A DNA stretch of 64,000 nucleotides from Bacillota bacterium (lineage in GTDB: Bacteria; Bacillota; Clostridia; Christensenellales; UBA3700): contig JAEWXG010000012.1 of NCBI GenBank assembly GCA_023396095.1, forward strand, positions 19,942 to 83,941. The letters run 5' to 3'. Positions 1 to 64,000 of the stretch are shown in pieces. The position numbers and the translations under genes are program-made. The notes under the pieces were generated by a model. The model saw only the letters and a program-made list of their open reading frames with translations, was not told the origin of the DNA and did no database searches. The first letter of the stretch is position 1, and every line of letters begins with the position of its first letter.

Positions 1-1380
1 ATAAAAACATATTAAATTATTTTGCTCTTTTGTTAAAACATCCTTTTTTGGAATGTTCTCCTCTACTTTATTTTTCTCTTTCATTTTTTCTTTTAAAATA
101 ATCTTTAAATTGTGTTCAGAAATTTTTGTGCGTTTATATATCTCACTTAAATATGCCTCAATTGCGTAATTGTCAGTTGTATCAATTAAGAAACCAATAG
201 CCTCCTTAGCAAATTTCTCACGACTTTCACTACTATTTATCAAATCATATTTTTCTGCAATAGTATCAATAATATGCTCGATATATGGCCTGGCATTGTT
301 AAGCAAATCCAAAAATTTCTCCTTTCCAAATTCCTTTAAATATTCATCCGGATCCTTTTTGTCGGGAATTTTTATTACTTTTATATTTAATCCTTTCGCT
401 TTAAAAAGTGGAAAGGATCTCATCATTGAGTTTTGTCCTGCAGAATCACCATCATAACAAAAATATACATTGTTTATATGGCAAGCTTTTAATTTTAATA
501 TTTGTTCTGACGTTAAAGCCGTCCCCATAGATGCAACGACATTCTCAATCCCATATTGATATAACGCCATAACATCCATATATCCTTCAACAATAATTAC
601 ATCTTTTGGATTGTTCAATGTCCTTAAATATTTTTTTAAATTATTAAGACCAAATAAAATATTCTTTTTTTGAAATACAAGCGACTCACTGGAATTAACA
701 TATTTACTCACATCTTTATTATTTGTCAAGTCCCTTGCTCCAAAACCAACAACTGTTTTTTCAGGAGTAATAATTGGAATTATTAGTCTACCCTCAAAAA
801 AATCAACTAACCCAACACTTGTTTTCTTCACTAATTTTGCTTCTAGTAGTTGTTTATCAGAAAAACCTATTTTTTTCATGTAACGAACTAAACCGCTAGG
901 CGAAGGCGAATATCCTATTCCAAAATTTGTCATAACCTTCTCATCAAATTGTCTACTTATTAAATAATCAAATGCTGGATTTGGTTTTTTCTTAAATTCT
1001 TGAATATAATAATATCCTGCTTGTTTGTTAATTTCCAAAATATCATTTTTAATTTTCTTATTTTTTAATGTTTCATCAACATCAAAATTCTCAGGCAAAC
1101 TCATACCAGCCCTTGCAGCTAATTGTTTTAAAGCTTCAATAAACGATATGTTTTCAAACTCTTGTAAAAATTTAATTACATCACCTGTTGCCTTACATCC
1201 AAAACAATAGTATGATTTTGAATCTGGATAAATATAAAATGACTTGTTAGTGTCTTGATGAAATGGGCAAATTGCAGCATATTTATTCCCAACTCTTGAT
1301 AAGTTAATTTTTGATGAAATAAACTCAACAATATCAATATTGTTTTTTAAATCATCTATAAATTGATTAAAATCAGCCAT
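1..1380 (-). CDS. dnaG: DNA primase DnaG; C-terminal part cut by the window edge (absent from supplied ORF track)
   Basis: Manual translation of the minus strand from ATG 1380..1378 (SD GGAGTG upstream). N-terminus MADFNQFIDDLKNNIDIVEFISSKINLSRVGNKYAAICPFHQDTNKSFYIYPDSKSYYCFGCKATGDVIKF is a CHC2 zinc finger. Later VIIVEGYMDVMALYQYG...YDGDSAG is the TOPRIM domain. The N-terminal and TOPRIM segments and the last 20 codons (positions 1..60, no stop) were translated; the rest of the frame is assumed open because the track reports no stop-bounded ORF here. Confidence 0.9.
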   Translation of the reverse strand, partial: MADFNQFIDDLKNNIDIVEFISSKINLSRVGNKYAAICPFHQDTNKSFYIYPDSKSYYCFGCKATGDVIKFLQEFENISFIEALKQLAARAGMSLPENFDVDETLKNKKIKNDILEINKQAGYYYIQEFKKKPNPAFDYLISRQFDEKVMTNFGIGYSPSPSGLVRYMKKIGFSDKQLLEAKLVKKTSVGLVDFFEGRLIIPIITPEKTVVGFGARDLTNNKDVSKYVNSSESLVFQKKNILFGLNNLKKYLRTLNNPKDVIIVEGYMDVMALYQYGIENVVASMGTALTSEQILKLKACHINNVYFCYDGDSAGQNSMMRSFPLFKAKGLNIKVIKIPDKKDPDEYLKEFGKEKFLDLLNNARPYIEHIIDTIAEKYDLINSSESREKFAKEAIGFLIDTTDNYAIEAYLSEIYKRTKISEHNLKIILKEKMKEKNKVEENIPKKDVLTKEQNNLICFY

Positions 1381-1734
1381 ACTCACTCCACTATCAATAA
1401 CAAAACCTTATAATGTTTTAGACATGTCTTTATAGTATATAGTAATTTATAAAAAATGTAAACGCTTAAAAATTTTAAGATTGTATTAAACATTTGAATA
1501 TTATTCATTTTTTGAAATTGCACATAAACTATTAATCTATTAAACAACACTTTTTCTCACGTTTAAAAGCTATCCATAATACATCGCATTTAATAATCTA
1601 TTTTTTAAACTATATTTTTTATACTACTAAATATGTATGCTTATAAATAAATTAATCGCTCATAACGTGACTCAATTAATAGTGCTTAAGCAATTTATCA
1701 TCATCAACTTTACTCTTTTAAAATGTTCAAGGTA

Positions 1735-1743
1735 TGGTATAAT
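1735..1743 (+). promoter_or_regulatory. Extended -10 promoter element (TGgTATAAT) for the M28 peptidase gene
   Basis: TGGTATAAT lies about 65 nt upstream of ATG 1808; no clear -35. Confidence 0.5.
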
Positions 1744-1807
1744 AAATGTTGATTTTGAAAATTTTTAACGATTTATTTAAAAAACAAAATGATTTTGGGG
1801 GTAAGCA

Positions 1808-3034
1808 ATGTTTTCTAATCAAACTCGTGAAAATTCAACTAAATATGTTGAAGACTCAATTAAATATATTTGCAAAGAAATAGGTCCTAGAGAACCTGGA
1901 ACTGCTTCAGAATTAAAGTGCCAAGAATGGCTAAAATCTGAAATTGAAAAAAACAATTGGGCTAATGAGGTAAAAATTGAGCCGTTTATTGTTTCTCGTC
2001 ACGCTCTTGTCGGATTTACAAAAATTATTGCTGTAATGTTAATGATTGCGAGTATTTTTCAGTTAACTTTTTTTGCTAACAACTTGTACTATAAAATCTT
2101 TAGCACAATATCTTTATTTCTGGTAATTTCATCATTTTTTATTCTCATAACAGAGTTTGGTCTGTATTTAAAAGTTATTGATAAATTTTTACCACAATCG
2201 ATTTCAACTAATTTATACGCGAAAATCAAACCTAGTGGTGAAATAAAGAAAAGAATAGTGTTTAATGGGCATACAGACTCAGCTTATGAGTGGTCATTAA
2301 TGAAAATACATCAAAATTTTATGATATTTGTTTTAGGGACTATTGCTATTGCTAATTTAGCTTTTTTAGGAATAATTATCGCAGCTCTTGCAACTGACTT
2401 AAATAATTTAAAATTAGGATCGTTAATATTAGGACTAATTACTTTCGTATTAGATATAGGTTTATTTTTTATGTGTAATTTTAATGTTGTTGTACCTGGA
2501 GCAAATGATAACTTAACTGGAACTATGATTTCAATGGCTGTTTTAAAAGCAATAAAAGAAGAAAATATACAATTTGAAAACACAGAAGTTTGCATTATGT
2601 TAAGTGGTTCAGAAGAAGCTGGATTAAGGGGAGCTGAAGCGTGGGGTAAAGCCCACAAACAAGAATTAACAGAAATTGATACAGCTGTAATTGTCTTTGA
2701 TACATTAAGAGATAAAGATTATGCAACAATATATACTCGTGATATGACTTGCCTTGTAAAAAATTCGCAAAAGGTGGCTTCTCTACTAGATAAGGCAGCA
2801 GCAAAAAGTGGATATCATCTCCCTCACCATGGCGTTCCATTTGGCGCTTCAGATGCGGCAGCTTTATCAAAACAAGGCATACATGCATGCTGTGTTGCTG
2901 CGCAAAATCCAAAAGGCACAACTTGGTATCATAATACACGTGATTGCGCCGATAATTTAAATCCAGAAACTATTAGGCTTGGAGTCGATTTGGCTTTAAA
3001 TGCATTAGAAATTTTTGATAAAGAAGGTTTTTAA
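1808..3034 (+). CDS. M28-family metallopeptidase, membrane-embedded
   Basis: 408 aa. M28 ligand motifs NGHTDS, GANDNLTG, SGSEEAGLRGA and WYHNTRD are present, with four strongly hydrophobic helices interspersed. Confidence 0.75.
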   Translation: MFSNQTRENSTKYVEDSIKYICKEIGPREPGTASELKCQEWLKSEIEKNNWANEVKIEPFIVSRHALVGFTKIIAVMLMIASIFQLTFFANNLYYKIFSTISLFLVISSFFILITEFGLYLKVIDKFLPQSISTNLYAKIKPSGEIKKRIVFNGHTDSAYEWSLMKIHQNFMIFVLGTIAIANLAFLGIIIAALATDLNNLKLGSLILGLITFVLDIGLFFMCNFNVVVPGANDNLTGTMISMAVLKAIKEENIQFENTEVCIMLSGSEEAGLRGAEAWGKAHKQELTEIDTAVIVFDTLRDKDYATIYTRDMTCLVKNSQKVASLLDKAAAKSGYHLPHHGVPFGASDAAALSKQGIHACCVAAQNPKGTTWYHNTRDCADNLNPETIRLGVDLALNALEIFDKEGF

Positions 3035-3085
3035 ATATAACATTAAGTTTTATATTTTCTAAATTTTTTATGTTAAAATTAAACC

Positions 3086-4084
3086 ATGGATATTAATGAT
3101 TTTTATATATTTGAAAACAATTATCTTTCTAAATTTGCTAAACGCAGTTTAGACACTTTTGGGCGCGATATACAAGAGCCTAACGATCCTTTTAGAACTC
3201 CATTCCAACACGATAGAGATCGTATTTTGCACTCAAAAGCATTTAGAAGACTAAAACATAAAACACAAGTTTTTTTATCACCAGAAGGTGATCACTACAG
3301 AACTCGCCTTACTCATACGCTTGAAGTTTCTCAAATATCTCGCTCAATTGCTAGAATTTTAAAATTAAATGAAGATTTAGTTGAAGCAATCTCTTTAGGA
3401 CATGATTTAGGTCATACCCCATTCGGTCATGAGGGTGAAAAAATTTTGCAACAAATTAATCCTAACTTTAAACATAATGAACAAAGTGTACGCGTTGTTA
3501 AATATATAGAAAAAAATGGCGCTGGGTTAAATTTAACTAAGGAAGTTATTGATGGTATATACAATCATACCTCAAATGGTTCTCCTTTTACTCTTGAAGC
3601 CAAAGTTGTATCATTTGCAGATAGGATTGCTTATATTAATCACGATATTGATGATGCTATCAGAGCAGGGATTTTGTTAGAAAATCAACTTCCAAAAAAT
3701 TGTACAGAAATTTTGGGAAATACAAAAAGTGAACGTATAACAAATTTAATAAATAACCTTGTCGAAAATTCTTATGGTTTAAATGAAATTAAACTAGATT
3801 CTACTCACTTTGAGGCAATGCAAAACTTACGTAAATTTATGTTTTCAAATGTTTATTCAAATAATATTGCAAAATTCGAAGAACAAAAAGTTCTACATAT
3901 TCTAACATTACTTTATGAATATTATGAAAAACATATTGATGAACTTCCCCCACTATATATTTCATTATTAGATAATTGGGATAAAACTGTAGTTTTATGC
4001 GACTATATCGCTGGAATGACAGACAGATATGCTGTAAAACAATTTACAAGGATATTCATCCCAAGTTCTTGGGAAAAAATATAA
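3086..4084 (+). CDS. dgt: dGTPase-like deoxynucleoside triphosphate triphosphohydrolase (HD domain)
   Basis: 332 aa. Motifs FRTPFQHDRDRILHS, RTRLTHTLEVSQI and GHDLGHTPFGH are typical of the Dgt-like HD phosphohydrolase family. Confidence 0.85.
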   Translation: MDINDFYIFENNYLSKFAKRSLDTFGRDIQEPNDPFRTPFQHDRDRILHSKAFRRLKHKTQVFLSPEGDHYRTRLTHTLEVSQISRSIARILKLNEDLVEAISLGHDLGHTPFGHEGEKILQQINPNFKHNEQSVRVVKYIEKNGAGLNLTKEVIDGIYNHTSNGSPFTLEAKVVSFADRIAYINHDIDDAIRAGILLENQLPKNCTEILGNTKSERITNLINNLVENSYGLNEIKLDSTHFEAMQNLRKFMFSNVYSNNIAKFEEQKVLHILTLLYEYYEKHIDELPPLYISLLDNWDKTVVLCDYIAGMTDRYAVKQFTRIFIPSSWEKI

Positions 4085-4106
4085 ACCATATAAAAACAAA
4101 AGTAAT

Positions 4107-4135
4107 AAAAAAGGACTTTTGAAAGTCCTTTTTTT
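4107..4135. terminator. Bidirectional rho-independent terminator between convergent dgt and rplS
   Basis: AGGACTT-ttga-AAGTCCT stem, flanked by an A-run on the left and a T-run on the right. Confidence 0.75.
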
Positions 4136-4136
4136 G

Positions 4137-4490
4137 TTAATCTTTAATTATAATTTCTTTTAATTTTGCAGCTTTACCTATTCTTCCTCTTAAATAGTAC
4201 AATTTAGCTCTTCTAACTCTTCCATGGCGAACTACTTCAATTCTATCAATTTTTGGTGAATGAATTGGGAAAACTCTTTCAACACCTACACCAAAAGACA
4301 AACGTCTTACTGTAAATGTTTCACTAATTCCGCCACCAGATCTTGCAATTACAATTCCTTCAAATCCTTGTAATCTTTCTCTGTTACCTTCTTTAACCTT
4401 GATAAAAACTTTTACTGTATCACCTATACGTACATTTGCTAAATCTGTTCTTAAAGCATCTTTTTCAATTAATTCAATGATATTACTCAT
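4137..4490 (-). CDS. rplS: 50S ribosomal protein L19 (bL19)
   Basis: 117 aa. Full-length resemblance to bL19 ([22 protein letters not shown]...[29 protein letters not shown]). SD AGGAGG at 4506..4501. Confidence 0.95.
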
Positions 4491-4590
4491 CTTAACTTAT
4501 CCTCCTAATTACGCAGTGTTCATGCCTAGGTTAAAGTATTGGAACACCCGAAGTCTTGTATATATTAACATCTTTAATTTTTAAAATCAA
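4491..4590 (-). promoter_or_regulatory. rplS promoter (TTGATT-17-TAATAT) plus about 70-nt structured leader; possible L19 autoregulatory leader
   Basis: -35 at 4590..4585 and -10 at 4567..4562. The leader contains a GGUGUUC...GAACACU hairpin just upstream of the SD. Confidence 0.45.
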
Positions 4591-4684
4591 CAATTTATTT
4601 TATAACAAAGACCAATTTTTTTAAATTTTTATAATTTTGAGGTGAACCCAAAAAGTTGGACAATCCAGAAAGGAGGTTCAACAA

Positions 4685-4762
4685 ATGCGTTTAGATTATG
4701 ATACAAGGTTAGATACTTATTTAGAAAACAAATTAAAAGGGATAAAAGCAATTCTTCATTAA
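4685..4762 (+). CDS. Candidate small protein, 25 aa (MRLDYDTRLDTYLENKLKGIKAILH)
   Basis: Strong SD GAAAGGAGG 7 nt upstream of the ATG. A 9-bp hairpin follows the stop. Below the length cutoff of the ORF track. Confidence 0.35.
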   Translation: MRLDYDTRLDTYLENKLKGIKAILH

Positions 4763-4790
4763 AATATGCTGCCACTAAAACAGCATATTT
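4763..4790. terminator. Hairpin between the small ORF (+) and the FGGY kinase gene (-)
   Basis: AATATGCTG-9 nt-CAGCATATT perfect 9-bp stem. U-tracts are short on both strands. Confidence 0.45.
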
Positions 4791-4817
4791 AAAATTCTAT
4801 ATGTAAATAAAATTAAA

Positions 4818-6371
4818 TTATTTTTCAGTAAGTTTTTTTAGTCTTCTAAATGTCACAATGTTATCCTTATAAATCTTACTATAAATTTCTTTATAGATAT
4901 GTTCGTAAGTTTTCACATTTTCAGGTATAGGCTTAAATACTTTTACTGGTTTGATTAATGAATTAACCCCACTTTCTATACTGTCAAATATTTTAACAGA
5001 CGCACCACCTATAGCAAGAGCTCCGACAGCACCTATTTCACCACTGCTTACTCTAACAACCTCTTTATTGAATATATCAGCTGTTAATTGCATCGCAACA
5101 TCTGACTTGCTTCCACCGCCAACAACAATAAGCCTACTCGCTTTCTTCCCATTTTTTCTTTCTATTAAATTTAATCCATCTCTTAATATATAAGCTATAC
5201 TTTCTAATATTGCTTTGTAAACGTGTGCAGGCGTATGATCGTCAGTAAACCCAAATATAACACCTCTAGCATCTGGATATAATACATAATGAGGAGCCCA
5301 GAATGGAAAAACAAGCAACCCTTGAGAACCAGCGGGAATTTTTTCAGATTGCTTATTCATTTCTTCTAAAAAAGCTGGAAAATCTTTTTCTTTAGCATAT
5401 TGATTACAAAACCAAGTTACTAACCAATATCCTCTGTCTACATAAAATTCAGGCGTCCACTTCCCTGGATATGAACTCGCCCAAGTATAAAAAGATTTAT
5501 TTTTGCCTTCGAAAAATTTATCTATTACAGTACAAACAGCCGCCATTGTTCCATAGCTTACAACAGCATCATCTGAATTAAAACATCCTGCTCCAATTAC
5601 TTCACACTGCTTATCTCCACCGGCAGCAATAATTGGTGTTCCTGCAGGAATGCCGGATATTGCCTCTGCTTCCTTTGTAACAAGACCCATTATTTCCCCT
5701 GATTGAAATACCTCATCTGCCAATTTATCTCTCGTAACACCTACAATATCATAAATTGCCTTTAAATTATAAAAATCAAAATGTGCAATATCATATGGAT
5801 AAACTCCCATTTGCAAACCAATCGCATCATTGAATTTGCCAGTAAATTTATAAGTTATATGTCCACATAATGTTAAAAACTTATATGTTTTTGCGTATAT
5901 TTCAGGTTCATGGATCTTAATCCAATTAAATTTTGATCTTGTCGAAACCATGTCAAAAAATGATTTCTTCACATACCTTATAACCTTCGATAATCCTTGA
6001 GTTTCTTTCTTCGTACTAATTACAGCTTCAGGAGATAATCTTTGATCCATCCAAGTAATCCAATCTCTTAGTGGTTTTCCATCTTTATCTACACACAATA
6101 TGTTATCTCTGTTTGTTGTGATACTGACACCTTGGATGTTTTTCATATCATCTTTAAGCTTTTCTTTAACTTTATTAGTGCAATAACAAACATTATCCCA
6201 AAAAGAATCCGGCTCCGCTTCAGCCCAACCAAATTTCTTTACAATACAGGGCTTACTTACGATTCTCTCGTTAGCTACAATATTCCCCTGCGAATCACAG
6301 ACAACAGCTCGAACGCTTTGTGTCCCAACATCAATAGCCATTATTAATTTATTTTTTTCACCCATTATCAT
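4818..6371 (-). CDS. FGGY-family carbohydrate kinase (substrate unassigned)
   Basis: 517 aa. N-terminal actin-fold motif MAIDVGTQSVRAVV and C-terminal VVGGGSKS. SD AAGAGG spacing favours the ATG at 6365 over 6371. Confidence 0.8.
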   Translation of the reverse strand: MIMGEKNKLIMAIDVGTQSVRAVVCDSQGNIVANERIVSKPCIVKKFGWAEAEPDSFWDNVCYCTNKVKEKLKDDMKNIQGVSITTNRDNILCVDKDGKPLRDWITWMDQRLSPEAVISTKKETQGLSKVIRYVKKSFFDMVSTRSKFNWIKIHEPEIYAKTYKFLTLCGHITYKFTGKFNDAIGLQMGVYPYDIAHFDFYNLKAIYDIVGVTRDKLADEVFQSGEIMGLVTKEAEAISGIPAGTPIIAAGGDKQCEVIGAGCFNSDDAVVSYGTMAAVCTVIDKFFEGKNKSFYTWASSYPGKWTPEFYVDRGYWLVTWFCNQYAKEKDFPAFLEEMNKQSEKIPAGSQGLLVFPFWAPHYVLYPDARGVIFGFTDDHTPAHVYKAILESIAYILRDGLNLIERKNGKKASRLIVVGGGSKSDVAMQLTADIFNKEVVRVSSGEIGAVGALAIGGASVKIFDSIESGVNSLIKPVKVFKPIPENVKTYEHIYKEIYSKIYKDNIVTFRRLKKLTEK

Positions 6372-6649
6372 AACCTCTTAAAATACATCTACTTTCTTTT
6401 ATATCATATTTTTTTTCATTTTTAAATATCAGCACTAAACAACTCAGGTTAATTTCCATTTAATTTATATTAATTTTCAACTGTTTTTTTCTTAAATATA
6501 AAATTTAAAAATATCCCCTCGTCTCTCTTACATTTAAACCTTATTGAAAATTTCATGACAATTTTAAAATGCAATAACTTTGATAATGATATTATATAAA
6601 TTTGGCAACAATATTTTTTAAACATTGCAAGATAATTTATGTAAAATTA

Positions 6650-6677
6650 TTGACAAGTTTTTTAAAAGGAATATAAT
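6650..6677 (+). promoter_or_regulatory. Sigma-A type promoter for the RHH gene-clpB operon (TTGACA-16-TATAAT)
   Basis: TTGACA at 6650..6655 and TATAAT at 6672..6677, about 20 nt upstream of the start codon region. Confidence 0.7.
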
Positions 6678-6697
6678 TTAGCTAGGAAGTGAGAAAT

Positions 6698-7360
6698 ATG
6701 AAAAAAAGTATGTACAGTTTAATGTTGAACGATGAAATTATTAATGAAATTGATAAGTTAGCTGAGGATCAAGGAACTAATAGATCTAATTTAATTAATA
6801 AAATACTTGCTGATTATACTAATCTGACCACACCAGAGCAAAGAATTAATTCAATATATGAAAGCATAGAGAGTTTTTTTGATAAATTATCTAATTTCGA
6901 ATCTTTACTTGAGCCAAACGATTCAACATTATCAATAAAAGCTCCTCTTACATATAAATACAAGCCGACTGTAAAATATGATATTCAAATTTATAAATCT
7001 TTTTTTGACAATACTATAGGTGAATTAAAAATAATGTTTAGAACACAATATAAACCTCTACTTGATACAATTTTTTCTTTTTTTGAAATCTTTACTAGTA
7101 TTGAAAAAAAATATTTAGAAACATATTTCCCAGACCAATACTATGGCTATAAATTTGATAATACTAAATTTACTAGATTTTTTATGTCAAACTCAAATTC
7201 AATTAATAATGAAGATTACCTTGCCGCATTAATAGCAAGTTATGTAAAAAGTATAGATATAATGTTGAATAAATATATAAATGAAAAATATAAAAATGAA
7301 TATTGCCTAGAAAAGGACTATGTAAAGCTTTTTCTATCAAACAATAAAATACTAATTTAG
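6698..7360 (+). CDS. Ribbon-helix-helix (CopG/Arc-like) domain protein with a C-terminal domain of unknown function
   Basis: ATG at 6698 with SD AGGAAG; the track start at 6689 is a GTG. N-terminus MKKSMYSLMLNDEIINEIDKLAEDQGTNRSNLINKILADY fits a beta-strand/helix/helix RHH pattern. The remaining ~180 aa were not recognised. Confidence 0.55.
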   Translation: MKKSMYSLMLNDEIINEIDKLAEDQGTNRSNLINKILADYTNLTTPEQRINSIYESIESFFDKLSNFESLLEPNDSTLSIKAPLTYKYKPTVKYDIQIYKSFFDNTIGELKIMFRTQYKPLLDTIFSFFEIFTSIEKKYLETYFPDQYYGYKFDNTKFTRFFMSNSNSINNEDYLAALIASYVKSIDIMLNKYINEKYKNEYCLEKDYVKLFLSNNKILI

Positions 7361-7376
7361 TAGGAGGCTAATAACA

Positions 7377-9977
7377 ATGAATGCTGAAAAATTTACACAA
7401 AAATCTATTGAAGCAATAAATTCTGCTCAAAACATTGCATTTGAAAATTACAACTCTGAACTTCTTCCAGAGCATTTACTACTTGCCTTACTTACACAAG
7501 AAGATGGGTTAATACCGAAAATTTTAAAAATGATGAATGTCGACGTTATTGCTTTGACAGATGTATTTTATAATAAGATATCAAAATTACCTAAAGTCAC
7601 TAATACTGAAGGTAGGTCAAAAGACTCAATATACATATCACAAATTGCGCAAAATATTTTAATAAATGCAGAAAAAATTGCTAAATCATTGAATGATTCT
7701 TTTGTTTCTGTTGAACATTTAATGCTTGCTATTCTAGATGCAAAAATTAATCAAATCAACAATTCTCTTTCAAATTATTCGGTCACTAAAGAGTCTTTTT
7801 TGGAAACACTCAAAAAAGTTAAAGGCCATTCAAGAGTTGATAATGATAATCCGGAAGCAACTTATGATTCATTAAATAAATATGGATATGATTTAGTTGA
7901 ACGCGCAAGAGAAGGTAAAATTGATCCAGTTATAGGACGTGATACAGAAATTAGAAATGTAATTAGAATTTTATCTAGAAAAACAAAAAATAATCCTGTT
8001 CTTATCGGGGAGCCCGGTGTAGGAAAAACTGCAATTGCTGAAGGATTAGCAATAAGAATATTAAATAAGGATGTCCCTGATGGTTTAAAAAATAAAACAG
8101 TTTATTCATTAGATATGGGCGCACTAATTGCAGGCGCTAAATATAGAGGTGAATTTGAAGAAAGATTAAAAGCAGTTTTAAATGAGATAAAGGAAAGTGA
8201 AGGAAAAATAATTCTTTTCATTGATGAATTACATACTATTGTTGGTGCTGGTAAAACAGATGGAGCCATGGATGCTGGCAATTTGCTAAAACCATTACTA
8301 GCTAGAGGTGAATTACATTGTATCGGGGCTACTACTCTTGATGAATATAGAAAATATATTGAAAAAGATGCTGCATTAGAAAGACGATTCCAGCCAGTTC
8401 TAGTTAATGAACCAACTGTAGAAGACACTATCACTATTCTTCGAGGACTAAAAGAAAAATATGAAATTTTCCATGGCGTAAGAATAAATGACCAAGCATT
8501 AGTTGCAGCAGCTACTCTTTCCCACAGATATATTACGGACAGATTTTTGCCAGATAAGGCCATAGACTTAATTGATGAAGCATGTGCTATGATTAGAACT
8601 GAAATTGATTCTATGCCTACTGAAATGGATGAAATCTCCAGAAAAATCATGCAACTTGATATTGAAGAGATGGCTTTAAAGAAGGAAGAAGATAAAATTT
8701 CCAAAAACAGACTTGCTATTATTCAAAAAGAAAATGTTGAATTAAAAGAAAAACTTAATACTCTTAAGGCACAATGGCTAAAGGAAAAAAGCTCAATAGA
8801 TGATATTCAAAATCTTAAATCTCAAATTGATAAAATCAACTTAGACATTGAGACTGCACAAAGAATGATGAACTATGAAGAAGCTTCAAAATTAAAATAT
8901 GGAAAACTTCCAGAACTAGAACAAAAATTAAAATCTTTAACAACTTCTTCTCCTTCTAGCAGCAACTTATTAAGAGACACTGTTACAGAAGATGAGATAT
9001 CAAAAATAGTATCTAGATGGACAGGCATTCCAGTGACAAAATTAGTTGAAAGTGAAAAATCAAAACTAATAGCTCTTGAGTCAATTCTCAAGAAAAGAAT
9101 TATCGGGCAAGATGAAGCTATTAAAGCAGTGGCAAATGCTATTTTAAGATCAAGAGCCGGCATAGGTGATCCAAATAGACCAATTGGCTCATTCCTATTC
9201 TTAGGACCTACTGGTGTTGGAAAAACAGAATTATCAAAAACAATCGCGGAAGCTTTATTTGATGATGAAAACAATTTGATAAGAATAGATATGTCTGAAT
9301 ATATGGAAAAATTCTCAATCTCTAGGTTAATAGGGGCCCCTCCAGGATATGTTGGATACGATGAAGGCGGACAATTAACTGAAGCCGTAAGACGCAAACC
9401 TTATTCAGTAATCTTGTTTGATGAAATTGAAAAAGCTCATCCGGATGTGTTCAATATACTACTTCAAATTTTAGATGACGGAAGAGCAACTGATTCGCAA
9501 GGTAGAGTGGTTGATTTTAAAAATACAATAATCATATTAACTTCAAACCTAGGTTCTCAAACTATTTTAGACGGTATCAAAGAAAATGGAGAAATTGAAG
9601 AAGATGCAAAGCAAGAAATTAATCAAATTCTAAAGCAAACATTTAGACCTGAGTTCTTAAATAGAATTGATGAAATAGTATTGTATAAACCTCTATTAAA
9701 AGATAGTATCTCAAAAATAATTGATATAATTATTTCAAAATTAAAAAACAGACTTGCAGATAGTTCTTTAAATTTAGATATTTCCAATAGAGCAAAAAAT
9801 GCTATTATTGAGCAAGGATATGATATACATTATGGCGCCCGTCCATTAAAACGTTATATACAAAATACTGTTGAAGTTTTAATTGCAAAATCTATATTAG
9901 AAAATGATTATCAGCCTAATACAACGCTACACATAGACTATATTGATGATCAATTTATAATCACAAATACAATCTAA
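7377..9977 (+). CDS. clpB: ATP-dependent chaperone/disaggregase ClpB
   Basis: 866 aa. Clp_N repeats, two AAA+ modules (Walker A GEPGVGKT and GPTGVGKT) and a long coiled-coil middle domain. SD GGAGG 8 nt upstream. Confidence 0.95.
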
Positions 9978-9997
9978 CATATTATATTTCTTCTTTC

Positions 9998-10046
9998 AAA
10001 AAAGTGCTATATTTGTTTTTACTAAAACAATAGAGCACTTTTTTAT
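9998..10046. terminator. Bidirectional terminator between convergent clpB and ftsY
   Basis: Long imperfect hairpin AAAAGTGCTATATTTGTTTT...AAAACAATAGAGCACTTTT with flanking A and T runs. Confidence 0.65.
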
Positions 10047-10110
10047 TGACATTTAATATAATCTATTCTTTGTTATTAACTTTTTTTAAAAACCTACAGC
10101 AATTTTGTTA

Positions 10111-11007
10111 CTAGTCAAATAATTCATTTATAAATTCAGAAGCATTAAATTTTAATAAATCATTTATTTTTTCACCAACCCCAACAAAACAAACTGGAAT
10201 CTCGTTTTCAGCACTAATTGCAAAAACTACTCCTCCTTTTGCTGTTCCGTCAAGCTTATTCAATATAATCCCATCAATATCTATAAATTCACTAAATGTA
10301 TCTACTTGAGAAACTGCATTTTGTCCTGTTGTAGCATCAATTACAATATATGTTCTATAATCTGCTTCAGGCCATTCTTTGCCTACTACTCTATTAATTT
10401 TTGCTAGTTCGTTCATTAAATTCTTTTTATTTTGCAATCTTCCTGCAGTATCAATTAAAACAACATTATCTTTTTTCGATTTAGCTGACGAAATAGCATC
10501 ATATACAACTGCTGCGGCATCCGCTCCTTCATATTGCTTAACTATCCTTACACCAGCTCTTTCAGCCCACACTGTTAGTTGATCTGCAGCAGCTGCTCTA
10601 AATGTATCTCCTGCAGCTACAACAACTGATTTATTTTGATCTTTAAAATATTTAGCTAATTTCCCTATCGCAGTGGTTTTGCCAACACCATTAACTCCCG
10701 CAACTAAAATAACAAGGGGATATTGATATTCAGGAATATCATAATCTATACTTTCTAGCATAGTTTCTTTTAATAATTCCTTGGCATCTTCTGTATTATT
10801 AATCTTTTTTCTAAAACATTTATCTTTAAACCCTTCAAGAATTTCTTCTGTCGCTTTTACCCCGATATCGGCAGAAATTAATGCAATTTCCAGTTCATTA
10901 AAAAATTCATCATCTAATTTTCTACCAGTGAACATTGAGTATATTTTTTTTGAAAAATTTTCTTTTGTCTTTTTAATACTATCTTTTATTTTAGAAAAAA
11001 ATCCCAT
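10111..11007 (-). CDS. ftsY: Signal recognition particle receptor FtsY (NG domain only)
   Basis: 298 aa. SRP-GTPase motifs GVNGVGKTT, DTAGR and NKLDGTAKGG. Confidence 0.93.
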   Translation of the reverse strand: MGFFSKIKDSIKKTKENFSKKIYSMFTGRKLDDEFFNELEIALISADIGVKATEEILEGFKDKCFRKKINNTEDAKELLKETMLESIDYDIPEYQYPLVILVAGVNGVGKTTAIGKLAKYFKDQNKSVVVAAGDTFRAAAADQLTVWAERAGVRIVKQYEGADAAAVVYDAISSAKSKKDNVVLIDTAGRLQNKKNLMNELAKINRVVGKEWPEADYRTYIVIDATTGQNAVSQVDTFSEFIDIDGIILNKLDGTAKGGVVFAISAENEIPVCFVGVGEKINDLLKFNASEFINELFD

Positions 11008-11009
11008 TT

Positions 11010-14000
11010 TTACCCCGTAATCTTTTCTTGATCTTTTAATGATTCCATAGCTTCTGAAATTGTAACTTTTACAACTCTTGAAACACCTCGTTCCTGCATT
11101 GTAACACCATTTAAAATATCTGACGCTTGCATTGTTGGTTGTCTATGAGTAATTACAATAAATTGCGTATCTTGAGAAAACTTTTTTAAATAGTTTGCAA
11201 AAAGATATACATTACTATCATCCAATGCCGCATCAATTTCATCAAGTATACAAAATGGAACAGCCTTAACTTTTAAAATAGCAAATAGTATTGCAATAGC
11301 TGTCATGGACTGCTCCCCTCCTGACAAAGCATTAATACTAGGGACATTTTTACCAGGAGGCTGTGCGTCTATCTCTATCCCTGCAGATAATTCGTCTTCA
11401 CCTTCATCAGGTGGTAATATTACCAATTTAGCCTTCCCCCCACCAAATAACTCCTTGAATACTTCGCCAAAGTTTTTATTAATCTTCTCAAATTCATTAT
11501 TAAACTGCGTAAGCATTGACTCAGATAAATCTTTTATTACTTGATTTAAATTATTTTGCGCTGTTATCAAATCTTGCACACATGCTAATTGTTTATCATA
11601 TCTTTCTTGTTGTTTTTGACTTTCTTCAATCGCATTATAATTGACAGGACCTAATTTAGAAATCTCCCTTTTAACATTTGTTAACTTGGAAATAGACTCT
11701 TCATAATTAAACTCCGCTCTCTTATACTCTTGAGCTGTATCATAAGAAAGATTATATTCTTCAAAAATATGTTTTTCTAACTGTTCTATACTTTCATTAA
11801 CTCTAACTAATCTTTCTTCTTGTTTGATAATAAGTTGCTTTTTATTGTTGATATCATTTAAAATTTCTTCTTTTCTTATAATAATATCATGGCAAATCTT
11901 TTTACTTTCTTCCTTATCTTTTGTGAATTCCGCAATACTTTGCATGATCTTTTGATAATCATCTTCTTCTTTCTCGGTAAGTTTTGTATTCTTTAACATA
12001 TCCTTCATTTCTTTTAATTGTGAAGTAAAGGCATTGCGTGCGAACTCATAATCACTATTTTCCAACTTCAATTTTTCAATTTCTTGCCCTAATTTAACAA
12101 GATTCATACTAGCATTAGATATTTCAATTTCGGCATTTTGAATTTTTAATTTTAACTCTGTGATTTCTTGGTTTAATTGATCCTTTTTAATAGACTTCTC
12201 TCCATACTCTATTTTCAACTTTGCATCTTCGTTTGAAATATTTGCATTTTCATGACTAACCTTATTTTTTTCTTGATTAACCATATCTAGTGCGCTTTGG
12301 ATAACTTCTAATCTATTTTCTTTTTGCTCTAATTTTTCAACTTGAGTTGATAATTCACTTTCTAAATATATGATTTCGTTTTGAATTTTTTCAATATCTT
12401 GATTCCTTTGAAAGCATTTTTCTTTTGCTTCATCTAATGCTTTCGTGGATTTTTCTAGGTCTTGTTTCGTCTCATATAATTGTATCTCTTTATTATCTTT
12501 CTGTTTTTTCTTAATAGCTAAAGTATTTGAATACTCATCTAATTCCTTTGACATTTCTTCAATCTTTCTATCTGTCGCAAGTAAACTGTTGGTATCGTTG
12601 CTCCTCTTTCCTCCGGTAATAGCACCTGTGTTTGAAATTATATCCCCCTCTAGTGTGACTATTCTAAAACCATATTTATAACGCCTAGCAAGAGCTACTG
12701 CATTTTCTATATTATCACAAAGAATTGTTCTACCTAGAAGGCCTATAAGAATAGGGTCATACCTTTTATCATAGTTTATTAAATCAGAGAGTATTCCAAT
12801 AACCCCCTTCTCTCTTAAACAACTTTCATATTCTTTCTCAAGATAACGATATTTATATGCTGCAATCGGCAAAATAGTAATAACCCCAAGACGTTTTTCT
12901 TTTGCTACATTAATCAAATATTTTGCATCTTCATCATTTCTTGTTACAACGTTTTGCAAAGTATTTCCTAAAATAGCTGTTACCGCAGCTTCATAATCTT
13001 TTGGAACTTTTATCAGCTCAACAAGTAGTCCTTCAATTTTATCAGCCACTTGTTCATTGTATTTAGCTTCTTCTATTAATCTTCTTACGGAATCTTGAAA
13101 ACTTGTATAACTTTCCCTAGCACTTTTTAAATATTCGAGATAATTTTTTTGACCATGAAATTTTCCTTCTATATCTGTTATTTCTTTTGTTAACAAATTA
13201 AGAGACATTTCAATGTTAGCAATATCATCAGATAACGATTTTCTTAATAATTCAGCATTTTCTTTTGTGTTAACTGCACTAATAAGTTTATTTTCTACTT
13301 CTTGTTTTTCATATGTTTTAGTCTCTATAGACTTTTCTCTTTCATTTTTTATCTCTTTCAATTCTTTAATATCTTCAGTGATTAATTCAATCTCCTTGTG
13401 ATATTTTCCTTCGTTAACTTTTATATCAGCTATCATGGCTAATGCTTGATATCTCTGATTTTCACGGCTAGAACTATCTATAGCATACTGTGCAATTTCA
13501 TGCGCAACACTCTCTAATTCTTTTTGTTTATCATTTAGTTTAACTTTCGAATTATTCACTAAAATTTCCAATGATGATGCTTTTTCTTTTAAAGAGGAAA
13601 CTTCATCTCTTTTTTGGTTTAAATCGTTAGAATTAGATTCAATAAATTGCGTCATTTTTGCAATTTCTTCTTCACAATGTTTAATCTTTTCATTTGTTAA
13701 ATTACTATCTCCAAGAAGTCTCTCTTTTTTTAGTAAATGTTGCATTTCTAAATTCTTTAAACTTCCAATCTCATGCTCTAAATCAACAATTTTTTTATCA
13801 TGCTTTTTGTATTGCTCGTCTTTTTCTGCATATTGCCTTTCGTAATAGTAAACTTCATCTTGATATGAATCTATTTTTTTTGTAATTTCTCCACGAATTT
13901 GTTCAGAGTTATCTGTTTGATAAATATATTGGTTTACTTCTATAAATTTTAATTCTTCTTGCAGATCACGTGCTATTCTTGCTTTTTTTGCTTGTTCTTT

Positions 14001-14615
14001 TAAAGGCCCCAAATGTTTCTCTATTTCATTAATTACAATTTTTCCCTTTTCAATATTTTCAGTTGCTACATTTAATTCTTTTACAGCATTTTCTTTTCTG
14101 CTTTTATACAAAGCAATTCCTGCCGCTTCTTCAAATAATGCTCTTCTTTTCTTAGGTGGATTTTGTATTATTTCTGAGACTTTACCTTGTGCAATGATTG
14201 AATACCCTTCACGCCCCATTCCTGTATCTTTCAACAAGTCTTGTATGTCTTGAAGTCTACATTTTGCACCATTTAAATAAAATTCTGAATTGCCAGAGCG
14301 GAAAGCTTTTCTGGTTATTACAACTTCCTCATACGGCGCGTTAATAATTCTGGTTGAATTATCAAAAACAACTGAAACTTCACAAAACGAAAGAGGTTTA
14401 CGTAAATCTGTACCGCCGAAAATTAAACCAGACATATTTCCGATACGTAAAATCGAGGGTCTGGATTCTCCTAATACCCATCTTATTGCATCAGAAAAGT
14501 TGCTTTTACCGCAACCATTTGGCCCTACGATTGCTGTAATACCCTTATTAAATTCTATTTCTGTTTTTTCGACAAAGGACTTAAACCCATAAACTCTAAT
14601 TTCTTTTAAATTCAA
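11010..14615 (-). CDS. smc: Chromosome segregation protein SMC
   Basis: 1201 aa. Walker A GPNGCGKSN, long coiled coils with a central hinge, LSGGEQ signature and Walker B ILDEIDAALD. TTG start with SD GGAGA. Confidence 0.95.
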   Translation of the reverse strand: MNLKEIRVYGFKSFVEKTEIEFNKGITAIVGPNGCGKSNFSDAIRWVLGESRPSILRIGNMSGLIFGGTDLRKPLSFCEVSVVFDNSTRIINAPYEEVVITRKAFRSGNSEFYLNGAKCRLQDIQDLLKDTGMGREGYSIIAQGKVSEIIQNPPKKRRALFEEAAGIALYKSRKENAVKELNVATENIEKGKIVINEIEKHLGPLKEQAKKARIARDLQEELKFIEVNQYIYQTDNSEQIRGEITKKIDSYQDEVYYYERQYAEKDEQYKKHDKKIVDLEHEIGSLKNLEMQHLLKKERLLGDSNLTNEKIKHCEEEIAKMTQFIESNSNDLNQKRDEVSSLKEKASSLEILVNNSKVKLNDKQKELESVAHEIAQYAIDSSSRENQRYQALAMIADIKVNEGKYHKEIELITEDIKELKEIKNEREKSIETKTYEKQEVENKLISAVNTKENAELLRKSLSDDIANIEMSLNLLTKEITDIEGKFHGQKNYLEYLKSARESYTSFQDSVRRLIEEAKYNEQVADKIEGLLVELIKVPKDYEAAVTAILGNTLQNVVTRNDEDAKYLINVAKEKRLGVITILPIAAYKYRYLEKEYESCLREKGVIGILSDLINYDKRYDPILIGLLGRTILCDNIENAVALARRYKYGFRIVTLEGDIISNTGAITGGKRSNDTNSLLATDRKIEEMSKELDEYSNTLAIKKKQKDNKEIQLYETKQDLEKSTKALDEAKEKCFQRNQDIEKIQNEIIYLESELSTQVEKLEQKENRLEVIQSALDMVNQEKNKVSHENANISNEDAKLKIEYGEKSIKKDQLNQEITELKLKIQNAEIEISNASMNLVKLGQEIEKLKLENSDYEFARNAFTSQLKEMKDMLKNTKLTEKEEDDYQKIMQSIAEFTKDKEESKKICHDIIIRKEEILNDINNKKQLIIKQEERLVRVNESIEQLEKHIFEEYNLSYDTAQEYKRAEFNYEESISKLTNVKREISKLGPVNYNAIEESQKQQERYDKQLACVQDLITAQNNLNQVIKDLSESMLTQFNNEFEKINKNFGEVFKELFGGGKAKLVILPPDEGEDELSAGIEIDAQPPGKNVPSINALSGGEQSMTAIAILFAILKVKAVPFCILDEIDAALDDSNVYLFANYLKKFSQDTQFIVITHRQPTMQASDILNGVTMQERGVSRVVKVTISEAMESLKDQEKITG

Positions 14616-14652
14616 AGCGTCATCTCCAACAAAGTAATTATATAACTTAATT

Positions 14653-14661
14653 ATTATAACA
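14653..14661 (-). promoter_or_regulatory. Extended -10 element (TGtTATAAT) upstream of smc
   Basis: The reverse complement of 14653..14661 reads TGTTATAAT, about 35 nt upstream of the smc start. Confidence 0.4.
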
Positions 14662-14796
14662 AAAAAATATAAAAATAAATATATGGTTTTATATCTAAGT
14701 AAGGTTTGCCTAGTAATACGGTATACTCACCAAGTAGAATTCCTTTAAAAAGACACTTTTACCAAAACAGCTATTCTATGCTGTGAATGATATTGA

Positions 14797-15450
14797 TTAT
14801 AAAACCAAATTCATTTTTTCAACACACTTTTCACACGCAATTTTAACCGCTTCTTTTTTTGTTGTTGCTTTTCCTATAAATTGTGCATTAAAAATATTTA
14901 ATATGGCTATATGCATTGGTGGATTCAAATTATCTGTTTCATAATTAAGTGTATATTCCACTCTATTTTTTGCACAATATTCAAACAATTTAGATTTCAT
15001 ATCTAATATTTGTTCATCTCCAAACGGAAAAATAAATTTAAGAATGAACTTTTTAGTTATTGCCAAATCATTTGAATCTAAATAAATTGCAGCAATAAGA
15101 GCTTCTACAAAATCTGATTTACTTTTTTCCGATATTTCTTCTAAATTAATTGGCTTGCCTATAATATAATCATCCAGTTTTAAATAATCATATGTTTTAG
15201 CTAATGCTGTTCTTGAAACGAGCTTTTGTCTTTCTTTGGTTAATTTACCAGGAGTTGTGTTTTTATTTTCAAAAAATAATATTTCAGATACTATAAATTC
15301 TAAAATTGCATCCCCAAAAAACTCATATACTTCATACGACTCACTAGCCACATGATTAAATGGATGCGTTAAAGCTTTATTTAATTTTGATATTTTATTA
15401 AATTGGTAATCAATCCTTTCTTGAAACTCTAAAAGTTTTTCATTATCCAT
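14797..15450 (-). CDS. rnc: Ribonuclease III
   Basis: 217 aa. RNase III signature EFFGDAILEF and a C-terminal dsRBD-like segment. Conserved position between plsX and smc. Confidence 0.9.
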   Translation of the reverse strand: MDNEKLLEFQERIDYQFNKISKLNKALTHPFNHVASESYEVYEFFGDAILEFIVSEILFFENKNTTPGKLTKERQKLVSRTALAKTYDYLKLDDYIIGKPINLEEISEKSKSDFVEALIAAIYLDSNDLAITKKFILKFIFPFGDEQILDMKSKLFEYCAKNRVEYTLNYETDNLNPPMHIAILNIFNAQFIGKATTKKEAVKIACEKCVEKMNLVL

Positions 15451-16441
15451 TTGAAATTTCCTTGGCTATTTTTTCTACCAAATGATTTTTAGCAATATTT
15501 ACAGCTTGAAGAATGGAATTAGATATAGATTCCTCTCCGGAAGATCCGTGTGCTTTAATAACAATTTTATCTAACCCAACAAACATAGCCCCGCCTTGTT
15601 TTGAATAATCTAATGTGTTTTTCATTTCTTTTAATACAGGTTTTAATAATAAAGCTCCAAGTTTTGCTCTTAATCCGCCATTTTTAACATTATTTTTTAT
15701 GGAAGAAAGCATACCTTTTGCCATACCTTCCATTGACTTAAGAGCAACATTCCCTGAAAACCCATCTGCTACTACTACGTCATATTCCCCAGATAATAAA
15801 TCTCTAGCTTCCATCTGTCCTTTAAAATCTATATTTTTAATTTCGGATATTTCTTTTGCCGCCTCTTTTACAAGCTTTGTCCCCTTTGAATCTTCAGTCC
15901 CATTAGATAAAATTGCAACTCTTGGCCTTTTAACATCCCTAATACTCTTTATATATTCACTTCCCATTATTGCAAAACCATGCAATGACTTGGCATCGCA
16001 TTCAGAATTTGCTCCGGCATCAATTAATATTACATTTGAATTATTAAATGTTGGCGCAACTAATGCTAAAGCAGGTCTCTCTATACCATTTATTTTATTT
16101 AAAATCACATATGCTCCAGCCAATAGTGCACCTGTTGAACCCGCAGAAACAAAAGCATCCGCTTTATTGCTTGGATCTGCTAAAAATTTTAATCCCTTAA
16201 CTATAGAAGAATCTTTTTTCTTAATAACGGCCATTGCAGGATTATCATCAAAAGTAATTATTTGCTTGGCATCTAAAATCTCGATTCTTTCCTTAAATTT
16301 AACAATTTCAGGTTTAATTATGTCTTCATTACCAACTGCAACTATTTCTAAATCTTTATCATTTTCCAAAGCTTTAAAACAGCCTTGCAAAATTACCTTA
16401 TAATCATTATCTCCACCAAATAAATCAACTATTACTTTCAT
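15443..16441 (-). CDS. plsX: Phosphate acyltransferase PlsX
   Basis: 332 aa. Motifs DLFGGDN, VSAGSTGALLAG and IKAHGSSG. Overlaps the rnc start by 8 nt. Confidence 0.93.
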   Translation of the reverse strand: MKVIVDLFGGDNDYKVILQGCFKALENDKDLEIVAVGNEDIIKPEIVKFKERIEILDAKQIITFDDNPAMAVIKKKDSSIVKGLKFLADPSNKADAFVSAGSTGALLAGAYVILNKINGIERPALALVAPTFNNSNVILIDAGANSECDAKSLHGFAIMGSEYIKSIRDVKRPRVAILSNGTEDSKGTKLVKEAAKEISEIKNIDFKGQMEARDLLSGEYDVVVADGFSGNVALKSMEGMAKGMLSSIKNNVKNGGLRAKLGALLLKPVLKEMKNTLDYSKQGGAMFVGLDKIVIKAHGSSGEESISNSILQAVNIAKNHLVEKIAKEISNG

Positions 16442-16463
16442 AAAACCTCAAAATATGAAAAAT

Positions 16464-16480
16464 GCCCTAATATATAGGGC
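16464..16480 (-). terminator. Hairpin (possible partial terminator/attenuator) between rpmF and plsX
   Basis: GCCCTA-5 nt-TAGGGC, followed on the minus strand by ATTTTT. The plsX SD (GAGG) lies downstream. Confidence 0.4.
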
Positions 16481-16504
16481 TTATCATTTCACATCAAAAA
16501 ATAA

Positions 16505-16693
16505 CTAATCATTATTTTTATTACTTACAACAACTGGTCTGCCTTCATAATATCCACAATTCTTACATACTCTATGACTTTGTATCAATGTATGACAATG
16601 TGGACACTCCGATAAATTAGGAGCAGTAAGTTTCCAATTTGCCGATCTACTATGTTTTCTTGCTTTAGATATTTTTCCCTTTGGTACTGCCAT
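16505..16693 (-). CDS. rpmF: 50S ribosomal protein L32 (bL32)
   Basis: 62 aa. MAVPKGKISKARKHSR N-terminus and a CxxC...CxxC zinc ribbon. Confidence 0.95.
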   Translation of the reverse strand: MAVPKGKISKARKHSRSANWKLTAPNLSECPHCHTLIQSHRVCKNCGYYEGRPVVVSNKNND

Positions 16694-16705
16694 TCTATTT
16701 GCCTC

Positions 16706-17191
16706 CTAGTTAAAATCTTTATTCATCAATATCGAAAAAGGATTACTTTCATCAATATCATTTTTCACTTCACAATTACATTCTTTATGATTCAAATTTG
16801 CTCCACAACTGCTACATAAACCTTTGCAATTATCATTACATAAAATCTGTATAGGCAATAATATAACAAATTCTTCTTGCACCTTATCTTTTAAATCTAC
16901 AACTGAATTTGAATACCTATATTCACCTTCTTCTTCAGAATAAATACACTCGAATTCAAATTCAAAACATTTTTTTGTTACATCTAAACATCTATCACAT
17001 AAAAATTCAACTTCCTGTTTGCAAACTGCTTGAACTTTTATGTTTCTATTTTGCAATACAAAAATCCCTTCAATCATACAAGGACCAATATATTTTGCTT
17101 GTCTATCTTCAATTAGAAAAATATCTAAATTTATTTCTTCTCGAAAGCAATACTCAATATTTTCTTGAATTCCTAATATGCTTAAACTCAT
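16706..17191 (-). CDS. yceD: DUF177 / YceD-family protein (ribosome-assembly associated)
   Basis: 161 aa. Conserved position immediately upstream of rpmF. C-terminal Cys cluster CKGLCSSCGANLNHKECNC. Confidence 0.8.
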   Translation of the reverse strand: MSLSILGIQENIEYCFREEINLDIFLIEDRQAKYIGPCMIEGIFVLQNRNIKVQAVCKQEVEFLCDRCLDVTKKCFEFEFECIYSEEEGEYRYSNSVVDLKDKVQEEFVILLPIQILCNDNCKGLCSSCGANLNHKECNCEVKNDIDESNPFSILMNKDFN

Positions 17192-17390
17192 TTAACACGC
17201 CTTATTTTGATGCCTATTTATATTACTATATATATTGTATCAATGCAAATAAAATCATTATTATATTATATGCTTTCACCTCAAATTTTTAATAAATTAT
17301 CAAAATAATGCAGACTTAATAATGCTTTTTTAATAACTTGTCAATCATTTAATTAATGCATATCATTATATATATGTATCTATAATTCGA

Positions 17391-18329
17391 TTACTCAATT
17401 ATTATCTTCTCAATCAAATCTGTTTTAAAATTATTTCCTATTAGCAAAAGTTTTTGACCAGCATTATCTTCGCATCCAGTAATTACATAGTCAGACCCAA
17501 CTAAATCAAATTTTACAGATGATTTATCTCCCAATTTACAATAGCCTTTCGCCCGAATAATATTTCCAAAAGCCTTATTAATAATTAATTCAAAAAATAG
17601 TAATAAATGTTGAATATTATAAAATTTAAAATTATTTAAAGAAAAATGTTCAAATGTCGCCTCATTTTTTACTAATTTAACACTTTTATATTTAAAACTA
17701 TGCTCTTGACTATCTTTTTCGTTTTCAACTGAATATAACTCACTATTATACAAGTTTCCCCAATCTAAATCTGTAAAATTTTCATAATGCCTATTAGGAT
17801 AATATATACTATCATTAATATTTAAATCACGCCTTATCTTATCATAATCATTTTTACTGTACTCTTCAGAGTGACTAACTAGTACGCTACCAGCATACTT
17901 TATTTGATTAATAAAATATTCTGGATATTCCAACATGTTTTTTTCATAATGAATACCATCTATTATCATAATAGGAGGTAAAATTTTAATCCTTTCATAT
18001 CGAATTTTGTTTAAATTATCTAATATCTTATTTGTAAGGGCAACACCACTTGATTCAATGATTAAATAGTCTATATCCAAAGAATTTGAAATTGTTAAAA
18101 CCGATTGGGAAAAATCAATTTTTTTAGAGCAACAAATACATCCATCAATTAATTCAAATATTTGTTCATCTATTATTGTTTTTTCCGACAATAAAAAATC
18201 TTTATCAACACCAATTGATCCAAAATCATTTTCTAATATTGCTACTCTCCCTTCTAACTGTTCAGTAAACTTTTTTATAAAAGTAGTTTTCCCAGCCCCT
18301 AAAAAGCCTGAAATCAATATAATTTTCAT
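17391..18329 (-). CDS. COG0523-family (CobW/ZigA-like) G3E GTPase, putative metallochaperone
   Basis: 312 aa. P-loop GFLGAGKTT, CxCC motif (DGCICCS), IESSGVA switch region and a CobW_C-like C-terminal domain. Confidence 0.8.
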   Translation of the reverse strand: MKIILISGFLGAGKTTFIKKFTEQLEGRVAILENDFGSIGVDKDFLLSEKTIIDEQIFELIDGCICCSKKIDFSQSVLTISNSLDIDYLIIESSGVALTNKILDNLNKIRYERIKILPPIMIIDGIHYEKNMLEYPEYFINQIKYAGSVLVSHSEEYSKNDYDKIRRDLNINDSIYYPNRHYENFTDLDWGNLYNSELYSVENEKDSQEHSFKYKSVKLVKNEATFEHFSLNNFKFYNIQHLLLFFELIINKAFGNIIRAKGYCKLGDKSSVKFDLVGSDYVITGCEDNAGQKLLLIGNNFKTDLIEKIIIE

Positions 18330-18350
18330 AAATAATTGTATATCAAGTAA

Positions 18351-18385
18351 ATAAAAATAGTCCTGCTTATGTATGGCAGGACTAT
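18351..18385 (-). terminator. Rho-independent terminator after the adh gene
   Basis: 10-bp stem ATAGTCCTGC/GCAGGACTAT, followed on the minus strand by TTTTTAT. Confidence 0.8.
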
Positions 18386-18396
18386 TAAAATTTCAA

Positions 18397-19452
18397 TTAA
18401 ATTGTTACCACAGGTTTAATCAAATCTGCAGGTTTGTTTTTCATTAATAATAAAGCATCTTCAACATGCTTAAACCCTTTAAATCTATGCGTTAACAACG
18501 GAGTTACATCCAATTTTTTATACTCAATTAGGCTAGCCAATTTTTGTAACCTTAAACGTCCACCTGGCATTAACCCGCCATTAATTTGTTTATGTCCCAT
18601 TCCTACTCCCCATTCAATACGTGGAATAGTAATATTTAACCCCTCTCCTAAATAGTTAACGTTTCCTATTTTTCCACCTGGTTTTAATGATTTAATAGCA
18701 GGCTCAAAAGTTTCAACGCCACCGCCTGCAATGATAACTTTATCCACCCCTTGCCCGTGAGTTAATTCTAATACCTGCTGTTCAATTGGTCCTTCTTTGT
18801 ATCCAATAAAATCAGTAGCACCATATCCTTTTGCTGCATTTCTACAAACTTGTCTTGTCCCAACACAAATAATTCTTGATGCACCCCTTAAATTGGCACC
18901 AGCAACTGCCATTAACCCAACTGGTCCAATTCCAATTACTAAAACTGTGTCTCCAAATTTAACATCTGCAAGCTCAACGCCATGAAATCCTGTAGGTACC
19001 ATATCAGACAACATACAAGCTTCTTCTGGAGTTATGCTATCTGGCAATTTTGCCAAATTGGAATCTGCTTCGTTTACATGGAAATATTCGCCGAAAACAC
19101 CATCTTTAAAGTTAGAAAATTTCCAGCCTGCTAGCATTCCGCCAGAGTGCATTGAATAACCACCTTGCGCCTCAAGTGAGCCCCAATCTGGAGTAATAGC
19201 AGCGACCATTACCCTATCTCCTGGTTTAAAGTCTCTTACTAAGCTACCTACTTCTTCAACTACTCCACAGCCCTCATGCCCTAAAATCATATTATGCCTC
19301 TCACCTATTGCTCCTTCCCAAACAGTATGTACATCTGATGTACAAGGTGACAGAGCTAATGGACGAACAATAGCATCTAAGGGACCACAAACTGGACGCT
19401 CTTTTTCAATCCACCCAATTTTACCTATTTCTAACATCGCAAAGCCTTTCAT
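18397..19452 (-). CDS. adh: Zn-dependent NADP-type (secondary) alcohol dehydrogenase
   Basis: 351 aa from ATG 19452 (SD GGAAGGAGG); the track start 19470 is an upstream GTG. Motifs CTSDVH and GHEGCGVVEEVG (Zn ligands) and GIGPVGLMAVAGA (Rossmann fold). Resembles the Thermoanaerobacter/C. beijerinckii/Entamoeba ADH1 type. Confidence 0.88.
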   Translation of the reverse strand: MKGFAMLEIGKIGWIEKERPVCGPLDAIVRPLALSPCTSDVHTVWEGAIGERHNMILGHEGCGVVEEVGSLVRDFKPGDRVMVAAITPDWGSLEAQGGYSMHSGGMLAGWKFSNFKDGVFGEYFHVNEADSNLAKLPDSITPEEACMLSDMVPTGFHGVELADVKFGDTVLVIGIGPVGLMAVAGANLRGASRIICVGTRQVCRNAAKGYGATDFIGYKEGPIEQQVLELTHGQGVDKVIIAGGGVETFEPAIKSLKPGGKIGNVNYLGEGLNITIPRIEWGVGMGHKQINGGLMPGGRLRLQKLASLIEYKKLDVTPLLTHRFKGFKHVEDALLLMKNKPADLIKPVVTI

Positions 19453-19553
19453 ATAATTTCCTCCTTCCACAATATTTACTTGTTAATATTTTAACATATA
19501 TTATTAAATAAGAAAAGTATTTTTAATTTACCCAGCTTTGCACTTACTAAAGT

Positions 19554-19581
19554 AAAAAAATAAGGTTAGCATTAACCTTAT
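19554..19581 (-). terminator. Rho-independent terminator ending the pta-ackA-zinc-ribbon operon
   Basis: 9-bp stem ATAAGGTTA/TAACCTTAT with a 4-nt loop, followed on the minus strand by a T6 run. Confidence 0.75.
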
Positions 19582-19616
19582 TTACACTTAAATTTTTAGC
19601 TAGAAAACTGGCCTTG

Positions 19617-19982
19617 TTATAATAGATTTATTTGCCCTTTTGATAATACTGTTACCAAAATTACTAAAATAAAATTTATTAATATACCAATTATAGCCAT
19701 TCTTACGGCAATTTTAGAATTTGCAAAATCTTTATCTGTACGATCTTTTTTTGCTCGAAAATATATTGCAAATATAAAACCTAGTAGTGGCCATAAAAGT
19801 GCAAGTATTCCAATAAGAAAACTTCCTTTTTCAACATTTTTCTTTTTTGGTTGAGTATCTTCTATTTGATCGTTATCAACTATAGTGGAGCCATTAAGCC
19901 TTGCCCCACACTTTCCACAAAACTGATCATCATCTTTATTTTTAGCACCACAAAAAATACAATATATATCTCTTTGTTCCAT
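19617..19982 (-). CDS. Zinc-ribbon membrane protein (unknown function)
   Basis: 121 aa. N-terminal CIFCG...CGKCG zinc ribbon and two C-terminal hydrophobic helices. The start overlaps the ackA stop (TAATG). Confidence 0.6.
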   Translation of the reverse strand: MEQRDIYCIFCGAKNKDDDQFCGKCGARLNGSTIVDNDQIEDTQPKKKNVEKGSFLIGILALLWPLLGFIFAIYFRAKKDRTDKDFANSKIAVRMAIIGILINFILVILVTVLSKGQINLL

Positions 19983-21181
19983 TATTTTACCCCATTTAAA
20001 ACAATATTTTTTGTATCTCTAGCTATAACTAACTCCTCATTTGTCGGTATAATAATTACTTTTACTTTAGAAGTATCTTTAGAAATTATCCCTGACTTCC
20101 GATTTAATTTGATGTTTTTATCCAAATCAAGTTCAACCCCTAAAAACTCAAGTCCTTTTAATGATTCTTCTCTTGCATTTTCAGAATTTTCACCGATTCC
20201 TCCAGCAAAAACTATACAATCAAGACCGCCCATTGCCGCAGCATAAGCCCCAATATATCTTTTAATTCTATAGTAGAACATATCTAATGCAAGTTTTGCT
20301 TTTTTATTCCCTCCTGCGGCAGCTTCATTTAGATCTCTAGAATCCGATGATAACTGCGAAACACCCAAGAATCCAGATTCTTTATTTAAATAATTTAACA
20401 TTTTTTTAATGTCATAACCTTTCTTCTCCATCAAATATTCAACTGCCGCTGGATCAATATCCCCACTTCTAGTCCCCATTATCAAACCTTCTAACGGGGT
20501 AAATCCCATGCTTGTATCTATGCATTTTCCATCCTTAACCGCAGCAATAGACGACCCGTTCCCTAAATGACATGTAACAATTTTACTATCCTTAGGCAAA
20601 CCTAATATTTTAATTGCTTCTTGAGAAATAAATTTATGAGATGTTCCATGAAATCCATATTTTCTTACATGATATTTTTCATAATCTTCATATTTAATCC
20701 CATACATATAAGCATAATTAGGCATTGACATATGAAATGCAGTATCAAATGTTGCAACCATTGGCACATCCAATAAATTGCGACAAGCCTTAATGCAAGC
20801 TATGTTTGCCGGCATATGCAATGGTCCTAATGGTTCATCTTCTTCTATAAACTTTAATGTTTCATCAGTAATTAATGTTGAATCTGTAAAATGCACCCCT
20901 GAATGCAAGACTCTATGTCCAATTGCATCAATTTCCTTAATATCTTTAACCGCCGTATGATCAACGTTAGTAAACTCTTTTATTATGTATTGCAATGCTT
21001 CTGTATGATTTTTCATTGGAGCAACTATCTCATATTTTTGATTGTTAATTTTATGCTCTATTCTTGAATTGTCAATACCTATTCTTTCAGCCCCACCTTT
21101 ACAAATAATATTTTCTGTATCCATATCAAGTAGTTGATATTTAAGTGATGAACTGCCTGCATTTAATACTAGTATTTTCAT
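19982..21181 (-). CDS. ackA: Acetate kinase
   Basis: 399 aa. MKILVLNAGSSSLKYQL N-terminus and full-length acetate-kinase resemblance. Adjacent to pta. Confidence 0.95.
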   Translation of the reverse strand: MKILVLNAGSSSLKYQLLDMDTENIICKGGAERIGIDNSRIEHKINNQKYEIVAPMKNHTEALQYIIKEFTNVDHTAVKDIKEIDAIGHRVLHSGVHFTDSTLITDETLKFIEEDEPLGPLHMPANIACIKACRNLLDVPMVATFDTAFHMSMPNYAYMYGIKYEDYEKYHVRKYGFHGTSHKFISQEAIKILGLPKDSKIVTCHLGNGSSIAAVKDGKCIDTSMGFTPLEGLIMGTRSGDIDPAAVEYLMEKKGYDIKKMLNYLNKESGFLGVSQLSSDSRDLNEAAAGGNKKAKLALDMFYYRIKRYIGAYAAAMGGLDCIVFAGGIGENSENAREESLKGLEFLGVELDLDKNIKLNRKSGIISKDTSKVKVIIIPTNEELVIARDTKNIVLNGVK

Positions 21182-21196
21182 AATATTTCTCCTTCA

Positions 21197-22198
21197 CTAA
21201 ATAGTAGATTGTAAAACAGTAATAGCAACAACGCCAATAATGTCCTCAACAGAACAACCTCTTGATAAATCATTAACTGGTTTAGCAAAGCCTTGACAAA
21301 TTGGCCCTATAGCCATCGCACCACCTAATCTTTGAACCAATTTATAACCAATGTTACCAGCCTGTAAATCAGGGAAAACAAAAACATTCGCTTCGCCTTC
21401 TAATGGACTACCAGGAGCTTTTAATTCTTGCACCGATTTTACTATAGCCGCATCAACTTGCACTTCTCCATCAATAATAAAATCTGGGTTAGTATCTTTA
21501 ACTAGCTGAGTAGCTTTAATTACTTTATCCGCATTCTCGTGTTTTGCACTTCCCTTTGTCGAGAACGATAACATAGCAACTTTAGGCAATCCTATTCCAC
21601 CTAAAACTTTTGCTGTATTTGCTGATGCAACAGCAATATCAGCTAATTGCTCCGCTGTCGGGTTGATATTAACAGCACAATCGGCAAAAACTAAAACTCT
21701 TTCTTTTTTATAATAAGCTTTCTCATCAAAACACATTAAAAAAACTCCTGAAACAGTTTTAATTCCTGATTTTGTCTTAACAATTTGCAACGCTGGTCTT
21801 AGTAAATCTCCAGTAGAATGACAAGCGCCACCAACCATACCATCTACATAACCATCTTTCAACATCATCGTCGCAAAATATAAAGGATCACCGAAAATTA
21901 ACTCTTTAGCTTTTTCTAAAGTCATTCCTTTCTCTTTTCTTAATTCATATAACATCTCAATGTATTTATCTGTGTCATGAAACGTTGATGCACTTACAAT
22001 TTCTATCCCTTCTAAATCAGCTTTTGATACTTTTTTTACTAACTCCTTAATATCACCTACAAAAACAATATTTGCAATTTTCCTTTTTTGAATTTCAATA
22101 CCTGCCTTTAACACTCTTTCATCATTAGATTCCGGCAAAACTATTCTTTTGTTCAATAAAACTGCTCTTTCCATAAATGAATCAATCAAACTTTTCAT
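21197..22198 (-). CDS. pta: Phosphate acetyltransferase
   Basis: 333 aa. PTA_PTB family resemblance and the classic pta-ackA arrangement. Confidence 0.9.
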
Positions 22199-22253
22199 TA
22201 TCTTTCTCCTAATATAAACAGCCTATCCAGTAAGCTTTTAGTTCACGCATAAT

Positions 22254-22282
22254 ATTATATATATTAACGCACGTTATATCAA
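22254..22282 (-). promoter_or_regulatory. pta-ackA promoter (TTGATA-17-TATAAT)
   Basis: -35 at 22282..22277 and -10 at 22259..22254 on the minus strand. The spacer contains the TAACGtgCGTTA inverted repeat. Confidence 0.65.
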
Positions 22283-22678
22283 GGCTAAATACAACATGAT
22301 TATTTTGATTTGTCACCTAATGTGAAAAATTACAACAAGAATATAATAAAATTTACTAAACAAAAATTTCATTAAACTTAAATAATACTATAAAAATTCT
22401 TCATTGTTTTACAATATTTAATAATAAAAATAGTTTTAAAAGCTAAAATTATTATACATATATACTATATTTTATATTATTATTTTTAATTGCACTATTA
22501 AACTCTTTATGATCAATTTACTCATTAAACACTTTTCCCACTTTACTCTAACAGAGAAATTTTATCTATTAAAACTTTCCTTATTGTTTAATGTAAGGTT
22601 TAATATTACAATCCTATTTTTTAGCTATAAATGTTACAAGTTATAGTCTATAGCATGTTATAATAATCTACATAAAAG

Positions 22679-23812
22679 ATGATTGGAATAATTGCAGAAT
22701 TTAACCCTTTACATAATGGGCACCAACGTATTATTGATATAGCGAAAACTATAGATGAAAATCTAGTCATTGCTATGTCTGGGAATATAACTCAAAGAGG
22801 AAATTTTGCCTCTATCGATAAGCATACTAGAGCGTCAATGGCCATAAAATCTGGAGCTTCAATTGTTGTTGAAATACCTCCTATTTTTGTTGCTTCATCA
22901 GCAGAATACTACGCAAAAGGAGCCGTATTAACTCTACAAGCCTGTGGTGTTGAGCAAATAATATTTGGCAGTGAGATTGGAGACATTAGCCAATTAGAAA
23001 ATTTATATAATTTGATACAATCAAAAAATGTACAAAACTCCATAAAGCAAAACATTAAATTAGGAAACTCATACTCAGCCTCGTTATTAGAAACTTTTAA
23101 AAACATGGGGATTGCAATAGACATAATTACTCCTAATAATATTTTAGCAATTGAATATATAAAGCAATGTAAAAAATATGGAATAAAATACCAAACAATT
23201 AAGCGTGAAAATAATTACAACGATAGCAATATTAATTTCTTTTATCCATCCGCAACTGCAATCAGAGAGCTTGCACAAGTGAATAATTTTGAAGCAATAA
23301 AAAATTTTGTTCCAGAACATGCTCTTTTTCCTAAAGAGTCATTTCTAACAAACAATGGCCTATATACAATTTTACGAGAGAAAATCTTAAACACAGGGGA
23401 GATTCTATTGCATGACATTTATGACGCCACAGAAGGCATTGAAAATAGAATCTTTAATTTTGCAGAAAAGGCTACATCTCTAGAAGAATTAATAGATTTA
23501 ACAACTACACGTCGTTACACAAAACAAAAAATCCAAAGATTTTTATTACATATCCTATTAAAAATAACAAAGGATAATGCAAAATATATGCTTAACAACA
23601 TAGACTATTATAATGTTTTAGCAATAAATAAAAATTGTATTAATCTATTATCAAACGATTTATTATGCACAAAGTATAAAGATTTCATAGCAAAGAATTT
23701 ATTAAATTCCAACCATTTTAAATTGCAAAATAGTATTGATAAATTGCATTCAATAATAAACAATAAAGAGTTCACATTCAAAAATATGGTGGTCGTACAA
23801 ACCAAAAACTAA
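22679..23812 (+). CDS. tmcAL: tRNA(Met) cytidine acetate ligase (YlbM/UPF0348 family)
   Basis: 377 aa. MIGIIAEFNPLHNGH nucleotidyltransferase motif and YlbM-like length. Extended -10 TGtTATAAT about 15 nt upstream. Confidence 0.8.
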   Translation: MIGIIAEFNPLHNGHQRIIDIAKTIDENLVIAMSGNITQRGNFASIDKHTRASMAIKSGASIVVEIPPIFVASSAEYYAKGAVLTLQACGVEQIIFGSEIGDISQLENLYNLIQSKNVQNSIKQNIKLGNSYSASLLETFKNMGIAIDIITPNNILAIEYIKQCKKYGIKYQTIKRENNYNDSNINFFYPSATAIRELAQVNNFEAIKNFVPEHALFPKESFLTNNGLYTILREKILNTGEILLHDIYDATEGIENRIFNFAEKATSLEELIDLTTTRRYTKQKIQRFLLHILLKITKDNAKYMLNNIDYYNVLAINKNCINLLSNDLLCTKYKDFIAKNLLNSNHFKLQNSIDKLHSIINNKEFTFKNMVVVQTKN

Positions 23813-23832
23813 ATTAATATGTCAAGATAACT

Positions 23833-24327
23833 TTAATTTTTCTTTGTAATAACTCCCCCACTCATTTCTTCTCTAGAGGTTCTTAATTTTGTTAAAATTT
23901 CAGTAAGATAAATCTCAGCTTTCGATAATTCCTCATCAATAAATTTTTTAGAAGAATCGTTCATTGCATTACAATAATCTGTTGCCTTTTTCATTATGTT
24001 ACTTGCTTCAACTTTCGCGTTTCTAACAATAACTGATTCTTCAACAAGATTACGTGCTTCTTGCTTTGCTTTTATCACAGCCTCTTCGCAATATTTTTTA
24101 GTCTCATTCTCATAGTCTAAGGCTTTTTGTTTAATCCCTTCCTCTTCTCTAATGATTTCTTTAGCACGAAGTATCTCGTCCGGTAATGAAGTTCTAATTG
24201 AATTAATCAATCCCAAAACATCTCTTAATTCAATAATTACAGCACTTTTATTAAATGTTGCTGTTTTAGAATTTTTAATTTTTTCCTCTAATTGCGTTAG
24301 CAAATCATAAATATTAACTTGATTCAT
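23833..24327 (-). CDS. Coiled-coil protein of unknown function downstream of coaD
   Basis: 164 aa, highly charged and helical. Overlaps the coaD 3' end by 14 nt. Confidence 0.5.
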   Translation of the reverse strand: MNQVNIYDLLTQLEEKIKNSKTATFNKSAVIIELRDVLGLINSIRTSLPDEILRAKEIIREEEGIKQKALDYENETKKYCEEAVIKAKQEARNLVEESVIVRNAKVEASNIMKKATDYCNAMNDSSKKFIDEELSKAEIYLTEILTKLRTSREEMSGGVITKKN

Positions 24328-24841
24328 TTATCCTTTCCACCTTTGTGTAATATATTTCTTTCACTTTATTAATTATCTTTTTAGGTAAATACGCACTTAA
24401 ATCTTTGTTTTCCTCGAGAGCAATCCTAACCTTTGATGATGAAACAAATCCATTCTCCTCTTTAGCTGGTATTAATAGTGTTTTAACAGCCCCGTTTTCG
24501 AAATTGTATTTTGACATTAATGATTCATACTCGAAATCTCTACTATCTCTAAATCCTCGTAATATAACATTAATTCCGTGCGCTCTACAATAATCAATTG
24601 TTAATCCTTCATATGAATCAACTATAATATTTGCTTTATCACAAAAAAGTTCCTTCAATATTTGGACTCTTTCTTCCATGGTAAAAAAAGAAGTTTTACT
24701 TTCATTAATAAGCACAACAACGTACACCAAATCAAATGTTGACAAAGCATTCATGATTATATCATAATGACCGTTAGTAATAGGGTCAAAACTTCCTGTT
24801 ACAGCACACCTTGTTAAATTTGTTTTTGTTTTGTTTACCAT
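24314..24841 (-). CDS. coaD: Phosphopantetheine adenylyltransferase
   Basis: 175 aa. The CAVTGSFDPITNGH motif is typical of CoaD. Confidence 0.9.
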   Translation of the reverse strand: MVNKTKTNLTRCAVTGSFDPITNGHYDIIMNALSTFDLVYVVVLINESKTSFFTMEERVQILKELFCDKANIIVDSYEGLTIDYCRAHGINVILRGFRDSRDFEYESLMSKYNFENGAVKTLLIPAKEENGFVSSSKVRIALEENKDLSAYLPKKIINKVKEIYYTKVERINESS

Positions 24842-25021
24842 TAATTTTTACCCAAAAAACAACTTAAACTAGAAAAATCTAGATTATGAATATATGATAA
24901 ATCAATAACCTCTGTGTGACAAGTAATTCCAAATTATATATATCTAAAAATACATATTTATTATAAATATATCGCTTTTATTATTTGCATCTCACTTTTC
25001 AACTGATGTTTACAAAAAATA

Positions 25022-25567
25022 TTACACTGCCCGTCTTTTAATAGTATCGACTTGTACTATTCCATAAAGTTTGGTTTTAATAATTTCCCAATCCTCACTC
25101 AAATTGATATCAATATTCTTTAAATGCTCATAAATAATAAGGCCATCATTTTCTAAAATATCACACTCATTTATTAGATTTAAAATTAAAGCCGCATCAT
25201 TTTGCGCATATGGTGGATCTAAAAAAATAATATTAAACTTTTTTCCTTTTAAAAGACTAATTGCATTTTTGTAATCTGAATTTATAACTCTTGATGTTTC
25301 TTTTATTAAATTTAAATTCTCTTCGATAATTTTAATTGCTTTTCTAGAAATATCAACAAACACTACTTCTCTAGCGCCTCTAGAAATCGCTTCTATTCCA
25401 ATTGCACCACTACCGGCAAATAAATCTAAAAATTTAGCATTATGAACAAGAAATTGTATTGAATCAAAAATGGCTTCTTTTACCTTATCGGTAGTTGGCC
25501 TTACTATATTATCATCAGTCGGATTTTTTAAAATTCTCCCACGGTATTTGCCGGATATGATTCTCAT
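25022..25567 (-). CDS. rsmD: 16S rRNA (guanine966-N2)-methyltransferase RsmD
   Basis: 181 aa. MRIISGKYRGR N-terminus, DLFAGSGAIGIEA SAM-binding motif and DPPY. Confidence 0.9.
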   Translation of the reverse strand: MRIISGKYRGRILKNPTDDNIVRPTTDKVKEAIFDSIQFLVHNAKFLDLFAGSGAIGIEAISRGAREVVFVDISRKAIKIIEENLNLIKETSRVINSDYKNAISLLKGKKFNIIFLDPPYAQNDAALILNLINECDILENDGLIIYEHLKNIDINLSEDWEIIKTKLYGIVQVDTIKRRAV

Positions 25568-26106
25568 TAAAAAATCTCCTTGTTAGTTATAATACAATCC
25601 ATTTTTACATCATACGATTCAACTTCAATAACATCGTTCATTACTTGAAAATCAAAAGCAAGCCCGATTTTGTAACAATCTTTGTGGCTAGCAAAAAATC
25701 TATCGTAATAACCCTTACCTTTTCCAACTCTATTTCGCAACTTATCACATGCAACCAAAGGCACGATAACAACATCTATATGCGAACTTGTATCACTTTG
25801 TCCGCTAGGTTCAAGTATACCAAAAGCTCCAACTTGATATTGTGAAAATTTATTTACTTCAACAACTTCAATATTGTCTTCTATGACACGTGGCAAATAC
25901 ACTCGTTTTGAATCAAGCATTCTTTCAATTATAGCCTTTGTATTAACTTCTTTATCTAATGAATTATATATTGAAATTGATCGTGCATTTTTAACTACAT
26001 CCAACTCTAAAAGCAATGAAGTAATCATCCAAGACTTTTTTTCCAAAAATTCTTTTTGTTCTAAGAGTTTTTCTTTAACAATTTTTCTAGCAGAAGATTT
26101 ATCCAT
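25567..26106 (-). CDS. 5-formyltetrahydrofolate cyclo-ligase
   Basis: 179 aa. GKGKGYYDRF motif and family-typical length. Confidence 0.8.
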   Translation of the reverse strand: MDKSSARKIVKEKLLEQKEFLEKKSWMITSLLLELDVVKNARSISIYNSLDKEVNTKAIIERMLDSKRVYLPRVIEDNIEVVEVNKFSQYQVGAFGILEPSGQSDTSSHIDVVIVPLVACDKLRNRVGKGKGYYDRFFASHKDCYKIGLAFDFQVMNDVIEVESYDVKMDCIITNKEIF

Positions 26107-26107
26107 T

Positions 26108-28366
26108 CTATTTTTTATAATAATTCATCAAGCATCCAGCAACAATGATTTCTTTTTCTTGCTTTGTTAATTCGTCTATTCTTAATTCAATATTTTTTAT
26201 AGTTGTTCCTCTAACTAATATCGCATCGAATTTTAAATCACCACGTAAAATTTTTTCTTTAACATTTGGGATTATTAAATAATCATCCACTTTATAATCA
26301 TCATGATCTGAAATAAAAGGCAACATTCCCCAATTTATTAAATTACTTCTATATCTTTTAGTCGCATATTCTTTTGCTATGTTGGCAACCCCACCCAAGA
26401 CTCTTTGTGATGATGCGGCTTGTTCCCTCGCGCTACCATCTCCTGGCTTGTTTGCAAAAATAGAGCTGCCATATGAAATACTGCCATCCAGTTTAATATT
26501 TGCGCGCTTTATTATATCTTCAAATTCTTTTGACCCCTTATTCTCTTGTCTCGCTTGCTCCTCATTTTTCACTAATTTAGCTCTATTTACATATTCTGGA
26601 TCTTTTCTTGATAATGCAAATTCGGCCAATCTTAACGGATTTGATCTATAAGAGGATGTTTCTCCAGAAGGTATCAATTCATCCGTTGTAGTAACTGGAT
26701 CTTTAATAACAGAAACAACTTTAACTGCAATATTATCTGTTAATGCTATTTGATTTGGCCAATCTTTTATATTAGGGCCATACTTTAAATCAAATTCAAC
26801 TTCACTTTTCCCATATCCATCATATACTCTCGTATTATAAATCTCGTTACTATAATTAAATTTTTCGATTTGATCATCAAATTCAACATCTTCTGCTGAT
26901 GTCAAAATCCCATTATTCAAAGCAGTAGCCGCAATTGATCTTGCATCCATTAAAGCAACTGACGATATTTGCCCCTCTCCTGGTTTTGAACCCTCTCTTG
27001 ATTCAAAATTTCTTGTTGTATGTCTAACAGAGAAACCATTATTACTTGGAACATCACCGGCTCCAAAACAAGGTCCACAAAACGCTGTTTTTATAATAGC
27101 TCCTGACATCATCAACTTTTCAATGATTCCTTTTCTCACTAAATCAATATAAATTGGTTGCGACCCAGGATATATATTCAACGCAAAATCATCATGCCCT
27201 ATTGGTTTGCCATCTAGAATATTAGCTGCCGTGTATATATTATCGTATGTTCCACCAGAGCAACCAGCTATCACACCTTGAGTGACTTGTACTTTACCAT
27301 TTACAATTTTATCTTGAAGTGTAAAATTAACATCTCCTTTATTTAGATACTCATATTCTTTTTCAACTTGCGCAAAAACATCATATGGATTCTTTATAAC
27401 TTCTTTAATATCATAAACATTTGCAGGATGGAATGGCATTGCAATTTTTGCAGTTATTTCATCTAAATTAACTACTACAGCTCTATCATATCTTGCATAA
27501 TTTTCTGGATTGATTTCTTTATACGCATCAAGTCTACCATGCGTTGCAAAATACTCTCTTGTTGTATTATCTGTAGCCCATATAGATGATAAACATGTTG
27601 TTTCAGTTGTCATAACGTCAATACCGTTTCTAAACTCAATAGGCAAATTGGCTATTCCAGGGCCAATAAACTCCATAACCTTGTTTTTAACAAAACCATT
27701 TTTAAATACTTCTTTTATTATTGCTAAAGCAACATCCTGAGGCCCTATTCCATGTCTCACTCTGCCGTCTAGGTATACTGCAACAATATCTGGATAATTA
27801 ATATCATATGTTCTATCTAATAACTGTTTTACTAATTCTGGGCCACCTTCACCAATTGCCATTGTCCCTAATGCTCCATATCTTGTGTGTGAATCGCTTC
27901 CTAAAATCATATTGCCACACTTCGACATTTTTTCCCTTATATATGTGTGTATGACAGCAAGATGTGGAGGAACATATATTCCACCATACTTCTTAGCAGC
28001 AGATAATCCAAAAACATGATCATCTTCGTTAATTGTTCCGCCTACTGCGCATAATGAATTATGACAGTTCGTTAAAACATACGGCAATTTAAAATATTCT
28101 AATCCACTAGCTTTAGCAGTTTGAATAATTCCAACATATGTAATATCGTGAGAAGCTAAAGCATCAAATCTAATTTTAAGTTTTGTATCTTTTTCTACTT
28201 CAGGAGTATTATTATGTGCTGATAGAATTTTATACGAAATGGTCTTCTTATAAGATGTTTTATCAATTTCATCATTTAGCCCCATCATAACGGCTTCTCT
28301 CTTTTGCACAAGCTTGCCATCTATCAAATACATATTTTCATCAAATAACTTTATACCTTTTGACAT
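26108..28366 (-). CDS. Aconitase-family hydratase (about 750-aa clostridial/fusobacterial type; substrate uncertain)
   Basis: 752 aa. Motifs GSDSHTRYGALG, AGCSGGTYDN and FCGPCFGAGD are typical of aconitase-family Fe-S dehydratases, and a swivel-domain-like C-terminus is present. Confidence 0.75.
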   Translation of the reverse strand: MSKGIKLFDENMYLIDGKLVQKREAVMMGLNDEIDKTSYKKTISYKILSAHNNTPEVEKDTKLKIRFDALASHDITYVGIIQTAKASGLEYFKLPYVLTNCHNSLCAVGGTINEDDHVFGLSAAKKYGGIYVPPHLAVIHTYIREKMSKCGNMILGSDSHTRYGALGTMAIGEGGPELVKQLLDRTYDINYPDIVAVYLDGRVRHGIGPQDVALAIIKEVFKNGFVKNKVMEFIGPGIANLPIEFRNGIDVMTTETTCLSSIWATDNTTREYFATHGRLDAYKEINPENYARYDRAVVVNLDEITAKIAMPFHPANVYDIKEVIKNPYDVFAQVEKEYEYLNKGDVNFTLQDKIVNGKVQVTQGVIAGCSGGTYDNIYTAANILDGKPIGHDDFALNIYPGSQPIYIDLVRKGIIEKLMMSGAIIKTAFCGPCFGAGDVPSNNGFSVRHTTRNFESREGSKPGEGQISSVALMDARSIAATALNNGILTSAEDVEFDDQIEKFNYSNEIYNTRVYDGYGKSEVEFDLKYGPNIKDWPNQIALTDNIAVKVVSVIKDPVTTTDELIPSGETSSYRSNPLRLAEFALSRKDPEYVNRAKLVKNEEQARQENKGSKEFEDIIKRANIKLDGSISYGSSIFANKPGDGSAREQAASSQRVLGGVANIAKEYATKRYRSNLINWGMLPFISDHDDYKVDDYLIIPNVKEKILRGDLKFDAILVRGTTIKNIELRIDELTKQEKEIIVAGCLMNYYKK

Positions 28367-28403
28367 AAATCCTCCATAACTTTGTTAAGTACAGTCAAGC
28401 ATG

Positions 28404-28432
28404 AGTATATATAAATAATCATTATAAGTCAA
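28404..28432 (-). promoter_or_regulatory. Promoter of the hydratase operon (TTGACT-17-TATACT)
   Basis: -35 at 28432..28427 and -10 at 28409..28404 on the minus strand. Confidence 0.6.
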
Positions 28433-28495
28433 AAAATTATGAATATATTGCGCAATATTAAAGCGTAACCTAAACTAAATAAAGTAACGCCCGTT

Positions 28496-29497
28496 CTAAA
28501 ATTTTTCAACAAAAAATGCCTTTTGCGGAATAATCCCTGAAATGAATTTAGACTGATTATTTTTACTTAAAAGAGAAAAGGCCTGCATTGCCAATTCCTC
28601 TTCACAGATTACATCGTCGTATTTTTCGGATTTAACCGAAATAATACTTATTATTCTATTTTTAACATTAATTTTAAACACTTTAGACTCTAAATACTTA
28701 ATTTCAAACTTTATTATTCCATCATATTCAAAATCTGGTTGATATTTTAATAATTTTAAAAATTGTTCTAAATTACAAATTTTAATCATACTATTATCGT
28801 GATTCCTTGTACTTTCATTTAAAAATATGTCAGATTTTTTACCTTCAAAAAATTGTTCCTTTTCTAAATCAAATATATCGCCAAAAAACACTAATTCATC
28901 AACTTCATCACTAACTAAAGTGTATCCCAGTAGTTGTTCATCCTTATATATTAAGTATGCTCTTCCGCCTTCTGCTGCAAGTTCATGCAAGCGTTTGTTC
29001 ATCACATCTTTGTCTCTGTAAATATGATTAACCCCTTGAAAATATTGATTATACATCTCAAGCATGGTGTCTATATCTGTAGTTTCTTTAAAGATATATT
29101 TGTTGTTTTTACCACAACTATTTAATTTATATGAATAATCTGAAACTATAAAGCCGTATTTTTTATAATAATCATGCTTGAATGGATATAAAGCAACAAA
29201 AGGGAAATTATTTGTTTCTAAGTATTTAAACGCATCCCGCATAACATCTTCTAAAAGTTTTTGTCCTCTATATTCCAACTTTGTTCCTGCCGCAACTATA
29301 TATGGAACAGTTACAACTTGATCATTAAATGAAACTCTTTTATCAATTAAATAAAGTGCTGATATAAGTTCACCACTTCTAACTAGCGTAAATATTTTTT
29401 CGTAATTTACCTTTGTTGAAAAGAAATAATCTATATATTTCTCAGTATCGTATGGAAATGCTTCCTTATATAATTTCTTCAGATTTACAACATCCAT
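28496..29497 (-). CDS. GNAT-family N-acetyltransferase with extra C-terminal domain (Eis-like architecture)
   Basis: 333 aa. GNAT core (YRGQKLLEDVMRDAF...YPFKHDYYKKYGF) followed by a ~180-aa C-terminal region. Confidence 0.6.
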   Translation of the reverse strand: MDVVNLKKLYKEAFPYDTEKYIDYFFSTKVNYEKIFTLVRSGELISALYLIDKRVSFNDQVVTVPYIVAAGTKLEYRGQKLLEDVMRDAFKYLETNNFPFVALYPFKHDYYKKYGFIVSDYSYKLNSCGKNNKYIFKETTDIDTMLEMYNQYFQGVNHIYRDKDVMNKRLHELAAEGGRAYLIYKDEQLLGYTLVSDEVDELVFFGDIFDLEKEQFFEGKKSDIFLNESTRNHDNSMIKICNLEQFLKLLKYQPDFEYDGIIKFEIKYLESKVFKINVKNRIISIISVKSEKYDDVICEEELAMQAFSLLSKNNQSKFISGIIPQKAFFVEKF

Positions 29498-30407
29498 ATT
29501 TTAAATCAATCTCCACAACATATTTACTCAACATTTTAATTGGATTATAAGATTTTTTAGCTTGCCTTAAACCTAAATCGCCGGCATCATCTGATCTATT
29601 AACAAATTCAACATTCTCAAATCTATCTCTTATAAATGATGCAAATTCCTTATTAATGATATTGTATGCCCCTGCAATATCGGTTCGCGCCTTTTCTATG
29701 TGAACAAATAACATGTTTTCAATTACTTCCCCGATAGTATATGCTGCTATTTCATTATTAACATATAAAACATATCCTATCGCGGGAAACTGCTCAAAAT
29801 TTTTTAACACTTCTATTGCCATTTCATTTTCAAATTCTTCAATATGGCTAACCTCTTCTTGATCTTCCTTTATTGCTAAAAATTCTTCTTGAAATTTTAT
29901 AACATCTAAAATATTAGTTGAATTTAATAACTGTAACTCATAGTTCCCGTCATAAAGTTGATGAAACTTATTAACATGATTTCTTTTTTTATTAAATTTC
30001 TTTCCTTCTAGTGTTGCTAAGTCTTTAATTGAGTATATGTACTCAGCCCAATCATCGTCTGCATACGCTTCGTATCCTGGAAAAATTTCTGAAATTTCCT
30101 GCAACGATTCGGGCGTCACTTCTTTAAACACTAAATTAATATTGTTTTCTTTACAATACTTTCTGATTTTACAATACGCTTTCTTTCTTCTTGATTCATC
30201 TGAACACGGAACATTAAACGCTATTTTTTTACCAAAAATCTTATACTTTAAATACAATATATCTTCATCGACACAAAACTCTTGCTCAAAAAATTTCCCC
30301 CACATATATGTTCCTATTGCTGTAAAATCAAAAATTCGGTTTTGTTGATTTTTAAAAAATGTTTGAAATGTTTTTATATCTTCTATTCGGGTTTTCCTAA
30401 ACTCCAT
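29466..30407 (-). CDS. DUF2156 protein (stand-alone homologue of the MprF C-terminal aminoacyl-transferase domain)
   Basis: ATG 30407 with SD AAGGTGG; the track start 30428 is a GTG. Family-typical segments GKKFNKKRNHVNKF and NRSDDAGDLGLRQAKKSYNP. Confidence 0.65.
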   Translation of the reverse strand: MEFRKTRIEDIKTFQTFFKNQQNRIFDFTAIGTYMWGKFFEQEFCVDEDILYLKYKIFGKKIAFNVPCSDESRRKKAYCKIRKYCKENNINLVFKEVTPESLQEISEIFPGYEAYADDDWAEYIYSIKDLATLEGKKFNKKRNHVNKFHQLYDGNYELQLLNSTNILDVIKFQEEFLAIKEDQEEVSHIEEFENEMAIEVLKNFEQFPAIGYVLYVNNEIAAYTIGEVIENMLFVHIEKARTDIAGAYNIINKEFASFIRDRFENVEFVNRSDDAGDLGLRQAKKSYNPIKMLSKYVVEIDLKYGCCKSEEII

Positions 30408-30555
30408 AAACCACCTTATTAAATACACTTTATTAATAAATTTACTTTATTTTAACATACTTTATAATAAAAATAGTTTCAATTCCTAATTTAATAATCA
30501 TATAGTAAAAATTTTCATTAATATAAAATAAATATATACTTTACTATTCTCCTTA

Positions 30556-31095
30556 ATGTTATCCTTTATATGCAAAAAAAATTATTATATAATTAAACAT
30601 ATGAAAAAGAAATATAAATATAAACTTCCAAAATCAATATATATTTTAGCAACAATTTTTATTGTATTATTTTTATCTTTTTCTATTTTTAATTTGCTTA
30701 GACTGTTAAAAGTTAATGATATGATTTCAACAAATCCTAATATGGATATTTTTGCTCTATGCTTTTCTTTATTTATAATGACATTAATACTACTCGTGTT
30801 ATTTAATTCATCATATATAATAGATAAAGAATTAATTTGCGTTTTTGGCTTTATTTCAAAAAAAATTAATTATCAAAATATTTTACTCATTCAATACCAA
30901 GAAAAAACCGATATTTTAATTATTTTTTACTTGATTCCACCAGCATTCTCTTACGAAAATGTACAATACATAAGAATTAATATTGACAAGAAATATATTG
31001 ATGATTTTATAAAAGATTTAAGAGATAATAATACTGCAATTAAATATGAGCTTTTAAGGGGTGAAAATGAAAAAAATAATTATAGCGAGCAATAA
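30556..31095 (+). CDS. Hypothetical membrane protein
   Basis: 179 aa, or 164 aa from ATG 30601 (MKKKYKYK). Two hydrophobic helices followed by a soluble domain. No convincing SD for either start. Confidence 0.45.
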   Translation: MLSFICKKNYYIIKHMKKKYKYKLPKSIYILATIFIVLFLSFSIFNLLRLLKVNDMISTNPNMDIFALCFSLFIMTLILLVLFNSSYIIDKELICVFGFISKKINYQNILLIQYQEKTDILIIFYLIPPAFSYENVQYIRINIDKKYIDDFIKDLRDNNTAIKYELLRGENEKNNYSEQ

Positions 31096-31672
31096 TAAGC
31101 ACAAAATAATAGAACTTAAGCAACTATTGTCTAATTATTTCGACGAAATATTATCTCTTAGCGAAGCTGGTTTAAGTATTGAAATAGAAGAAACAGGTAC
31201 AACTTTTTTTGAAAATGCATTAATTAAAGCGAGAGAAATATCCAAACTAACTAACTGCTATTCAATTTCAGATGATAGTGGACTTTGCGTCAACGCTTTA
31301 AACGGAAAACCTGGTGTTTATTCGGCCAGATTTGCAGGATCCCCTTGCAATGATGAAAATAACAATAAATTATTATTAAAAGAATTAGAACATAACGATA
31401 ATAGGCAAGCATACTATGCTTCCAGTATAGTTATATATAATCCTCACACTAACTCATACCTTGATGCATACGGATATACAGAAGGTGAAATATTAAGAGA
31501 ATATCGAGGAAATAATGGCTTCGGTTATGACCCTTTGTTTTTTTCATATGACTTAAATAAAACTTTCGCAGAGTGCAGTTTAGAAGAAAAAAATAAAATA
31601 AGTCATAGATCAAGAGCACTAAAAAATTTATTAGAGAAACTTGAAAAAAATCCGGATTTTCTAAATTTTTAA
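31067..31672 (+). CDS. rdgB: dITP/XTP pyrophosphatase (RdgB/Ham1)
   Basis: 201 aa from ATG 31067 (SD AAGGGG). Motifs IIIASNNKHK, SDDSGL and FGYDPLF. Confidence 0.9.
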   Translation: MKKIIIASNNKHKIIELKQLLSNYFDEILSLSEAGLSIEIEETGTTFFENALIKAREISKLTNCYSISDDSGLCVNALNGKPGVYSARFAGSPCNDENNNKLLLKELEHNDNRQAYYASSIVIYNPHTNSYLDAYGYTEGEILREYRGNNGFGYDPLFFSYDLNKTFAECSLEEKNKISHRSRALKNLLEKLEKNPDFLNF

Positions 31673-31745
31673 AACATTATTTTTACCCCCAATAATAGCG
31701 TTTCTTGTAGTGTTAGTTTTTCATTGCATTTTTAAAAATATATTG

Positions 31746-31774
31746 TTGACATCACAATATGCATATGTTAAAAT
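31746..31774 (+). promoter_or_regulatory. Near-consensus promoter of the tRNA array (TTGACA-17-TAAAAT with TG extension)
   Basis: TTGACA at 31746..31751, a 17-nt spacer ending in TGT, and TAAAAT at 31769..31774, about 35 nt before the first tRNA. Confidence 0.85.
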
Positions 31775-31809
31775 CTTAGAGCAATTCAAGAACGTACATT
31801 AAAAATTAT

Positions 31810-31883
31810 GCGGGTGTAATTCAATGGTAGAATATCAGCCTTCCAAGCTGGATGCGTGGGTCCGATTCCCATCACCCGCTCCA
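31810..31883 (+). tRNA. tRNA-Gly (anticodon TCC)
   Basis: Acceptor stem GCGGGTG/CACCCGC, anticodon loop CTTCCAA, T-loop GGTCCGATTCC, encoded CCA. Confidence 0.9.
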
Positions 31884-31891
31884 TTTTTTTT

Positions 31892-31968
<77 letters not shown>

Positions 31969-31971
31969 TAT

Positions 31972-32049
31972 GGTGGGTATAGCTCAGTTGGTTAGAGCGC
32001 CAGGTTGTGGCCCTGGAGGTCAAGGGTTCGAATCCCTTTACTCACCCCA
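31972..32049 (+). tRNA. tRNA-His (anticodon GTG), with encoded G-1
   Basis: Extra 5' G opposite discriminator C, acceptor stem GTGGGTA/TACTCAC, anticodon loop TTGTGGC, encoded CCA. Confidence 0.9.
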
Positions 32050-32072
32050 CAACAAACATGCTTTACCATTAT

Positions 32073-32148
32073 TGGGGTGTCGCCAAGTGGTTAAGGCACC
32101 GGATTTTGATTCCGGCATTCGCAGGTTCAAATCCTGCCACCCCAGCCA
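32073..32148 (+). tRNA. tRNA-Gln (anticodon TTG)
   Basis: Acceptor stem TGGGGTG/CACCCCA, anticodon loop TTTTGAT, encoded CCA. Confidence 0.9.
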
Positions 32149-32153
32149 ATCAA

Positions 32154-32228
32154 TGGGGTATCGCCAAGCGGTAAGGCATCAGACTCTGACTCTGACATTC
32201 GTAGGTTCAAATCCTACTACCCCAGCCA
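32154..32228 (+). tRNA. tRNA-Gln (anticodon CTG)
   Basis: Acceptor stem TGGGGTA/TACCCCA, anticodon loop CTCTGAC, encoded CCA. Confidence 0.9.
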
Positions 32229-32239
32229 AAGTCAAGTAT

Positions 32240-32315
32240 GGTTCATTAGCTCAGATGGTAGAGCACATGACTTTTAATCATGGTGTCCCGGGTTCGATTC
32301 CCGGATGAGCCACCA
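32240..32315 (+). tRNA. tRNA-Lys (anticodon TTT)
   Basis: Acceptor stem GGTTCAT/ATGAGCC, anticodon loop CTTTTAA, GGTTCGATTCC T-arm, encoded CCA. Confidence 0.9.
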
Positions 32316-32342
32316 AAAAATAATTGCACATTAAAATTTTAT

Positions 32343-32426
32343 GCGGATGTGGCGAAACTGGCAGACGCGCTAGACTTAGGATCTAGTGTCTACGACATGG
32401 AGGTTCGAGTCCTCTCATCCGCACCA
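32343..32426 (+). tRNA. tRNA-Leu (anticodon TAG), long variable arm
   Basis: 84 nt. Acceptor stem GCGGATG/CATCCGC, anticodon loop CTTAGGA, variable arm GTGTCTACGACAT, encoded CCA. Confidence 0.9.
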
Positions 32427-32439
32427 ATTTTCTTTATAA

Positions 32440-32514
32440 GCGGAAGTGGCTCAGTGGTAGAGCGTCGCCTTGCCAAGGCGAATGTCGCGAGTTCGAATCT
32501 CGTCTTCCGCTCCA
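32440..32514 (+). tRNA. tRNA-Gly (anticodon GCC)
   Basis: Acceptor stem GCGGAAG/CTTCCGC, anticodon loop TTGCCAA, encoded CCA. Confidence 0.9.
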
Positions 32515-32522
32515 TTTTTTTT

Positions 32523-32598
32523 GTGCGATTAGCTCAGTTGGTAGAGCAACTGACTCTTAATCAGTGGGTCCAGGGTTCGAATCCCTGATCGCGCACCA
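32523..32598 (+). tRNA. tRNA-Lys (anticodon CTT)
   Basis: Acceptor stem GTGCGAT/ATCGCGC, anticodon loop CTCTTAA, encoded CCA. Confidence 0.88.
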
Positions 32599-32622
32599 TT
32601 TTTATAAATATTTAACTTCTTT

Positions 32623-32650
32623 AAAAAGGCTTCTATAGTTGCCTTTTTTT
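32623..32650 (+). terminator. Terminator-like hairpin after the tRNA array
   Basis: AAAAAGGC-10 nt-GCCTTTTT followed by a T-run. The stem is mostly A-T, so it is weak. Confidence 0.5.
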
Positions 32651-32778
32651 ATTTGATGTATAACATAATATTATAAATAATACAAGATAATAATTTACAC
32701 ATTAATCCCAAAAACAATATATAATAAAATCTACAACAAATATTAAAAGACCACATAAAGGAGAAACTCTGGTTTTTC

Positions 32779-34188
32779 ATGTTAAGCAATCAAAAAACTC
32801 AAAGACTAGGCGAAATGCCTATTTTAAAATTGATAACAATATTATCTGTTCCAGCAATGATTTCTATGTTGGTTCAATCACTTTATAATGTTGTTGATAG
32901 CATTTATGTTGCTAAAATTAGCGAAGATGCAATTACTGCCCTTTCCTACGCCTTCCCAGTTCAAGCTTTTACAATGGCTTTTGGTTTAGGACTTGGCATT
33001 GGAGCAAATTCTATAGTATCTGTTAAACTAGGTGAAAGACGTCCAGAAGAAGCTTCAGAAGCTGCGCAAAATGGCGTTTTTATGGCCATTATGCTAGGCA
33101 CGTTTTTCGCAATATTTGGTTACCCTATTTCCTTATTATATTTTAAACTTATAATTCCTGCTTCTGAAACATTAATTTTCAAAGAAGCATTAGAATATAC
33201 AGCTATTTGCATATCTTTAACAATATTTATTTATTTGCAAATCTTAATAGCAAGAACATTACAAGCAACAGGAAGACCTACTGTCCCTATGTTTGCACAA
33301 TTAATTGGTGCTATATCAAACATTGCACTAGACCCTCTTTTCATTTTTACATTTAAAATGGGGGTAAAAGGAGCTGCTATTGCTACAGTTATAAGTCAAG
33401 CACTAGCTCTTATTTATGCTTTATTAGTTGTTAAATTCCAAAAACAAACTATTAAACTATTTTCAAAAACATTTAAACCTAATAAAAAATATATTTTCAG
33501 CCTCATAAAAGTCGGCCTACCAGCAGCAATTATTAACTGTCTTTTCTCCCTCACTACTACTGTATTAAATATTATTTTAGGACAACTTTCAAAATCTGCT
33601 GTTGCTGTATTAGGTATTTATTTTAAAATTCAATCGTTTGTATTTATGCCTTTATTTGGACTAAATCAAGGGACAATGCCTATTTTTGGATATAGTTTTG
33701 GCGCAGATAATAGACAACGTTTTAATAAAACTTTTTTATACGCTATCATAATTAGTTTAGTTTTAGGTATTTCAAACACATTGTTAATACAATTCGCATC
33801 ACTTCCAATACTTCAATTATTCTCAATTAAACCTGGAAGTGAAACTATGAAAATAGGTGTTGAAGCATTAACAATTATAAGCTTCAGTTTCATCCCTGCC
33901 TGTTTTTCAATATTAGCAACCGCAGCGTTTCAATCAATCGGACATGCGGTGCAATCAGCAATTTTATCATTATCCAGACAATTCATTGTTTTAATACCTT
34001 TCACATACATATTCATAAATTTTACTCAATTAAAATTGAAAGGTGCATGGCTTGCTTTCCCTATTTCAGAAGTGGTAACTTGTCTAATTTTTATCCCTCT
34101 TTTTATCTCAACTGTAAACAAAGCATTTATAAAACATAGAAAATATTTACAAATTGAAAAACTAAACAATGATTCTTCCTCAGTATAA
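32779..34188 (+). CDS. MATE-family efflux transporter
   Basis: 469 aa, about 12 hydrophobic segments. MATE-typical N-terminus (ILSVPAMISMLVQSLYNVVDSIYV) and an internal repeat. Confidence 0.85.
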   Translation: MLSNQKTQRLGEMPILKLITILSVPAMISMLVQSLYNVVDSIYVAKISEDAITALSYAFPVQAFTMAFGLGLGIGANSIVSVKLGERRPEEASEAAQNGVFMAIMLGTFFAIFGYPISLLYFKLIIPASETLIFKEALEYTAICISLTIFIYLQILIARTLQATGRPTVPMFAQLIGAISNIALDPLFIFTFKMGVKGAAIATVISQALALIYALLVVKFQKQTIKLFSKTFKPNKKYIFSLIKVGLPAAIINCLFSLTTTVLNIILGQLSKSAVAVLGIYFKIQSFVFMPLFGLNQGTMPIFGYSFGADNRQRFNKTFLYAIIISLVLGISNTLLIQFASLPILQLFSIKPGSETMKIGVEALTIISFSFIPACFSILATAAFQSIGHAVQSAILSLSRQFIVLIPFTYIFINFTQLKLKGAWLAFPISEVVTCLIFIPLFISTVNKAFIKHRKYLQIEKLNNDSSSV

Positions 34189-34228
34189 TAACCATAAGTT
34201 TACAAAAAATGAAATTTTAACTTACTAT

Positions 34229-35215
34229 TTAGAGAAATTTTTCAATTTCCTGAGGATATTTTATATCAGCTAAAAGCCTAATTCTATCTAATGTTTTCAT
34301 CAACCTTATACTATCAGCGTGTGTCATTTCTTCGCTTTCTATTTTTCCTGCTAAAATATCAGCCGCAACCTTATCAAACTCGTATGAATATCCCCTTTTA
34401 GTTTTAATATCTATTCTTTTGCCATTTATATATTTACAAATAGCCTTATTTGGTTTAAAAAATAGAAAAGGAAATATAATACTTACTTTTGTTGCTACAA
34501 TTATCGCTCTACATAATGTAAATCTATCATGTGAGTAAAAAAATCTGGCCTTTTCTCCACCCTTATAAAGGAATTCAATATATCCCTCTAAATCAACACC
34601 ATATTTATCTTTTTTGATTTCAACATTAATTCTATCAGGCTCACCAAATAACGAAAGTGCATATTCGACGCAGTAAACACCAACATCCAAAAGCGATCCT
34701 CCACCTAAATTAGGGTCTGTTAACCTTCCACTTGTATACGCAAATTTACGGTTATAACCAAATGTGCAGCCGAAGTATTCAACATTACCTAATTTATTGC
34801 TATTGTGCAGACTTAAAATTCTTTTATTTATAGGATTAAATTTCATCCACATTGCTTCACCAAGATAAACTCCTTTCTCTTTGGATAATTTGCACACTTC
34901 TGCAGCTTGAAAAGCATTTATAGTAAAAGCTTTTTCACATAATACAGCCTTATTAGCATTAATGCACTTTTTTATTAATTCATAGTGCGAAGCATGTGGA
35001 GTTGCAATGTACACACCTTCAACCTCTTCCATTGCCAAAGCCTCATCTAGCGTTTCTACAGGTTTAGCGTTGAATCTTTTTGCAAACTTTTGATTATTTT
35101 TTTTATTCCTCGAAAATGATGCAACTATACAATGTTTTCCTTTTCGAGTAATTTCTTTTGCAACTTTATTTGCAATGGCACCTGTTCCTATAAATAACCA
35201 GCCGAATTTTTTCAT
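34229..35215 (-). CDS. Gfo/Idh/MocA-family NAD(P)-dependent oxidoreductase
   Basis: 328 aa. N-terminal Rossmann fold (WLFIGTGAIANK) and the EKAF motif (LCEKAFT). Confidence 0.75.
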   Translation of the reverse strand: MKKFGWLFIGTGAIANKVAKEITRKGKHCIVASFSRNKKNNQKFAKRFNAKPVETLDEALAMEEVEGVYIATPHASHYELIKKCINANKAVLCEKAFTINAFQAAEVCKLSKEKGVYLGEAMWMKFNPINKRILSLHNSNKLGNVEYFGCTFGYNRKFAYTSGRLTDPNLGGGSLLDVGVYCVEYALSLFGEPDRINVEIKKDKYGVDLEGYIEFLYKGGEKARFFYSHDRFTLCRAIIVATKVSIIFPFLFFKPNKAICKYINGKRIDIKTKRGYSYEFDKVAADILAGKIESEEMTHADSIRLMKTLDRIRLLADIKYPQEIEKFL

Positions 35216-37890
35216 TATTTGTTTTTTCTCCTACTAACAATTTTTTTGACTAATTTTTCTATTTCAACAATTAATAATGGTGATATAGATAATGCTAATG
35301 CCACCAAAACCCATTTTGCTTCCAATTGTATAAGTCCTAATATTCTTCCAAACCAAGGCACTAATATTGCCAATACAACCAACATAAATGATCCAAAGCA
35401 TGCTAATACTAACCATAGATTAGAAAATGGATTCTCTGTTATTAGTGATTTATGTGTTCGTACATTAAACGAATGTACTAATTGTGAAACGGATAAAACA
35501 ATAAAAGCCATAGTCATTCCTGCTTTAACATTTAACATAGCGCCCTCTAATGGTATTAAATATAATCCAATAGCAAATGCCACCAATGTAATAGCACCAA
35601 AATAAATCCCATGTAAAACCACGTTTAATCCTAAATGATCAGAGAAAATACTTTCATTTTTACTCCGTGGCTTTCGCATCATAACATCTGCTTCAGGCTT
35701 TTCTAAACCTAAAGCAATTGCAGGAAAACCATCAGTTAATAAATTAATCCACAGCAATTGCATTGCAGCAAGTGGTGTCTCACGCCATATTAAAATAGAT
35801 AAAAATACAGCAAGAATTTCTCCAATATTACAACTTAACAAAAATTGAACACCCTTTTTGATATTATCGTAAATTCCACGTCCTTCTTTAACAGCATCAA
35901 CTATGGTTGCAAAATTATCATCCATTAATGTCATATCCGACGCACTCTTAGCAACTTCTGTACCTGTAATACCCATTGCACAACCAATATCTGCTGCTTT
36001 TAATGCCGGAGCATCATTAACTCCATCGCCTGTCATCGCCACAACATCACCCTGGGATTGCCAAGCTTTTACTATCCTTATTTTATTTTCTGGAGATACT
36101 CTTGCGTAAACAGATACTTGCCTTACCACACTAGTTAATTCTTCATCTGACATTTTATCTAGTTCAGATCCTGTTATAGCTTTATCTCCTTCATTAAATA
36201 TTCCTATTTGTTTAGCTATAGCAATTGCAGTTGTAATATGATCACCAGTAATCATAACAGGCCTAATCCCAGCTTGTATACATATCTTAACAGCTTCTTT
36301 TGCCTCCTCTCTTGGAGGATCGATCATTCCTACCAACCCTAATAAAACTAATTCATTTTCAACCTCATCAGAAATTAATGTTGTTGGTATCTTATCTATC
36401 TCTTTATAGGCAACCCCAATTACCCTCAAAGCATCATTAGCCATTTTTTCGTTCGCAATTAATGCTCCTTCTTTATCACCTGCAACACAGCGTTTAATTA
36501 GTTCATCAAATGCACCCTTAACAATAACAATCCTCTTATTGTTGATATCACAAATTGTGCTCATAAGTTTCCTGTCAGAATCAAATGGAATTTCATTTAA
36601 CCTAGGATTTTTCTCTTCCAACTTTCTTTTGTCTATACCAAACTTTTTAGCTAATGCAACAATTGCAGTCTCTGTAGGATCACCAATTGAAACTATTTCT
36701 CCTTCTTTCTCCTCAATGTATCCATCACAACATAAAAGAGTTCTTTCTAATAGCTTCACTACTTGATCATTATCTTTTACCATCGCATCAACCATTCGAC
36801 CACCAGCATATAATTGAACTACTGTCATTTTATTTTGAGTCAATGTTCCGGTTTTGTCAGAACAAATTGTTGATGCACTCCCCAATGTTTCAACAGCAGG
36901 CAATTTTCTAATTATTGCATTCTTTTTCACCATACGTTGAACACCTATTGCCAATACCAATGTAACTATTGTTGGCAAACCTTCAGGTATCGCAGCCACT
37001 GCCAAAGAAACGGCCATCATAAATGTTATAAGTATTCTTTGCTTAATATCCATTCCATCTTTTTGAATAGTTAAACTAACTATAAAAACTATTAGACATA
37101 TAATTAACGCTGCGGCTCCTAAAATTTTTCCTAATTTGGACAATTTTAATTGTAATGGCGTTAATGATTCTTTTTCATTATTTAAAAGTTTAGCAATTTT
37201 CCCTATTTCAGTATTCATTCCAGTATCACATACTACTGCTTTGGCTCTACCATAATTAACATATGAGCCGGAAAAAATCATATTTATTCTGTCTCCTACG
37301 CCAACCTCGTCTTCAATCATAGCTAGAGCGTCTTTTTCGACAGGTAATGATTCTCCAGTTAGGGAAGATTCATCACATTTTAATGATGCTGATTCAATTA
37401 AACGAGAATCGGCAGGAACAATATCCCCCGCTTCAAGAACGATTAAATCACCTTTTACAAGATCTTCACTATCTATAATAAGTGTTTGCCCATTCCTTAT
37501 AACTTTCACTTTAGGAGCAGACATTTTCTTCAAAGCCTCTAATGCCTTTTCAGCTTTATTTTCTTGAAACACTCCTAAAATAGCATTGAAAAAGACTATA
37601 ACAAAAATAATAATAGGCTCAATAAATTCACTTTTTTCAATATTCCCTTTACTATTTTCATATATTGTAACAACTAAAGAAATAACAGCAGCAATTAATA
37701 AAATAATAATCATTACATCTTTAAATTGATTCAAAAATTTCATAAATAAAGATTCTTTTTTCTTCTGTTCTAAAATATTTTTGCCATATTGCGCTTCTCT
37801 TTCTTGTACTTGCTTTTCATCTAACCCAGATTGAGTATTGGTTTCAAGATTTTCTACGATATCAACAATTTTACCATTATAATTTTTCAT
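35215..37890 (-). CDS. P-type ATPase, Ca2+-transporting (type IIA-like)
   Basis: 891 aa. Motifs TGES, DKTGTLT, MITGDH and GDGVNDAPALK, with about 10 TM segments. Confidence 0.88.
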   Translation of the reverse strand: MKNYNGKIVDIVENLETNTQSGLDEKQVQEREAQYGKNILEQKKKESLFMKFLNQFKDVMIIILLIAAVISLVVTIYENSKGNIEKSEFIEPIIIFVIVFFNAILGVFQENKAEKALEALKKMSAPKVKVIRNGQTLIIDSEDLVKGDLIVLEAGDIVPADSRLIESASLKCDESSLTGESLPVEKDALAMIEDEVGVGDRINMIFSGSYVNYGRAKAVVCDTGMNTEIGKIAKLLNNEKESLTPLQLKLSKLGKILGAAALIICLIVFIVSLTIQKDGMDIKQRILITFMMAVSLAVAAIPEGLPTIVTLVLAIGVQRMVKKNAIIRKLPAVETLGSASTICSDKTGTLTQNKMTVVQLYAGGRMVDAMVKDNDQVVKLLERTLLCCDGYIEEKEGEIVSIGDPTETAIVALAKKFGIDKRKLEEKNPRLNEIPFDSDRKLMSTICDINNKRIVIVKGAFDELIKRCVAGDKEGALIANEKMANDALRVIGVAYKEIDKIPTTLISDEVENELVLLGLVGMIDPPREEAKEAVKICIQAGIRPVMITGDHITTAIAIAKQIGIFNEGDKAITGSELDKMSDEELTSVVRQVSVYARVSPENKIRIVKAWQSQGDVVAMTGDGVNDAPALKAADIGCAMGITGTEVAKSASDMTLMDDNFATIVDAVKEGRGIYDNIKKGVQFLLSCNIGEILAVFLSILIWRETPLAAMQLLWINLLTDGFPAIALGLEKPEADVMMRKPRSKNESIFSDHLGLNVVLHGIYFGAITLVAFAIGLYLIPLEGAMLNVKAGMTMAFIVLSVSQLVHSFNVRTHKSLITENPFSNLWLVLACFGSFMLVVLAILVPWFGRILGLIQLEAKWVLVALALSISPLLIVEIEKLVKKIVSRRKNK

Positions 37891-37896
37891 AAATAG

Positions 37897-38337
37897 TTAG
37901 TTTTCCCCTTCAAGCAATTTGGCATATAATTCAAGACCACGAACAATATCTTCACGTTCTTTATCTGTACTTTTCACCGCAATTGAAAATGTCATCCTTT
38001 CAATAACCTCTTCAGCGTTTCTTGCAGCTCTATCTCCTAAAGCTGTAATCTTAATTTTCACAATTCTTCTGTCTTCTTTTGAACGAACTCTTTCTATCAA
38101 ATCGCGATCTTCCAATCTTGTACATATATTCGAGATATTGCTAGCTGGCATGTTCAACTTATTTGCTAATGCAGTAACTATCATTGCTGCTCCCTCATTT
38201 TTTAAAGCCACCAAAACATCAGCCTGTGATTTTGTTAGTTCATAAGGCAAAAGTGCACTATTAATATTAGAAGATAGGTTTAATAAAATCTGTCTAACGG
38301 CGTTATCAATTTTTTGATTAAATAAATTTATATCCAT
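37897..38337 (-). CDS. MarR-family transcriptional regulator
   Basis: 146 aa. Winged-helix pattern (LTKSQADVLVAL...ALANKLNMPASNISNICTRLEDRDLIERVRSKEDRR). Lies 6 nt upstream of the ATPase gene. Confidence 0.85.
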   Translation of the reverse strand: MDINLFNQKIDNAVRQILLNLSSNINSALLPYELTKSQADVLVALKNEGAAMIVTALANKLNMPASNISNICTRLEDRDLIERVRSKEDRRIVKIKITALGDRAARNAEEVIERMTFSIAVKSTDKEREDIVRGLELYAKLLEGEN

Positions 38338-38400
38338 TCTCTTGTATTAGCAAAAAATATTTGCTCCTCCTTAACTATTTTATCGTTCAAAAATAAAACA

Positions 38401-38446
38401 TTTATCACGATAAATATATTTTACGCTATGAGAAGACAAATTACAA
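38401..38446 (-). promoter_or_regulatory. marR operon promoter (TTGTAA-17-TAAAAT) with palindromic candidate operator TTTATCgtGATAAA at the predicted transcription start
   Basis: -35 at 38446..38441, -10 at 38423..38418 and the palindrome at 38414..38401, all on the minus strand. Confidence 0.55.
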
Positions 38447-38515
38447 CTTTTAAAAGAATCTCTGTTACATATTTTGAATCCATAAAATTGATCACCATAT
38501 TAAAATTATCTATAT

Positions 38516-39070
38516 TTATTTTCTAATGGAGTACTGACAACCACAATATTCTTGCCTGTACATGCCAGTTTCTTTAGTAATCTCAATTGATCTTAAATAG
38601 CCGTTGTTTTTTTTGAAATTTTCATATAAAAATTTTACTTTATATTCCTCTTCGATTGCTTTAGCAACATTAAAAATATTGTTTGAATTTTTATGTGGGC
38701 TAACAGTCAGTGTCGTAGTAAAAATATCATAATAGTTATTTTTAGCAAATTCAGCAGTCTTTAGCAATCTTAATTTGAAGCACTCAATACAACGATTACC
38801 GCCCTCTTTTTCTTCCTCTAGCCCTGCTATTACTTGATAAAAATCATTTTGATTATAGTCTGCATCCACAATATTAACTTCATTAACATATTTTAAATTT
38901 ATAAAATCTATCAATTCTTTTTTTCTTCTTAAATATTCTGTTTCCGGATAAATATTTGGATTATAAAAATATATGGTTACCTTGTAATCATTAACCAATC
39001 GTTCTAAAACTGACGAACTACAAGGGCCGCAACAGGCATGCAATAATAATTTTTGTTTTTCTCTTTTCAT
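38516..39070 (-). CDS. queH: Epoxyqueuosine reductase QueH (DUF208)
   Basis: 184 aa. LLLHACCGPCS motif and C-terminal YCGCQYS, both typical of QueH. Confidence 0.85.
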   Translation of the reverse strand: MKREKQKLLLHACCGPCSSSVLERLVNDYKVTIYFYNPNIYPETEYLRRKKELIDFINLKYVNEVNIVDADYNQNDFYQVIAGLEEEKEGGNRCIECFKLRLLKTAEFAKNNYYDIFTTTLTVSPHKNSNNIFNVAKAIEEEYKVKFLYENFKKNNGYLRSIEITKETGMYRQEYCGCQYSIRK

Positions 39071-39071
39071 A

Positions 39072-40163
39072 TTATTTTTTTATACTTTGCCCTAAAACGT
39101 CTGTTACTTCATTAATTGCAATAAAAGCATTCTTATCAACACTTAATACAATATCTTTCATCATAGCAATTTCAAATCTGTTAACAACATAATAGACAAT
39201 TTTCTTATTATTATTTTGAAAGTAACCACTGCCATTAATAATGGTAACTCCTCGACCTAGTCTTTCATTCAATGCTTTTGCTATTTCTAAACCATTGTCT
39301 GAAATAATCATTGCCGCTTTTGCCTTATCTAAACCTTCTACAACTCCGTCTATAACTTTACTTGCAATGACATATGCAAAAATTGACATTAATGCTGAAG
39401 TTAAATTAAACACAAATGCGGAAACAGATAATAACACTAAATTGTATGCCATGATAATTTGGCCTACAGAAAATCCTATTTTTTTCGACAACATAACAGC
39501 TGTTACTTCAACACCATCCAGTGTTCCACCCTGTCTTATTATTATTCCAGAACCTAAACCAGAAAACACTCCACCAAACATCGCGCATAATAACATTACA
39601 TAATCAGCTTTGAATAACTCTGTATCCAATGTAGACAATGCTTTTATTATTTTTACATCTAACTTTAAAACTGTTACTTCTATATACATGGCAAATGAAT
39701 AACAAATAACTGCATAAATTGAATATATTAAATAATTACGATTCAATTTTTTTGCAGCAAAAATAAAAAATGGCAAGTTCATAACAATCAATAATGTACT
39801 CATCGATACTTGTGGAAAAACCTTGTTTATAACTATTGCAGTACCGGACATTGACCCGTCAATTAACAATCCAGGCATTAAAAGACATCCTACCCCAAAA
39901 GCATTAATAAAACCTGCTATAAAAATAGTCAAAAATGTCTTTATGCTTAATGGTAAAATTTCTTGTAACTGAATTGTTTGCTGCTTATTAAAAAGAATAT
40001 CATATCTTCTTCTTTTTTGTTTATCATCAACAGTTTCAAATGTATTGTTTATGGAAACATTAACGATTTTAATATCGTTTATTTCACACTCTTTAATAAA
40101 CTCTTCCTCTGTATATTCTGCATCAGATTTACAAACAATTTCATAGTTATTTTTTTTGCTCAT
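39072..40163 (-). CDS. YitT-family membrane protein (DUF2179 C-terminal domain) with about 70-aa N-terminal extension
   Basis: 363 aa. Multi-TM core followed by a DUF2179-like soluble domain (GVTIINGSGYF...VVNRFE). Confidence 0.75.
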   Translation of the reverse strand: MSKKNNYEIVCKSDAEYTEEEFIKECEINDIKIVNVSINNTFETVDDKQKRRRYDILFNKQQTIQLQEILPLSIKTFLTIFIAGFINAFGVGCLLMPGLLIDGSMSGTAIVINKVFPQVSMSTLLIVMNLPFFIFAAKKLNRNYLIYSIYAVICYSFAMYIEVTVLKLDVKIIKALSTLDTELFKADYVMLLCAMFGGVFSGLGSGIIIRQGGTLDGVEVTAVMLSKKIGFSVGQIIMAYNLVLLSVSAFVFNLTSALMSIFAYVIASKVIDGVVEGLDKAKAAMIISDNGLEIAKALNERLGRGVTIINGSGYFQNNNKKIVYYVVNRFEIAMMKDIVLSVDKNAFIAINEVTDVLGQSIKK

Positions 40164-40226
40164 TGTATACCCTTTAATTTCTTTTTTATTATTATAGCAT
40201 CTAAATAGGTTTAAATATTATTATAT

Positions 40227-40259
40227 AAAAAAATGTTGTCAAAAAAGACAACATTTTTT
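40227..40259. terminator. Bidirectional terminator ending the feo operon
   Basis: ATGTTGTC-AAAAAA-GACAACAT stem flanked by A6 and T5 runs. Confidence 0.8.
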
Positions 40260-40292
40260 AAAAAAAAGAGGTATTTAGTTTGTTTTACTTGT

Positions 40293-40475
40293 TTATCTAT
40301 TTTCATTCTCATCTATTTTTACAGTTTCCTTGTTCTTTAAATAACAGCCAGAACATGAACTACAATTACCACCACAAGAATGTTTCCCTTTCTTTTTCCT
40401 TATAATAGCTGTTATGGTTGTAATTGCAAGAAATGCAATTACAAGTACTAAAATAACTATTTCTATAGGCCTCAT
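40293..40475 (-). CDS. FeoB-associated Cys-rich membrane protein
   Basis: 60 aa. One TM helix followed by CGGNCSSCSGC. Immediately downstream of feoB. Confidence 0.8.
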   Translation of the reverse strand: MRPIEIVILVLVIAFLAITTITAIIRKKKGKHSCGGNCSSCSGCYLKNKETVKIDENENR

Positions 40476-40480
40476 AAATC

Positions 40481-42766
40481 TTACTCCATATCGACAATAC
40501 TAGATCTTTTTTGAGATCTTCTCTTTCCTATAAAAGCAACTAAACCTACTACTACAAAACTAATCAATATTATCAATGACACAATTTGCAACCACTTTAA
40601 TGTCCCAACCCAGTAGACATATAAAGATATTATGTATGATGTTAAAAACCAGAATAACAATGCTGCCATTAAATGTCTTTTATTATTTAACTCACTTCTT
40701 GCTGCAGCAACAGCGGCTAAGCAAGGTATTGTTAGTAAATTAAATACCATAAAAGAGAATAACGCTGGAGCACTTAAACTTCCTAATAATATTGCAAACG
40801 CACTTCCTGCATCACCAGCAGCTTCTTCCCCATCAAAAGCATCTGCGTCCGAAGCTTCCCCGGAAATCGATGATGAAAACATTCCTAATGTAGAAACAAC
40901 AACTTCTTTTGCTAATAGTCCAGTAAATGCAGCAACAACAAACATCCATCCTTTTGCTGGTGCATTTGTAGGGTTCATAGCAAAGCCTAGTGGTACAAAT
41001 ATCCACCTGATGCCTTTACCAATATCTGCTAATATACTATCGTTTATTGTTTCAACCATTTTATATTCCCAATTGAAATTTGACAAAAACCATATAACAA
41101 TCGTTGATGCAGCAATAATTGTTGCAGCTTTATAAACATAATGTTTCATTTTATCCCATAAAAACACCATTGTATTTTTAAATTTTGGCATTCTATATTC
41201 TGGCAATTCAAGTATAAATGGAGGTGTTTCTCCTTTAAATATTGTTCTTTTTAAAATTATTGCAGCAATAATTGAAACAGCTATACCTATCAAATACATA
41301 GCAAATACAATTAACTCTGGTGCAGGAATTGTTGTTTTTCTCAATAAAATGATTGCAAATACTGACCAGATAGGCAACTTGGCACCGCAAGAGAAAAATG
41401 GTGTTAGCATAATAGTCAATCTTTTTTCTTTTGCATTTTCCAATGTTCTTGTTGCAAATATACCAGGAACAGCACAACCAAAACACATAATTAGTGGCAT
41501 AAACGCTTTTCCAGTAATTCCAAATCTTCTTAAAAGCTTGTCTAAAATAAATGAAACTCTTGCCATATACCCAGAATCTTCTAACAATGATAAGAAGAAG
41601 TACAAAAGCATAATTTGAGGAATAAACGAAAGGACTGCTCCTACACCTCCGATCAAGGCATCAACAACTAAACTAGATACCCATGGGGCTTGTGATGCAA
41701 GAGAATTTTTAGCCAATTCACTTAATGTTGCCATCAACCCCGGATAAAGACCTTCAACTCCATCTCCTACTAAAGTTTGCAAGAAAAATCCTAAAGATGG
41801 GATCCCAACCAAGTCATCTCCAACTTTAATTCCACCCTTCCAAATTGCTTTAATAAAGAATAAATCTTCAGAAAACGTAAAATGGAAAACAAATAACATA
41901 ACTAGCGCAAAGATAGGTAGTCCAAATATTCTACTAGTCAAAACCTTATCTATTTTATCTGAAATTTTGATATTTTTAGAACCACTACCTTTAATTACAT
42001 GTTTTGATAAGTTATTACTAATAAACTTATATCGCGCATCAGCAATAATAGCTTCAAAGTCATCTCCAAATAATTCATCTTGATGATTGCTTCTCAATAT
42101 TGCTAATGTTTCTTTTAATTCTTGGTGCACTTGCATTTCAACTTCATCATTTTCTAGCAATTTAATAGCATGAAATAATGAACACCCAACTTTCTTTTCA
42201 TCAAGTAGGGCCTTGACTTGTAAAACTAAAGGAAAATGTTTTGAGCCTTCTAGTAAACTTCTTTCTTTAATCCCTTCTTGTGATACTTCATTAACTTTTA
42301 ACATTAGGTCTTTAATGCCTTTATTTTTTAATGCACTAATCTCCACAACAGGGACTCCCATTTTCTTGCTAATTGCTTCAACATCAATAGACCCTTGTCT
42401 TTTTTCAACAACATCTATCATATTTAGCGCAATAACTAAAGGCACTCCTAATTCAATAAGTTGCGTACTTAAATACAAATTTCTTTCTAAATTGGTTGCA
42501 TCAACTATATTAATAATTGCATCTGGCTTTTCATCAATAATATAATTTCTTGTTATAATTTCTTCTGGTGTATATGGTGACAATGAGTAAATTCCAGGTA
42601 AATCAATAATATCAATTTTTAAATTTTCACTTTTACTTCTATACACCCCAACTTTCTTATCAATTGTAACACCTGGCCAGTTGCCTACGTGTGCAGTACT
42701 TCCTGTTAATAAATTAAATAAAGTTGTTTTTCCTGAATTTGGATTTCCAGCTAAAGCTACTCTCAT
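40481..42766 (-). CDS. feoB: Ferrous iron transporter FeoB
   Basis: 761 aa. N-terminal G domain (GNPNSGKTTLFN, DLPGIYS) and a polytopic membrane domain. Confidence 0.95.
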   Translation of the reverse strand: MRVALAGNPNSGKTTLFNLLTGSTAHVGNWPGVTIDKKVGVYRSKSENLKIDIIDLPGIYSLSPYTPEEIITRNYIIDEKPDAIINIVDATNLERNLYLSTQLIELGVPLVIALNMIDVVEKRQGSIDVEAISKKMGVPVVEISALKNKGIKDLMLKVNEVSQEGIKERSLLEGSKHFPLVLQVKALLDEKKVGCSLFHAIKLLENDEVEMQVHQELKETLAILRSNHQDELFGDDFEAIIADARYKFISNNLSKHVIKGSGSKNIKISDKIDKVLTSRIFGLPIFALVMLFVFHFTFSEDLFFIKAIWKGGIKVGDDLVGIPSLGFFLQTLVGDGVEGLYPGLMATLSELAKNSLASQAPWVSSLVVDALIGGVGAVLSFIPQIMLLYFFLSLLEDSGYMARVSFILDKLLRRFGITGKAFMPLIMCFGCAVPGIFATRTLENAKEKRLTIMLTPFFSCGAKLPIWSVFAIILLRKTTIPAPELIVFAMYLIGIAVSIIAAIILKRTIFKGETPPFILELPEYRMPKFKNTMVFLWDKMKHYVYKAATIIAASTIVIWFLSNFNWEYKMVETINDSILADIGKGIRWIFVPLGFAMNPTNAPAKGWMFVVAAFTGLLAKEVVVSTLGMFSSSISGEASDADAFDGEEAAGDAGSAFAILLGSLSAPALFSFMVFNLLTIPCLAAVAAARSELNNKRHLMAALLFWFLTSYIISLYVYWVGTLKWLQIVSLIILISFVVVGLVAFIGKRRSQKRSSIVDME

Positions 42767-42999
42767 TAATTATTCACCTCCACTAATACGCCTATTGCTT
42801 CCGATTTTCTAAGACTCAATTGATATCCTCTTAAAGTGATTTCAATAGGGTCTCCAAGTGGCGCTCTTTTAACCATTACTACGTCAGCACCAGGTGTTAT
42901 ACCCATATCAAATAATCTTCGCCTTATAGCACCTTCAACATTCAAACTTTTAACAATTCCTTTCTGCCCTAAAACCATATTAGATAATAAAACTTCCAT
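42766..42999 (-). CDS. feoA: FeoA-family protein
   Basis: 77 aa, SH3-like FeoA pattern (G..G.V..L......RRL.DMG..PG..V). The stop overlaps the feoB start (TAATG). Confidence 0.85.
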   Translation of the reverse strand: MEVLLSNMVLGQKGIVKSLNVEGAIRRRLFDMGITPGADVVMVKRAPLGDPIEITLRGYQLSLRKSEAIGVLVEVNN

Positions 43000-43008
43000 A
43001 AAACTCCT

Positions 43009-43227
43009 TTATTGTATTGCTACAAATATTTTCATTGCTAATTCTTTATTAATAGCTACTCTGCCATCCTTTATTTTTAATATTAAATCTCCTTTCGACG
43101 CAGACATTATGACAATTTTCTGTCCTGGTAAAACGCCCAGATTTTCCAAATGTTTTTTAATTTTATCTTCTGTTATTATTTTTATTATCTTTAATTCTGT
43201 TTCTAATGGTGCTAAGTTTAATGGCAT
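43009..43227 (-). CDS. feoA: FeoA-family protein (second copy)
   Basis: 72 aa, FeoA-like (LENLGVLPGQKIVIM). Confidence 0.8.
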   Translation of the reverse strand: MPLNLAPLETELKIIKIITEDKIKKHLENLGVLPGQKIVIMSASKGDLILKIKDGRVAINKELAMKIFVAIQ

Positions 43228-43596
43228 TTATTCTTCCTCCAATTTATTCTTGATAGCATTAAATGTCTCTTCACTTATCACATGTTCTATTTTGCAAGCA
43301 TCATTTTCTGCAATTTCAGCATTAACTCCTAGCACTTTGTTTATAAAGTCTGTCAATGTTTTATGTTTTTCTGCAACACTTTCAGCATGTATCTTTCCCA
43401 ATTGAGTAAAAGTTATATATCCATTTTCATCAATCTCTATAAATCCATTTTTCCTTAATATTGACATGCCTCTTGATATACTCGCTTTTGAATAACCAAG
43501 TTCATTTGCCACGTCTATTGAACGTACATTTTCCAACCTATACGAAAGGTGTAAAATCGTTTCCAAATACGTTTCTCCTGATTCATGAATATTCAT
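43228..43596 (-). CDS. DtxR/MntR-family metal-dependent repressor (N-terminal wHTH plus dimerisation domains only)
   Basis: 122 aa. ETYLETILHL...VRSIDVANELGYSKASISRGMSILRKNGFI is typical of the DtxR family. Confidence 0.85.
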   Translation of the reverse strand: MNIHESGETYLETILHLSYRLENVRSIDVANELGYSKASISRGMSILRKNGFIEIDENGYITFTQLGKIHAESVAEKHKTLTDFINKVLGVNAEIAENDACKIEHVISEETFNAIKNKLEEE

Positions 43597-43607
43597 ACTA
43601 ACCCTCT

Positions 43608-43663
43608 TTAGTTAACTATGGCTAACCACTTGTAAGTATACTATTGAAAAATATTGCTGTCAA
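43608..43663 (-). promoter_or_regulatory. feo operon promoter (TTGACA-17-TATACT) with a DtxR-box-like sequence just downstream
   Basis: -35 at 43663..43658 and -10 at 43640..43635. TGGTTAGCCATAGTTAACTAA (43628..43608, minus strand) partly resembles the TTAGGTTAGCCTAACCTAA consensus. Confidence 0.55.
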
Positions 43664-43763
43664 TAAAAATTAAACATGTTTAACATTTCTTTCTATTAAA
43701 ATTCTAAATTATTTTTACTAAAAAATCTGTTCTTATTACTTTTTAGTACAGCAATACACCATA

Positions 43764-43794
43764 AAAAAAGCAGTAAAACTTTACTGCTTTTTTT
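43764..43794. terminator. Bidirectional terminator downstream of mscL
   Basis: GCAGTAAA-ac-TTTACTGC stem flanked by A and T runs. Confidence 0.8.
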
Positions 43795-43878
43795 ATATTT
43801 CATTACAATCTTAATCAACCAAAACTCTTACGAGGAGAAACGCTCGTGTAAAATTTTAACTATTAATTTTTAAAGAGA

Positions 43879-44286
43879 CTATTCAGCTACCTTTTCTTCA
43901 GTTGCTTTGTCTGACTTCTCTATTTCTTTCTTATGTAATGGCTTTGAAATATTGTGCATTACATTTGATACCTTCATAGCAATCTTTAAAGCAACAAAAA
44001 TAGTTAATGCTATCAATAGGAAATTGATTACACTTTGTATAAAGTTCCCCCATTTCAAAATACTTGACACAGTATCTCCATGTTTTAACTCAGTTTCAAG
44101 TTTTGTCATATCAACCCTGAACATCCACCAAATTACTGGCATTATAATATCATCAACCAAGCTCTTTACAATTGCCTGAAAAGCAACACCCATAACAAAA
44201 GCAATCGCTAAATCAATAACATTTCCTTTGTTTATAAATTCTATGAATTCCTTAAAAAAACCCTTCTTTTTACCATCTTCACTCAT
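43879..44286 (-). CDS. mscL: Large-conductance mechanosensitive channel MscL
   Basis: 135 aa. FKEFIEFINKGNVIDLAIAFVMGVAF is the MscL TM1 signature. Confidence 0.92.
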   Translation of the reverse strand: MSEDGKKKGFFKEFIEFINKGNVIDLAIAFVMGVAFQAIVKSLVDDIIMPVIWWMFRVDMTKLETELKHGDTVSSILKWGNFIQSVINFLLIALTIFVALKIAMKVSNVMHNISKPLHKKEIEKSDKATEEKVAE

Positions 44287-44305
44287 TATATGTACCTCTT
44301 TTTAT

Positions 44306-45175
44306 TTATTTTTTTCTCTTCTTACCTAAAAAGAATACAGCTAAAGATTCAGCTCCAGCGTGTGATCCAACAACTTTATTTACATAACCAAACTTAAATT
44401 GTACATCCGGTATTGATCTTTGGATTTGTTCAGCAAACGCTTCTGCGTCTTCCAAGCAATCTCCATGCTCAATTAAAATGTACTCATTCATCTCAGGGAT
44501 ATAGCTTTCTTGAAGATATGAGATCATTTCACGCAATGCCTTTTTTCTTCCTACAACTTTCCCTACTGGCGTTATTTTACCTGCTACATTTAGCGATAAA
44601 ATTGGATTAATTTGTAAAATCTCGCCTACAAGTGCTTTCGCCAAACTTATTCTTCCACCTTTTGCTAAAAATGTTATATCTCTAATAATAAAATAGTGAT
44701 GCGTATTCAATCGATTATCATTAACCCATTGCTCAAGTTCTTCAATAGTTTTACCTCTTTGCTTCATTTTAAAAGCATAATAAACTAATAAACCCTCACC
44801 ACCGGCACCAGATAATGTATCAACAACTCTTATCTTATTACCTGGATATTCCTTTTCCAGATTGGTCGCCATACTATGAACATTTTCATAACTTCCTGAC
44901 ATTCCTGAAGAAAAAGAGAAATATATAATATCTAAATTTTTCTCTAAATATTCTCTGAAAATTTTCTCTACATAACTTACATTAATTTGAGAAGTTTTAG
45001 GAACTTTACCTTGCCTTAAAAGCTTATAGTATTCAACGATATCAATTGGATTAGTTTCATTATAAACTTTTGCATCAACAACACAAGGCATATTTAAAAT
45101 CACAACATCTTGTTCAAGATCAATGTCGATTGGTATACCGGCTGTCTCATCCGTTATTATTATATAATTTTTCAT
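44306..45175 (-). CDS. DegV-family fatty-acid-binding protein (FakB-like)
   Basis: 289 aa with full-length DegV-like pattern (IIITDETAGIP...; SGMSGSYEN; GGRIS). Confidence 0.85.
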   Translation of the reverse strand: MKNYIIITDETAGIPIDIDLEQDVVILNMPCVVDAKVYNETNPIDIVEYYKLLRQGKVPKTSQINVSYVEKIFREYLEKNLDIIYFSFSSGMSGSYENVHSMATNLEKEYPGNKIRVVDTLSGAGGEGLLVYYAFKMKQRGKTIEELEQWVNDNRLNTHHYFIIRDITFLAKGGRISLAKALVGEILQINPILSLNVAGKITPVGKVVGRKKALREMISYLQESYIPEMNEYILIEHGDCLEDAEAFAEQIQRSIPDVQFKFGYVNKVVGSHAGAESLAVFFLGKKRKK

Positions 45176-45177
45176 TT

Positions 45178-46437
45178 TTATCCCTTTTTAACTAAAACTT
45201 TCTTTAGCTTGGCAAATCTAGGCAAGCCATCCTCTAATGGGGCCTTTATATCACCTTGAATTAATGGTAAGGCATAATCAATAAATTCCTTTTTTAATGA
45301 TACCTTATCTTCACCAATCCAATCTTGCGGAATTTTCTTTTCTTCGTTTGCACTCTTTGATAAATTTAATGACTTCATAACAGATTTGTAATTGCCTTTA
45401 GAATCAGTTGTTCTTACAATGATTACCATTTTATCAGTTACCCCTCTTACAGCGAACTTAACTGCTGCTTGACCGGCTTTAAATGCTTCCATTACATCAA
45501 CTTTAGAGGCAATATGTGCACCACATCTTTGCATTAAACTAAATTCAATTCCACGTGTTTTGCAAGAGAATTTATTAGCACAAGCAGCTGATAACCCTGC
45601 TGCTAAACCACCTAATTGAGTATGTCCAAAGGAATCTTTTGCGCCCGCTGATGCTAATAATTCCATAACATATTTCCCCTCAGCTGTTTTAATGCCTTCC
45701 GAAACAGCAATAATGCACTTCCCTTTATTCTTATCCAAAACTTTTTGAACATCATCATAAAATTTTTCAAATGAAAATGGAACTTCCGGTAAATATATTA
45801 AATCTGGTCCCATGCCTTTTGCTGTTGCAAGACTAGATGCTGCAGTAAGCCAACCTGCATTTCTTCCCATAATTTCAATGACTGTAATAATTGGAGTATC
45901 ATAAACATTGGCGTCTAAGAAAATTTCCATGCATGTAGTTGCTACATATTTTGCAGCAGAACCATATCCCGGACAATGATCAGTTCCAAATAAATCATTA
46001 TCAATTGTTTTAGGTACACCTATTACACGGCACTCATATCCAACTTTTTTCATATACTTACTAATTTTGTTGCAAGTATCCATTGAATCATTTCCTCCAT
46101 TGTAGAAGAAATATCTGATATTATATTTTTTGAATACCTCTAACAACCTTTTATAATCCGTTTCATCAACTTTTACATCCTTTAATTTATATCTTACTGA
46201 ACCTAAAGCAGAAGATGGGGTGTATTTTAACAAATCCAATTCCTTTGCATCTTCTAAAGAAATATCATAGAATTCTTCATTCAAAATTCCTCTTACTCCA
46301 TGAGCAGCACCATATACCGCAGTAATACAATCTTGTTTTAACGCCTCTGTAAAAACCCCTGCCGCACTAGAATTAATAACCGATGTTGGTCCTCCAGATT
46401 GCCCAAAAATACAAGCTCCTACTAATTTTTCTTTCAT
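45178..46437 (-). CDS. pfp: Pyrophosphate-dependent phosphofructokinase (PPi-PFK)
   Basis: 419 aa. PFK fold with GGNDS (Asp in place of the ATP-type Gly) and PKTIDND (Lys in place of Gly), the established PPi-specificity signatures. Confidence 0.8.
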   Translation of the reverse strand: MKEKLVGACIFGQSGGPTSVINSSAAGVFTEALKQDCITAVYGAAHGVRGILNEEFYDISLEDAKELDLLKYTPSSALGSVRYKLKDVKVDETDYKRLLEVFKKYNIRYFFYNGGNDSMDTCNKISKYMKKVGYECRVIGVPKTIDNDLFGTDHCPGYGSAAKYVATTCMEIFLDANVYDTPIITVIEIMGRNAGWLTAASSLATAKGMGPDLIYLPEVPFSFEKFYDDVQKVLDKNKGKCIIAVSEGIKTAEGKYVMELLASAGAKDSFGHTQLGGLAAGLSAACANKFSCKTRGIEFSLMQRCGAHIASKVDVMEAFKAGQAAVKFAVRGVTDKMVIIVRTTDSKGNYKSVMKSLNLSKSANEEKKIPQDWIGEDKVSLKKEFIDYALPLIQGDIKAPLEDGLPRFAKLKKVLVKKG

Positions 46438-46450
46438 ATAACCTCCAAAT

Positions 46451-47410
46451 TTATAGACTTATTTGTCTAGCGTATTTATATAACTTTTTATCAAATTTGC
46501 GCTTTAAACTCAAAGCTTTTGTTGTATCCATATCTATAATTTTATTATTTTTGATTCCTACAACCCTATTAAATTTACCAGCTTTAACCAATTCTATTGC
46601 CCTAATACCAAATTGTGCCGCTAAATATCTATCTAAAGCAGATGGCGTTCCACCTCTTTGAATATGCCCCAATCTTGTTGTCCATACTTTAACACCAAGC
46701 TGCCTTGTAATTTCATTGTTTAAATATTCAGCTTGACAAAATCCTTCAGCCAAAACAATAATTTCAGAAGATTTCCCATTAGCACGATTCTCTTGTATTT
46801 GTGCAACAATTTTATTAATTGAACAAGGTATTTCTGGCACCAAAATAATTTCAGCACCACCTGCAATACCTGCTCTAAGTGCTAAATCCCCACAATGTCT
46901 CCCCATTACTTCCACAATACTTATTCTATCGTGAGAAATCATTGTATCTCGCAAATTATTTATTGCCCCAATAACTGTGTTTGATGCTGTATCAAAACCA
47001 ATTGTATAATCTGTATATTGCAAATCATTATCTATTGTCCCCGGAATACCAATACACTTGGCTCCACAAGTTCTATAAAAATCCTCTGCACCTCTAAATG
47101 TTCCATCTCCCCCAATAACAATTATTGCATCTATCCCTTGCTCTTGCATATTAGCATAAGCGGTCTTCATCCCTTCTAAAGTAATAAACTCATCACTTCT
47201 TGCAGTTTTTAATTTTGTACCACCACGTTGGATAATATCAGAAACATCTCTTCTTTGAAGTGGAACATATCTATTTTTAACTAGTCCATTGTACCCTCTA
47301 ACAATACCAACAACTTCCATTCCATTAGCAATAGCAGCCCTTGTTACAGCTCTAATCGCTGCGTTCATCCCAGGAGCATCGCCACCACTTGTTAAAACAC
47401 CGATTTTCAT
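46451..47410 (-). CDS. pfkA: ATP-dependent 6-phosphofructokinase
   Basis: 319 aa. Motifs MKIGVLTSGGDAPGMNAAIR, GGDGTFRGA and GIPGTIDNDL (Gly/Gly ATP-type). Confidence 0.93.
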   Translation of the reverse strand: MKIGVLTSGGDAPGMNAAIRAVTRAAIANGMEVVGIVRGYNGLVKNRYVPLQRRDVSDIIQRGGTKLKTARSDEFITLEGMKTAYANMQEQGIDAIIVIGGDGTFRGAEDFYRTCGAKCIGIPGTIDNDLQYTDYTIGFDTASNTVIGAINNLRDTMISHDRISIVEVMGRHCGDLALRAGIAGGAEIILVPEIPCSINKIVAQIQENRANGKSSEIIVLAEGFCQAEYLNNEITRQLGVKVWTTRLGHIQRGGTPSALDRYLAAQFGIRAIELVKAGKFNRVVGIKNNKIIDMDTTKALSLKRKFDKKLYKYARQISL

Positions 47411-47412
47411 AT

Positions 47413-47658
47413 TTATTTATCTCCCGACTTAATCATTCCAAATTTTGTATAAACTTCAACCTTTCCTCGAATCTTTACAGCCGAAGTCTTATCAGTAAAT
47501 TGTAAAAGTAATATTTCTCCGGGGTCTAAATTCTCAGTATGATGCGGCTTAGTTTGTGGTCCACGCGTCATACCAATAATTTGCGCTGGTCCATCTATAG
47601 CTTTAACAATAAAATAATCGTTTCCACACTCTTCAAAACATTTCTTTTCCTCGTCCAT
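47413..47658 (-). CDS. mtrB: trp RNA-binding attenuation protein (TRAP/MtrB) homologue
   Basis: 81 aa. The segment DYFIVKAIDGPAQIIGMTRGPQTKPHHTENLDPGEILLLQFTDKTSAVKIRGKVEVYTKFGMIKSG aligns by eye, roughly half identical, with B. subtilis MtrB as I recall it ([67 protein letters not shown]). Confidence 0.8.
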   Translation of the reverse strand: MDEEKKCFEECGNDYFIVKAIDGPAQIIGMTRGPQTKPHHTENLDPGEILLLQFTDKTSAVKIRGKVEVYTKFGMIKSGDK

Positions 47659-47809
47659 TCTAAAACTGTCTACTCCTATTCTCTCTTATTATATACTATA
47701 TTTTGGCATTACATAGCATTTTTATAAATTACCTACTCTAATTTTACCTACCTTGATATAAATAAAGTTCGATATGCTATTTAACCTCAACTAATTTTTC
47801 ACTAATTAA

Positions 47810-50800
47810 CTATTTAGATGCTTTATAATTTTCTTCACCTATTAATTTATCTAACTCTAATTTGCAAGCATAATTAAAATCTATACTTTGCATTAATTTA
47901 TATGCTTTTTTATTGCCGTTCTCGTCAATAACAACTTTACAACATTCAACATTACCAGGATAATATCTTAAAATTTCTATCAATTTATTCTGCGTATCAT
48001 TTGTTAAATCTTTCCAATTAAAATATATCTTTTTAAAAGTTTCATCATTTTCAATCGGAAAAACTTCATTAGGCATTTCATCCACCTTTAAAATCTCAAC
48101 CACATCAATCATAATTTGTGGTTTACCTGCATCTTTATCCAGATCTAATCTTCCAGAAAATATTGCTATACTATAATCATTCAAATAACTTTTAAATTTT
48201 TTTAACGCAGTATTAAACATTACTGCAGCAATAGTGCCATATTGATCACTTAAATTCATTATAGCAATTTCATTCCCAGTTTTAGTTTTTTTGATTTTTA
48301 AATCATTAATTTCTGCAAGAAATTTTACCTGTTTCTTGTCATACTCACGCTTTAACAATGATAATTCAACATTCTCTTCTTCATCTATAGATTGCTCTTC
48401 TTCATCGTTATCATCATTTTTCTCCTCAGCCTGAACATTAATCAAATCAACAATTTCAAACAATGTAAAGTACTTTTCTTTCTCAACTAAATCCTTGTAC
48501 GACTCTAACGGATGTCCTGTTATATACATATGACAAACATTTTTTTCCATTCTTAACACGTCAATTAAAGGATACTCTTGCACTACTTCAATACTTTCAT
48601 ATTCTTCTTGTGCATCACCTAATAAATTGATGTCATATAAATCAAATAAAGTTAATTGCCCTTCCTCAACTGTTTTTCTTCTTTCGATTTCATTTTTAAT
48701 GTAAAGTTCTCCGCCTATCATTAATGTAGAAATATTTTGTCCACAGGACCTAAAAGCTCCTGCCTGCACTAATGCAATTAATGTTTTCTTTTGTAATGAT
48801 TTTACATCTAGCCGACGAACCATTTCTTCAAACGACTTATATTCACCATTCTTGTCCCTTTCTCCAATTATTTCATCAACTATTTTTTCACCAACTTCTT
48901 TTAATGCAAGCATACCAAAACGAACAGCATTATTTTCAACAGAAAAATACATTCCACTTTTATTTATATCAGGAGGCAAAATTCTTATATCTTTGCTCAT
49001 GAGGTAATATAAATATTTTTTAAGATCATCAAACTTAGAAATTCGATTATTAAGCATAGCTGTAATAAATTCCAAAAAATGATATCTCTTCAAATATGCT
49101 GTTTGATATGAAATATGGGCATAAGCTGCCGCATGTGACTTATTAAATGCATAAGCTGCAAACTTCGACATTTCCTCATATATTTTTGTTGCAACTTCTT
49201 CAGATACTCCCATGTTAACTGCACCTTTAGCAGGCGCTTGATATGGAATCTTTATAGTCCCATCAGGATGCCTCTCCTCTTTTGTTTCAGGATATCCATA
49301 CAAAAAACGAACTTTTTCTTTTTCCATTTCTTTTGGTTTTTTCTTAGACATAATTCTTCTAATTGCATCAGCTCCACCAAAAGAATATCCGGCCAATTCT
49401 TTAACTATTTGCATAACCTGCTCTTGATAAACCATATAGCCATATGTAACATTCAAAATTTTTTCAAGTTTCGGATGCAAATATTTTACTAATTCTGGAT
49501 TCCTTTTACACTGAATATATTTATCAATATTCTCCATAGGACCAGGTCTATATAAAGAAATTCCAGCTATTATATCTTCCATACAGGATGGTTTATAATT
49601 CTTCATGAACTTTTGCATGCCTCCAGATTCTAATTGAAATACACCATATGTATCTCCAGATGCAATTAATTCATAAACATTAGGATCTTCATATCCTAAC
49701 TCATTAAAGTTTATTACTTCCCCTGTCTTTTTTTGCACATATTTTTTAGCTAAATCAATATCTGTTAATGTATTCAATGCTAAAAAATCCATTTTTAGCA
49801 TTCCCAATTTTTCCACTTCGTCTTTAGTAAATTGAGTATTTAAAAATCCACCACTTAAGTAAAGTGGAACATAATCAGAAATTACCTCTTTACATATAAC
49901 AACTCCGGCAGCGTGAGTACCGGTATTTTTAGGCATTCCTTCCAATTTTCTAGAAACATCTAATATCTTCTTTATTTGTACATTATTGTTATATAAATCA
50001 ATAAGTTCTGCAGATGAAAAATCATCTTCCCCCGGCTTAGGCTTTTTTATCCCAAGAACTTGATCCAAAGAAGCTTTAGGGGATATAAATTTAGTATATT
50101 TATTAGATTCTTCAAAACTCATTCCATAAACTTTAGCAACACTCTTAAAAACATTTCTTGCAGCAAGCGTTCCAAAGGTAATTATTTGACAAACTTTCTC
50201 TTGCCCATATTTTTCTATAACATACTCAATTACTTCATGCCTTCTCGCAAAACAAAAATCAATATCAAAATCTGGATTTGAAACCCTTTCTGGATTTAAA
50301 AATCTATCAAAAATTAAGTTGTATTTTAAGGGATCAACATCAGTAATTCCTATTGCATAAGCAATGATTGAACCAACCCCACTACCTCTCCCCGGACCAA
50401 CTGGTATTTTTTTAGATTTTGCATAATAAATAAAATCCCATACTATCAAATAGTATTCGGCAAAACCCATGCTTATAATAACACCAAGTTCTATATCAGC
50501 TCTCTCTCTTATTTCGTCAGTTATAGTTTTATATCTTTTTTCTAATCCTTCATATGAAATTCTTCTTAAAAATTCTTCCGCAGTTTCTCCAGTGCTTGGT
50601 CTATATGGAGGAAATAACTTATGTGGTGTAATAACAACATTACATTTATCAACAATCTCTTGCGTATTATCAAGCGCTTCTTGCACATGCGGAAATATTT
50701 CCAACATCTCATCATATGTTTTTAAATAGTATTGATCATTATTAAATTTTAATCTTGTAGGATCTTCAATATTTTTTCCTGTTTGTATACAAAGCAAAAC

Positions 50801-51535
50801 ATCATGACTTTCTGCATCTTCCCTATTTAAATAATGAACATCATTTGTTGCAATTAATTTAATATTTAGTTTTTTAGCCATTTCAATAATCTTAGGATTA
50901 ACAAATTTTTGGTCCGGCAAATCATGATTTTGGATCTCTAAATAATAATCTTCCCCAAATAAATTTTTCATATATTCAGCATGTTCATACGCAGCATTAA
51001 AACGCTGTTGTAAAAACATTTGTGATATTTGCCCTTGTATACATGCTGATAAACAAATTAACCCTTTAGAATGTTTTTCCAATAAATTTAGATCAATTCT
51101 TGGCTTGCTATAAAATCCTTCCGTATAAGACAAAGACGATAATTTTACCAAATTTCTATATCCTTCTTCATTTTTTGCTATTAAAATTAAATGATATCTT
51201 TCTTTAGAATTAATGGACATACCACCTTTTACTGTCATATCATGAGCCACATAAAACTCCGATCCCATTAAAAGTTTTAAATACTCTGGTTCCTTTGCAT
51301 TTGGATCTTCTTTCAACTTATTTTTATATTCTTCTTTTAAATTTTTGTTAAAGGCATCGAATGCCGTTTGGGCTTTATATAATGCCATAATATTACCATG
51401 GTCCGTAATTGCAACCGCTCTCATTCCCTTATCATAAACATTCTTTGCCAACTCACTGATTTTACAAGCCCCATCTAAAAGACTATATTCTGTGTGTAAA
51501 TGCAAATGTGTAAATTGTCTCATCATATTCTCCAT
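47810..51535 (-). CDS. dnaE: DNA polymerase III alpha subunit DnaE
   Basis: 1241 aa. N-terminal PHP domain (FTHLHLHTEYSLLDGA), the polymerase core, and an OB-fold-like C-terminus. A GGAG SD favours a start at the ATG ATG pair at 51526/51523. Confidence 0.93.
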   Translation of the reverse strand: MENMMRQFTHLHLHTEYSLLDGACKISELAKNVYDKGMRAVAITDHGNIMALYKAQTAFDAFNKNLKEEYKNKLKEDPNAKEPEYLKLLMGSEFYVAHDMTVKGGMSINSKERYHLILIAKNEEGYRNLVKLSSLSYTEGFYSKPRIDLNLLEKHSKGLICLSACIQGQISQMFLQQRFNAAYEHAEYMKNLFGEDYYLEIQNHDLPDQKFVNPKIIEMAKKLNIKLIATNDVHYLNREDAESHDVLLCIQTGKNIEDPTRLKFNNDQYYLKTYDEMLEIFPHVQEALDNTQEIVDKCNVVITPHKLFPPYRPSTGETAEEFLRRISYEGLEKRYKTITDEIRERADIELGVIISMGFAEYYLIVWDFIYYAKSKKIPVGPGRGSGVGSIIAYAIGITDVDPLKYNLIFDRFLNPERVSNPDFDIDFCFARRHEVIEYVIEKYGQEKVCQIITFGTLAARNVFKSVAKVYGMSFEESNKYTKFISPKASLDQVLGIKKPKPGEDDFSSAELIDLYNNNVQIKKILDVSRKLEGMPKNTGTHAAGVVICKEVISDYVPLYLSGGFLNTQFTKDEVEKLGMLKMDFLALNTLTDIDLAKKYVQKKTGEVINFNELGYEDPNVYELIASGDTYGVFQLESGGMQKFMKNYKPSCMEDIIAGISLYRPGPMENIDKYIQCKRNPELVKYLHPKLEKILNVTYGYMVYQEQVMQIVKELAGYSFGGADAIRRIMSKKKPKEMEKEKVRFLYGYPETKEERHPDGTIKIPYQAPAKGAVNMGVSEEVATKIYEEMSKFAAYAFNKSHAAAYAHISYQTAYLKRYHFLEFITAMLNNRISKFDDLKKYLYYLMSKDIRILPPDINKSGMYFSVENNAVRFGMLALKEVGEKIVDEIIGERDKNGEYKSFEEMVRRLDVKSLQKKTLIALVQAGAFRSCGQNISTLMIGGELYIKNEIERRKTVEEGQLTLFDLYDINLLGDAQEEYESIEVVQEYPLIDVLRMEKNVCHMYITGHPLESYKDLVEKEKYFTLFEIVDLINVQAEEKNDDNDEEEQSIDEEENVELSLLKREYDKKQVKFLAEINDLKIKKTKTGNEIAIMNLSDQYGTIAAVMFNTALKKFKSYLNDYSIAIFSGRLDLDKDAGKPQIMIDVVEILKVDEMPNEVFPIENDETFKKIYFNWKDLTNDTQNKLIEILRYYPGNVECCKVVIDENGNKKAYKLMQSIDFNYACKLELDKLIGEENYKASK

Positions 51536-51539
51536 TTAA

Positions 51540-52475
51540 TTAATCTATACCTTCAGCAATATCCATAATCTTTTTAAATCTGTGATTTATTCCACTTTTA
51601 CTAATTCCAACAATAGCTGCAATTTCATCCAATGAAAGCTCTTTATTGTTAATTCTTATTTCAGCAACTTCTTTTAATTTCTTATCCAATTTATCAAACT
51701 GATTAGCATTAATAATCTTTTCAATAGCAAAATATTGTGCTTCTGAAGCATTTATGGTCTTATCTAAGTTCGCTATATAACAATTATTTTGTCTATTAAT
51801 TTGATTTCTAATTGTTCTGTTCGCAATTATATTATTCATCTCAAACACGATATCACTAGCGCCCAATAACGCTAAAACATCACTAATTTGAGAACTGTCC
51901 TTTAAATATACCGAAAACATGTCCTCTCTCTCAATTTCTTTTCCATTAATCCCATAGTTTGCTAGTATACTCACAACAAAATCTGCAACTTCTTTATCCT
52001 TCAATAAAAATTCTAAATGGTACCCCTGCTTTTCATCCACATCCGGAAAATATATACTCCCTTGGGATAAAAAAATTGCTTGTATGAAAGCCACGGTTTC
52101 TTCTGGCTCATATTTGATATTATGGAATGGGAATATTTTTATTATCTTGCCTTCTTTGTTAAATTCACACCATTTCAAATCAGATAATATTTTATAAACA
52201 GTTTTACCTTCAATAATACCTTTATAAACTTTTTTTGCTGCATTTGTTGTTGTATATTCTATACTAATTGTATCTTTATATATCCCCTGAAAATATTCAT
52301 TAAACTTAAATAAAGTTCTATAATTGTGAGAAACTATTTCAATTTTTAATGTATTATTATCATTCTCTAAAATCCCATCTGCCTTCAAAATTCCATTCAT
52401 AAAAGCTAAAATTGATTTTTTTTCACTTATATTATTTGTTAGCAATTCTTCATATACTTCATTTGTTCTATTCAT
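51540..52475 (-). CDS. whiA: DNA-binding protein WhiA
   Basis: 311 aa. Degenerate LAGLIDADG-like core and a C-terminal HTH (LSLDEIAAIVGISKSGINHRFKKI). Confidence 0.85.
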   Translation of the reverse strand: MNRTNEVYEELLTNNISEKKSILAFMNGILKADGILENDNNTLKIEIVSHNYRTLFKFNEYFQGIYKDTISIEYTTTNAAKKVYKGIIEGKTVYKILSDLKWCEFNKEGKIIKIFPFHNIKYEPEETVAFIQAIFLSQGSIYFPDVDEKQGYHLEFLLKDKEVADFVVSILANYGINGKEIEREDMFSVYLKDSSQISDVLALLGASDIVFEMNNIIANRTIRNQINRQNNCYIANLDKTINASEAQYFAIEKIINANQFDKLDKKLKEVAEIRINNKELSLDEIAAIVGISKSGINHRFKKIMDIAEGID

Positions 52476-52485
52476 TTTTTAAACT

Positions 52486-53292
52486 CTACTTAAATAAATT
52501 TTCTACCGAGGTAAAATTATGTGACCTCAATTTGATAAAGCGATTCCCAATATTATCAATCCTTTCGATTGGTACATTAAATTTTTTAATAATGCTCAAC
52601 GCAAAATCTACTTTACCGATATTATTAACTTTATGCGCATCAGAATTCAAAACAAACTTAACATTTGTTTTATTAAAAATTTGATCGTATTCATCATCCG
52701 TCAAATCACAATGCCTTGATGAAAGTTCTAGATATGTCCCATACTCTTCTGCAACTTTGGCAATTTCTAAAACATCCGTTTTAATCTCTCTATTAATATG
52801 TGAAATTATGTCTATTTTATATTTTTTAATAGCGTTTATATACATCTTTGTTGCTGCTGTTTTTTGCCGTTTTGTTTGCCACTTTGATGAAATTAATGAA
52901 GGAACAAAAATTTTAAAGGCATCTTTAATACTAGATGGAAGTGCCGTTTTATGATATCCACATACTACTATATCCAATAGGCCTGGATATTTTCGAGGAT
53001 AATCAATTTCGCCATTTTCTCCTTTAAAATTCATTTCTATGCCCAACAATACTTTTGTGGATAATGATGATGCATTAATATCATCTATTTCTTTTCTCAT
53101 TTTTGGAAGATCAGACTCTCTTAGACCAAAAATCATATGATCTAACCCGTGATCAGTAATTGCCAAATATTTTATACCTTTTGCACTTGCCATTTCATAA
53201 TTATCTAAAATAGTGCCCTTCCCGTGGCTATATTTTGTATGAGAATGATAATCTGCATTAATTAATAGATTTTCCAAAATCACTACCAGCAA
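52486..53292 (-). CDS. PHP-domain phosphoesterase (histidinol-phosphatase family)
   Basis: 268 aa. Motifs ADYHSHTKYSHG and ITDHG and a C-terminal SDAH. The start codon is uncertain (TTG at 53292). Confidence 0.7.
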   Translation of the reverse strand: MLVVILENLLINADYHSHTKYSHGKGTILDNYEMASAKGIKYLAITDHGLDHMIFGLRESDLPKMRKEIDDINASSLSTKVLLGIEMNFKGENGEIDYPRKYPGLLDIVVCGYHKTALPSSIKDAFKIFVPSLISSKWQTKRQKTAATKMYINAIKKYKIDIISHINREIKTDVLEIAKVAEEYGTYLELSSRHCDLTDDEYDQIFNKTNVKFVLNSDAHKVNNIGKVDFALSIIKKFNVPIERIDNIGNRFIKLRSHNFTSVENLFK

Positions 53293-53431
53293 GTTTTACT
53301 TGTTCCTTATTAATATTCTATATTATATTAACATGCTAATGGGGAGTATTCATCTTATTTAAAAATTTTTATTTGTTAAATTTTTATTATATTAATTGCT
53401 TTAACTTTTATTACAAAGTTTTGATATAATT

Positions 53432-54283
53432 ATGATTATGGATAAACATACATTTTCTTTTGAAGATTTTCTAAACAAAATAGGATTTCAAGACAATGAA
53501 ATCGAAAAAATCAATAATGTGTCGATCTCAAATTTCAAGGTTAACGTTTTCCAAAAAGCCTTAACGATTAATGAATATTTATTTTACAGCTTATTAAGTA
53601 ATAGCAAAGCAAAAGATATTGAACTTTATAATTTAAAACTATTCCTTTTGCTAGCATATAATCAATTTAATAAATCATTAAAATTTTTCATTACTGAAGA
53701 AGCCGCTCTTACTCATTACTCAACACTACTTACAATAGCCGTGAATGATAAATTGAAATTAAAAAAATTAGGAATTTCAAATATTATTTATGCTACTCGC
53801 TTGATTAATCAAAGAATAGTTCGGCTTTCCTGTCTTGAGTTTCAAGAAGTCATGTTAAAAAAAGAAACTGTTTTAGGAGAAAAAAAATATAAGAAACGAA
53901 CAAAAGCCGTTAATATCATTATCCCAGATTTTACGCAATTTACATACGAAAAAGCTAAAAATGATTTATTAACAGCTTTTAAAAAATATAAAAAATATAG
54001 TCTATATGTATGTGCTCATTGGATGTTAAGCCCTAAATTTTTAGATAATTTAGATTCTAATCACGATATAATTAAATTTGCTAAATTATTTAAAATTTAT
54101 CACGTCTTCAATGAAACCCAAAATCCTGAACTTGAAATTATAAAAACGTATAAAAGCAAAAAAGAGCATACTAATATAGAAAATGATTTGATTGATTTAA
54201 TAAAAAAATATTCCTTAGAAAAAACTTCAATAGGTCTTGCTAGAGGAATATTTATTAAAAACGAAGTAAAATCTATTTTATAA
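53432..54283 (+). CDS. Hypothetical protein; C-terminus resembles the GNAT-like C-terminal domain of DUF5596-type acyltransferases
   Basis: 283 aa. The pattern IIIPDF...AFKKYKK...YVCAHWMLSPKFLDNLDSNHDIIKFAKLF recalls that family (recollection only). No SD. A TGaTATAAT element abuts the start. Confidence 0.4.
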   Translation: MIMDKHTFSFEDFLNKIGFQDNEIEKINNVSISNFKVNVFQKALTINEYLFYSLLSNSKAKDIELYNLKLFLLLAYNQFNKSLKFFITEEAALTHYSTLLTIAVNDKLKLKKLGISNIIYATRLINQRIVRLSCLEFQEVMLKKETVLGEKKYKKRTKAVNIIIPDFTQFTYEKAKNDLLTAFKKYKKYSLYVCAHWMLSPKFLDNLDSNHDIIKFAKLFKIYHVFNETQNPELEIIKTYKSKKEHTNIENDLIDLIKKYSLEKTSIGLARGIFIKNEVKSIL

Positions 54284-55589
54284 ACGCTTTATAAATTGCT
54301 TTAATCGCATTTTCATAATCAGACGATTGAACACCAAGAATAATATTTAATTCACTACTTCCTTGATCAATCATTCTAATATTTATATTAGCTTTTGCTA
54401 GAGCAGTAAATATAATCGATGCAGTTCCAACTTTATTAGACATTCCGTGCCCAACTACTGCTATAATTGCAATATCGTTAATTATTTCAATTTTATCAGG
54501 GCTTACAGTTTCTTTTATTGTTTTGATTAATTTTTCAGTATTAATTCCTAAATCACTTTCTGCTATAACAACACTAATAGTATCAATACCAGATGGCATA
54601 TGCTCAAATGAAATACCAAATGTCTCTAAAATCGATAGAACTTTCCTTGCAAAGCCTAATTCACTATTCATCATTGATTTTTCAATATAAATTATTGAAT
54701 ATCCCTTTCTCCCCGCGATACCTGTAATTGTCTCTTCCATATTACATTCACCTATATTAGACACAATTCTAGTACCAGGATTATCTTTTTCAAATGTATT
54801 TCTTATATTAATTGGTATTGACAATTTTCTAACTGGAAAAATGGATTCTGGGTGTAACACATCAGCGCCCATATATGCAAGCTCTCTTAATTCTCTGTAT
54901 GTTAAAGTTGATATTCTTTTTGGATTTTCTATTATTCTTGGGTCAGCCACCATGAAACCATTTACATCTGTCCAATTCTCGTAAACATCTGCTTCTAATG
55001 CTCCGGCAATAATTGCACCAGTTATGTCAGAACCTCCACGGCTAAAAGTCTTGATATTATCAAACTCATCCATTCCATAAAATCCAGGAATTACAGCATA
55101 CTTAACATTTTTTAATCTTTTTCTAATTTTTAAATTAGTTGCTTCTTTCTGCCACTCACCTTCTTCATTAAAAACAATTAATTCAGTAGCATCTATAAAT
55201 TCATAGCCTAATGCTTTTGATAGAACTAATGCTGATAGATATTCACCACGTGATGCACAAAAATCAGCCGTTCTATATTTAAGCATATCATTTTCAGTTT
55301 CGTGCAAGTAACTTGCAATATCAAAATCTAAATTTAAATCACTAGCAATTTCTAAAAAGCGATCACGTATTTTAGAAAAAGTAACTCTACATTCATTCGC
55401 TAGTTCAATATCGTGGTAGCAGACATATAATAAATCCGTAACTTTTTTATCTGTCTTAAATCTTTTTCCGGGGGCAGAAACAATTACAAATCTTCTCTCT
55501 GGATCCTCTTTTACTATTTCACATACTCTTTTTATTGAACTGGCATCTGCCATTGATGTTCCACCAAATTTTAAAACTTTAAGTCCCAT
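54273..55589 (-). CDS. lysC: Aspartate kinase
   Basis: 438 aa from ATG 55589 (SD GGAGA). MGLKVLKFGGTSMADASS N-terminus and C-terminal ACT repeats. The first 60 codons of the track ORF overlap the upstream gene and are rejected. Confidence 0.9.
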   Translation of the reverse strand: MGLKVLKFGGTSMADASSIKRVCEIVKEDPERRFVIVSAPGKRFKTDKKVTDLLYVCYHDIELANECRVTFSKIRDRFLEIASDLNLDFDIASYLHETENDMLKYRTADFCASRGEYLSALVLSKALGYEFIDATELIVFNEEGEWQKEATNLKIRKRLKNVKYAVIPGFYGMDEFDNIKTFSRGGSDITGAIIAGALEADVYENWTDVNGFMVADPRIIENPKRISTLTYRELRELAYMGADVLHPESIFPVRKLSIPINIRNTFEKDNPGTRIVSNIGECNMEETITGIAGRKGYSIIYIEKSMMNSELGFARKVLSILETFGISFEHMPSGIDTISVVIAESDLGINTEKLIKTIKETVSPDKIEIINDIAIIAVVGHGMSNKVGTASIIFTALAKANINIRMIDQGSSELNIILGVQSSDYENAIKAIYKAFIK

Positions 55590-55602
55590 ATATATCTCCG
55601 TA

Positions 55603-56793
55603 TTATAAAATCTTTCTTCCTTCAAAATAATATCTTTTATCTTCTGCAATCCCCATTGAAAATGCTTTGCGTGGAAGAACTCCCCTACGACTAACATAAT
55701 CAAAAAGTTGATTCTTCTGTATAGTTGGCATAAATATTGCAATACCATTTTTAGCGTTTGCAACTTCAATCAAATAATCATCCCCATGTATATAATCAAT
55801 TTCAACTTGATTGTTGTTTTTAATATACTCATCAAGGGCATCTTGAATGTCTTTAATTGCATCCGTTGCCTCTTTTACCTTCAAAAGATATTCTACTCCT
55901 CCATAAAACATCTTAACAACATTATTCCCAGATAATTTATTTTGTAAATATTGAATTAAATCTTGACCCGCATTTAAAACAACTCTATGTATAGGTTCAA
56001 ATTCTAAACTATCATCATAGATACTTACCAACTCACAAAGAGCATATTGAGCTGGATGCCCCTGTTTAGCCCCTTGCTTTTTTAAATTTTCCCAATTAGC
56101 TTTTGCCGCCGCTAAAGAATGATTACCATCTCCAACAGCAAATAACATCTGCGGATTATTATTTAAAAGTTTCATTATAGTTTCTACTACAACATCACTA
56201 TTAGGAACCTTATACCCAGTTAAGTGTCCGCCGTTCATATTTAACTTGAAATCATATAACTTCCTCATTGAAGAAACATTCTGATATAACTTCTTTATAA
56301 TTTGCTCTTTTTTATCATCCATTAACAACATAATATGAGGAAATTCTAATGTTGCATTTTTTCTTATTTCAATTCTCACCGGCAACCTTTCAACAACCGT
56401 CTTTTCTGTAGCCTTGATTAAAGCTGTATTGCACTCAGTGTAGTCGTAGTCGTCAAGATTAATCTCAATCATAATTCCTAATCTTTTTTTGCCATTTTTA
56501 AGTTCTCTCTCTACTAAAATAAGTGAAGCACATTCAACAAAATTTTTATCATTTTGATATTTTTTCATCGTCTCATTAATTTGATCAATTTTATTGCTAT
56601 TATCTTCAGATAAATAAATTTCAGGAAAAATCATATTCAAAATAGATACTTCATCCCCAACAAATCCTCTAAGTTCATCCCAGTATTTAGGTTGAGACGT
56701 AAACTGATCGCAAGCAATTACAGCATATTTTGATTTATCAATTCCTTCTTTTGGTAAAAGAATTCTTGGAACTTTTACTACATTACTACTCAT
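55603..56793 (-). CDS. DUF1015-family protein
   Basis: 396 aa. N-terminal pattern VPRILLPKEGIDKSKYAVIACDQFTSQPKYW is typical of DUF1015. Confidence 0.7.
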   Translation of the reverse strand: MSSNVVKVPRILLPKEGIDKSKYAVIACDQFTSQPKYWDELRGFVGDEVSILNMIFPEIYLSEDNSNKIDQINETMKKYQNDKNFVECASLILVERELKNGKKRLGIMIEINLDDYDYTECNTALIKATEKTVVERLPVRIEIRKNATLEFPHIMLLMDDKKEQIIKKLYQNVSSMRKLYDFKLNMNGGHLTGYKVPNSDVVVETIMKLLNNNPQMLFAVGDGNHSLAAAKANWENLKKQGAKQGHPAQYALCELVSIYDDSLEFEPIHRVVLNAGQDLIQYLQNKLSGNNVVKMFYGGVEYLLKVKEATDAIKDIQDALDEYIKNNNQVEIDYIHGDDYLIEVANAKNGIAIFMPTIQKNQLFDYVSRRGVLPRKAFSMGIAEDKRYYFEGRKIL

Positions 56794-56798
56794 CTTAA

Positions 56799-57620
56799 TT
56801 AATCCTCCGAATCAACGTTCAAATCGCCTTTTAAAACCTCTAAAATTTGTTCGTTTAACTGCTCTGGTGTCATATATCTCTTTAAGCGTCCACCTATTGC
56901 AATACTAATAACTCCATTTTCTTCACTATTTACTACCGCTAATACATTCATACTTTCACTAACACCAATTGCTGCCCTATGTCTTGTCCCTAATTCTGGA
57001 GATATTGCAGATGAATCGGAGTTTGGCAATAAACAACCGGCCGCCAAAATCATATCCCCCTTTATTAGAACCGCACCATCATGAAGAGGTCCTTTAGTAG
57101 AAAAGATACTCTCAAGCAATGATGCAGAAACTTTAGCATTTAGAATTGTTCCTGATTCAATTAATTTATCATCAAAATCATCAGGTGTTATTACCATCAA
57201 TGCCCCAACACTATTTTTTGAAAAAGTTCTACAAGCCTTAACTATTTCTGAAGAAGCAACTATTAAATCTTCTTCAGATGATCTTGTAATTAATACCTTG
57301 CGTCTATCTAACGATCTTGCAAGCCTTGTCATAAGTGTCCTTATATCTTGTTGATAATGCATTATATTTATAACAATCAAGGCAAAAAAACCCATTCTAA
57401 TCAAATCTAAAGTAATTGTCAAATTTCCTGTATATTTATTAATTATCCAAATAATCACATAAAAAATGAGAAATAGTAAATTTACTAAAAAAATACGCAT
57501 TGCTTTTTTATGTTTATAAAAAAAGAATAAAGGAATAAGCATACAAGCTATTAAAATAACATCAAAAACTATCGACCAATGCGCTTTTGCTGTTGCTCCT
57601 AATTTTAAAATTGCAAACAT
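56799..57620 (-). CDS. cdaA: Diadenylate cyclase CdaA (membrane-anchored DAC domain)
   Basis: 273 aa. Three N-terminal TM helices, and a DAC domain with LHDGAVLI and GTRHRAAIG motifs. Confidence 0.9.
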   Translation of the reverse strand: MFAILKLGATAKAHWSIVFDVILIACMLIPLFFFYKHKKAMRIFLVNLLFLIFYVIIWIINKYTGNLTITLDLIRMGFFALIVINIMHYQQDIRTLMTRLARSLDRRKVLITRSSEEDLIVASSEIVKACRTFSKNSVGALMVITPDDFDDKLIESGTILNAKVSASLLESIFSTKGPLHDGAVLIKGDMILAAGCLLPNSDSSAISPELGTRHRAAIGVSESMNVLAVVNSEENGVISIAIGGRLKRYMTPEQLNEQILEVLKGDLNVDSED

Positions 57621-57755
57621 AAACTAATCTCCCGAGGTAATAAAATAACTACTTTGATACTATTATATATATATAATTTCAAAAATAAAGTAAATTGCAA
57701 TTCCCTTTATAAATTTTCATTAATATAATGCATAAAACGAAAAGTCAAAATGATA

Positions 57756-58757
57756 TTAATTTACCATAATAAAACACACGGCTAACTGTAGAGCCGTTGA
57801 AGCATTAATTTTCCCTTGATGTAATGAAAACATTATTTGATCTAATTTTTCAACTATCGTTTTTAATTGCAAAGGCTTATAGTTTTTAGACGCAACTCTA
57901 GCCAATTTTACAGGATATTCATGAACTGATAACTTCTTGGCTATATCACTATTTGTTTCTGAAGATAAAGATACATCAAACATTAAATGGTATTGATTGC
58001 AAATTTGTGAAAAGAAACTATCTTCCTTAACTCCTCTCCTTAAACATCTAGACAATATTCTAAATGCATCATTATTATCTTTTTTGGACAGAGCATTTGC
58101 AATATCATAAATCTCATTTTCTAGAACATCAATTGAGATTAAATCAATATCATCGTTAGTAATATCCTTATATCCTAAATCATACAAAAAAATTTTCTCT
58201 AATTCTGTTACGGCGACTTTTAAATTTTTGTTGGTCTTTGCAAACAAATATGATGCAGTTGCATTGTTTAATCTATATCCATTTTCTTGAGCATAATTAA
58301 CTAAATATAATATATAATCATTTGCACTTTGATATGGAGAAATATCTATTTTGTTGACATAATTATAAATTGGTTTAAAGGTTCCATTAGTATCAAAAAT
58401 GATAACATATGTATCATCAGTTTTAATATTAACAAGAATATTTAATTTTTCTAAAAATTCTTTTTTCGAATCTTGTGAAAATTCTCTAACAAAAATAATT
58501 TTATTCCCTTCGAATAATGACGGCGTTGAAAACTCTTCAATAACATCATCAATTGTACTATCTTTTTCAAAAACAAATTTAGTTGAGAATATGGCATTGC
58601 TTTCAGCTAAAGAGTTAAAAAATTCTAAAGTTTTAGCATAAAATAACTCCTCATATTCATTGTTTGAGGTCGAAAAATTAGCTGCAATAAAAACATTACA
58701 ACTAATATTTTTCAAATCAATGGTTTGCAATTGTGATGGTCTAATTTCTAATAACAT
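57756..58757 (-). CDS. holA: DNA polymerase III delta subunit (HolA), probable
   Basis: 333 aa. Length and C-terminal helical pattern (LDQIMFSLHQGKINASTALQLAV) resemble HolA. Low sequence conservation limits certainty. Confidence 0.55.
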   Translation of the reverse strand: MLLEIRPSQLQTIDLKNISCNVFIAANFSTSNNEYEELFYAKTLEFFNSLAESNAIFSTKFVFEKDSTIDDVIEEFSTPSLFEGNKIIFVREFSQDSKKEFLEKLNILVNIKTDDTYVIIFDTNGTFKPIYNYVNKIDISPYQSANDYILYLVNYAQENGYRLNNATASYLFAKTNKNLKVAVTELEKIFLYDLGYKDITNDDIDLISIDVLENEIYDIANALSKKDNNDAFRILSRCLRRGVKEDSFFSQICNQYHLMFDVSLSSETNSDIAKKLSVHEYPVKLARVASKNYKPLQLKTIVEKLDQIMFSLHQGKINASTALQLAVCFIMVN

Positions 58758-59290
58758 TACTTAACTTTAAATTTTAGTTTATATTGTTCAATATTATCTC
58801 TTATAACATTTTCTGCATCTGTTCTATCGTGAATTTCAAGAACTTGCATTTCCTTACCTTCTAATTCTTTATAAACCTTAAAGAAGTGTCTCATTTCATT
58901 TACAATATGTTGTGGTAATTCATCTACATCTTGATATATATTCCAGTTAGGATCTTTAAATGGTATCGCAAGAATTTTTATATCAACTTTCCCCTGATCC
59001 GTCATTGCAATATAGCCGATTGGATAACATCTAACTAAAGCCATAGGAACTATTGGCTCAGAACATAAAACAAGAACATCTAATGGGTCGTTGTCATCTG
59101 CATAAGTTCTTGGTATAAATCCATAATTGGCAGGGTAATGTGTCGAAGTATATAAAATTCTATCTAATCTTAGTATTCCTGTCTCTTTATCTAACTCATA
59201 TTTATTTTTTGAATATTTTGAAATCTCTATTACTGCTTCAAAATCTCTCGGCTTAATTCTTTCCGGTCTTATATCATGCCATATATTCAT
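58757..59290 (-). CDS. ppa: Inorganic pyrophosphatase, family I
   Basis: 177 aa. KYELDKETG...LDRILYTSTHYPANYGFIP.T..DDNDPLDVLVL is typical of family I PPases. Confidence 0.92.
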   Translation of the reverse strand: MNIWHDIRPERIKPRDFEAVIEISKYSKNKYELDKETGILRLDRILYTSTHYPANYGFIPRTYADDNDPLDVLVLCSEPIVPMALVRCYPIGYIAMTDQGKVDIKILAIPFKDPNWNIYQDVDELPQHIVNEMRHFFKVYKELEGKEMQVLEIHDRTDAENVIRDNIEQYKLKFKVK

Positions 59291-59511
59291 GTTGCACCTC
59301 TCATCTATATTATTATAATCACTTTCATCTTATTTTTCTACATATAAAATCACCTCGTTTTTAAAATTAGGGCTCATAAATTTTTTTATTGCAAAATTGC
59401 ATATTAAAAGCACTTATGTTATACTTCAAGATATAAATATTGATGCTATTATATAGCAAAAATATTAAAATTATAGGACACTCAAGTTAGTGAGGTCCTG
59501 AGGAGTTATTT

Positions 59512-59706
59512 ATGGATATTGTTTTATTAATTTTATGTATTTTACCTTTCGGTTTTGACAAATTGTACAAGAAGGATACATTGATGTTTGTTTGCAAGTT
59601 GATTTCTTCTTTCTTTATTGTTGGTTTCATTTGGTGGATTTACGATATTGTTATGTGTGTTTTGAAAAAATATGAGGTTAGACCTTGGCCATTTAAGAAG
59701 AACTAG
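59512..59706 (+). CDS. Small two-TM membrane protein (TM2-domain-like)
   Basis: 64 aa. SD GAGGAG 8 nt upstream. Two hydrophobic helices with a W-rich second helix (GFIWWIYD). Confidence 0.45.
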   Translation: MDIVLLILCILPFGFDKLYKKDTLMFVCKLISSFFIVGFIWWIYDIVMCVLKKYEVRPWPFKKN

Positions 59707-59742
59707 TTAACTAGTTGTTGTAAAAATTAGAAATAACTTTAA

Positions 59743-59772
59743 AATTGGGGACTCAAAACACCCAATTTTTTT
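59743..59772 (+). terminator. Rho-independent terminator after the small membrane-protein gene
   Basis: AATTGGG-11 nt-CCCAATT stem followed by a T-run. Confidence 0.6.
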
Positions 59773-59869
59773 ATTAAATGCTTTCTGCTTTTGCAACTTA
59801 TAAACTAATTTCATTTAAATGATTTTGCATTCCTTGTAAAATTATGATAGCATTAACTCGTAACATTTT

Positions 59870-59956
59870 GCCGGAGTGGTGAAACTGGCAGACGCGCCAG
59901 ACTCAAAATCTGGTTGGGGAGACTCAGTGTCGGTTCGAGTCCGACCTTCGGCACCA
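59870..59956 (+). tRNA. tRNA-Leu (anticodon CAA), long variable arm
   Basis: 87 nt. Acceptor stem GCCGGAG/CTTCGGC (one G-U pair), anticodon loop CTCAAAA, GGTTCGAGTCC T-arm, encoded CCA. Confidence 0.9.
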
Positions 59957-59965
59957 ATACAAACA

Positions 59966-60013
59966 AATTGCACAAAATGGCTAAAAAACTCTATAGATTG
60001 TGCAATTTTTTAT
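59966..60013 (+). terminator. Terminator after tRNA-Leu(CAA)
   Basis: Perfect 11-bp inverted repeat AAATTGCACAA...TTGTGCAATTT (22-nt loop) followed by a T-run. Confidence 0.6.
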
Positions 60014-60061
60014 TGTCTAATTGACAAAACCAACTCATTTAAAACTCATCTACCCTCTTAA

Positions 60062-60090
60062 TTGCATCTTCTTGATTTTAAAGGTATATT
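60062..60090 (+). promoter_or_regulatory. groESL promoter (TTGCAT-17-TATATT)
   Basis: -35 at 60062..60067 and -10 at 60085..60090. No CIRCE inverted repeat in the ~70-nt leader. Confidence 0.55.
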
Positions 60091-60165
60091 AGATATACAA
60101 TATAACAGTGTGATTACGTTATAGTAATTGCTATAAAATAATAAAAATTTATACTAGAGGTGGCT

Positions 60166-62084
<1,919 letters not shown>

Positions 62085-62101
62085 TTCTAAAATTAATAAA
62101 T

Positions 62102-62137
62102 AAAAAAATCCAACACGTTCGATGTTGGATTTTTTTA
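62102..62137. terminator. Bidirectional terminator between convergent groEL and pncB
   Basis: TCCAACA-7 nt-TGTTGGA stem flanked by A7 and T7 runs. Confidence 0.8.
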
Positions 62138-62156
62138 TGTTAAAAAATTCAAAATG

Positions 62157-63611
62157 TTATTCGTTGATTTTATTCTTCTTCTGCATAATAATTTCTTGTT
62201 TTAAATCATACAATGCTTGCGATAAATCTACCTTATATGTATTAGGATTTAAATCTCTTCTATATTCTTCCCAAATTTCATTAATACTCTTTTTAACCGT
62301 GCTTTGAATTTCCTCAATACTTGGAATATTATAAACACATTTGCCATCAATAAAAATGTCTTGCATCAACTCTTCAACATGAAAATTTTTAATCTTCTTC
62401 CTTTTCCAAGTGAAAACTGGATCAAAAATTTCAATTTCATCAATATTAGAAAAATCTTCACTCTTCAGTGCAATTAAATCAGCTAAAGCCTTATCATTTT
62501 TATTATCAAAAAATCTAACAACTTTTTTAAGCCCTGGATTTGTGACTTTTTCTGTAGTATCAGAAAACTTCATTCTAGGCTCCATTTCCCCCTTATCATT
62601 TTCGATGCCTGCCAATTTATATACCCCTCCTAAACTTGGACATCCATCACTTGTAATTAATTTAGTACCTATACCATAAGCGTCAATTTTAGCATTTTGC
62701 GCATTTAATGCTCGTAAAATATTCTCATCTATATCACTACTTGCAAAAATTTTTACTTCATTATGCCCTGCACTATCTAACATCTCCCTTACTCTTTTCG
62801 ATAAGTAGGCTAAATCGCCTGAATCCAATCTTACCCCAACCGGTTTATATCCTTTAGCCTTTAATTCATCAAAAACTATAATTGCATTAGGAACACCACT
62901 CTTTAATGTATCGTATGTATCAACTAATAGTAGGCATTCATTAGGAAAAGTTTTTGCATATTCTCTAAAAGCAGTTAACTCATCTGGGAAACTCATTACA
63001 AAACTATGTGAATGTGTTCCTGAAATAGGAATATTAAACATTTTACCAGCTAATACATTTGAGGTGCTGCTACAACCAGCTATTACTGCCGCTCTAGCAC
63101 CGTATAAAGCTGCATCAGGCCCTTGTGCTCGTCTTAACCCAAACTCGGCCACTGGTTTACCTTGAGCATTTTCCATAATCTTCATTGTCTTAGTCGCAAT
63201 TAATGTTTGATGGTTTAAAATACATAAAATAGCAGTTTCAATTAATTGTGCTTGAAATAAAGGAGCTTCCACTATTAATATTGGTTCGTAAGGAAAAACG
63301 ATTTTTCCTTCTGGCACAGCATACATATTTCCTGTAAACTTAAATTTCTTTAACTCTTTAAAAAAGTCTTCATCAAATTTATTTAAGCTACGCAAGTATT
63401 CAATATCATCATCCGTAAATTTAAGATTTTCTATATAATCAATAACTTGCTCCAATCCACACACTAAAGCATAGCTATTCCCTACACCACGGTAAAATAA
63501 ATCAAAAATTGCCTTTCTGTTTTTGCATTCGTTCTTACTATAGTTATACATCATCGTTAACTGATATAAATCTGTTAATAGTGTTAAGTTACTTCTCACC
63601 TTCCCCTCCAA
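62157..63611 (-). CDS. pncB: Nicotinate phosphoribosyltransferase
   Basis: 484 aa. N-terminal LLTDLYQLTMMY, the FGLRRAQG motif and GTHSHSFV are typical of PncB. Confidence 0.9.
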   Translation of the reverse strand: MEGKVRSNLTLLTDLYQLTMMYNYSKNECKNRKAIFDLFYRGVGNSYALVCGLEQVIDYIENLKFTDDDIEYLRSLNKFDEDFFKELKKFKFTGNMYAVPEGKIVFPYEPILIVEAPLFQAQLIETAILCILNHQTLIATKTMKIMENAQGKPVAEFGLRRAQGPDAALYGARAAVIAGCSSTSNVLAGKMFNIPISGTHSHSFVMSFPDELTAFREYAKTFPNECLLLVDTYDTLKSGVPNAIIVFDELKAKGYKPVGVRLDSGDLAYLSKRVREMLDSAGHNEVKIFASSDIDENILRALNAQNAKIDAYGIGTKLITSDGCPSLGGVYKLAGIENDKGEMEPRMKFSDTTEKVTNPGLKKVVRFFDNKNDKALADLIALKSEDFSNIDEIEIFDPVFTWKRKKIKNFHVEELMQDIFIDGKCVYNIPSIEEIQSTVKKSINEIWEEYRRDLNPNTYKVDLSQALYDLKQEIIMQKKNKINE

Positions 63612-63624
63612 TACTATAACAAGC

Positions 63625-64000
63625 TTAATTGTTGTTTTGATAACTATCTATATTTTTGTTTAATTCAAAATGTAACATTTTCATTTTAACAGTTTCTAAT
63701 TTTATATATCTAGTAATTAACAATGCCAAAACAAGCAACATAAGCGGAGATATTATTAATGATGCTACTTGGATAACTCCAAATCCATTAATTTCATATT
63801 TTTCTTCTTTTAAAAATTCTAACATGCCTCTCAAAAATGGATACCACGATAAATAGAGCATTGATATTGTTCCAACCGGTACTTTATCTGAATTGTATGT
63901 ATTCATCGCTGCAACTAAATCATCATATCTACCAATTTTTTCATAATTACCCTTAACAAAATTTGGAATCTTTTTAATTATTAAAACTAGAATTAGAACT
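63625..64000 (-). CDS. Membrane protein of unknown function; N-terminus outside the window
   Basis: The frame of the 93-aa track ORF stays open upstream to the window edge by manual translation (...VLILVLIIKKIPNFVKGNYEKIGRYDDLVAAMNTYNSD...). Hydrophobic segments are present. The stop lies 13 nt from the pncB start. Confidence 0.5.
   Translation of the reverse strand, partial: VLILVLIIKKIPNFVKGNYEKIGRYDDLVAAMNTYNSDKVPVGTISMLYLSWYPFLRGMLEFLKEEKYEINGFGVIQVASLIISPLMLLVLALLITRYIKLETVKMKMLHFELNKNIDSYQNNN

Follow-up and report, generated by a model that had tools for sequence, protein, structure and literature searches.

A divergent TRAP-family protein encoded between dnaE and pfkA in a Clostridia genome

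Introduction

TRAP, the product of mtrB, is a textbook example both of RNA binding switched on by a ligand and of attenuation, and research on it has, to our knowledge, been almost confined to Bacillus and its close relatives. The spoIVA-hepS region of the B. subtilis chromosome contains mtrB, located after mtrA/folE. TRAP target RNAs carry about 9-11 (G/U)AG triplets separated by 2-3-nt spacers, and the B. subtilis protein acts on unlinked genes too.

The B. subtilis trp leader holds 11 repeats (PMC3064811), and the principal contacts of TRAP with RNA are made by Glu36, Lys37, Lys56 and Arg58 (PMC1474065). The main chain of Lys37 hydrogen-bonds the adenine and its aliphatic side chain packs on base 1, and shorter side chains at this position lower the RNA affinity (PMC1474065, PMC4854314). 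Phe32 stacks on G3, the third base of the triplet, and base 1 adds little to the affinity (PMC4854314). In a 2006 paper, the RNA- and tryptophan-binding residues were described as fully conserved across the TRAPs then known (PMC1474065).

Here we describe a TRAP-family gene of the Clostridia that lies between dnaE and pfkA and encodes a protein with an intact tryptophan pocket but with two RNA-contact side chains replaced. Throughout, "the window" denotes the whole 64-kb (64,000-nt) stretch of DNA that was analysed, and all feature coordinates refer to window positions. We consider it probable that the protein is a functional, divergent TRAP, that is, a tryptophan-activated ring that would act in trans on RNAs encoded elsewhere in the genome.

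Results

The ORF at the centre of this study is a TRAP-family protein by both family and fold.

47413..47658, minus strand: TRAP/MtrB-family ORF, 81 aa (Pfam, NCBIfam, PDB matches, AF2/Foldseek, dN/dS)

The first-pass annotation of this DNA had named the ORF a TRAP homologue, and both the sequence and the structure comparisons supported this assignment. The protein scored 99.1 bits against Pfam PF02081 (TrpBP; cut-off 21.3), covering profile positions 3-68 of 69, and its best sequence matches in the PDB were TRAP chains only, with E about 1e-19 for single-domain chains. An AF2 monomer model built from 59 family sequences reached a pLDDT of 86.7, with values above 90 across most of the core. 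Upon comparing this model with Foldseek, we obtained a TMt of 0.90-0.96 and an rmsd of 0.7-1.3 Å to 1qaw, 1c9s, 1wap and 3zzl, which come from four species, while the next non-TRAP match stood at E=0.34 and other folds were not close. Against the NCBIfam equivalog model for MtrB (NF009724), the protein scored 102.1 bits, under the cut-off of 117, and we therefore regard it as a divergent member of the family; it had the lowest score among the proteins tested, with relatives at 112-142 bits and B. subtilis TRAP at 146.

The alignment to B. subtilis and G. stearothermophilus TRAP spans window-protein residues 12-79. Residues are given below in B. subtilis numbering, obtained by subtracting 6 from the window-protein residue (Asn43 is position 37 and Pro38 is position 32), with the numbering anchored on the alignment to PDB 1wap. 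The start of the alignment and this offset indicate an N-terminal extension of 6 residues, as first proposed, and the motifs IGMTRG, QFTDKTSAVK, KIRGK and TENL that had been singled out by eye were each found in the translation. A metal or redox role for the N-terminal CFEEC was considered and dropped, the relative at 85% identity having NLEETA at its N-terminus. The family is small: clustering at 50% identity yields about 80 clusters from 1.84 billion representatives, and clustering at 90% identity about 2,400-2,600; a metagenome scan with the window protein returned no relatives.

All residues of the tryptophan pocket are kept in the window protein (Gly23, Thr25, Arg26, Gly27, Thr30, Gln47, Thr49, Thr52 and Ser53), in line with the first reading of the sequence. 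Among 44 unique TRAPs from dnaE/pfkA contexts, G23, T25, R26, G27, T30, T49 and S53 never vary, Q47 and T52 hardly vary, and position 29 (Asp29) is variable and is Gln in the window protein. Judging from the kept pocket, the protein should bind tryptophan. On the RNA-binding side, Glu36, Lys56 and Arg58 are retained, whereas Lys37 is replaced by Asn (the Lys of B. subtilis SEKL, a change that had been spotted by eye) and Phe32 by Pro, so that the principal RNA contacts are not all present. The same 44 sequences have invariant E36 and K56 and either R or K at position 58, but position 37 holds N in 22 and K in 14, with S, A, G, M or Q in the rest, and position 32 holds P in 23 and I in 12, with S, L or F in the rest. 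By contrast, in the best 120 matches to a family-wide profile Lys37 is invariant and Phe32 invariant or nearly so. As the stacking side chains are lost while the hydrogen-bond contacts to A2 and G3 are kept, NAG-type RNA binding is still plausible, with a changed affinity or first-base preference.

The joint loss of Lys37 and Phe32 marks a clade of gut Clostridia that are uncultured and in most cases carry a Christensenellaceae label. Among the best 120 matches to a profile of this clade, 109 were readable by pattern match, and 86 of these 109 carry neither residue while 23 carry both; some of the 11 unread matches keep K without F. In a neighbour-joining tree of 75 columns, computed without bootstrap and rooted at the midpoint, the sequences that lost K37 form one clade, save a single Alicyclobacillaceae sequence with Asn37 and otherwise canonical residues. 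On the MtrB equivalog model, which has a cut-off of 117, members of the clade reach 102-118 bits, close to or under that threshold, and some of them already carry the MtrB name on NCBI MAG records.

A clade that has lost K37 and F32 together, in a protein that is otherwise strongly constrained and whose K37 is invariant among the best family-wide matches, could have changed its function: it may form a tryptophan-sensing ring that reads RNA with another motif or other spacing, or recognizes a protein partner instead, and governs a non-classical regulon, possibly one tied to the operons that it heads (pfkA-pfp here, proBA in sister lineages). The near-monophyly of the K37-lost sequences, their scores around the equivalog cut-off and the lack of trp genes within about 10 kb in 50 loci (see below) all fit such a change. 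We nevertheless hold it to be unlikely, though a serious alternative. A lack of linked trp genes says little, given that B. subtilis TRAP, as is generally known, also regulates unlinked genes, and no triplet array near the TRAP genes provides positive evidence of a new local target. At the RNA interface, the hydrogen-bond contacts to A2 and G3 are kept (through the main chain of residue 37, E36, K56 and R58), and the base on which the Lys37 side chain packs, base 1, adds little to affinity (PMC4854314).

The TRAP gene is under strong purifying selection. Between the window gene and its 85%-identical relative (L002), dN/dS is 0.04, with dS near saturation, and each of the 57 related loci retrieved first has an intact ORF. 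These data bear directly on the idea that the gene is a decaying, non-functional TRAP relic that travels with a conserved row of genes. In favour of this idea, one could invoke the lowest MtrB equivalog score among the tested proteins and the loss of two RNA-contact side chains. With such a low dN/dS, an unbroken ORF in 57 of 57 loci, pocket and core residues that are invariant across the clade and a confident fold prediction, a relic is effectively excluded. A functional, divergent TRAP is what these constraints point to.

The gene heads a tight row on the minus strand, for which the window shows the following features.

47810..51535, minus strand: dnaE, DNA polymerase III alpha, upstream neighbour of TRAP (Pfam; synteny)
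47659..47809, minus strand: dnaE-TRAP spacer, 151 nt (sequence)
47420..47425, minus strand: pfkA Shine-Dalgarno GGGAGA, inside the last TRAP codons
46451..47410, minus strand: pfkA, ATP-dependent 6-phosphofructokinase (Pfam PFK 360 bits; TIGR02482 392 bits, cut-off 371)
45178..46437, minus strand: pfp, PPi-dependent phosphofructokinase (NCBIfam NF010675 546 bits)
44306..45175, minus strand: DegV-family protein (Pfam DegV 230 bits)
43879..44286, minus strand: MscL, last gene of the same-strand row (Pfam MscL 107 bits)
43761..43796, either strand: symmetric stem-loop with flanking A-run and T-run (terminator scan)

The TAA stop of TRAP (47415-47413) is followed, after 2 nt, by the pfkA ATG at 47410, and the pfkA Shine-Dalgarno sequence lies within the TRAP coding sequence, both as previously noted from the letters alone. 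Gaps within the row from TRAP to mscL measure 2-19 nt, an arrangement that agrees with the earlier proposal of a coupled unit and is consistent with co-transcription and translational coupling of TRAP-pfkA-pfp-degV-mscL. The stem-loop at 43761..43796 is likely a bidirectional terminator that closes this unit; the scan listed it on the plus strand, and its use on the minus strand would follow from its symmetry.

Tryptophan-related genes were absent from the surroundings, as the first-pass annotation had stated for the 64 kb. Pfam searches of the window covered the selected non-overlapping ORFs of at least 100 aa and, in addition, two FeoA ORFs (72 and 77 aa); they detected neither trp genes nor folE or pabA. 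Six-frame translations of the window and of the related loci showed no TrpA/B/C, FolE or GATase signatures in a scan run without a positive control, and Rfam at the gathering threshold reported only tRNAs across the whole window.

The location of the gene next to dnaE and pfkA had at first been taken as atypical. This view did not hold up: the dnaE-TRAP-pfkA order dominates in related genomes. The relatives at 85% and 58% identity are Logan assemblies with short contigs, and the Logan relatives L001-L007 show this order wherever their contigs reach. We sampled 50 further loci, taking one genome per bacterial species, by peptide patterns of the window's TRAP branch; these are mostly MAGs, with Christensenellaceae, Christensenella, Clostridia, Anaerotignum, [Eubacterium] saphenum or Epulonipiscium labels. 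Here dnaE lies at most 700 nt upstream of TRAP in 42 loci, pfkA lies downstream in 38, both occur in 36 and pfp follows pfkA in 21, frequencies that are biased towards the window's TRAP branch because the peptide patterns were branch-specific. A proB-type gene was seen by eye downstream of TRAP in 6 of the 50, and at a separate locus, that of clade member P0205, Pfam AA_kinase and Aldedh matches downstream are consistent with proBA. No trp gene was found within about 10 kb of TRAP in the 50 loci by a signature scan run without a positive control.

As a less biased check, we inspected five TRAPs with canonical residues that do not look Bacillaceae-like, and four of these five, sampled outside the Bacillaceae, share a dnaE/pfkA-pyk neighbourhood. 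Their gene orders are as follows.

P0157: dnaE-TRAP-DUF2007-thioesterase
P0150: dnaE-(nucleotidyltransferase)-TRAP-DUF2007-pfkA-pyk
P0086: dnaE-TRAP-pfkA-pyk
P0196: ytrH/ytrI, TRAP-DUF2007-accA-pfkA-pyk
P0138 (locus L064): TRAP immediately 5' of a trp operon

Taken with the 50 loci, the synteny of these canonical-residue TRAPs indicates that a dnaE/pfkA context is common outside the Bacillaceae. A Marinicrinis (Paenibacillaceae) locus, L056, has a Bacillus-like spoIVA...hepS neighbourhood, as judged by eye from ORF translations. Since dnaE-linked contexts occur on both sides of the midpoint root of the neighbour-joining tree, the dnaE arrangement looks ancestral, which suggests that dnaE-TRAP-pfkA is the ancestral home of the family in non-Bacillaceae Firmicutes. 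Within the literature covered, which included few subscription-journal papers, neither the dnaE-mtrB-pfkA arrangement nor the K37-lost clade was described, and we found nothing relevant on TRAP in Clostridia or on tryptophan biosynthesis in Christensenellales.

The leader of the gene is rich in GAG and UAG. The 151-nt length of the dnaE-TRAP spacer is exact, and the 13-14 triplets counted by eye correspond to 15 overlapping triplets (5 GAG and 10 UAG), or about 13 non-overlapping ones. The excess survived a shuffle test, with 6.4±2.2 triplets expected upon mononucleotide shuffling (P=0.0004) and 10.1±1.8 upon dinucleotide shuffling (P=0.007). All 151-nt windows of the 64 kb, on both strands, average 3.3±2.2 triplets, about 4.5 times fewer than the spacer, and the other intergenic regions of the window reach at most 6.0 per 151 nt. 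The top count is tied between the spacer and a coding stretch of an alcohol-dehydrogenase gene, 19210-19360(-). The enrichment of the spacer is real, but the coding stretch equals its count by chance.

The spacing of the triplets is not TRAP-like. The longest chain with 2-3-nt spacers is 3, compared to 1.9 in shuffles, and under relaxed rules (1-4-nt spacers plus one long gap) the longest chain is 4. The spacer between TRAP and the trp operon in L064, which served as a positive control, contains a chain of 5 under the strict and 7 under the relaxed rules, followed by a hairpin and a U-run. With both sets of rules, a scan of the 64-kb window and the related loci found (G/U)AG arrays only in this control and as chance coding matches, and arrays of any of the 64 triplets were found neither within 400 nt of the TRAP genes nor elsewhere in the loci scanned. 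The window's spacer gave no Rfam match at E<=1, showed no terminator or antiterminator and had an unremarkable fold z-score of -1.8.

Comparison with relatives locates most of the triplets outside the conserved part of the leader, in which two features stand out.

47688..47693, minus strand: candidate -10 hexamer TATAAT, inside TAGTATATAATA, a block common to the 85% relative
47670..47678, minus strand: UAGGAGUAG, conserved in the 85% relative, which holds the only Shine-Dalgarno sequence (GGAG, 47676-47673)

What the leader has in common with those of the two closest relatives is limited to TAGTATATAATA, the promoter-like block, and to AATAGGAGTAGA, which surrounds the Shine-Dalgarno sequence. 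The conserved part of the 151-nt spacer is its promoter-proximal third only. The triplet-rich upstream segment of about 45 nt is a window-specific insertion that is missing from both relatives. The candidate -10 would leave a 5' UTR of about 25 nt, although a consensus promoter scan found no full -35/-10 pair at 47688..47693, and the single Shine-Dalgarno sequence lies 14 nt from the TRAP AUG, just as had been read. A promoter-like block that is conserved by eye likewise leaves a 5' UTR of about 25 nt in the Christensenellaceae loci, where the TRAP-pfkA gap is 2-27 nt. When we tested the 120 nt upstream of TRAP in 49 leaders (48 orthologous loci and the window), there was no overall enrichment: the median percentile was 0.24, and 5 of the 49 reached p<0.05, the window among them. 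On balance, the GAG/UAG richness is probably a lineage-specific trait of an inserted AT-rich segment and not a TRAP operator.

The first-pass annotation had offered an autoregulatory TRAP site here as a weak hypothesis, according to which tryptophan-loaded TRAP would bind a degenerate leader site over the Shine-Dalgarno sequence and repress its own mRNA and the coupled pfkA. Two observations speak in its favour: the density of 15 triplets per 151 nt, where the window averages 3.3 and the other intergenic regions reach 6.0 at most, and a run, GAG-aa-UAG-(GAG)-UAG, that overlaps the only Shine-Dalgarno sequence within the UAGGAGUAG kept in the 85% relative. That conservation, however, owes most to the Shine-Dalgarno sequence itself. 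With 2-3-nt spacers the best run is 3, which several coding regions of the window match; a coding stretch reaches an equal density by chance; the dinucleotide-shuffle P of the leader is only 0.007; and most triplets lie upstream of the candidate -10 and within the insertion that relatives lack. Orthologous leaders are not enriched, and in Christensenellaceae an apparent 5' UTR of about 25 nt and a TRAP-pfkA gap of 2-27 nt would be too short to hold an array. We therefore regard such autoregulation or pfkA control as very unlikely. Few stretches of the window have a triplet density as high as that of the leader, so that a weak interaction of a non-canonical kind is conceivable.

Discussion

The data are best explained by a functional, divergent TRAP in which, by homology, subunits would assemble into a ring of 11 or 12. 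L-tryptophan would fill the pockets between the subunits, as the retained pocket residues suggest, and the loaded ring would bind single-stranded RNA on its outer rim, leading, by analogy to the described TRAPs, to repression of tryptophan-related genes. The target genes are predicted to lie outside the window, where the ring would act in trans. Transcription probably proceeds together with pfkA-pfp-degV-mscL, starting at the candidate promoter within the final ~40 nt of the spacer or else reading through from dnaE; expression with glycolytic genes would then reflect the long residence of the gene at this location.

A more radical reading starts from the loss of both base-stacking residues: having discarded them, this large clade would read RNA by another code or at another spacing, or would act through a partner that is not RNA, and would couple tryptophan status to a non-trp regulon such as the central-carbon or proline operons at whose head it always stands. 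We consider this improbable. If it were so, the irregular UAG-rich leader could be one such non-canonical site.

With a tryptophan-activated TRAP acting in trans as the preferred reading, the locus adds to TRAP biology a sizeable and strongly constrained clade of gut Clostridia without two of the RNA-contact side chains. A clade that still binds (G/U)AG repeats would reveal which contacts can be spared, and one that no longer does would represent a natural, re-targeted TRAP ring. For annotation, the absence of linked trp genes is no ground for doubting a TRAP call, and GAG/UAG counts without the 2-3-nt spacing should not be taken as TRAP operators.

Compared to known systems, the window protein shares Pfam family and fold with the TRAPs of B. 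subtilis and G. stearothermophilus (1wap, 1qaw, 1c9s), at 43-48% identity over 64-69 aligned residues. It is of the Bacillus type in its pocket residues and at Glu36, Asp39, Glu42, Lys56 and Arg58, and differs by Lys37 to Asn, Phe32 to Pro, Asp29 to Gln, His51 to Lys and the added 6-residue N-terminal extension. P0138 is of the same family, at 53% identity to the window protein, and 237 nt separate its TRAP gene from a downstream DAHP-synthase/TrpE fusion, after which come GATase (trpG), trpD, trpC, trpF and trpB; two (G/U)AG clusters with 1-3-nt spacers and then a hairpin and U-run give its spacer a classical attenuator layout, which the window lacks. P0150, P0086, P0157 and P0196, from uncultured non-Bacillaceae Firmicutes, resemble the window TRAP in neighbourhood and family. 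Unlike the window protein, all four keep Phe32 and Lys37, and P0157 and P0196 pass the MtrB equivalog cut-off (137-142 bits). Their context has pyk where the window has pfp, and in three of them a DUF2007-like ORF of 66 aa, absent from the window, comes after TRAP. Unlike Bacillus-type TRAP, the window gene has neither a (G/U)AG array nor a trp gene nearby, and whereas B. subtilis mtrB comes after mtrA/folE, it comes after dnaE and before pfkA. The Bacillus-type mtrAB arrangement, with mtrB 3' of folE and near trp/aro, is thus not found in the window, and it is a lineage trait rather than a family-defining one: with dnaE-mtrB-pfkA as the usual home outside the Bacillaceae, the Bacillus layout looks derived.

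Genes adjoining TRAP

We found dnaE, and not pfkA, to be the constant neighbor of the TRAP gene, since one sub-branch within the K37-lost clade (the TRAPs without Lys37 and Phe32) carries a proB-type gene in place of pfkA after TRAP. In this sub-branch (loci L010, L012, L021, L022, L025, L026, and L065), TRAP does not head pfkA and instead lies between dnaE and the proB-type gene, separated from each by 0-4 nt; at L065, Pfam assigned AA_kinase and Aldedh, a proBA-like arrangement. At a single locus, L037 (7943-9986), the dnaE-TRAP distance amounts to about 2 kb, compared to about 150-200 nt in close relatives, which may reflect an insertion.

The gene row of the window also contains tandem genes for ATP-dependent and PPi-dependent phosphofructokinase (45178-47410); of the 50 related loci, 21 keep this pair. 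Elsewhere in the window, nine consecutive tRNA genes occupy 31810-32595 on the + strand, and a tenth tRNA gene lies at 59870-59953.

Directly 3' of TRAP, three distant lineages with canonical-residue TRAPs (L058, L059, and L061) carry a 66-aa DUF2007-like ORF, the product of which could be a TRAP partner. This ORF is absent from the window.

DUF2007-like and similar ORFs at TRAP loci
L059, 8308-8508: DUF2007-like ORF, 29.6 bits, exceeding the 25.7-bit cut-off
L058, 8259-8459: DUF2007-like ORF, 17.7 bits, below the cut-off of 25.7
L061, 6247-6447: DUF2007-like ORF, precomputed PF09413 match
L050, about 10230-10420: 63-aa ORF in the TRAP-pfkA spacer, resembling the DUF2007-like ORFs in sequence, with no Pfam match

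Leader repeat, an Alicyclobacillaceae Asn37 TRAP, and a trp-linked TRAP

Several of the GAG/UAG triplets counted in the window leader come from a direct repeat, GTAGGTAA, whose two copies begin 15 nt from each other (47729-47751, minus strand) and sit within the window-specific leader insertion.

Asn at position 37 was also found in an Alicyclobacillaceae TRAP (L042, 9779-10213) that keeps Phe32 and has a different gene context, and this K37N change apparently arose independently. The region upstream of the L042 TRAP is GAG-rich, and its start codon is uncertain.

As a positive control, we used L064 (1973-8215), the locus of a canonical-residue TRAP, where a trp operon begins 237 nt downstream of the TRAP gene with a DAHP-synthase/anthranilate-synthase fusion (777 aa) as its first product, and where (G/U)AG triplets form two clusters in the TRAP-trp spacer, which also holds a terminator-like hairpin with a U-run.
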